DNA of 64,000 bases, taken from NCBI RefSeq assembly GCF_964204645.1, contig NC_134030.1, positions 851,355 through 915,354 of the forward strand. Direction: 5' to 3'. This document shows, in pieces, positions 1-64,000 of this stretch. Both the position numbers and the translations under genes were made by a program. How positions within the stretch are numbered: position 1 is the first letter of the stretch; the number at the start of each line of letters is the position of its first letter. The notes under the pieces are model-generated. The model searched no databases. It was given only the letters and a program-made list of their open reading frames with translations, and was not told the origin of the DNA. This DNA is from Tubulanus polymorphus (taxonomy: Eukaryota; Animalia; Nemertea).

Positions 1-3000
1 AATATCATGAAAGAAATCAACCTGCTTCCCGAACAGCTGATCAATATGCCGTCAGTTGAAATGGTTGAAAGCTGGTGAGTCATTAATGTTTGATAAAAAT
101 ATTGTTTGAATAAGTTTATTTGTCATTTCGCGCAGTTTTACTATTATATTATTCAAAACTTTTAGATAATAACATTTGAATGATTTTAACGTTTTTAAAA
201 GAGCTATTTTCAGGCTCCTGGGAGTGGTCTATGAAAAGGGAATGGGTCAATTGAAGGCCATTCATGGAGTGGGCTCTAAATCCTTAAATCATGATTCTTG
301 AATGTCATCAGTCATTAGTTATCAGTCATTAGTTATCATCGGCAGATCAAAGATACAAGTTCACTTTCACAGTTCTTAAAATCTACTGACTATAACATGG
401 TTCCTAAAGCCCCTCAAATCCCTCAAAAAACCCCTCAAATTCCAAAATCCATTTTTGAGGGTACAAAATCCCTCAAATTCTGAGTTTTAGCCCTTGGCCC
501 CTCAAAATCCCCTAAAATTCTGACAATTGTATCTCTCAGAGAATTTTGTATCACCTATTTCTGAAGTACCTTTCTTTAAACATTCTTTCAATGTAGGCCC
601 CTACATCATGAATTGTGATGTGAGACAGATTGAATTATGCATTGTGTTGTTTGTTGATAATCACATTTTTTACCAGGCATCCTTATAATAAGGATGCCTG
701 GTAAATGTAGATTCAGGATTACTGGCTTAAACATGACGATTAAAGTCCTTGAATCGAGAGTCAAAAAAGCCCTTGAAAGTTAAATGAGATTGTTCATGGA
801 CACTATGAACCCTGAGTAGTAACTTTCGCCCAGGCCAGGCCTGTAGGCAGAGTGGGTTACTGTTTGGCTGATAGTGCCCTTTTACTGAAATATACTGATA
901 ATATTCATTTAAACCCCTTTACTTCTTTACCTTGAAACCACGAAAGGGCACTTTCACATAGACACAGGGCACCCTTTCCATAAAAATAGCACTTTCATTG
1001 ACGTTAAAGGGCAGTTTCCATGATGGAACCAGAAAGCGCCCTTTTATATCAAAAAACCCCCACTCTCTAAATCCTGCCTACAAGCCTGCAAGTTGAATAC
1101 CGGTCTAACTTATCCCTGGGTTTGCATTAGATTTTTTTAGGTCCGATGGAACTATTTCAAATTATTTCAATTATATCTGAATCGATTCCAATAAATGAAA
1201 TGATTTAAATGAAAACTAGTTTATAGAAATGCTTTGTGTTTTTAACACACAGCTGATACATTGTTTATTTAACATTTGGGTTAAGAAATGAACTCAAAAT
1301 GCGTCACCTTAGCGCAATATCATCTAATCAAAATACTAGACATTTTTATAACGTGGACTGATGCCAGAAATTTCTAATCGCTGTGAAAAATATATCTGAG
1401 CCGTTTGAAGAGTTAGCTCTCAATACTGCTGGTTAACTCAATATAACTCATTTAAATTAGGAGAATAATTGAGAGTTCCTAGAATTCATCTCACTCCATC
1501 CTAAATGTTCCACACCATCCCTCTTCAAATGATAGAAGCTCCTTCAGACCAAACCCCAAACCTTGTGTTATACTTTCACTGATAGATCCTGCATCATCAG
1601 AAAACTTTCCTCTCCTCCTAGAATCCCACCCCATCGGAACTCAGGAAAGACTAGGATCTCACCCCAAATGCTCCACCTCAAGCCCTCCTTGATTGCCTCC
1701 CCAGGCCTTCCATTTTAATTTTATTGTCACTGGTAGCTCCTAATGTAGATCCTACGTACATAATGAGATCCTTATCAGAAAACTCCCCCTCCCCTCCTGT
1801 ACCCCCCTTCCCTCCTGAACCCCCCTCCTGGACCCATCGTTAAACGCAGTATCCTCTGTTTATTAAATGTCTCTATTTTTATTTCAGGTATCGTCAAAGT
1901 TTCGAAGAAGTTTTGAATTTCGAGGACGCGAATCCTGACGATCCGAACACATTATCAGAGTGAGTTCCCCCTCTCCCTCCCCCTCTCCCCATCTCTCCTT
2001 CCTCCCTCCCCTCTCTCTCCCTCCTCCTCTCTCCCATTTAAAAGGTATCTCTGTTTTTTTTTCTCGTTAGATTTTGTGATGCGTTAATGAAGATCAGGAA
2101 CCGACACGTGAACGTTGTCGAAACTATGGCTCTAGTAAGTTATATTCAAACTCATTTATCAAAAACCACGATGAAAATCTTAGAATACAGAGCTGCATTG
2201 TGTGGTGCGGGGTACAGAGTCTGCTCTGATTGGATGCAGATAGTTTGAGGGTCCAGGCTGAGTTTGAAACGTCTGGGCCACGAGGGGTGAATGGTCCAGG
2301 CTGAAGCGGGACCCGGAGAGACAAAGGGTTGCTGGGTACAGAATGAGCGAGGTTCATAAATTATTGACCAAATTGAATCTAAATCCTATTTATCCTATCC
2401 TACTCTACAGTAATGAGGGTACACATCACATGAACCATGGACTCTCACTTGTACCTTGGACTCTGGAGTCCAATGGTGTTAATAATGGACTCTTACAGTC
2501 AACAGTTTTTGTTTTAGAGTCCATGGTTTGACTGATAAACTCTCGACTGCGGATGTATATCTATTTTTAACTATACCTCGTAGTGGAAATCTACTGTTAA
2601 ATACTGACTGAATGTCTGTCAAATTATTGAATCGAGTTTGATTATCTAAATTACGGACTTTATTTGAGTGATTAATACTCGATATATCAAATACCTGTGG
2701 ACATTTACTTCAAGTTCTACAGATAGCTAAAGCTTGCTGTTAAAACTGGGTGACTGAGTTACACATACTGCTGCAGCTGTGGTGTGTTATAAATAACACT
2801 AGTGCTGCTCATACTAACACTTGCTGTAATGTGTACAGTGCAGAAAAAAAAACAGTGTAAAACAGTGCAACATGTGATATAAAAAACAACTAACAATTTA
2901 ATGTGAATCTACCTGAACAAAACTCATTCACTCATCATTGTTGTAATGATCTTTTTATATGAGGCTTTTATATTGATAACTTATCCAATAATATACTGAA

Positions 3001-6000
3001 TCCGATATATGATAGGCTGTAATTGATGATAATATTATTTGATATATTTCAGGGTGTGATTGAGATGATATTTGATATATTTCAGGGTGTAATTGAGCTG
3101 ATAATATTTGATATATTTCAGGGTGTAATTGAGATGATATTTGATATATTTCAGGGTGTAATTGAGATGATAATATTTGATATATTTCAGGGTGTAATTG
3201 AGCTGATATTTGATATATTTCAGGGTGTAATTGAGATGAGAGACAGTTACGGTCGGGACCACGTCGTAGAAAATCAAGTTCAATATTTCTTAGATCGATT
3301 TTACATGAGCAGAATCAGTATCAGAATGCTGATCAATCAACACAGTAAGTATTCACTGTATCTGACCTGTATCACACAGTAAGTATTCACTGTATCTGAC
3401 CTGTATCACACAGTAAGTATTCACTGTATCTGACCTGTATCACACAGTAAGTATTCACTGTATCTGACCTGTATCACACAGTAAGTATTCACTGTATCTG
3501 ACCTGTATCACACAGTAAGTATTCACTGTATCTGACCTGTATCACACAGTAAGTATTCACTGTATCTGACCTGTATCACACACAGTCACCAAATCAATTA
3601 GCTTATGAGAGCTGTTATAAAATAGGAGAATGGCCATTTGCCCAGACTCTCTACATAACAGTCAAAAACTGCGTTAGCCTTCTGTGACTCAATGAATCTG
3701 GAGCCTTGAAGCTGCTTGTATTTGAGAATAGTTTCTAATGATTTCGACCAGCAGTCAGTTAATACCGCCGTAGGTCAAGGTCTGAGCTCTTGTATCAGTT
3801 CTGGGGAAAAATAGATACGGTATTACGTGCGCAAACAAACCTTGACCTTCTGTTCTGTTTATTTGAAAAATATTCCGCGTAAATAATTCAACGATTGAAC
3901 TTTGAAATTTCACATGAAATGTTTTTAAAAGGTTTATGCGCGATTACTGATATTTGTCATTGTGTCGATAACATTGTCTCAAATTAGAACTCGTACCAAA
4001 AGTGTTTAGCTATGAAACGTGACCCGTACCGCCTAGTTGTGAGTTTAATTGACAACACAAAAAGGTTTAAAGTTTAAGTGGAACTTGTATTTTCCAGTTG
4101 AGATATGGACGACCTGCTGTGATTACATTACTCGGTTTAATGTATCAACTGGGAATATAGGGGTGTAGGGAGGGAGTAAAAGGGGAGTTGTTTGTTTTGG
4201 TTGTGTTTCTGCGGTCACTTTAACATTGGCAATCATATCATCGATGTTATTATTATTCGACGATATTAAGAGTGTTTTTAATCTTACGGACAGCAATAGA
4301 ATGTTTGTTGTTGTTGAAGTGCTTTTAAATATGAATACACCAACATAAGATATAATTGAAATTCTTAGATATAACTATATTCAGTATTGTCTATGGTTAA
4401 TGTCTTTCTTTTCAAATTAGATAATGAAAATTGATTCATTCAAAAATACTTTTCTCTGAATCAACTTCAGTGAAATAAGACTTTTTGACAAATCGTTCGA
4501 TGAAGTGTAAAATGGATCGATGTTGTTTTAGTTCAGTCTGTGCTAGTCAATTCAACACTTATAACTGGTTTAATTCTACTACTGAATGTAATTATTGTCC
4601 TTTCAAACTATATGAAAAAATGTTATTAGTTTCACCTGTTTATAGGGTATATAAAAACTGCAGTTTGATAATTCTCAGGATCACACACCGATCAATATCT
4701 ATATTTATTAATAATTGTGGGGTGTTTATATTTTGTAGCTCTAATATTTGGTAGCAGTTTAACCGGTCACCATCGCCATATAGGATGTATAGATCCGCAC
4801 TGTGATGTCGTATCAGTTGTAGAAGGTACGTATCGTATCGTATCGTATCGTATTGACAAAACTCTTGAGAGGGGTTTGGAGGTCCAAGTAAATTCTAAGC
4901 ATTGTAGCCAATGTTAGTAATATTTCATATAACAAAGTCACTGAAAATTTTCTATGACAAAAATAGTGGAAGTTGGGATCTTGTGGCGAGGTGCGTTTGC
5001 GCCCAGGAATCATGAGAATTCAGTTGTACAGTTATCAGTGATCATTGTTTGTTTTTGTTGTGATAGTGTGGGTTGTTATTAGTAGTCGAATAAAACAACT
5101 TTAATCGCGTGTAAACTGTAGATACATGAATAAGTCTCACCTTGGAGTGAATTCAAATGATTACTCCAAGGTCCCATCATAGAATTTTCTATGATAACAG
5201 TTTATTGAAATGAAACCACAACATTTTGGCTGTAGACTAAACAGCTATCATCAGGTGGAATGTGACCAGAAACAGAAGAACTTCTGTTTACGCTTCAATT
5301 TCTGGTCACATTCCACCTGTTAGGGAACAGCAGAAACGTGGTTTCATTTTGATAAATTCTATCATAAATTCGAATTGTGCTATTTCTTCATGTATTGAAA
5401 TGTAGTCTGGATTCTATAATGTATCTCTCTCTATTTTTACAGATGCGTTTGATAATGCACGTTTTCTATGTGATCAGTATTATCTAGCTTCACCTGAAAT
5501 AGAAATACAATGTCATAACGGTAATAAAAATATCTTTATTTCTCATCTCTACGCTAAACCCCCTGCTCTAGGGGGGGGATACCCATATCAGGGTTCTTAC
5601 GTGGATCAGAGAATCCAGATTTAGTTCTCCCTGCAGAGAAAATCAGGCATTTTTGAGTCCTTTGAAAATCAGGGAAAAGTCTGGGAATTTGTGACGAGTG
5701 GCACAAGGAACCTCTTGATAAGAAACAACCCTCACTGAGGATATCTTATAATTTAATCAGGAAATTTGAATTTTTGGTGTCTTGTTGTTCTGAGTGTCAC
5801 AAGGAACCTCTTGATAAGAAACAGCCCCCACTGAGAATATCCTATAATTTAATCAAGGAATTTTTGGTAGGATCAAGGAAAATATTAGAATCTTGAATTC
5901 TCTGATCGATAAGTACCCTGCTACAGGTAACCCTCAGCTGTAGGTGGACCCCCTGTTTGCCTGTATTAATGTATGTGTGATATTTACAGCATTACAACCT

Positions 6001-8393
6001 GAAGTTCCGATTCACATGGTTTACGTTCCGTCACATCTCTATCACATGCTGTTTGAATTATTCAAGGTAACTCATTTCTGATCGATATATCATTCTATGA
6101 GATTTTTCATGATATTATCGTAATATTTACCAGCAGAATTTTGACGTATAGTTTATATGAATGTTTATTTACTAACGACGCCGTGGTTTTCCTATAGAAT
6201 GCGATGAGAGCAGTGGTTGAATACCACGGTACAGCCAGTGACGATTATCCTAAACTTAAAGTAATGGTTTGCAAAGGCAAAGAAGATCTCACAATAAAGG
6301 TAAAAAATAATCTCTTGTTGTTTCCTGCTTGGCCCCTTTGTGCTCGACCCCCTGCCTCAATTCTAGGTATAACATCTATAACAGTCGGATATATTTGATA
6401 TGTCTGACGTCTATAGCGCGCAGCAGTTCATCTAGAGGTTTCTCATTTTTCTGCCGTGAATGATTAGTTTTTCTGAGAATGTAATTGTATGTATTTGTTT
6501 GGCCGGGCTTTCGCTTTTGTTTCGTTGTAATCCTGAAGATGGCAGCACTTGCTGGAGTATGAATTGATTTTATATTTTCAGCTCTCCGATCAAGGAGGAG
6601 GTATATCCAGGAATAATATAGATAAACTATTTAACTATATGTATTCAACAGCTCCACAACCGGACACAAGTGGCTCCACCTCCGCTCCACTTGTAAGTTT
6701 AGTTACCGATGAATTGTGCAATTAATTTTTGTCAAATTTTGATATCCGCCACTGTCTTTGGTGGAGAATGGAAAGCACAGGGGCTCGTCATGAGAGCTGG
6801 GGGTCCAAAATCAAAGATTTGACCCAGATTGGTAACAGGATACTGGGTCAAATCATTGATTTTGGACCCCAGCTCTCATGACAAGCCCCTGTGATGGAAA
6901 GTGGATTACGGCAACTATTTTAGAGTAGTTTCTTCTCTTTCCAAAAGCTGAACTTCTCACAAAAATATCAAAATCCGAAGAATTTCTTGTTCATTTTTCG
7001 ATTTTTGAATTCAAATTACTCTCAATTTTTGTAAAAACTTCTACAAGAAGAGATATCTAAGTAGCCTTAGGGATCATTCATTTATTATGTACCCATTAAA
7101 TTTGAATTTTTCAACCCCCCTCCCCCTCTGTACGCAAAATCGGCCATTTTTTCATATACATAAAGCATTACAGTACGCAATTGCACTGACCCCCTCCCCC
7201 TCCCCTAATGCATACGTAATAAACGAATGATCCCTTATCCTGTTACTGACCATCAGTTTAATTATTGTCATGAATTCTGAATTGTCGTGTGTTTAACAAT
7301 TTCAGGCAGGTTATGGATACGGTTTGCCATTATCGAGACTTTACGCTAAATACTTCCAAGGAGACATAATACTCAGTTCAATGGAGGGCTACGGCACTGA
7401 TGCGCTTATATACTTAAAGGTAATCAGTTTGCTTTGATTGCGACATCGCATGGAATTGTTGTGAAGTAGCTGAATTTCTGCAGATCTCAATCATTTTCTG
7501 AATGGTCTTACTTTACCTTCAACCCGAAAAAGGTTTTAATCGGGATCAATATGATTTCTGTCAGTTTTCTAATTGTAATGAAGAGATAGTTCTATAAACT
7601 CGTAAGTCTATAATCTCAGTATAAAACTGGTCAAATATCTGTCAGTTTTCTGTTTGTAATGAAGAGAACTGGGGCTGGTTCCATAGTCATGGCTTAGACT
7701 TGAGACCAGTCTAAGACTATCTTGGTTCTATAGCCTATCTAACAGCTTAAGACCACTTTCAAGATTTAAGACCACTTTTTGGACTTCAGTCTCGACTATG
7801 GAACTGCTCTATAAGACTGTCGCTTCAACTATAAGCCTATAATCTCAGTATCAAACTGGTCAAACATCTGTCAGTTTTCTATGTGTAATGAAGAGAGATG
7901 CTCTATAAGACTGTGTCGCTTCAACTATAAGTGTATAACCTCAATATTGAGCAAATTTCTATTTCATAGATGCGCCATTGTTGCTAGGAATGACTTCGCC
8001 ACCAGGGGGCCATATTTGATACTCAAAATAACCCCTATTGTTAACATTAAATAATAACAGAATCTAACTGTGGAATAAACTGATTCTATGTCTATAAATG
8101 TCAGCAGTTAAATGAGTGGATCGGTAATCTGTGTTTATTACTAATTATTGTAGGTTTTCCCTGCAGAAGCGAACGAACTGTTACCGATTTATAATAAAAC
8201 ATCTTATAAACAATATCAACACGGAATACCGGTAGCTGATTGGTCGAATCCGTCGCATACGACTGGATTACACGCCGTGCTGAACTTTCCGACGCATCCT
8301 TCGCACACGAGACGTGGATATCATACGTCACTGCGCCATCTATTAACCCAATCACGAACTGCTGCTAAATCTCGCGACGACAAAAACGTATGA
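1..8393 (+). CDS. PDK: Pyruvate dehydrogenase kinase, mitochondrial (5'-partial, 11 exons in window)
   Basis: Exons 1-74, 1888-1959, 2071-2134, 3224-3344, 4739-4825, 5443-5520, 5990-6066, 6198-6299, 6582-6692, 7306-7419, 8154-8393 (TGA), all GT-AG with consistent phase. Motifs: [56 protein letters not shown] (N box), SDQGGG (G1), [29 protein letters not shown] (G2), C-terminal DW. Confidence 0.96.
836..1088. mobile_element. Non-autonomous DNA transposon (MITE-like)
   Basis: Terminal inverted repeats CAGGCCTGTAGGCAG / CTGCCTACAAGCCTG; no TSD seen. Confidence 0.45.
3035..3238 (+). repeat. 33/36-bp tandem repeat containing the PDK splice acceptor (6 copies)
   Basis: Unit TTTGATATATTTCAG|GGTGTAATTGAG(A/C)TGATA(ATA); AGs end at 3052, 3085, 3121, 3154, 3190, 3223. 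Confidence 0.95.
3345..3584 (+). repeat. 34-bp tandem repeat containing the PDK splice donor (7 copies)
   Basis: Unit GTAAGTATTCACTGTATCTGACCTGTATCACACA starting at 3345, 3379, 3413, 3447, 3481, 3515, 3549. Confidence 0.95.
6776..6893. mobile_element. Palindromic MITE with 8-bp TSD (hAT- or P-type)
   Basis: Near-perfect ~50-bp inverted arms CACAGGGGCTCGTCATGAGAGCTGGGG...CCCCAGCTCTCATGACAAGCCCCTGTG, flanked by direct repeat ATGGAAAG (6768-6775, 6894-6901). Confidence 0.85.
7070..7234. mobile_element. PIF/Harbinger (Tourist-like) MITE, copy 1
   Basis: TIRs GGGATCATTCATTTATTA / TAATAAACGAATGATCCC with TTA TSD on both sides; close copy at 9317-9477. Confidence 0.85.
7670..7806. mobile_element. 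MITE family B (GGGGCTGGTTCCATAGTC...GACTATGGAACTGG)
   Basis: Related copies at ~16720-16834, ~25507-25620 (inverted) and ~27550-27693. Confidence 0.75.
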
Positions 8394-8801
8394 TCGCGAT
8401 CTCATGAATTAATTTAATGCGTTGATGAATTGTGATTTTATAAAGTGTTGAATGAATCGATTGCTATGAGTTCGTACTGTAACAGAGTTTGAATATTTAT
8501 TGAATATTTCTCCGCGAGAGGTTTCACCTCATTTCAGATAATTACCTCCTCATCATTGAGGTAAGTATATACGAGAGGTAAAACAGTGGATTCAGATTAA
8601 TTATCTACGATAAATCAAAAAAACTGCTGTTACTGCGAGTTAATTTGAATTGTCGGTTTTATTTCTGATTGTTTTATTGGAAAACATTTGTAAATAGTTT
8701 ATTCTTCTGTATTATTACCTGTGATAATACACCATGGATAATCCGAGTTAATCCTGCGGATAATCCGAGCTAATCCTCCAGATAATCCCTTAGTTACATC
8801 A

Positions 8802-8913
8802 GTATCCAGTTCCACAGTTCTGAGTTAAGATTTGACTCAGATTTAATTCATTGAAAATGAACTAGTTTTAACTCAGAGTTAACTCTAACTCACGACTATG
8901 GAACTGGATCCTG
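8802..8913. mobile_element. MITE family C (TCCAGTTCCACAGTT...AACTGTGGAACTGG)
   Basis: Terminal inverted repeats; further copies at ~10460-10571 and ~10600-10713. Confidence 0.75.
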
Positions 8914-9316
8914 GATGCTGCTGAATCAACCAATCCTCCCTAGAAAAACTACTTAAATATTCAAATTTAATTTTACTCATAAAATATGCTTCAGTTTAAA
9001 TTTCATTACATGTATATGCTTATTGAGTTATAGGATTGATGGGTAGTTGATATTAAGTGATATGTAATCAAAAATGCGTTCTATCCGCCTTGTTTAACAG
9101 GATATCAATGATATTAGATTAGATTTCAATGATATCGGATGAGATATCGATTATATTTAGCGATCTATTCAGTCTCTATTCAGTGATATTTGATATATCG
9201 TGATGTTTCAAATATCATCACCGTAATATATTATTTCCTAAATTCAGTTAATTTACAAAGACTAATGTTTATCCTATACCGGTAGTTCACAGTATAATCC
9301 TATGTGTGTTTGCTTA

Positions 9317-9477
9317 GGGATCATTCATTTATTACATACGCATAAAATTTGAATTTTCAACCCCCTCCCCCTCACTACGCAAAGCGGCCATTTTTTCATA
9401 TACATTAAGCATTACAGTACGCAATTGCACTGACCCCTCCCCCTCCCTTAATGCGTACGTAATAAATGAATGATCCC
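9317..9477. mobile_element. PIF/Harbinger (Tourist-like) MITE, copy 2
   Basis: Same TIRs as 7070-7234 with TTA TSD. Confidence 0.85.
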
Positions 9478-10459
9478 TTATAAAACAAACACAAAATGTA
9501 TTGTAAAAATAGGTTATTAACCGAGACCAGGACGCAGGGAATAAGAAATGACTTCAGGAGGAAAATATTACAGGAGGACAAAGAAATGAAAAGGGTATAT
9601 ATTATACTGTTAAACAGGTATTGAGTGCCCTCTAAAAGCCTCAGGGGAAAATTAAGTGATCCAGTGCATTTTGTGCGAATTCCCGAGGTATTACATAAAA
9701 AGAGAAATCTATAAGACAAATGTCCACAAACAGGAGGTAGGGAGTGTGAGGGGAGGGGAGGGGAGGAGGTAGGGAGTTTGAGGGAGGTGGGGAGTGCGAG
9801 GGGAGGGGTTGGTTGTAGTGTTAATATTTCATAGTGTAAAATGATTGTTTGATAAACAAATAAAAATGAAATCACTGTAAATAAATATCAAAGGAGCTTT
9901 AAAAATGCTTCGACTTTAGATGATTTGAAATCTGAATTATTTATGTCTTTAAAAACAAAATAAAAGACGGAGGGTTCGGATTTTATTTTTAGTTGCTGGA
10001 AAAATTTCAAAAGTGTTAATGAGAATTTACTGCCATGGAAACATAGTGGAATCCAGTTAGTGGAATCTACATTCCACTTTTGAGTTCATAGTGGAATCTT
10101 TTTATTCCACTCCTGAGTTCTGAGTGTTCTACGTGATCATTAACTCTTTTGTTATGGACAATCTCTGATATTTAAAGTATTTAGGAATAAATTCAAGATG
10201 TTATCATAAAAATATCACTTGCTGTTTTACTTCATTAGTTATCATCTTTTGTGTTAATTCAAATTGGAAGGTTTCGGTCAGTTTCACTCCTGAGTTGGTT
10301 AAAGATAACCGGTGGTGGACAAATACCATCAGGTTACAATTCTGGGTCCAGTTGCTCAAAGATTTGTTACAGATTACCGGTGGACAAATACCATAGCAAC
10401 AATGAAATTTCAATTGTCTCTATGTTACTATGAACAGACCGATCAGGGCCACAAACATC

Positions 10460-10713
10460 TGGATCCGGTTCCACAGTTGTGGGTTAGAGTTAACTCCGAG
10501 TTAAGATTAGTTCATTTTCAATGTTTTAACTCGGGGTCAAATCTTAACTCACAACTGTGGAACTGGGTCCTAATCTTCAAGCTCTTATGTTAACTTCCAC
10601 AGGGTCCAGTTCCACAGTTCTGAGTTAAGATTTAACCCTGGGTTAATACATTGAAAATGAACTAACTTTAACTCAGAGTTAACTCTAACTCACAACTGTG
10701 GAACTGGGTCCTG
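10460..10713. mobile_element. Two adjacent, oppositely oriented family C MITE copies
   Basis: Both match 8802-8913, including the internal GAAAATGAACTA...TTAACTCAGAGTTAACTCTAAC segment. Confidence 0.7.
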
Positions 10714-11061
10714 GTTATCAACTTTTCAGCAAAAGCAGCCCCCAAAGTTTTTTACTTGACGAAGTATCCATTGATTAGTCAAGAAATCGAAGAAAACGAA
10801 GGAGATGGAATTTGACGTCTCTGATTCTACTAGCCATTTTCAATAACGAATCTAATTTTCCTTTTTTTCCTACGTATTTGTGAACAATTTTATTTCATTC
10901 GGTACAATAAAGTTAATGCATATTTGAATTGAATAAGCTCTGGTAAGCGAGTATAAATTCTGCTCTCCGAGATGACTCCACAATTCAATTCAAACATTTA
11001 TTGCTCCGTTCATATCCATAAGAATTGACTCTACATATCTCGATAATTGGTTTAGTTAAAC

Positions 11062-13359
11062 ATGTCTGGATTAATTGAAGATTGCTTTAAGTATTACAAC
11101 ACGAGGAATCTGTACAGCGTTTTAGGAATCGAGTCGGATTCAGATGAATCTCAAGGTAAGAATCCAGATTCCCGCCCGTTCTCGCTAGATGGCAGCAGTT
11201 GACGGTAGTGGCGCTAATTTTGACAGCTCTCGGGTTATTTATTTTTTTCAGTAAAGAAAGGATACCGGCGTGTATCTCTGAAGGTTCACCCGGATCGCGT
11301 AGAACCCGAGCAGCAACAAGAAGCAACTTTAAAATTTCAAATTCTCGGCAAAGTTTATTCGATTCTATCTGATAAGGAGAAGAGGGCAGTTTACGATGAA
11401 ACAGGTCAGTAGTGGCCGCAAACCCCCCTCTGTAATTGTATTCTATTCTAATTCTCAGTGAGTCTACTTGAGATATGTGAATAAATTGTGATTATGTTGA
11501 ATTATGATTATGTTAAAGCCATAAAGTGTCATCCTCACTTGCCAGAGGTTGATTGCCTCATGCCAACACAAACCCTGGTTTAGTATTAGTGAAGATGTTA
11601 TTTATGGGTAAGAGTGCAGATCCGCACCTCTCGTGATTGACGCAATCTACTGAATGACAGAATCCTGGCTAAAATCTTTCTTGTGAAGATATCTTAAATT
11701 AACCAATGGCAATGCTGAATGAATTGCTGATGACATTTTGAATCTGAAACAATGATGTTTAATGTAAGTGATTGAACGGTTTACGCGGAGAGGTGCGGAT
11801 CTGCACTTTTACCAATGTTATGTAGTATTTAGTGTGTTGGTTAGACGTAAAGGGAAGCAGGCTGGATGATTATTTTGAACTATAGACTGTTAAGTCGTTG
11901 ATGAGTGATTGTTGATGTTGTATATTTAAAGGAGAAGTCGTCGGTGACGATGAATTTAACGATGAACAAAAAAATCGAGATTGGAACAAATACTGGAGAC
12001 AACTATTCAGCGTTGTAACCGTTGATGATATCGTCAACTATGAACGTAATTATAAAGGTAAATGATATATACTGAACTCCAGTTCCACAGTTCTAGACCT
12101 AGTTCCACAGTTACTGAACTCCAGTTCCACAGTTCTGATCCCAGTTCCACAGTTACTGAACTCCAGTTCCACAGTAACTGAACTCCAGTTCCACAGTTCT
12201 AGACCTAGTTCCACAGTTCGGAACTCCAGTTCCACAGTTCTGATCCCAGTTCCACAGTTACTGAACTCCAGTTCCACAGTTTTGAACCCAGTTCCACAGT
12301 TCTGAACCCAGTTCCACAGTTCTGAACCTTGTTCCACAGTTCTGAACCCAGTTCCAGAGTTCTGAACCTAGTTCCACAGTTCTGGACTCAGTTCCACAGT
12401 TCTGGATCCAGTTCCACAGTTCTGGAGACAATTCCATAATTCTGGAGCCGGTTCCACAGTTCAGGACTCAGTTTGTAATATGTTTGTCTATTTTTAGAAT
12501 CAGATGAAGAACTCGCTGATTTGAAAGAAGCATATTTGAAATATGAAGGAGATATGGATAAAATAATGCAGTGTGTTTTATGTGCGAACGTTATTGATGA
12601 TGAACCAAGACTGACTGAAATTCTAAATAATCTCATCAAATCACAGGAAATTCCAGATTTCCCAAAATTCTCGAAAGAAACGACAAAGAAAAAAGAAAGA
12701 AGAAAAAGAAAGGTAGAAAAATCTAGTAATAAACTCCGACTGAAGGTTTCAAATTATTTATCTTTTGTAGAATTTTTTAAATTGTGGATAAATTTTAATT
12801 GAATCTGAGTAGAAATCTGGCATCGCTGTCCAAACGCACACTAGTGACACCTGGTTGATCCTCACTTGCCACAAGTGGAAACCTCTATTGCCGCAGTAGT
12901 TGATGTCTTACTGTACACTAAAGACACCTGGTGGATCCTCACTTGCCACATGTGGAACCTCTATTGCCGCAGTAGTTGCTACTGCACACTAGTAACACCT
13001 GGTGGATCCTCACTTGCCACAAGTGGAATCCATTGATGTCCTACTGCACACTAGTGACACCTGGTGCAAACTCACTTGTCACAAGCGATATCCTACTGTA
13101 CACTAGTGACACCTGGTGGATCCTCACTTGCCACTTAATTTTTCTATTTTGAATATTCCAGGCTGAGAAGGAGGCGAAGGAGTTGAAAAAGGAGCTAGGA
13201 GACGATTCCGCGGCAACAGGCAACAATAGTCTGACGTCTCTGATAAAACAACGTCAGAAATCGCGTGAAAGCGAAATGAACGATTTCTTCTCACATTTAG
13301 AACAAAAATACGCGAATCAAAAACCAACTAAAAATAAATCAAAAAAGAGTAAAAAATAA
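11062..13359 (+). CDS. DNAJC9: DnaJ homolog subfamily C member 9 (J-domain histone co-chaperone)
   Basis: Exons 11062-11155, 11252-11404, 11932-12057, 12498-12712, 13162-13359 (TAA). [23 protein letters not shown]...KVHPDR (HPD motif)...[14 protein letters not shown]...[10 protein letters not shown]...[25 protein letters not shown]...[31 protein letters not shown] at ~13444 and ~13455. Confidence 0.95.
11607..11813. mobile_element. MITE-like inverted-repeat element in DNAJC9 intron 2
   Basis: GGTAAGAGTGCAGATCCGCACCTCTC ... GAGAGGTGCGGATCTGCACTTTTACC. Confidence 0.6.
12071..12470. repeat. Minisatellite (~20-22 bp, CCAGTTCCACAGTTCTG core)
   Basis: Direct tandem units; the core equals the family C MITE TIR. 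Confidence 0.9.
12836..13135. repeat. Degenerate tandem repeat in DNAJC9 intron 4
   Basis: About five copies of ACACTAGTGACACCTGGTGGATCCTCACTTGCCAC. Confidence 0.85.
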
Positions 13360-14185
13360 AAATGTTTCGAATGATTAACAAATTCTTACTCATTGTGTTC
13401 AGATCTGTAAATTCATTCATTCATTTCTATGATTATATTTTGCAATAAAGTGATAATAAAATGGTATCGTTATTCTGTATGTAAAACCAGTTGTTTATTA
13501 GTTATTTCTGATTTGTTGATCAGTTATGAAGGATTCACATTATCTCTCTGGGAGTAAGGTCCGAGGTGCTGATCAGTGATGAGACTCGTACATTCAGACT
13601 CGCTTTATAAGTGTAAGTCGTCATTTGTATAAGTCGTCACATTACTGAAGTCATCTCTATTTTTTAGTCTCAATTTGTATTTCTAATTCAATTTACTAAG
13701 TGTAAGTCATCATTTGTATCTAAGTCGTCACATTACTGAAGTCATCTCTATTTTTTGGTCTCGTTTGTATTTCTTATTGAATTGATTAAGTGTAAGTCAC
13801 CAATATAATGATCTGCATCACGACACGCAAAATCCTCCAGTTTTGCTGTAGGTTTTTGCAGCAAGAGGAACGGATGGGGTTCATGGACCTTTGTTATACG
13901 TATAGGTGAGAGGTGGAGAGGACAGGTCGTTCGGAGACCGCCTAAAATGTATTGAGGAGATTACGAATCCATTTAGTGGTTTCTAGAAGGATTTTTGGAA
14001 TATCTACCGATATCGATTCGTATTGGAATATTGCATTACAATACGTGATGCTAGAATTCCATAATTTTCGACGAGTTTTTGTTAACTGAAAGTGGATTCA
14101 AGTTCCATCCGTCAACTAGAACTGAACAAACAAAAAAAACCCGCACTCGAATATCTAGTATATCTAGTAACCGATTCTGTTCTGG

Positions 14186-14194
14186 TATATAAAA
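14186..14194 (+). promoter_or_regulatory. Candidate TATA box of an unannotated + strand transcript
   Basis: TATATAAAA, followed ~60 nt later by a consensus donor CAC|GTAAGT (GT at 14257); second TATATAAA at 14594. Confidence 0.35.
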
Positions 14195-15121
14195 CAGCCT
14201 CCACCTCTCACAGGACTAGAACCATCTGCATCTGATTATCCCGTTATTTAAGTCACGTAAGTTGAATATAAATTTCGTAATTACCTGACGGCATCAATGT
14301 TTCTGATCAGGTCTTATTCAACGCATCCGAGTCCGAAAAGTTTCCTTTAAGCAACATTTCGACTTTATTCTAATAGTCGACGAGGAATATCTCGATATTT
14401 TCGTTCTCTGTGTGGGATTTTTATCGAGTTAGGCCTATTTAACACGGTGGACTCGGAGAGTGTTTCAACAATCGTATCGGTTTTATTGCAGGTTCTTGAA
14501 AACCGCGATAGCTAAAAATGATTGGTAAGTTACGAAGGCAGAGCAGCGTATAATACACTATTTCAGGGAGAGGTTCGCCCCCAAAATATAGGGTATATAA
14601 AGAACGCAGCAGTTCTTGTACCATCCTCCAGAATCCCCTGGAATGTATCGAATCATTAACGATCTGAATTTAGTGTTTTGATGATGAGTTCGGGAATAGC
14701 GAACGAACCCCCTAAATTCGGGTCAAGATTTTTGCGAAATTTTGATACAATTTTCACGTTTTTTTTGGGGGGGGGGGGGGGGAAATGAAACAGTACAAGT
14801 AGTTGTGAATATATTATTATTGAATATTGGAGATAGATATTATAAATCTGACGTTGTAGAAATTATAAAATGCGATGATGTTTAAGTTCATGGTGAAATA
14901 AGTGTATTTTCTCGGCACGGGTTTGTTGTCTATAACTCGGAAAGAACATACATTTAAAATTTGAGTTGACAGCGAAAATCATATACTTTCGATGATTTCT
15001 GTAAATAAATATATTTGATCTGATTTGATTTATTAGTTAATGTATAAATGTGTATTTCAGACGATTTGATTTATTAGGTGATTGTACATGTATTAAACGT
15101 AAGTTTATATTTGAAGGTAAT

Positions 15122-15256
15122 GTGTATAAATTCGCTGTTCCGCTGTGCGTGATGTTGGCCTCAGTCTGGGCGATGGTCACCGCCGCCGCCGCCGCCGCCG
15201 TCGAGGATGAAAAAGAACTGGAGATGGAAACCCGTCGCACTGGCCTCAGTGCTTAA
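15122..15256 (+). other. Short ORF resembling a secreted pre-pro-peptide (possibly a pseudogene)
   Basis: VYKFAVPLCVMLASVWAMVTAAAAAAV-EDEKELEMET-RR-TGLSA*: hydrophobic segment, acidic spacer, dibasic site. GC-rich island in AT-rich DNA; AATAAA at ~15451. Start codon uncertain (GTG 15122 or ATG 15152). Confidence 0.3.
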
Positions 15257-15825
15257 TTACGGATTCTGGATCTAATTCAAGAATTCTGATCGGGGGACCA
15301 AGCGCGCTGGTCTTAGAAAACTTCTATCGTCCTCTTTATCTAATCATTAATTGTTTTGATTTATTCTCATTAAATTATTCTCTTCGTTTTATTCGGAAAG
15401 AACAATGGAAAACATTTCCTCATTAAAGATTTCTGTGACGACAATTTCGAAATAAACTACTATAAAGCCCAAGGAAACATTCAGGGGTGGATTTAGGGCG
15501 TTGTCTCGGGGGTCCGGGCCCCTCTCTACCCATCGAGACTGCCCCTTTCGTCAAGACTTAGAACTCCATTCCGAGATTGCATATTTTCGCACATTTCTTC
15601 AAAAATATCTAAACAACGACGAAGGTGGAAGGAACCCCGGTGGCCTATGACATGATTGCTCGATCTGAAAAATGCCTTAACCCTTAGAACCATCAGGAGC
15701 AAAGAATTGAGCTCGGGCTTCTTTTAACACTATTCCTGAAAATGAAAAATTAAAAAAAATTCCTCGGAGATGGAGGACGCAGCTCGGACTGCTGACTGAC
15801 CCCAAACATCGCACGCTAAAACCCT

Positions 15826-15900
15826 AACCCTGACCAGAGTCGAACCCGCGACCTCCAGCATGCCAGCCGAGCTTGCCAACCACTAGACCATAGACCAGTA
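15826..15900 (-). mobile_element. tRNA-derived SINE head or tRNA pseudogene
   Basis: Minus strand has Pol III A box TGGTCTAGTGG and B box GGTTCGACTC at tRNA spacing, but no good acceptor stem. Confidence 0.55.
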
Positions 15901-16280
15901 GCGATTGGTGTAGTCTTTGAGTTAGTCTGTTCAGTCTGGTGGTGACTGGTGACCAGTCAGCTGTGAGTTGACCAGTCAGGCATGGTGGCTGGTCACCAGT
16001 CACTTTGTGAGAGCTGGTTGTCGATCATTTTCTATTCATTGGCAATAATTCCTTTATTCCATAGCAGCTATTGATCCGATATTTCATTATTTTATCAAAA
16101 ACCGCATCTTTCAGCGCAAATCAGAAAATAAAACAAAAAACGATTATAAAAAACCAAAGATTTAGAATCAGAAGATGATATAAAATCCCTGCACACTAAG
16201 AATAAAAAGAGTCTGATTTTATATTATATTTACAACACGGACTCAAAGTGTTTCATCAATGGTTATAATGAAGACAACAT

Positions 16281-16594
16281 CAGTATTCCTGAAGATGACT
16301 ATTTAGGATAAGGTCGAAACGTTGAATAAACTACACTAGCTCAAGGAATACAGTATTCCTGAAGATGACTATTAGGATAAAGTCGAAACGTTGAATAAAC
16401 TACACTAGCTCAAGGAATACAGTATTCCTGAAGATGACTATTAGGATATAGTCGAAACGTTGAATAAACTACACTAGCTCAAGGAATACAGTATTCCTGA
16501 AGATGACTATTAGGATAAAGTCGAAACGTTGAATAAACTACACTAGCTCAATGAAACATCGCAGACTCAGTATTCCGAAGATGACTATTAGGAT
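16281..16594 (+). ncRNA. Tandem array of minimal type I hammerhead ribozymes (69-bp unit, 4 copies plus 1 partial), Penelope/retrozyme-like
   Basis: Each unit: helix I TATTC, core CTGAAGA, T, helix II GACT..AGTC (GACTAT/ATAGTC in copy 3), GAAA, palindromic ACGT, GTT cleavage triplet, helix I' GAATA. Units start at 16281, 16351, 16420, 16489; partial at ~16568. Confidence 0.75.
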
Positions 16595-16840
16595 TGTAGG
16601 CTAAGGAAATGCTTGAGTCTTTATTGTACACTAAATTAAAAACGTCCTTGCGGAAGGGGTTCGCTTAAAGTAAATGCAGCTATTTAAGGGCCATGGGGGG
16701 CGGTTCCAAAGACAGGGCATAGGCTTAAGGCCGGTCTAAGACAAACTTAGTTCTATAGCCAATCTAACAACTAAGACCAGTTTTGTGAATTGAGACCGCT
16801 TTTGGACAAGTCGTGACTATGGAACTGGCCCCAGGAGTCA

Positions 16841-18048
16841 TTAACGCGTGTACTCTTCAATCATACGGATTGGTACGACTATTTCATCGTGCGGTCCCTC
16901 TCCTCCTGTTCTCGATTTCTCCAACTCATACGCCTCGTAACCGTTAGCGACGTTATTGATCATGAATTCAAACAGTCCCGACCACGCTTCGTGTATCTCG
17001 CTCGTGTACGAGTGACCCAATACGTTTTCCCACGTGTACAAAACGCTCTTTTTAAATTCTTTCAAATAGCTGGGATGAAACGCGTTGATCAGTCCGTGTT
17101 TAGCTCCGAGCGGGATCAGACGATTTAAGGCCGTCTCGTCCAGTCTGTAGATATTCGTTACTACGTCGTTGATGAGAGTCATGAAGTTCGCCGAATGGGC
17201 GCGGAACACGGAATTCTGGTATAACTCGTCACCTGTCAGCGATCTGCAGAAATAAAGCTTTTTTATATCGCTTTGTTGCAAATGAGATATGAATTTTACA
17301 TGAATGAAAAGTGGAGATTCCCAAGGTTTGAATGTTGCCAAAGTTATTCATCTATCGACCAGGGGCCGGTTTCATGTAAAAGTTTAAGCTTAAATCAGTT
17401 AAGTTTGAATTGTTGTCCTCATTGAAAACATGAAGTAACCAAATGGCAATTGCACCAAAAATTTTAGTAAAAAAATTTTCGTGAAACTGGAACCCTATGA
17501 TTACGATAAAACACGCATCACAAATAGTTATAAAAATAGGGGAAAAATGACCCAACAATTTATAGTGTAATAGCTTAAATGGATTTTTTATTGGAGATTT
17601 GATTTTTCCATGGTTCATAGCTGAGGACTATGAATTTGTATATATTGCCTTGTAGATAGAAGAACTATTATCAAAGGCGCTATAACAGAAACAGGTCGCG
17701 CGGCGACTTGAGAGCAGAGATACCTTGAGTTGACGGGATTTGGGAGGTAGGGAATGCCACATGATCGGTGGCAAATATGGCTATTGCATGTCCACCAACT
17801 CAAGACACGATCTTAACAACTTACCGAAACGAGAAGGAATTCTTTATTTCCGGGCTGTTTGCAAACATATGCATGAATATCTTACAGCCAGTATCGACCG
17901 CTTGACGATGTTGACTAAAAGTCGGCCACGTTTTCTGAATGATTTCGATTTGAAAATCTCCTAAAACGTCTGCAGAATTTTGTTGATTATGGCGTCGTGA
18001 ACTGTACCATTCTAACGGCACATCGTACATTGAATTACACATACCCAT
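16841..18048 (-). CDS. Globin with N-terminal acylation motif (globin X-like), 208 aa
   Basis: Coding exons 18048-17825 and 17243-16841 (donor CG|GTAAG, acceptor TTTCTGCAG, phase 2). Globin landmarks: IQKTW (A helix), CKIFMHMFANSPEIKNSF (B/C/CD1), FRAH (E7 His), LGAKH (F8 His), EAWSGLF (H helix). N-terminus MGMCNS. Probable 5'UTR exon ending at 18880 (GTAAGT donor). Confidence 0.9.
17360..17496. mobile_element. MITE family D (GGGCCCAGTTTCAC[AG]AAA TIR)
   Basis: Copies at ~18699-18838, ~19639-19773 and ~59326-59461 share internal CATGTTTTCAATGAGGACAACAATTCAAACTTAAC; mostly in CCWGG contexts. Confidence 0.8.
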
Positions 18049-18409
18049 AATTGCTCTTCACAGCCCTGGAATCATGGAATCTGATAAATATATCGACTAA
18101 AAAAACATAAAAATGGTAAACACGATTTTTAACCCTTTTAGTAGCCCAATTTCAAAATACCCATGAATTGAATTACAGGCAGCCAACAAAGGATCAACAC
18201 AATATGATAACCGGTCAATTAATTGAAAAAAGTCTCGGGAGGTATAACTGTAACGGACACACCAGTTTAACAAGGGGGACACCAAGTACGTATCAAACCA
18301 ATCAACAAGATAGGGGGAAAATTCGATTCCTATCATTTCCAATGTGTTTTAAACTAATTCATAAGCATACGTTTGATTTAGACCTACAAATTCGGAACTA
18401 TAACTGAAC

Positions 18410-18585
18410 TAATTTTAAGATAAACACCCACTTTATACAGATTTAAAAGTTTTAAAAATCGAGAATTTATTCAATCCAAATATCAATAAGACACGACGTT
18501 TCGATCTCACACCTGACGATGATCTCTATTGTGAGATCGAAACGTCATCTGTATATAGCGATAAAGTGGGTTTCTGTCTTATAAT
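18410..18585. mobile_element. Inverted-repeat remnant containing a hammerhead core (Penelope-like LTR relic)
   Basis: CTGACGA-T-GATCTC/GAGATC-GAAA-CGTC at 18513-18546; perfect 17-bp inverted copy at 18495-18511; outer inverted match CCCACTTTAT/ATAAAGTGGG. Confidence 0.5.
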
Positions 18586-18698
18586 CTGATCCCCGAGTTT
18601 GAGTGTGGTTATACTGAACTGATTCTATCTCAGAGATATAACTCCAAAACGGACGACATGGATTGAACTATAAATATTCTATTGAAATCAAACTAACA

Positions 18699-18838
18699 CC
18701 TGGACCCATAGTTTCACGAAAATGTTAAACTAAAATTTTTTGTGTAATTGCTATTGGTTACTTCATGTTTTCAATGAGGACAACAATTCAAACTTAACCG
18801 TTTTAAGCTTAAACTTTTTTTTGTGAAACTGGGCCCTG
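18699..18838. mobile_element. MITE family D copy
   Basis: Inverted match to 17360-17496. Confidence 0.8.
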
Positions 18839-19462
18839 ATATCATTTCCACAGATAACTATTCGACTTTATTCACTTACCACTCTCTGAGGCCCCTCCTC
18901 AATTCTCTCGAATTGAAGTTTCCAGTTACAGTTTCCAGTTTTTCCAACGCTTAGTTATGAACAGTTAGTCTCACTGGATGCCTTCTGTATCGACTGCATC
19001 GACTCCGACGATTGATTTGAGATAGAATGCCAGGGGGAGGGGGTGGGGGTGAGGATCCAGACACCTATTGATAACTGAGGAAATTAAAATAATCATTCGG
19101 GCGGGAAGTACACATTCATAAGTATGACCTCAACAGAACAGGAAAAATATCAACTGTTAATTAATTAGGTATTTTATATCGATCTGATCGTTGTGTGATG
19201 TGTATGTGATGATTATGTTACAGTATCGGATTGTATCGGTTTCAGCGGCCAGAAACAAACGGCATCGAACATCATCAGTATCTGCCATGTATGCGACCAT
19301 GGGTGGGTATTCAGGGCATATATGGAGGGGTAGCACCTAATGAAAAGTGCAATAATTATATACCGAGGAACTATTTCTAAATACACGAAGAATATAGCAT
19401 AAGAATGTTTTACTGGTATGACATAACACGGCAAGCGCCCGCCCTGTCTCACTACACCGTCC

Positions 19463-19605
19463 GGTGCTGCCGCTATGCTCAACATTAGCGGATTTTTCAG
19501 ACACTGACGTGAATCGACTCTGGCAATCAAGGGGGAGTCTACTGCCAGAGTCAGTTCGTGTTAGTTTATGCAAAATCCGCTAATGTCGATCATAGCGGCA
19601 GCACC
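19463..19605. mobile_element. Palindromic MITE-like element
   Basis: GGTGCTGCCGCTATG.TC.ACATTAGCGGATTTT ... AAAATCCGCTAATGT.GA.CATAGCGGCAGCACC, with inner GACTCTGGCA/TGCCAGAGTC. Confidence 0.65.
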
Positions 19606-19638
19606 GTACTGTCCAGGACAAACACTAGGTACAGTCTC

Positions 19639-19773
19639 CAGGGCCCAGTTTCACAAAAGAGTTTAACTCAAATTTTTGGAGTAATCGCTATTGGTTACTT
19701 CATGTTTTCAATGAGGACAACAATTCAAACTTAACCGTTTTAAGCTTTAACTTTTTCGTGAAACTGGACCCAG
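19639..19773. mobile_element. MITE family D copy
   Basis: TIRs GGGCCCAGTTTCACAAAA / TTTTCGTGAAACTGGACCC. Confidence 0.8.
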
Positions 19774-21889
19774 GGCATCCTCGCTTACCAGGGCTCCGGT
19801 ATCACTCCCGAACTCGCTTCCGCCAGCTTCAGCGAACAGCTTTAGCGTAGTGGGTTCGAATCCCTTGACGAGTGAAGGTCTCCAGGGCAAACATCTGGTA
19901 CTATCTCCAGGGCAAACATCTGGTACTGTCTCCAGGACAAACATTACAATCAGTCCCCAGGACAAACACGCATGCCGATAGCTATGATCCTAATACATCC
20001 ACGTTTCGGGGATCTATTAAGCTCTTTATCGCTTTTTATTGCTACTAAAACAACATAATTGCTTTATGATGACAGCTATCGAGAGATAAAGCTAGACAGC
20101 AGCCATAATACATCGAGTCATTTTAGATTGCGCGGGGTGTGACAAGGTGGCCAAGTCAGCCAATCACTGATCGCTGTTCTATTCAAACCACAAATTCCTT
20201 TAATAAGTTCATAAATTTGTAAAAAAAAACTTCTCGAACATGAGGACGATATACCGCGTTTAGTGTCAGACTAAAAAGGATTCACCATTGTTAATTCATA
20301 AATCGACCACACTGTCCAATTCAAACTTCTCGAATATGAGAAAGAGTCATCACAAGTGATAAAAGTCAATATCATTTATTCGAAGAAAACTCATGGTAGA
20401 AACAACGATGAAATAAACAAAGCAGGGCCAAGCCCAAAGGGCTGCATTTGAATCAACCTTTGATTGTTACTAAAAACTTCGTGAAACGATTGATAGGTTT
20501 TAACGTGAATCATATATATTTCCATACAACAATTATACAAAATCCAGATTAAGTTCCTCAACCACGATGACTGTATTTCAAAAAAGACCAACCATAATGG
20601 ACGTATAAACTATAAACTAGGAAAATTTACTCATGTTCATCAAACTCTACTCTATTTTACGATAGGACCTTAATTAAATCGCTATCACATGAACAACTGA
20701 ATTCTATACAAGGGTGAACAAGTTACTAATAACCAAACTATTACGCAATTGAAGAGTTATAACATGATGATGAACATGTATGTCGTTCTTATGACAAATT
20801 TGATACGCTGCTGCTAAATGACAGGTATTATACTATAAGACAGGTATAAGAATTCATATAAGTTCCTCATGAACAAACACGTGAACTGTATTGCAAAAAC
20901 AGTTCAACATAAAAGCATTAGTCTGAGAGATAAAACCTAGAATTCACTCTAAAAAGCTTAAGATTAACAAATCCATCTTTAATTTCATTTTAATTGACAT
21001 TATTAATTGACAAGAAAAATATAATTTTGCAAACTTTGCCTCGTCTTAACTTGAAGATTTTCAAACATAATACATTCGCTTGAAATAAGTATTCTGACTT
21101 TTTGGCCAAGTCATGATTTTTAAAACATCATTAAAATCCAAAAATGAGAATATTACGCATATTAACTTTTTTATTGCGTCTAAAAGTCTAAAATTTTATG
21201 TCGACATATTTTCGCGCATACAACTCTTTAAAATACTGACTACTTAAGGTTCAGGCTAAGCACATTATTTCACACTAAGGAAATATGAAATGAACCACTA
21301 TTTCTAAGATTGGTTGATAAAAGACTAAAAGACCAATTCATCCAGGTTCATATGTCATTATTATCACAAATCATTAAAAGCTATGCTCAACTAAGTATCA
21401 AAAATTATCTGAAGTTCCCAATATCATGTTGATATTATATCTCTGTTAAGGCGCAACTCAACCGACCTATGAGTCGTAACAAGGCGGTTGACGCAATCAT
21501 TTCAACAGTGTCACCAACCTAACTTAACTAATCTAACAAAGATCAAAATCATGCAGCAGATTTTATGGGACTAGGAAGGAACTTAAATCAGATTACAAAA
21601 CAGAATGACTGTATACAAATTCATTAGTCTTCACGAAAATTTCATCCAATCAATTTAAAGTATTTGGATGGGATTTTATTGAAATATTCAAACGTGAATA
21701 GTTCCTTCTCAGGCAACAGGCCCCTAATTATCCTAACTTCAATTTCATTGAATAAATCATACTCTGTTCTACCACTACCAACAAGTAGACTGTAATCTGG
21801 CAGATTTCGTGAACTACATTTCTGACTAGACCAGTTTGTACAAGTGTGAAGTGTAAAAATAAATCAGTACTTTACTACACTTTGAAGTC

Positions 21890-22285
21890 CACTATTGTCT
21901 CTGTTGCTCCTTAGTGTTTATAAGATGCATTAGCTGCTCATCAAGTGTTTATAAGAGGCACTAGCTGCTCCTCGAGTGCTTATAAGATTCACTAGCTGCT
22001 CCTCGAGTGTTTATAAGATGACTAGCTACTCCGGAATCAGTGTTTATAAGATGACTAGCTACTCCGGAATCAGTGTTTATAAGATGACTAGCTACTCCGG
22101 AATCAGTGTTTATAAGATGACTAGCTACTCCGGAATCAGTGTTTATAAGATGACTAGCTACTCCGGAATCAGTGTTTATAAGATACACTATTGTCTCTGC
22201 TGCTCCTGGATCAGTGTTTTTAAGATGCGCTATTGTCCATGCTGCTCCTCGAGTGTTTATAAGATCCGCTACTGTTGCTCCTGAA
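21890..22285. repeat. Tandem repeat with a 33-bp core unit (AGTGTTTATAAGATGACTAGCTACTCCGGAATC) and diverged flanking units
   Basis: Four near-identical central units plus degenerate outer units. Confidence 0.9.
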
Positions 22286-23059
22286 TCATAATGTTGGTAG
22301 AAATCCACCATCTTGTTGAAGAAATCCATCGTTGGGTCGTAACTCGCTGCTGCTGGCTCCACAACTTCTCATCTGGACGTCTGCAGTTTTCATCGGCATC
22401 AGTAGTCGTCTACTTTTGGTTGTCGTTTACCAAGCGATGACCATTATTTCTAGGATAGAGTTTTTCTGAAATAAGTTAAGAAGAACATCCTTTGAGGCAG
22501 ACGATCCTAACAAGCATTGATTATAATTTATACGTTAATTTGAATTATACGGGCTGCCATGTTTTTTGTAGGGGCAAAATTCATCGAAATTGTTTGCCGC
22601 TTAAGGCCACAATAATTAATAGTAGTTCAGCGGCATAAATACATCACTGTTTAAGTGACAATAGAATATGAGGCTGGATATAAAATCAGCTGTACGTGTT
22701 AATTGACATGTGTATCAACTTAACTTTCTTAAGATTGCCGAGCATCCTTTTTTCATCGTCCTGTGGTGTCTACGTCATCTTCTTAATCATGGTGGGCCTG
22801 TTCAGATTAAGTTTACCTAAAATGAGAAAAAGAACAACATTCTGTAGTCACACAATTGTCTGATTAATTGTAATTATTATTATTAATAATAATAATAATA
22901 ATGACATGTGTATCAACTTAACTTTTTCAAGATTGCTGAGTTCAGTATCGTCTTGTTGTAGCATCCTTTCATCGTCATCTTCTGTCCTCTTCGGCGGCGT
23001 CGTCGTCTTCTGGGGGAGTCCTGAAATGAAAAAAAAGAACAGAGATGAAAACCTGGTAC

Positions 23060-23864
23060 GGAACAAAACTAATGTCCGAAAGCGTTGGCTCCCCGGCGCC
23101 GGTCAGGTGCAGAGGATAACAGAAAAAGAGTCAGCCAGGAATTTGCTGCCCTCTACACGCCCTCACACAGAACGCAAAAACCTGAATGGCAACGCCTCAC
23201 GTCCACCATCAAACCACAGGGTGTACTGGGCGACGTCAGTAACTGACAAACCTGTAAGATTGCACGAAATACAAATAGCGCAGTACAACCAGCTTGACCG
23301 GGTTGAGATTCAGGATCTCAACTAGCACCCAAAAGCGTGACAAGAGACTTCATCCACTGACCGAGGTTGTCACAAGGACACAATGAAACTAGCACTCACA
23401 AGCCGACAAGAGACTTCATCCACTGACCGGGGTTGTCACAAGGACACAATGAAAACTAGCACTTAAACTAGAAATCAAAGAGCGTGACAGTAGAATCATC
23501 CCTCAGCCGACTCAGAATACCAGAAACAAAGAGCGTGACAGTAGAATCATCCCTCATCCGGGCGGTCACAAGGACACAATGAATGCTAGTAGCGTGACAG
23601 TCCAGTATAACCACTCCATTTTTACCCCGAACATCCGACAGATTTGCCCGTCATTGACGTCGTTCAGCACACACTGCAGTAAGATAATGAACGTGAAGCA
23701 GTTGTCGTCCTGGTTTTCGTGTTCCGTATGAGGGCGTGTAGAGGGCAGCATTTCCTGACCGACTCTTTTTCTGACATCATCTGCACATGACCGGCGAAGG
23801 AGCCGACGCTTTCGGACATTAGTTTTGTTCCATAGTACGTTGAAAATCGACAGATAGATCGGCC
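23060..23864 (-). ncRNA. Candidate intron-spliced long hairpin RNA (~195-bp inverted arms)
   Basis: Arm A 23060-23254 and arm B 23639-23831 are inverted repeats, ~80% identical by eye. On the minus strand, acceptor TTTTTCAG (exon starts 23864), donor GGG|GTAAAA (23625) and acceptor CTTACAG (exon starts 23251) would remove the spacer. Confidence 0.5.
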
Positions 23865-25670
23865 CTGAAAAATAAAACGGATTATACGCTGAAAAAAAGA
23901 ACGGGTTAATAAACACGGAACAGCACACGACAGCACACGGACGGACAGTAACACATAAAACATAAAGACGTCGTTCTTTAAATGGAAAGAACCAGCTAGT
24001 AGAGCGCAGCGTAATCGCGAGGATGATCGCGAGGATGATCGCCAGGATGATCGCCAGGATGATCGCCAGGATGAACGCCAGGATATTCGAAATCATGTCT
24101 GCACAGGGTGAAGATCAAGAGATGAATGACCGGCTTAGTGATTCTACTCACTGTCGACCGGTGGCGTATTTCAATATTGACCAATCGGCAACCGCGCTGT
24201 TGTCTCTGGTCGTTGAAAGGATTTACATCGAAGTGTACAGATCGTTCCGCTGTTGCACACGCAGGGCGATCGTGACGTCACCTCTGTAATACATCCGGCA
24301 TATAGACCGGGCACACGGGTACCATTGAATATTGATCTATAGAAATATCTCTAAACATTTCGAATTGTCGAAGTTACCGCATGATAAAACACTGACGCGA
24401 CGTCACCGTTATACACCCGGCATATGGAATAAACTTGATCGAAAACTAATAGCAAACAATTTGAATCCCCTGCTCCTATGCTGCAATGCCGCCATGAAAA
24501 TAAATTGGTCGTTTTCAGAAACCCTTGGTTGCAACGAAGTTTGTTTATCACTTACCGACGGTTATGCACGTAATAAAATATAAAAACCAACTTAATTATA
24601 TAAAATGAACGTAAATTTCCTCAAATTGTGAACTGGCCCGAGTACTGCCTCGGCCGGTCCGCATACGTGAAACGCCTCAAGTTTATCAATCATCTTTATT
24701 TTTCCCAAAAAATCATACAATAATCGGGGTTTTTTGAATGAATGTTAGGGGCACTCGGTGTAATTCATTCAATATTTGATTATATTTGAAATCAGCAAGG
24801 GCTGACAAGGCGCAGCCAACTGGGAGAGGCACCGATTATTCATAATATCGACGAGACAAATTATCCTTTCTCGCATCGAACTTTAACTATGTATTGTTGA
24901 AATCGGAGCCGTTCGGTCAAAAGGACGGACTACCTGGCTCGCAGCACCAGCGGGAATCCTTACTAATAGTACCTATTGGGGTCAAAAACTTCGAGCCCCT
25001 GTGAGCTCAAGGAAATTTTTCGGACTTAACGTTATTTTCTTGTTATTATTGTGGGATTTTCTACTTATCATGGCCACAACACAGGGGGTTATTCTGCCAG
25101 TTAGCCACTGAACATTTACTTGAACTATAAACTTGAGTTAAACAACTTACACAATGCGAGACAATATTTTCAGTTATAAAAAAACTTTATTTTACAAATT
25201 ATACACATTAATAAACGCATTACATTCGTTTTATGAGTTCCACTCTAATGAGTGGAATCAAGTGGAACTTCCACTCGAATTAAACATGTACCCGATATAG
25301 ATAGTTATTTTCTATTAGGAAAGAAAACAAAATAACAGACAAGGTATATAACTGTTTATATAGGTACCAAGCTTACTGGTTATTTGCTATTCAAGTTGAA
25401 CAAAATTTAAATCATCGATTTTTATATCACGATGAAACAAAATCTAAAATAACGTGCAATTAACATAACTTGTTATAAGTAAACTTAACTCGATTAAACT
25501 AAAACTGGTGCTGGTTGCATGGTCATGATGTGATCTTAAGTTGTTAGATTGGCTATGTAGAAATAAGTTGGTCTTAGAGTGGTCTTAAGTATAAACCATG
25601 ACTATACAATTGATCCCTGATTAGAATTAAGTGAATTACAAATGATTACATGTATAGAGCTTGCAGCAGT

Positions 25671-25702
<32 letters not shown>

Positions 25703-26029
25703 GAACGGTTCCTATGATTCATGAGACAGATACAAATTTTCGTTTTCATTTATGAAGGCTTTCACTAATTATTTCTTACACATTTTTCCTATTTTCGTTG
25801 TACAGTGTTTACCATTGAGACAGTATTCATTATCGTTAAAATGTTTACAGTTAAGATTGAAATATGTTTAAAACTAGAAGAATACTTTTGATAAATAATC
25901 ATAAAATGAAAGAATTGTGGAAGATTTTATAGACAGATGAACTTTTAATCAATGAGCAGTTTGTCTTTCAAAAATAGACGGAAATCAGCTCCACAATTGA
26001 CTCACAAGTTACATCCAAAGTCAGACTCT

Positions 26030-26540
26030 AGAACTGTGGAACTGAGTTGAGAACTGTGTCCATAACTGTGAAACTGATTCTGAATTGTGGAAATGGGTTC
26101 TGAACTGTGGAATTAGGTTCAGTTGAGGAAGTGGATACTGAACTGTACGACTGGGTACAGAACTGTGGAAGTGGATACAGAACTGTACGACTGGGTACAG
26201 AACTGTGGAAGTGGATACAGAACTGTAAGACTGGGTACAGAACTGCGGAAGTGGATACTGAACTGTAAGACTGGGTACAGAACTGTGGAAGTGGATACTG
26301 AACTGTAAGACTGGGTACAGAACTGTGGAAGTGGATACTGAAGTGTAAGACTGGGTACAGAACTGTGGAAGTGGATACTGAAGTGTAAGACTGGGTACAT
26401 AAATGTGGAATTGGATCAAGAACTGTGGAAGTGGATCAAGAACTGTGGAAGTGGATCAAGAACTGTGGAAGTGGATTCAGAACTGTGGAAGTGGATCAAG
26501 AACTGTGGAAGTGGATCAACAACTGTGGAAGTGGACACAT
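26030..26540. repeat. Minisatellite (AGAACTGTGGAAGTGGAT core, 20-bp subunits) in the ZnT 3'UTR
   Basis: Tandem units related to the family C TIR; starts just after the ZnT stop codon. Confidence 0.9.
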
Positions 26541-26561
26541 TCAGCAGTATAACGTGTATAT

Positions 26562-29500
26562 TCACATGTTTATAGAGTGAATACACTTGTCACAGTTTAA
26601 CATCACGTCCGGATTGTAACATTCAACTTGAACTGTACAAAACTGAAATTTATATTTCTGTTGTAGAATTCCGGTCGCTTGATTCAAAATCTGATCATAA
26701 TCGCAACCACTGACTACAAAATACAAATTACAACAATCGTTTCAGTTACCAGTAATCGCATTTATTAAACAATTCCCGCTTACAGATCCAATGCATATTC
26801 TATCCCAGGGTCCGATCTAAACATTTGTCCGATTGCCCGGGACAAGTATATTCTCATCAGGGCAAGTAGGTTATCATTATCACTTTTTCCCCAGGCTAGT
26901 GCAATTTTATGTCACAATTCCCATTCGATACAACGGATTTCTTAACGCATTTCGTTTTCACGATAAAATGGAAAATTTTTCAGAAAAGGAATCATAGCGC
27001 CACCAATTGGACTGCCTGTGTAGGGCAAGTAGCTTTTGGAGGGGGCAAGTGAAATTTCAGATATGCTTGCCCCCGGGCAAGTGGCTTTCATTCCTTAGAT
27101 CGCACCCTGTGTCTAATGTATTTCTAACTGTTATTTAAATTATTACAGCTGAACTGGCTTAATCCGGATCGGCTTAAGTTAACCCAGATTTTGGTCCAAT
27201 CCGGACAAAAATGACAGTCTATTTTTCTAATCCGGATTTCCTGTAAACCGGATGAATTTTGTTGGTCCCAAATGATCCGAATTAACTGGATTTGACTATT
27301 TCTCATTCATAATTCAAATGTATCGTCTAACGACCCGTATTGTTACTATATGTTGCTAGGTAACGTACCTACAGCTACGTGTACGGCTACAGCGAATTGA
27401 TCAATAGATAACGACCACACGTGCAGACTATGAGCCATTTTAACTCCGCTGATCTTTTCCAACGAAGTCTTAACTTTTTTCACCGAAATTGACTTTGGTA
27501 CTCCTTGAAAATAAATATAAACGGTTACTATCCTGATATTTCAAGTGCCCAGGGGCTGGTTACATAGTCATGGCTTAGACTTAAGACCAGTCTAAGACCA
27601 ACTTAGTTCAATAGCTAATCTAACAACTTAAGACCAGTCTTAAGATTTGAGACCACTTTTGGACTTAAGTCTCGACTGTGCAACTGGCCCCTGGTGAGAT
27701 TGCAGGAATCAAAAACAGGCCCTGGCGAGTGGGGGATTGAAGCATAGGCCCTAGCAAGCGAAGGAATCAAATAACAGACCCTGGTGAGTGAGGGAATCAA
27801 AGAAAATACCCTAACAAGCGAGGGAATTGAAGAACAGACCCTGGCAAGCAAAGAAATCAAATAACACACCCTGGTGAGTTAGGGAATCAAAGAAAAGGCC
27901 CTGGCAAGCGAGGGAATTGAAGAACAGACCCTGGCAAGCAAAGGAATCAAATAACAGACCCTGGTGAGTGAGGGAATCAAAGAAAAGGCCCTGGCAAGCG
28001 AGGGAATTGAAGAACAGACCCTGGCAAGCAAAGGAATCATCGTAGAACGAGCCCTGGTAAATGAGGGAATTGAAGAACAGTCTGTGGCAAGCGAGGGTAT
28101 TAGAACGTACCTTCCATGATGACGGTTATAACATCTCTGAGAACAGTTAAAGTTGTTATCAGCACCAATATCGAAAACAAAAACGTACAAATCGGATCAG
28201 CTATTTTAGCACCGGGCTGAAAATAATTCAACACGTAAAATTTCATTTATCGAAACCCGATTCCGAAAATTCAAGATAAATCGAAATGCATTTTAAACTT
28301 TAAGAAGTAGAATTTAATCGATAATATTTTTCACAACTATTTCCTGGCTCCGATATTTCTACTCGTGAACTTACGACAAATTTGATAATATAAGCAGCAA
28401 TGAGGACTCCGATACTCTGAATCAGATCACCGATAACGTGGATAAACGCAGCTCTCACGTTTATATTCTTCTGACTAGGGGCGCCACCGTGACTGTGACC
28501 GGTAGCGCCACCGTGGCTGTGACCGGTAGCGCCACCGTGGCTGTGACCGGTAGCGCCACCGTGGCTGTGAACGTGACCAAACGATGTAGGATGATGACAA
28601 GCGCATAATTCGGAATGTAAAACAACTCCCATACTGAAATTATAAACAACCCGTGACTAACTACAGCTGGGGCCAGTTGTTCAATAGTTAGAGATTCGCG
28701 GATAAATGTCATAGTTACAATTTAAATTGTATTGTTATCGACCGATTAATTGTCTCGGCCCAGCGCTATGACAAACTTGCGGAATACTCGCTTATCGTTG
28801 TCATTGGGAAACGACTTAACATACGAATGATGACATTGAAAATTGAATCGAAGGAAATTGAGACTCAAAAATAGAGATAACTTATGCGAAAACTTATACA
28901 AATATTGCCTTAAAGACTGTATTATCAAGAATAGATAGTTGTATACATCTATAGTTGCTGGCATCAGTAATTTTTCTCAATCTAGTATGTTATATCTGGT
29001 ATCAAAAAGATGGCAGATTTAATACAATAGACTTCAGTAGTTTAGCTACGGATTGCCTCAAATCATCGCCTACCCCATCGGACAATTAGTTTTCTTCATC
29101 AATTCATTGTGATAACAGCTAATCCCTGCTCCGAACTACCCCAGAATTTGCACACCTTGAAAAGAATGACCTATTCTTGACTTAGGCAGATTGCGTAGGA
29201 TCTGAGGCAAGCGCTGAGTCTACTGTAACCGCATTTTAATGTTGTTATATTAATTGTAAAAGAACGTACATTATATTAAAGGCGACTCCACATCCTGAGG
29301 TTATCAACATGTCATCGGCGTTGATTTCGTAATCTCTATTGATAAACCGGAGTACAGCGAGATAGACGAGAATACCAGTTACAATCCAGATTATCAATAC
29401 ACTCACTAACGCTCCTAATACCTCTACAAATAAATCATAGATTACAACTTACTACGAAATCTCATCTTAAACGTTCGATTGCTAAGATATGAATCTGCTG

Positions 29501-31136
29501 CCTGGACCCTGCACCCCTACAGCCTAGACCCTGCACCCCCTCAGCCTGGACCCTGCACCCCTACAGACTAGACCCTGCACCCCCTCAGCCTCGACCCTGC
29601 ACCCCTACAGCCTAGACCCTGCACCCCCTCAGCCTGAACTCTGCACCCCTCAGCCTGGACCCTGAACCCCTCTCAGCCTGAACCCTGCACCCCTCAGCCG
29701 GGACCCAGCACCCCTCAGCCTGGGAGCTATATCCCATCAGGCTGGACCTATAGGCATTAGACATTTTATCAGCACACTTTCAAAAACTGATCATCTATAC
29801 TTCACGTGTGTTCAGTGCTTCACCTGAGACATTTTTAATTGAAAATGAACTACAAACACCAGATATTAGACATTTTATCAGCACACTTTCAAAAACTGAT
29901 CGTCAATAATTGACTCTGAGAGTGAATGTTTTAGAATGCAGATTCATACCTATATCTAAGATTGATTATCTCGTAGATATCACTATACAAAGGATAATAA
30001 CTAAACAACGGCTTACACTACAATACGTACCTGCTCTTCGGAATCCAAACGTATGTTTAACGCTTGCTGTTTTATTTGCGATGAATAGAGCGAATAAACT
30101 GATTATAAAACTGCATAAATCGCTGGCTAAATGGGTGGCATCAGTGATCAGTGCTAAACTATTAGCGTAAACACCACCTGTAAATATATAACATATACAT
30201 CAGTTAGTGGAAACACAGCAGTCATTGTTAGGGGACAATTATAATACATTATTTTAATCTTTAACAAAGAACTGTGGAACTCAGTCCAGAACTGTGGAAA
30301 TGGGTCCTGAAGTGTAGAACTGGGTCCTGAACCGTGGAACTGGGTTCAGAATTGTGGAACTAGGTTCTGAACTGTGTCACTGGATCCAGAACTGGGTTGA
30401 GAACTATGGATTGGAACTTGGTCTAGAAATGTTGAACTGGATTCATATCTGTGAGTCCAGAACTGTGGAACTAAGTCCAGAAGTGAGGAACTCAAACTGA
30501 ATCCAGTCTGGATTGTAACTTACCAATTATTTCTCCAATCATGAAAGCGAGGCATAAAACAGAAACAGCTATGAGTTGATTACGAGCGAGTTTATCAGAA
30601 CGGCGCTCAGCCTCTGAACCGGTCCAGCGAGGATGAGGATGGCAATGATCAACTTCTATATAATCATCGTCAGAATCTTCATCTTCATCTTTATCGTCTT
30701 CCAGTAACAACGAGTCATCATCGTCACCGCTACCTGCCAACAACGGTCGTCGTTGATGTTGTTGTATTGTTGTATGGTTGCGTAGTAACAGTACGTCGTC
30801 AGCGTTGTGACAATATTCCTGTTCTCGGTCCGACGCGCCCCTACCCTCTCCCTCCCCCGCCGCTGCTGCAGGTCCCCCGATCACTAATCTCGGACTTCCT
30901 AAACCGATTTCAAACTCTTGATCTCGAAGAAGTTCGTTTTCCGATGAGTTCAGTTTTTGCATCTGATTATTTTTCCGTGGTCGAGAAGTTGGAGGAGGGG
31001 GTAGATATACTACTGGCTCCCCAGCAGCAGCAGCAGCAGCAGCAGCAGATCTCCCTCCACCACCTCCACCGACCCCGTCACTGTCAGCGCACCTGGCGTT
31101 GTCATCCTCATCACCTCTCCTCCTCTCACTCATCAT
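26562..31136 (-). CDS. SLC30A2: Cation diffusion facilitator zinc transporter, ZnT2/3/4/8 (SLC30A) type, ~521 aa
   Basis: Exons 31136-30524, 30177-30031, 29423-29270, 28633-28375, 28216-28111, 27503-27369, 26713-26562 (TGA), phases consistent. Motifs: [15 protein letters not shown] (TM2 HxxxD), TFGFRRAEVLGAL, His-rich loop, [21 protein letters not shown] (TM5 HxxxD), [30 protein letters not shown]-terminal CxxC. Minus-strand AATAAA at ~25186-25191. Symbol reflects the nearest family; exact orthology is untested. Confidence 0.93.
26807..27109. mobile_element. hAT-like non-autonomous element
   Basis: Ends CAGGGTCCGATCTAA / TTAGATCGCACCCTG; internal repeated GGGCAAGT subterminal motifs. Confidence 0.55.
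27710..28100. repeat. 30-bp minisatellite in ZnT intron 5
   Basis: Units like CCCTGGCAAGCGAGGGAATTGAAGAACAGA. Confidence 0.9.
29500..29722. repeat. 22-bp minisatellite in ZnT intron 2 carrying MRE cores
   Basis: Unit CCT(G/A)GACCCTGCACCCCT(A)CAG; TGCACCC at 29510, 29532, 29554, 29576, 29598, 29620, 29642, 29686. Confidence 0.9.
30268..30492. repeat. Degenerate minisatellite (GAACTGTGGAACTGG core) in ZnT intron 1
   Basis: About ten diverged ~20-bp units. Confidence 0.8.
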
Positions 31137-31654
31137 CTCCTGGTGACTGATGATCAAACTGCGCTGATTGAAATTACAAACCTTTGTTCGTTAAATCTAC
31201 ATCGGCACTTTTAAAATTAAGTTTTCTTTAAGTTGCCAATAAATGTATATTTGTATTGCTATTTATTTCCGGGTACGGAACGGTACATTTCGTCCTCGAT
31301 TTTTAGAGAAAGTTCTGCAATTTTTTTCTTTCGATAATCATCTGTATGAATTTTCTGTTTGAGTTGAGAAAGATTTATCTCTTTCCAAAATGGAAAATAT
31401 CGTCTTGTAAAAATTAAAATTGCTTTTATCGGGACAAATAAAGTTTGCGTTGAATTGAAAATAAATTTCTCACTATTATACGAAACGTCGACAAAGTCAT
31501 TTGTGAAAAAAATATCTAAAAAGTGAATTGAAACTATAAGTCTTTATGTTAAAATGTAAAGTAAAGTAAAAATATCGGGTTTGTAGTGAAAAAAGATAAG
31601 GAAATTGCTGTATTTGAATGGACGTTTCAGTAGAAAGTTTTACATTCACGCAAC

Positions 31655-31810
31655 GGAAGAGACGTGAATCCATTGGTTGACGTGAAGCCGCTTCACGTGA
31701 CGCGACCCGGCGCTGTTTCACGTGTATGACCCGGCACCGCGTATAGCTTCACGTCTCATAGCCGCCGCCATCTTTACTAGAGATAGTGGCTTTATGCACA
31801 CGGTTCTAAG
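31655..31810. promoter_or_regulatory. Candidate bidirectional promoter between ZnT and ZIP
   Basis: CpG-rich patch with ATTGG (CCAAT box, 31672), TCACGTGAC (CLEAR/E-box, 31693-31701), CACGTG (31719), three further TCACGT half-matches, YY1 CCGCCATCTT (31765-31774) and MRE TGCACACGG (31795-31803). Confidence 0.65.
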
Positions 31811-31950
31811 GTTCAGCAGCGCCAAGTAGAGTTAATACCGCCAGTTTTAATACTACGGAGACTTTTAGAAACATCAGCAACAGCAGCAGCGAAACAGGGA
31901 AAGAACCAGAGAGAACTACTGATCAGGAATATTAGAAAAACTGACTCAAG
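31760..31950 (+). other. Probable non-coding exon 1 of the ZIP gene (start approximate)
   Basis: Strong donor CAAG|GTAAGA at 31950/31951; matching acceptor TTGTAG at 36167, upstream of the ZIP ATG at 36294. Confidence 0.6.
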
Positions 31951-33939
31951 GTAAGAGGGCATCGAATCGAATCACAGGCTTCCGTGCGTGGTATGTCCCG
32001 AGTGTGTGAGATTATGAATGAATGAATGAAAATGTGAATCATTGACTGGGACTGACTGAGGTTAGTGAGCACTGTTCGTGTCCTGATCCATCGGTCATGC
32101 TAGTAACAGGCTAGCCGGCGCCCGGTCAGTCAGACACGGCCAGGTGACTCACAATAACTACTTTCTACAACAATAATGGCAGGGTTGCAAGTCATGGGAA
32201 ACCTAGACATGAAAAGCAAAATTTAAACAACACAGTACAGTTCCCACAGAGGGAGGGAGATTGGGAAACACTTTTGGGAATTTTGAAATAATGATTCCCA
32301 TTTTGGAAATATTTGGGAAATTTTCCTAAAATCAGGGGAATATTTGGGAAGTATTTTGGGCAATTTTCTTCAGCGAAGCGAGTTCCCTTGAATAAACCGG
32401 TCACCATTAAAATGTCAACTGTAGTATGATGTTATCAGTTCTTTCTATGAAAGCAATTGAAAAATAACCTGGGAAAAACCTGGGAATGTTTTTTGAAACT
32501 GGGAACCATGAAACAAAGAAAATTAAAATATTGTTTGTATAGGCTTTTTATATGATGGTCAGAAATCCTTCAAGTTAGGGACCTTTAAGGTAACGCTAGC
32601 TACAGGCCTGAGATATGATGATGAAACCCCTCGGTGTTTGAGGAGTGTCATAAAGATAGCAGTTGTAGTAATAGATTATAGTTTCTGTCAATTGTCATGT
32701 TTGATTTGATAACAATAAATATAAAATCCATATGAAATGAATATGTGATAAACTGGTGATATTTTACCACCTTGCTCTACTATACAGATCTACTGATAAT
32801 AACCATTGATAGATAAAAATTTGAGTCTGGTGTAGTCGTAATCATAATATTGAATTCTGAGTCTGAAATGTTTCCTCGAGCTATATTCGATATAAGCGAA
32901 AGTTCATAAAAATTAGTCTTTATGAATGTTTGATATAAGCAACTTCAGCCACAACTGAATAACAGGTATCACTGGATCTTTGACCAAGGTGATATCTGAA
33001 TCCAGGTTGTTAGAATGATTTCCTTGAACAGAAGAAAAAGAGTCTCGAAATGTTTTATTGAGCTAGTGTAGTTTGTTCGATTAGTGCTTTCAATTTTATC
33101 CTAATAGTCAGTAATGCTTCTAGTGTTAGTTATAAGAAAAAAATGGCATATATATTTGATATTATCAGTTGCTGATAAACATCACCTGCCTTTTAGTATT
33201 GATATATCACCAGAACTCTGATGATTTATCGATAAAATTTATCAGTAATGAATAAACAAAAATTTCAACCCAAATAAAAATGTCATGATTAATTTCACAT
33301 ATAAGTAAATGTGTGGGTGGGTGGGATTGAAATGTGAAGATTTTGTGGTCAAATAAAGTTCATCGAATTAATATATAGTTCTTAAAGTACGTTTGAAACC
33401 ACTTCATACACAATTGATATGAATAATCGATATTTTTATGCAGATTTTTCTAGCTCTAAGTACGTATAACCCTATTATGTTGTACCCCCTTTTATCCATT
33501 GATGGTGACTATTGATTTTTAAAAATTAGGTACAAAGGTTCATAAGATGGTAACAAACTAAACCAAATTTATTGATACAAATGATCACCAGGATAATGAT
33601 ACCGCTCCGTATCAGTTGAAATCTAACTAATGAGAAATGTTACCTGATTATCAAGTTATCGATAGTTATGTGAATGGATCAGTGTGTATCATGTCCTCTA
33701 TTCTGGTCATTATTCCACGGGCGATTGACCACTGGTCATCCACACACACACACGGGTGATTGACCACTGGTCATCCACACACACGGGTGATTGACCACTG
33801 GTCATCCACACTTATCCACCGGTGTAACGCGTAGAAAATTAGCTGCATCATTAAACATGTTACTGCATTACATGATACAACCACCATTCATCTGTAAGCT
33901 ATCTATAATAAAACTGTTTATCACTCTGAACTTACTATC

Positions 33940-34600
33940 TCTCCTATCTTTCTCTTACCTTCTCTCTTACCCTCTCTCTCACCTTATATTGTCTTTGGTG
34001 CCCCCTCTTTTTCTTCCTTTTCTCCCCGCCTCCTCTCCCACTCTCACCTCTTTCTACCCCCTCTCCTCCCCCTTCTCTACCCACTCTCCTCTCCCACTCC
34101 TCCCTTCTCCCACTCCCCCCTCTTCTCCCACTCCTCCCTTCTCTCCCCTCTCCCATTCTCCTCTCACCTCTCTCTACCCCCTTCTCCCCCTTCTCTACCC
34201 ACTCTCCTCTCCCACTCCTCCCTTCTCCCCCTCTCCCACTCCCCCCTCTTCTCCCACTCCTCCCTTCTCTCCCCTCTCCCATTCTCCTCTCACCTCTCTC
34301 TACCCCCTCCTCCCCCTTCTCTACCCACTCGCATCTCCCACTCCCCCCTCTTCTCCCACTCCTCCCTTCTCTCCCCTCTCCCATTCTCCTCTCCCTTCTC
34401 TCTACCCCTTTCTCTCCAACTCGCCCCTCTCTCTCTACCCCCTCTCCTCCCACTCCTCCCTTCTCCCCCTCTCTACCCCTCTCCCACTCCCCCCTCTTCT
34501 CCCACTCCTCCCTTCTCTCCCCTCTCCCATTCTCCTCTCCCTTCTCTCTACCCCTTTCTCCTCTCCCACTCGCCCCTCTCTCTACCCCCTCTCCTGTCTC
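33940..34600. repeat. Polypyrimidine/polypurine low-complexity tract
   Basis: CT-rich with internal longer duplications. Confidence 0.9.
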
Positions 34601-36293
34601 TATTTACATTAAGTCTAACATGTTCGAGCCTGTAACAGTTAAAGTGTGTTTAAGTGACAAACAATGTACCTGTACTGATGTAAATATTGTCAATGACATT
34701 TCATCAATTTAAACGGTCTTTATTTTTGAATATTGGATTTTAGATAGAATATTTGTACTGTGTAGATGTGGTAGTTGTAGAGCTGCAGGCAGCTGACTGT
34801 AGATAGAATAACAAGTCGTTTCAGTACAAATACATATTAGTGTCATCATCATTCTGTTGGTTGTTAGAGATGAAATATAGAATAGGCATTTGACTTGTTA
34901 GATTCTAAGAAATTCAATTGTAAGATGAATTTCTTAATTTCATTGAGGTTTAAAGTTATCTTATATCACTCATAGAAGGCTTTAAATAAGTGTGTACGAA
35001 AGTACCGCAGATCACACAACTATTATCTGTACTTCGATTTCCGATTTCAATAAAAAAACACCCTGTTTCACTCCTAGCAGGTATGACTGGTAGGTTTGTA
35101 ACGGACACCAAATCAAAGTAAATCAAATGAATAGCAGCGTCAATCCCTATTATAAGGGTTTGTAGTACACATGAAGGAAATGACAACTTTGAGAATTTAT
35201 TTATTTTTTATGTACAACTTTTAAGGTTGAATATATTTAAAATTCCCCCCAAAGTAGAAATCCCCTGGTCTTTATTCTGTATATCAATTTAATCATTTAG
35301 AAAAGGATTGAAATTTTTCAAACATTGATCTCGTCACTAGCAAAAGTATTTTATTGTCGTTTCGAAGAGATTTTAAAATTTAATTTGAAGTTTGGTTAGG
35401 TGTTAGTTTAAGCAGTGTCAGGTATCATCGAGCAGTCCTCGCGCATTCCTTAACAGACAACCTGTTAATTCTACCGGAAATACCTAGAATAAATCCACGC
35501 GTATAAAAAAATACTGTTACAATAAACAACAATGGTCGTCGCTACGTAGAATAACAGGTATTTTAACTGGAAATACATGATTCATAGCTGTAGGGATGAT
35601 CGCGGCCCGGGTGGTGCCCCCGCTGAGGCCCCGCGGGTCAATAGGGTGTCTCCTAGACTCGGCTAATACTCAGTTTGCGAATCGACCACGTGTGAAATTG
35701 TTTTATTAATTCCTAGTTTAATTTACCGGAAAAAAACGAATATAAAAATGATTTGTTTGTCTGTGTATGTGTGGAATTATTGTGAGTTGTCAGTTTGTAC
35801 GGTTTAAGACTCATGAGGTGTTTAAGGAGCAGATCGGTAGCTTCCTCTCCCTCTATACACCTCTCGTGGTTTATTGAGAGGAGTTTGAAAAGGGGTGAGG
35901 AGGGAGGATAGGTATGGGAGGGAGGATAGTTTGAGGAGTAGGGGGATTGGTTGGGGAGGGGGATAGGTCGGAGGGGGATGGGTCAAAGGAGGGGGGATAG
36001 GTTGCAGAGGGGGATATGTTTTGGATAGGTCGGTGGAGGGGGATAGGTTGGAGGAAGGTCGGAGTAGGGGATATCTACACAGGAATCTCATGTGAATTCT
36101 CTCTCATCCAGTTGTATACTTTTTATCGTCTCTTATCAATCACTGCTTATCTTGTTTTTGATTGTAGGAATATCAGATAGTTACAACAGTAGCAGCAGCA
36201 GCAGCAGTCTCAGCCTCAGCCTCCTTCATCAGTCAGTTCAGTGTTGGTGATGTTTCCTGTTAGAAGCTAACACTCTCTCAGTCTGTTGTAACA

Positions 36294-63964
<27,671 letters not shown>

Positions 63965-64000
63965 TAGTTTCAACTACGACTTCAACCAGGATCAAAACTA

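Follow-up and report, generated by a model that had tools for sequence, protein, structure and literature searches.

At positions 23,060 to 23,864 of the stretch of Tubulanus polymorphus DNA that was analysed (64,000 nucleotides; hereafter the window) two long arms face each other in inverted orientation. The question is whether they constitute a gene of their own, i.e. a unique locus at which selection maintains a double-stranded RNA that acts as a precursor of small RNAs, as an earlier note on this DNA had proposed. For the locus itself the answer is mainly corrective: the apparent unique hairpin-RNA gene is a copy of a repeat, and the signature that resembles selection would have been inherited with it. 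The family to which the copy belongs is notable in its own right, in that a strand-specific, wobble-rich stem is combined with a constrained loop and two mirrored duplex blocks while the remainder of the stem drifts.

The inverted arms of about 195 bp that had been described by eye were recovered by formal local alignment. This pairs 23638-23834 (arm B, the 5' arm of the minus-strand hairpin) with 23057-23255 (arm A, its 3' arm) over 196 aligned positions, 160 of which are complementary (81.6%), with 4 gap nucleotides, and a repeat search of the window places the arms in three collinear inverted segments (I1-I3) with 84-88% complementarity. In total the stem comprises 196-237 aligned positions, with 76-82% Watson-Crick and 11-13% G:U pairs. 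Between the arms lies a spacer or apical domain (23256-23637, minus strand), which is indeed rich in repeats (internal direct repeats of 66 nt and 51 nt) and whose core (23279-23613) is nearly invariant among the copies described below. According to the predicted folds, the unspliced RNA of 831 nt folds clearly better when read from the minus strand (-433.3 kcal/mol, z -21.5) than from the plus strand (-340.9 kcal/mol, z -16.9). The same order was found when the arms were folded as two molecules without the spacer (-301.1 minus vs -259.7 plus), and the overall advantage of the minus strand amounts to 40-90 kcal/mol. These predictions support the view that a long RNA stem forms preferentially from the minus strand. 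Folded in isolation, the spacer has marginal structure at best (minus z -2.07, plus z +1.16). Although RNAalifold brings its halves together, the minus-strand z-value and an inverted DNA homology of about 56% led us to reject it as a continuation of the hairpin.

The earlier note had seen no other copy of the arms, which holds within the 64-kb window but not genome-wide, where the copies number about 150. At least 40 near-full-length copies with 90-94% identity occur in the genome, and the window copy is 85-89% identical to 19 of the copies (BLAST). A 27-mer from the spacer gave 100 matches genome-wide, 82 of them exact (none in the control), a 20-mer from the inner conserved arm block 146 forward and 146 reverse matches, and a 24-mer from the outer conserved arm block 150 forward and 155 reverse matches. 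The unit thus belongs to a family of roughly 100-150 copies, spread in both orientations over every one of the 12 large contigs and, in addition, a small one. Their distribution is far from even: 46 of the 61 placeable copies lie at most 3 Mb from a contig end, where 26% would be expected (p=1e-15; KS p=2e-15), contig ends not being equated here with telomeres. The alignments discussed below took in 20 of the ~150 copies and left out the divergent spacing classes (~600 and ~500-530 nt). Such dispersal is at odds with a unique small-RNA gene, and of the alternative that the earlier note had itself put forward, namely that the arms are terminal repeats of a multicopy foldback transposon, the multicopy half is what was found. 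The window locus is one slightly worn copy of a multicopy hairpin repeat family; its stem is weaker than that of the best copies, and it is without sign of locus-specific selection.

The excess of G:U pairs, on which the case for selection had leaned, was counted in strand-symmetric alignments; counts from the predicted structure, in which A:C pairs cannot appear, were dropped as circular. Within the arm limits of the earlier note, 18 transitions yield G:U and 7 yield A:C in the minus-strand RNA (two-sided binomial p=0.043), close to the ~19 and ~7 that had been counted by hand, so that the bias persists in a formal alignment. Over the longer basal stem the ratio is 26 G:U vs 8 A:C (p=0.003, strand-symmetric global alignment; p=0.002-0.003 for the excess over the longer stem in general). 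About 13-14% of the stem pairs are G:U, and within the window they are evenly split between the arms (9 and 9). The G+T skew of arm A on the minus strand is +0.22, and the strand skew is limited to the hairpin, the spacer and the leader intron; because of this restriction a mutational strand bias acting across the whole unit was rejected as the cause. The bias is common to all 20 copies examined (26-36 G:U vs 7-12 A:C; 29-36 vs 9-12 in the majority copies), which argues against selection for a G:U stem at this particular locus. Since every examined copy carries it, the bias was by all appearances inherited from the founder of the family and not shaped in the window.

What was copied is considerably larger than the hairpin. 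The segment common to the window and the majority copies spans 22793-23976 (BLAST against 19 copies, coverage map), and that common to the window and its two closest relatives, L002 (C12) and L003 (C2), spans 22213-24555 (BLAST; both on the minus strand). Homology runs past arm A by ~210-260 nt and past arm B by ~140-1400 nt, and on the promoter side its ends are staggered (169 to 1430 nt). The flanks are common to subsets of copies in a mosaic pattern, some copies sharing more than 6 kb of extra repeat-rich sequence in mosaic fashion, and L003 is itself a recombinant, i.e. a mosaic of two arm types. Sequence divergence is uneven along the unit, being lowest at the hairpin and increasing outward, and tandem arrays surround it. 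Among 19 copies we found no target-site duplications (TSDs), no terminal inverted repeats and no common ends; a poly(A) tail or a tRNA/SINE head was not seen, and 7 kb of long repeat examined to the left of one copy held no ORF of at least 100 aa. Of the features of foldback elements and MITEs, multiplicity and dispersal are present, while terminal inverted repeats, TSDs and unrelated flanks are absent: the arms are internal and the flanks homologous between copies. The earlier note was therefore right that this is not a classical MITE. Of the features of subtelomeric duplicons, the enrichment at chromosome ends is present, as are the mosaic nested flanks and the recombinant copies.

Read on the minus strand, every copy has the same gene-like layout, in which a promoter-proximal ATG and a Leu-rich leader are followed by two acceptor-like motifs, the fold-back of ~800 nt and short TTTCAG/GTTAAGT cassettes. 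In the window the leader (23994-24096, ATG at 24096-24094; ORF list, TRF) is hydrophobic and signal-peptide-like and includes a 12-nt array (24014-24084) that reads (ILAI)n; the majority copies bear an analogous leader, MLPWILLLAIFAALPLLLLFLL. The first acceptor-like motif, TTTTTCAG (23865-23872, AG 23866-23865), stands immediately 5' of arm B, and its CAG is invariant in 20 of 20 copies. The second, TCTTACAG (23252-23259, AG 23253-23252), marks the inner end of arm A, and its ACAG, with the G that follows, is likewise invariant. The splice motifs on which a spliced hairpin had been postulated are all present where they had been placed, but the putative GTAAAA donor (23620-23625, GT 23625-23624) is limited to 2 of the 20 copies (the window and its closest relative L002), the other 18 reading GATACA. 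A candidate alternative donor, GTTATAC (23605-23611), the GTTATA of which sits 14 nt downstream of GTAAAA, has a GTTA that is invariant in 20 of 20 copies (columns G260, T261, T262 and A263 of alignment A1). Beyond arm A, a purine-rich exon-like cassette can be read from the sequence at 22923-23020 (acceptor TTTCAG, AG 23022-23021; donor GTTAAGT, GT 22922-22921); it follows arm A in all copies, in several of them with stop codons and with indels that are not multiples of three. It is tandemly duplicated in the window as a second exon-like cassette at 22725-22816 (acceptor TTTTAG, AG 22818-22817; donor GTTAAGT, GT 22724-22723; direct repeats D4 and D7), and similar duplications occur in L002, L003, L016 and L018. 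Judged by these motifs, the unit resembles a minus-strand gene of the Pol II type, albeit an apparently non-coding one.

The latter is indicated by the absence of coding constraint from the exon-like blocks, which were searched individually. An open leader ORF is found in 11 of 17 majority copies; its variable events are distributed 9/13/13 over the codon positions with no third-position excess, and 13 synonymous stand next to 22 non-synonymous changes. Pfam contains no match to this ORF, a search of 5.8 billion proteins gave no homologues, and it is not recorded in public assemblies. Arm B bears frame-shifting indels between subfamilies. A family of genes for secreted proteins was rejected on these grounds, i.e. 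no coding constraint, no domains or relatives, and cassettes with frame-breaking indels and stops. With respect to known RNAs, Rfam yielded no match at the gathering threshold over the whole window and only chance-level matches at E up to 10 in 22600-24400; no snoRNA, miRNA or ribozyme in Rfam matched the hairpin or the spacer, and no tRNAs were found. The earlier note had suggested searching for a target of the arms elsewhere. For the two conserved arm blocks none exists outside the family, as the genome-wide matches of each are no more than about as many as there are hairpins and are divided equally between the strands, and no solo arms were found in the window or in ~270 kb of other loci (~330 kb in total). 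As for the machinery, the genome contains one Dicer locus and about four ADAR/ADAT-type deaminase loci, and no RdRP was found in it. Of what defines an hpRNA locus, the long RNA duplex is thus present as a prediction, while an external target and a confinement to a single locus or local cluster are not seen.

Variation among the copies is distributed over the unit in a manner that fits neither a passive spacer nor a selected stem. The spacer core has 0.069 variable events per column vs 0.31-0.34 for the arms (Fisher p=9e-20), and the flanks vary about as much as the arms (~0.32-0.34). The spacer is some five times less variable than the arms; it and two mirrored duplex blocks have changed least within the unit, which is the opposite of what would be expected if the spacer were a mere intron or loop, as had been supposed. 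Its low variability has sharp edges at the arm boundaries and is seen at both CpG and non-CpG sites, which rules out CpG depletion as the reason, and 2 of ~325 positions in the spacer core set the window apart from the majority consensus. The first mirrored block consists of 23712-23748 in arm B, within a run of 41 columns without shared variants that is the longest in that arm (permutation p=0.018), and its pairing partner 23146-23182 in arm A, a run of 37 such columns that is again the longest (permutation p=0.020). The second, outer block consists of 23808-23831 in arm B, within a 28-column run without shared variants, and its partner 23060-23083 in arm A, as seen in the alignment and the genome-wide 24-mer count (all on the minus strand).

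Variable columns do tend to pair with variable columns across the stem (OR 6.6, p=0.0015). As to the pairing itself, derived substitutions in the stem keep it in 33 cases and break it in 21, vs 77 and 63 in the non-stem controls (Fisher p=0.52), i.e. no preference for pairing is detectable, and the idea of a selected dsRNA structure found no support here. Nor was there co-evolution of the arms between subfamilies; the arms of one subfamily pair with those of the other at least as well as among themselves, so that a functional stem in present-day copies is hypothetical. The conservation of the spacer could reflect gene conversion or a role at the level of the DNA, e.g. as a regulatory element, instead of an RNA function.

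Several explanations have to be weighed against these results. The closest to the original proposal is that the copies are active hpRNA genes of the Drosophila type, which would be transcribed and whose stem would be diced from end to end to ~21-nt siRNAs that act by silencing, either of a target in trans or of the family (e.g. subtelomeric silencing). A stem of ~200-235 bp that forms preferentially on one strand, a promoter/leader and splice motifs of gene-like appearance, and the presence of a Dicer gene would suit such a role, as would a G:U content of ~13-14%, which is in the range that supports RNAi while breaking the DNA palindrome (PMC9263138), and the existence of multicopy clusters in Drosophila (PMC10317233). 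Nevertheless we consider it unlikely on the sequence data: the conserved arm blocks lack a target outside the family and solo arms are missing from the ~330 kb searched, the arms change at the rate of the flanks without preference for pairing, conservation is stronger in the loop than in the arms (unexpected for an siRNA precursor), the single Dicer locus is not accompanied by an RdRP that could be found, and the copies are dispersed instead of forming a local cluster. Decidedly unlikely is also a functionless relic, in which an old inverted duplication in the first intron of a decayed secreted-protein family would owe its G:U excess and its conserved spacer to chance, gene conversion or local mutation rates. 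Such a relic would not account for an excess of G:U at p=0.002-0.003 over the longer stem that is matched by a strand difference of 40-90 kcal/mol, for a skew confined to the hairpin and spacer, for sharp-edged spacer conservation at CpG and non-CpG sites alike, for conserved blocks that mirror each other across the stem, or for a 27-mer kept exactly in 82 of 100 copies. What speaks for it is that arms and flanks drift at the same pace and that changes which break pairs are as frequent as in the controls, that the arms do not co-evolve, that the bias in the window reaches only p=0.043 on the original arm limits, and that recombination between copies is documented and homogenisation is therefore possible.

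The unit could also be a mobile element, be it foldback- or MITE-like, a gene-fragment cargo of the Helitron type or a non-autonomous retroelement, with the fold-back serving mobilisation. That ~150 copies, in either orientation, are scattered over all large contigs would be expected of it, and extra sequence of more than 6 kb shared in a mosaic way is often observed with captured cargo; however, internal arms past which homology continues for 200-1400 nt, 19 copies with neither a TSD nor a common end, a divergence that rises outward from a minimum at the hairpin, and the lack of any visible poly(A) tail or tRNA/SINE head, as well as of ORFs reaching 100 aa in 7 kb of repeat beside one copy, all make it very unlikely, and the strong bias towards chromosome ends fits the spread of duplicons. 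A larger mobile carrier (e.g. a Helitron) with ends beyond the sequence examined is possible. We conclude that the inverted repeat is probably a somewhat worn member of a family of ~150 gene-like, apparently non-coding units that is concentrated in the distal parts of the chromosomes. The spread of these units would be due to segmental duplication or to ectopic recombination among chromosome ends, and not to transposition, and their motifs suggest minus-strand transcription by Pol II, at present or in the past. In the primary transcript the fold-back would then belong to the 5' portion, lying inside the first intron or having its arms as exons on either side of a conserved intron. Its G:U-rich asymmetry may have been fixed in the founder, allowing the RNA to pair although the DNA has ceased to be a perfect palindrome.

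As to the present role of these gene-like units, the likeliest, and one that we put forward tentatively as somewhat short of an even chance, is that of a double-stranded or structured RNA domain, the working parts of which would be the conserved duplex blocks and the apical domain, and which the single Dicer may process and/or ADARs may bind. Small RNAs derived from it, if any, would match the family alone. A stronger version, in which the ~150 units are active dispersed Pol II genes that produce an 800-nt G:U-rich RNA rod, and in which the constrained parts give rise to defined small or structured RNAs acting on the family itself, seems rather unlikely from what the sequences convey. If true, it would amount to self-targeting silencing of chromosome ends, or to the buffering of dsRNA, in a spiralian in whose genome one Dicer and no RdRP were found, a system outside any described class of hpRNA, miRNA or transposon. 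If RNA data were to reveal discrete products, the family would represent a rare natural hairpin family of the G:U type outside insects and plants, and would provide a handle on endogenous dsRNA biology in spiralians, about which, to our knowledge, almost nothing is known.

The family can be compared with several known systems. Like the hpRNA loci of Drosophila (hp-CG4068, the hp-tHMG cluster, Nmy/Tmy), it has a long inverted repeat in a Pol II-type unit that looks spliceable, with a stem on one strand (here predicted), and it shares with them the multiplicity and the fast change in copy number and sequence (PMC10317233); the Drosophila clusters contain 9-20 (hp-CG4068) or 13 (hp-tHMG) copies (PMC10317233). 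What defines those loci, however, is the production of siRNAs that depend on Dcr-2 and the homology of the arms to a target gene elsewhere, whereas our units are defined by sequence and their conserved arm blocks have no target outside the family; moreover, those loci form local clusters, whereas here the copies occur on all chromosomes and the arms are less conserved than the loop. Engineered ihpRNA and hpRNA[G:U] constructs resemble the unit in the splice-like motifs that bound the spacer and in the principle by which G:U pairs (~13-14% here, 18-26% in the hpRNA[G:U] transgenes; PMC9263138) keep the RNA stem while breaking the DNA palindrome. They differ in that the G:U pairs result from one converted sense arm, while here they are natural and even over both arms, and in that here the GTAAAA donor is not conserved and splicing is putative. 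With foldback and MITE transposons the unit has the multiple copies, the long inverted repeats and the short middle in common, but its inverted repeats are not termini, it has neither TSDs nor common ends, and its flanks are homologous. With non-coding host genes of snoRNAs and miRNAs it shares the order of conservation, in that the intron-like parts and the hairpin have changed less than the exon-like blocks, in which frame-breaking indels and stops occur; unlike in those genes, neither hairpin nor spacer has an Rfam match, and the structure is far longer than a pri-miRNA. The subtelomeric duplicons and gene families of chromosome ends are alike in their enrichment at the ends, mosaic flanks, staggered breakpoints, recombinants and surrounding tandem arrays. 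Usually, however, they contain recognisable coding genes, whereas the units described here lack coding constraint and relatives and have as their conserved centre a fold-back of the RNA type.

The two inverted arms that the earlier note had described are real. A repeat search of the window recovered them as three collinear segments of 43-50 nt each (84-88% complementary), and formal local alignment placed them at 23057-23255 (arm A) and 23638-23834 (arm B), with 160 of the 196 aligned positions complementary (81.6%) and 4 gap nucleotides. The G:U bias counted by hand (about 19 against 7) was upheld as well, since in the minus-strand RNA 18 of the 25 transition differences between the locally aligned arms become G:U pairs and the other 7 A:C mismatches (two-sided binomial p=0.043), and a strand-symmetric global alignment of the longer stem gives 26 versus 8 (p=0.003); the G:U pairs in the window stem are distributed as 9 + 9 across the two arms. 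A unit-wide strand bias can be ruled out as the source of the excess, because only arm A (+0.22), the spacer (+0.24) and the T-rich leader intron (+0.25) show a G+T skew on the minus strand, with values close to zero in the other parts of the unit. With a two-molecule arm fold and the unspliced fold as stand-ins for the spliced RNA, the minus strand was predicted to be the more stable, both for the unspliced 831 nt (-433.3 kcal/mol, z -21.5, versus -340.9, z -16.9, on the plus strand) and for the arms only (-301.1 versus -259.7 kcal/mol). By these predictions the locus has the long stem that is the structural criterion of hairpin RNA (hpRNA) loci.

The further claim, that this is a unique endo-siRNA gene, has to be rejected: its inverted repeat and strand-specific G:U stem stand, but the absence of other copies is true of the 64-kb window only, and what lies here is an unremarkable, somewhat worn copy from a family of repeats that carry the hairpin. 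When the genome that the window comes from (77 contigs, 267.8 Mb) was searched with 23040-23870, no fewer than 40 near-full-length matches (90-94% identity) were obtained on the twelve large contigs C1-C12; of 175 candidates at first look, 40 were scored and every one of these matched. A 27-mer from the invariant part of the spacer occurs 100 times in the genome (82 exact; reversed control 0), a 20-mer common to both arms 146 times forward and 146 times in reverse, and a 24-mer from the outer arm 150 and 155 times, respectively. These counts therefore indicate about 150 hairpins, about 100 of which have the window's spacer type. The arm-to-arm spacing falls into classes of 583 nt (the window subfamily), about 600-606 nt and about 500-530 nt, and no solo arm was found in the other examined DNA of the same genome. 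Of the 61 copies on the eight contigs of known length, 46 are located no more than 3 Mb from one of the contig ends, the expected share being 26% (p=1e-15), and the window occupies 0.85-0.92 Mb of C6, counted from its start. In some copies on C9 the spacer 27-mer is present twice, 227-273 nt apart (C9:12546873/12547100, 15048168/15048441 and 15166492/15166719), which suggests an extra internal spacer module.

A mobile element, with which the dispersal of so many copies would agree, is one of the rival readings. Homology between copies extends past both arms, so that these are internal to the homologous region, and no common terminus, TSD or unrelated insertion flank was found among the family copies compared, in agreement with the earlier note, which had argued against a MITE. 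The majority copies (17 of the 20 that were aligned) have a common core of about 1,450 bp, flanks outside the core are common to subsets only, and some copies have more than 6 kb of additional repeat-rich sequence in common. Beyond arm B, on the promoter side, pairwise homology ends at about 169, 240-300, 460-490, 500-535, 550-570, 750, 870-920, 1020-1040, 1070-1295 and 1430 nt. Divergence among the majority copies is 0-0.06 at the hairpin, 0.10-0.15 at the core edges and complete beyond, where sequences are unrelated; a transposon would be expected to decay evenly, without such a minimum at the hairpin. Homology past the arms, staggered ends, lack of a TSD and non-uniform divergence together rule out a MITE or foldback transposon. 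One of the two closest relatives of the window copy, L003 (C2:614031-617861), is a mosaic in which the inner arm B is majority-type and arm A window-type, which implies exchange between family members. Spread by segmental duplication or ectopic recombination would fit the nested breakpoints, the recombinant copies and the enrichment at chromosome ends, and in its dispersal pattern the family resembles subtelomeric duplicons.

The order of parts on the minus strand is identical in every copy examined and is gene-like. An ATG opens a Leu/Ile-rich, signal-peptide-like leader (MISNILAF(ILAI)n in the window, the (ILAI)n being written by a 12-nt array of 5.9 copies at 24014-24084; MLPWILLLAIFAALPLLLLFLL in majority copies), followed by T-rich sequence in which an acceptor-like TTTTTCAG motif occurs twice and then by arm B, spacer and arm A. 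After arm A comes a cassette in which TTTCAG precedes about 70-100 nt of purine-rich sequence; GTTAAGTTGATACACATG then starts an intron-like stretch of about 90 nt, which ends in CTCATTTCAG and is followed by a further block. Tandem duplicates of the cassette are found in the window, at 23020-22923 and 22816-22725, as well as in four other copies (L002, L003, L016 and L018). Conservation is higher in the intron-like parts and splice motifs than in the exon-like blocks, a likeness to non-coding host genes, and in several copies these blocks are interrupted by stop codons and by indels whose length is not a multiple of three. Of the 17 majority copies, 11 keep the unspliced leader ORF (about 129 aa) open, but it has no coding signature, with 9/13/13 events over the codon positions and 13 synonymous versus 22 non-synonymous changes (random synonymous fraction 0.25), and arm B contains frame-shifting indels between subfamilies. 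In protein searches with the exon-like pieces taken one by one, no Pfam domain was found in the unit's ORFs; the majority-copy leader ORF had no homologue among 5.8 billion proteins and the window leader ORF was absent from the records of public assemblies. All of this speaks against a protein-coding reading, and as far as can be told from exon-like pieces judged separately, the unit appears gene-like yet non-coding. The majority leaders are of a different, CTCCTG-type Leu-rich kind, from which it follows that the hydrophobic leader varies by microsatellite-like expansion.

The intron proposed within the hairpin fared less evenly than the arms. Splice-like motifs are present on the minus strand where they had been described, and both acceptor-like AGs, before arm B (23866-23865) and at the inner end of arm A (23253-23252), are invariant in all 20 aligned copies, but just two of the 20, the window copy and L002, its closest relative, have the GTAAAA donor (GT at 23625-23624), where GATACA stands in the remaining 18. 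An alternative donor, GTTATA (GT at 23611-23610), lies 14 nt further on and is invariant in the 20 copies; judged by these motifs, the spacer could conceivably be removed as an intron through it.

Conservation was analysed in these 20 of the roughly 150 copies, all from one species. The G:U excess is present in every one of them (26-36 G:U versus 7-12 A:C), hence it predates the family expansion and is uninformative on selection at this locus. Among derived changes at stem positions where the majority has Watson-Crick pairs, 33 are wobble-preserving transitions, 21 pair-breaking transitions and 26 transversions, and no ongoing selection for pairing was detected among the 20 copies (33 versus 21 in the stem, 77 versus 63 in non-stem controls; Fisher p=0.52). 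Variation in the arms equals the flank rate, about 0.3 events per column. Of 191 pairs, a window-type arm B forms 178-182 with its own arm A, which is no gain over a majority arm A (about 180), and in predicted stability the window stem (-316 kcal/mol) falls short of the strongest stem among the majority copies (-344).

The spacer is the part of the unit that varies least, with 0.069 events per column versus 0.31-0.34 in the arms (Fisher p=9e-20), at CpG sites (0.11 versus 0.44-0.58) as well as at non-CpG sites (0.065 versus 0.30-0.31). Its core (23279-23613) is about 5 times less variable than arms and flanks. Compared with the majority consensus, the window is altered at 10-17% of positions in the arms but at only 2 of about 325 in the spacer, and the shift is abrupt where arm and spacer meet. 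Two duplex blocks within the arms have stayed conserved, one in which 23712-23748 pairs with 23146-23182 and another that joins 23808-23831 to 23060-23083; permutation of run lengths gives p about 0.02 for each arm. A variable column also tends to have another variable column as its partner (odds ratio 6.6, p=0.0015). The aligned copies thus show most of the stem in apparently neutral drift and strong constraint on the apical 330 nt and two mirrored duplex blocks. An apical domain far more constrained than the stem is the family's single odd feature, for which a functional RNA, a DNA element and gene conversion are candidate causes. RNAalifold continues the hairpin through the spacer (309 pairs, 6-nt terminal loop), but the apical part folded alone barely outdoes shuffled sequence on the minus strand (z -2.07) and fails to do so on the plus strand (z +1.16), so that such an extension is a weak prediction. 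No Rfam family matched the hairpin or the spacer.

How such a unit might work can be outlined. Minus-strand transcription by Pol II would let the fold-back form in the 5' part of the primary transcript, and in the founder, pairing as RNA may have been selected while the DNA stopped being a perfect palindrome, a logic demonstrated with engineered G:U hairpins, in which RNA pairing is kept and the DNA palindrome broken (PMC9263138). The genome has one Dicer locus and about four ADAR/ADAT-type deaminase loci, and an RdRP was not detected in it; plausible processors for a long hairpin RNA are thus at hand, without an amplification route. Classical hpRNA genes are another rival reading, and the Drosophila hpRNA loci, some of which are likewise multicopy, are the closest analogues. 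Their defining features are siRNAs that depend on Dcr-2 and arms that originate from a target gene (PMC10317233). Here a genome-wide search with the 20-mer and 24-mer of the conserved arm blocks found no target outside the family. A functionless relic, the third rival, would account for the drifting stem, whereas the constrained spacer and mirrored blocks speak against it. We consider the family a variant of inverted-repeat RNA loci within dispersed repeats, and the reading we favour, at somewhat less than even confidence, is that its constrained parts yield defined small or structured RNAs able to act only on the family itself.

On the minus strand the unit is closely followed, at 21913-22275, by about 8.5 tandem copies of a 33-nt repeat together with a 42-nt variant, an array that is open in several frames and hence uninformative about coding; similar sequence adjoins 13-14 other family loci examined. 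Downstream of the unit in L023, a family copy in C1:1576000-1585999, there are 243-nt x3.8 and 59-nt x3 arrays (7563-8422 and 9301-9479 of that stretch); repeats of this type are common to majority copies and belong to the >6 kb mosaic sequence of copy subsets. Another copy, C6:22407567-22408397, lies about 4.4 kb from a match to an ADAR/ADAT-type deaminase-domain gene (C6:22412835-22415754), probably by coincidence. The window is densely filled with further tandem arrays, the large ones including 69-nt x4 at 16281-16555, 72-nt x24 at 42224-43929 (95% identity), a C-rich 12-nt x74 at 52045-52951 (GC skew -0.61) and 30-nt x28 at 57069-57900.

Follow-up and report, generated by a model that had tools for sequence, protein, structure and literature searches.

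The window, a 64-kb stretch of the genome of the palaeonemertean Tubulanus polymorphus (G000:C6:851355-915354; genome 268 Mb), contains a ZnT2/3/4/8-type gene on the minus strand and a ZIP6/10-type gene on the plus strand. Both genes are complete and are arranged divergently, with 815 bp between the ZnT ATG and the end of the predicted ZIP exon 1. The features of the locus, in window coordinates, are as follows.

26562..31136, minus strand: ZnT2/3/4/8-type SLC30 gene (PF01545), 7 coding exons
31136-30524, 30177-30031, 29423-29270, 28633-28375, 28216-28111, 27503-27369 and 26713-26562, minus strand: ZnT coding exons, with GT-AG boundaries
31137..31950, no strand: shared CpG-rich intergenic stretch (promoter, ZnT 5' UTR and predicted ZIP exon 1; CpG observed/expected 1.3-2.0)
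31661..31755, no strand: ACGTG-word cluster (GACGTGAA three times, CACGTG at 31694 and 31719, reverse CCAAT at 31672-31676)
31765..31774, plus strand: predicted YY1 site CCGCCATCTT, reading AAGATGGCGG on the ZnT strand
31795..31806, plus strand: predicted MRE (MTF-1 site) TGCACACGGTTC, 12/12 identical in Lineus (L018:5564)
31947..31958, plus strand: 5' splice site of the predicted ZIP non-coding exon 1 (exon end 31950; 155 nt past the MRE in both species)
36168..63964, plus strand: ZIP6/10-type (LIV-1) SLC39 gene (PF02535 and PF21116), exon 2 from 36168, ATG at 36294
about 48204-48470, 56881-57057, 58050-58253, 60996-61253, 62553-62637, 62905-63093 and 63818-63964, plus strand: later ZIP coding exons (small exons may be missing)

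The coordinates and motifs named in the preliminary description were all found in the sequence. The ZnT start codon at 31136 is seen as CAT at 31134-36, and the donor of the predicted ZIP exon 1 is at 31950/31951 (CAAG/GTAAGA).

The exon lengths of ZnT total 1566 nt (521 codons and a stop). The spliced models of ZnT and ZIP were searched exon by exon. The best solved relatives of ZnT are ZnT8 and next ZnT4/ZnT3, with ZnT1 far weaker: exon 2 matches ZnT8 with E 2e-9 vs 4e-3 for ZnT1, and exon 3 matches ZnT8 with E 6e-13 and leaves ZnT1 unmatched (the homologue search with exon 1 gave no matches). The Cation_efflux domain is nearest to ZnT2/3/4/8, not to ZnT1/10. HxxxD motifs are present in TM2 and TM5 (HLASD, HVIGD), and the protein carries an N-terminal HCH, found also in the Lineus ZnT, and a His-rich loop with GHSHGG repeats. 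An acidic dileucine-like xDSLL is common to both nemertean ZnT N-termini and is suggestive of a vesicular or lysosomal location. Because of the solved relatives, the HxxxD motifs, the HCH, the His-rich loop and xDSLL, the gene product is probably a vesicular transporter of the ZnT2/3/4/8 type rather than a surface exporter. Of the earlier label "zinc exporter" the ZnT family stands, while the exporter function gives way to probable vesicular sequestration; an affinity to ZnT1 is not borne out by the matches, which place the protein in the vesicular group. Fly ZnT35C is located at the plasma membrane (PMC1635269).

A second ZnT2-type paralog is found on contig C8. Three core MREs lie within 100 nt there (P about 0.002), ~5.8 kb upstream of the gene (L010:1904-2090, G000:C8:13307900-13308090); after them come an Inr-like TCAGT and a GTGAGT donor. 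This cluster is a candidate classic zinc-inducible promoter, and the C8 paralog may be the zinc-induced copy. In the window, a globin gene (PF00042; at least 2 exons, 16841-18057, minus strand) is present ~8.5 kb downstream of ZnT; it was not seen at the Lineus locus within the 2 kb covered.

The ZIP gene is of the LIV-1 ZIP6/10/foi type, with a Zip domain, the motifs HELPHELGD (HEXPHEXGD type) and CPAIVYQ (CPALLY-like), and a His-rich N-terminal ectodomain. The named proteins nearest to it are ZIP10-like; its N-terminus has its best full-length relative in the ZIP10-like protein of Lineus longissimus, and exon by exon the best matches are mostly this protein and the tandem paralog (a quick tree served only to label the matches). 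Within 31700-33900 the plus strand has a single strong donor, at 31950, and the exon-2 acceptor (...TTGTAG/G at 36167/36168) has a good pyrimidine tract. A non-coding exon 1, ending at 31950 and spliced to 36168, is predicted from these signals.

The tandem paralog, a second ZIP10-like gene (XP_074652801.1), lies just beyond the window at G000:C6:925001-940800, and the YY1+MRE module described below was not found in the 9.6 kb upstream of it. At this locus Lineus has a single ZIP and Dimorphilus has two tandem ZIPs. The two Tubulanus copies are 98% identical over 165 nt (window 62550-62714 and G000:C6:939774-939938, L003:4774-4938), a tract that takes in the HELPHELG metal-site exon plus about 75 nt of the intron after it, against 72-90% identity in the other exons; the transport site looks to have undergone gene conversion recently, unless the tract is an assembly artefact. 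Only the copy in the window has an intron in front of the HELPHELG exon. A ZIP intron also holds a 72-nt tandem array of 24 copies with 95% matches and minus-strand open frames (window 42224-43929), probably a minisatellite.

The CpG-rich patch between the genes, reported earlier, was recovered over 31200-31900, where CpG observed/expected is 1.3-2.0 vs 0.70 for the whole window. If exon 1 ends at 31950, as predicted from the splice signals and the conservation in Lineus, the start sites would be less than 1 kb apart (815 bp at most) and the stretch would be a bidirectional promoter. The ACGTG cluster, which includes the CCAAT box (ATTGG at 31672-76), is a candidate activator core for bZIP (CREB/ATF/XBP1-type) or bHLH (USF/TFEB) factors. 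The CACGTG at 31694 lies within TCACGTGA and agrees with CLEAR at 9/10 positions on the minus strand. The YY1 site at 31765 is the only copy of CCGCCATCTT in the 64 kb. The MRE at 31795, TGCACACGG, follows the consensus TGCRCNC and is the sole MRE of the interval, 659 nt from the ZnT ATG (444 nt in Lineus). Shuffling the Tubulanus interval yields a core MRE about 30% of the time and TGCRCNCGG 1.5% of the time; the 268-Mb genome has 5277 copies of TGCRCNCGG, 18 of the 12-mer TGCACACGGTTC and 81 occurrences of the YY1+MRE module. With the core so common in shuffles, the single-genome observation is weak on its own, and it is the conservation in Lineus that lifts the site above chance.

Tubulanus and the pilidiophoran Lineus are on opposite sides of the deepest nemertean split (PMC8468679). 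Only 10/42 four-fold sites are identical between them (synonymous saturation), their introns and non-coding DNA do not align, and the genes flanking the pair differ: the downstream neighbours in Lineus are not adjacent to the pair in Tubulanus, and the lysosome-related-organelle gene HPS3, two genes downstream of ZIP10 in Lineus (L018:51053 onward), is on contig C7 in Tubulanus. Retention of the linkage and of the MRE in relatives, on which the preliminary description let its proposal stand or fall, is observed in Lineus longissimus, which keeps the pair, the YY1 site, the 12-nt MRE and the 155-nt spacing. A Cation_efflux + ZT_dimer gene is head-to-head with the ZIP10-like gene there, with coding starts 4.9 kb apart vs 5.2 kb in Tubulanus, and for 7/7 Tubulanus ZnT exons the best match is the Lineus ZnT. 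In the orthologous interval (L018:5121-5719), as in Tubulanus, CCGCCATNTT is followed by TGCACACGGTTC in the same orientation, with a spacing of 24 nt (30 nt in Tubulanus). The Lineus YY1 site, CCGCCATTTT at L018:5540, is oriented as in Tubulanus. The distance of the MRE to the ZIP donor is kept, that to the ZnT ATG is not. The 12-mer is the longest same-strand word common to both intervals, and the YY1+MRE module occurred in 1/20000 Lineus shuffles. If no site is specified beforehand, 6.5% of shuffles (P about 0.065) give a shared word of at least 12 nt, and a 13-nt reverse-strand match between the intervals is present as well; the 12-mer carries weight because the site had been named before Lineus was examined and because its context is kept. 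The divergent ZnT2/ZIP10 pair with its YY1+MRE module is real and deeply conserved.

The E-boxes fare differently. CACGTG is absent from the Lineus interval and the GTCACGTGAC-like CLEAR element is not conserved, which weakens the TFEB/MITF input earlier proposed to act through the CACGTG sites. The half-sites kept are GACGTGA/ACGTGA words (at 5320, 5482 and 5529 in Lineus), which fit bZIP factors no less than TFEB; Lineus also has TCATGTGA near the ZnT ATG.

MTF-1 is putatively encoded in the Tubulanus genome. At G000:C1:6250080-6251000 lies an MTF-1-like gene whose six C2H2 fingers, in the expected order, are distributed over short exons; it was matched by both search patterns used, which we take to represent MTF-1 fingers 4 and 5. 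Searches of this locus in the PDB and the Atlas returned generic C2H2 matches only, without naming MTF-1. An earlier pattern match was rejected, as the locus has no zinc fingers. The metallothionein family search gave no matches and is uninformative.

Outside nemerteans the ZnT/ZIP linkage was not seen in locus views of up to 10 kb. No ZnT was seen within the 5-10 kb available upstream of ZIP in Lingula, Solemya, Pinctada, Haliotis, a bivalve and a JGI contig, where the first intron may exceed 10 kb; the upstream neighbour is a DUF2465 gene in Dimorphilus and a methyltransferase gene in Branchiostoma. From the ZnT side, the short upstream stretch available in two animals holds no YY1+MRE module. 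Of 27 metagenome matches to the module, the 26 compared (leaving out L051, labelled a human-gut metagenome) have no ZnT or ZIP nearby and were dismissed as chance.

The arrangement suggests a reciprocal zinc switch. The short bidirectional promoter would receive its basal drive from YY1 and an ACGTG-binding activator, with ZnT transcribed leftward and ZIP rightward, and at high zinc MTF-1 would occupy the single conserved MRE. Were ZIP transcription to start at the YY1 site or close to it (about 31760-31775), ZIP exon 1 would contain the MRE 20-35 nt from its beginning, and MTF-1 bound there would block Pol II as it does in mouse Zip10, in which MTF-1 at an MRE at +17, in a non-coding exon 1, blocks Pol II, and in which the mutant oligo keeps ACGG, the tail of the Tubulanus MRE (PMC3124522). 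The same bound MTF-1 would be upstream of the ZnT start and could activate ZnT, as for ZnT2 (ZnT1/ZnT2 are regulated by MTF-1 and ZIP10 is inhibited; PMC10761908) and for fly ZnT35C, which is induced by MTF-1 (PMC1635269). That two head-to-head genes can share a single metal element has precedent (PMC12239621). One binding event would then lower uptake and raise sequestration. We infer the opposite-sign output and the position of the MRE inside the ZIP transcript from these parallels, and hold that one MRE lowers ZIP and raises ZnT at high zinc only tentatively, at somewhat short of an even chance; it is a plausible and well-posed hypothesis rather than a result. With a shade more reserve, the pair may be an ancient two-gene module, in place since the ribbon-worm root, in which a single MTF-1 site is at once the importer's roadblock and the sequestering transporter's enhancer, so that one bidirectional promoter would have opposite outputs wired into it.

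Several observations count against the reciprocal switch. Its MRE is a lone one, at 659 nt (444 nt in Lineus) from the ZnT ATG, and zinc induction may instead reside with the C8 paralog and its three MREs. Genes in head-to-head pairs, moreover, mostly share parallel regulation (PMC2670823). The MRE might serve ZIP10 alone, as a repressive element of ancestral origin placed in the first exon or close to it, with ZnT a zinc-unresponsive housekeeping passenger on a shared YY1/ACGTG promoter and the C8 paralog taking the zinc induction. The C8 cluster speaks for this, as do the spacing kept to the ZIP donor and not to the ZnT ATG, and the tendency of YY1-rich promoters towards ubiquitous activity. 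It is also favoured by TGCACACGG upstream of ZIP10 in Lingula and in Branchiostoma (962 nt before the ATG and 57-98 nt before donor-like sites, with the methyltransferase head-to-head there), but such matches are near the chance rate, in 4/12 regions vs about 2 expected. Moreover, the site can be no more than about 650 nt from the ZnT start, MREs work in either orientation across hundreds of bases, and the ZnT/ZIP pair has been retained although its neighbours were shuffled. We regard a ZIP10-only role as rather unlikely, though a serious contender.

The orientation of the YY1 site bears on where the start sites are. In its usual sense form the site reads AAGATGGCGG; at this locus that form runs in the direction of ZnT and would place the ZnT start near or on the MRE, against the reciprocal switch. 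YY1 sites in human promoters are strand-biased and lie just downstream of starts (10.1101/2023.06.27.546584; PMC11160661). YY1 would then set a ZnT start at about 31775-31810, with the ZIP start to the right of the MRE, and an MRE between or on the starts would give parallel control or repression of ZnT. One HZA element of C. elegans induces both genes of a head-to-head pair in parallel (PMC12239621). A ZnT start at this position, however, needs a ~650-nt 5' UTR containing an upstream ATG and the entire ACGTG/CCAAT cluster, YY1 can be a cryptic initiator on either strand, and the genome-wide test of YY1 orientation relative to donors was flat (27 vs 22), so that this layout appears improbable. 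Least probable, in our estimate, is that the 12-mer is bound by another factor or is coincidental, the pair being kept only by promoter overlap. The 6.5% shuffle rate without a prior hypothesis and the 13-nt reverse-strand match would agree with it, and documentation of MTF-1 action is scant for many invertebrates (PMC5485937), but the MRE was named ahead of the Lineus comparison, it fits TGCRCNC, its orientation, YY1 neighbour and donor distance are kept, and it is located between two zinc transporters in a genome with an MTF-1-like gene.

The sign of MTF-1 action is thought to be set only by the position of its site relative to the start, a rule that has so far rested on comparisons between genes. 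The nemertean promoters, in which a single conserved site separates the importer from the sequestering transporter, offer a natural and direct test of it within 0.6-0.8 kb. The pair also suggests that the control of ZIP10 by an MRE is older than vertebrates, and that head-to-head genes need not be co-expressed in parallel.

We found no earlier description of a head-to-head ZnT/ZIP pair in a literature search of incomplete coverage. To our knowledge, no ZnT shares the mouse Zip10 promoter, and human SLC39A10 and SLC30A2 are on different chromosomes. Already known are the activation of ZnT and the repression of Zip10 by MTF-1, at loci that are not linked, and the parallel HZA pairs (PMC12239621). 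The Tubulanus locus resembles mouse Slc39a10 (Zip10) (PMC3124522) in having a ZIP10-type gene, a predicted non-coding exon 1 and one ACGG-tailed MRE close to the likely start; it differs in the ZnT on the shared promoter, and in Tubulanus the start and the repression are predicted only. As in mammalian ZnT1/ZnT2 (PMC10761908) and Drosophila ZnT35C (PMC1635269), an MRE is near the ZnT start, but those genes own their MREs, whereas the only MRE of the Tubulanus ZnT is shared with an importer. A single metal-response element (HZA) between divergent genes is found also in C. elegans mtl-2/T08G5.1 and cdr-1/F35E8.10 (PMC12239621), where it acts through HIZR-1 and not MTF-1, the induction is parallel, and no importer is paired with a ZnT. 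The HIZR-1 to HLH-30/TFEB control of lysosomal zinc storage (PMC13160143) likewise combines a zinc sensor with an E-box input, a possible one here; unlike that system, the Tubulanus CACGTG boxes are not conserved in Lineus. Finally, the stretch is similar to TATA-less bidirectional housekeeping promoters (PMC2670823) in its length below 1 kb, its CpG richness, and its YY1 and CCAAT elements, but differs from them in that the two genes move the same ion in opposite directions and that a predicted sensor site is conserved between them.
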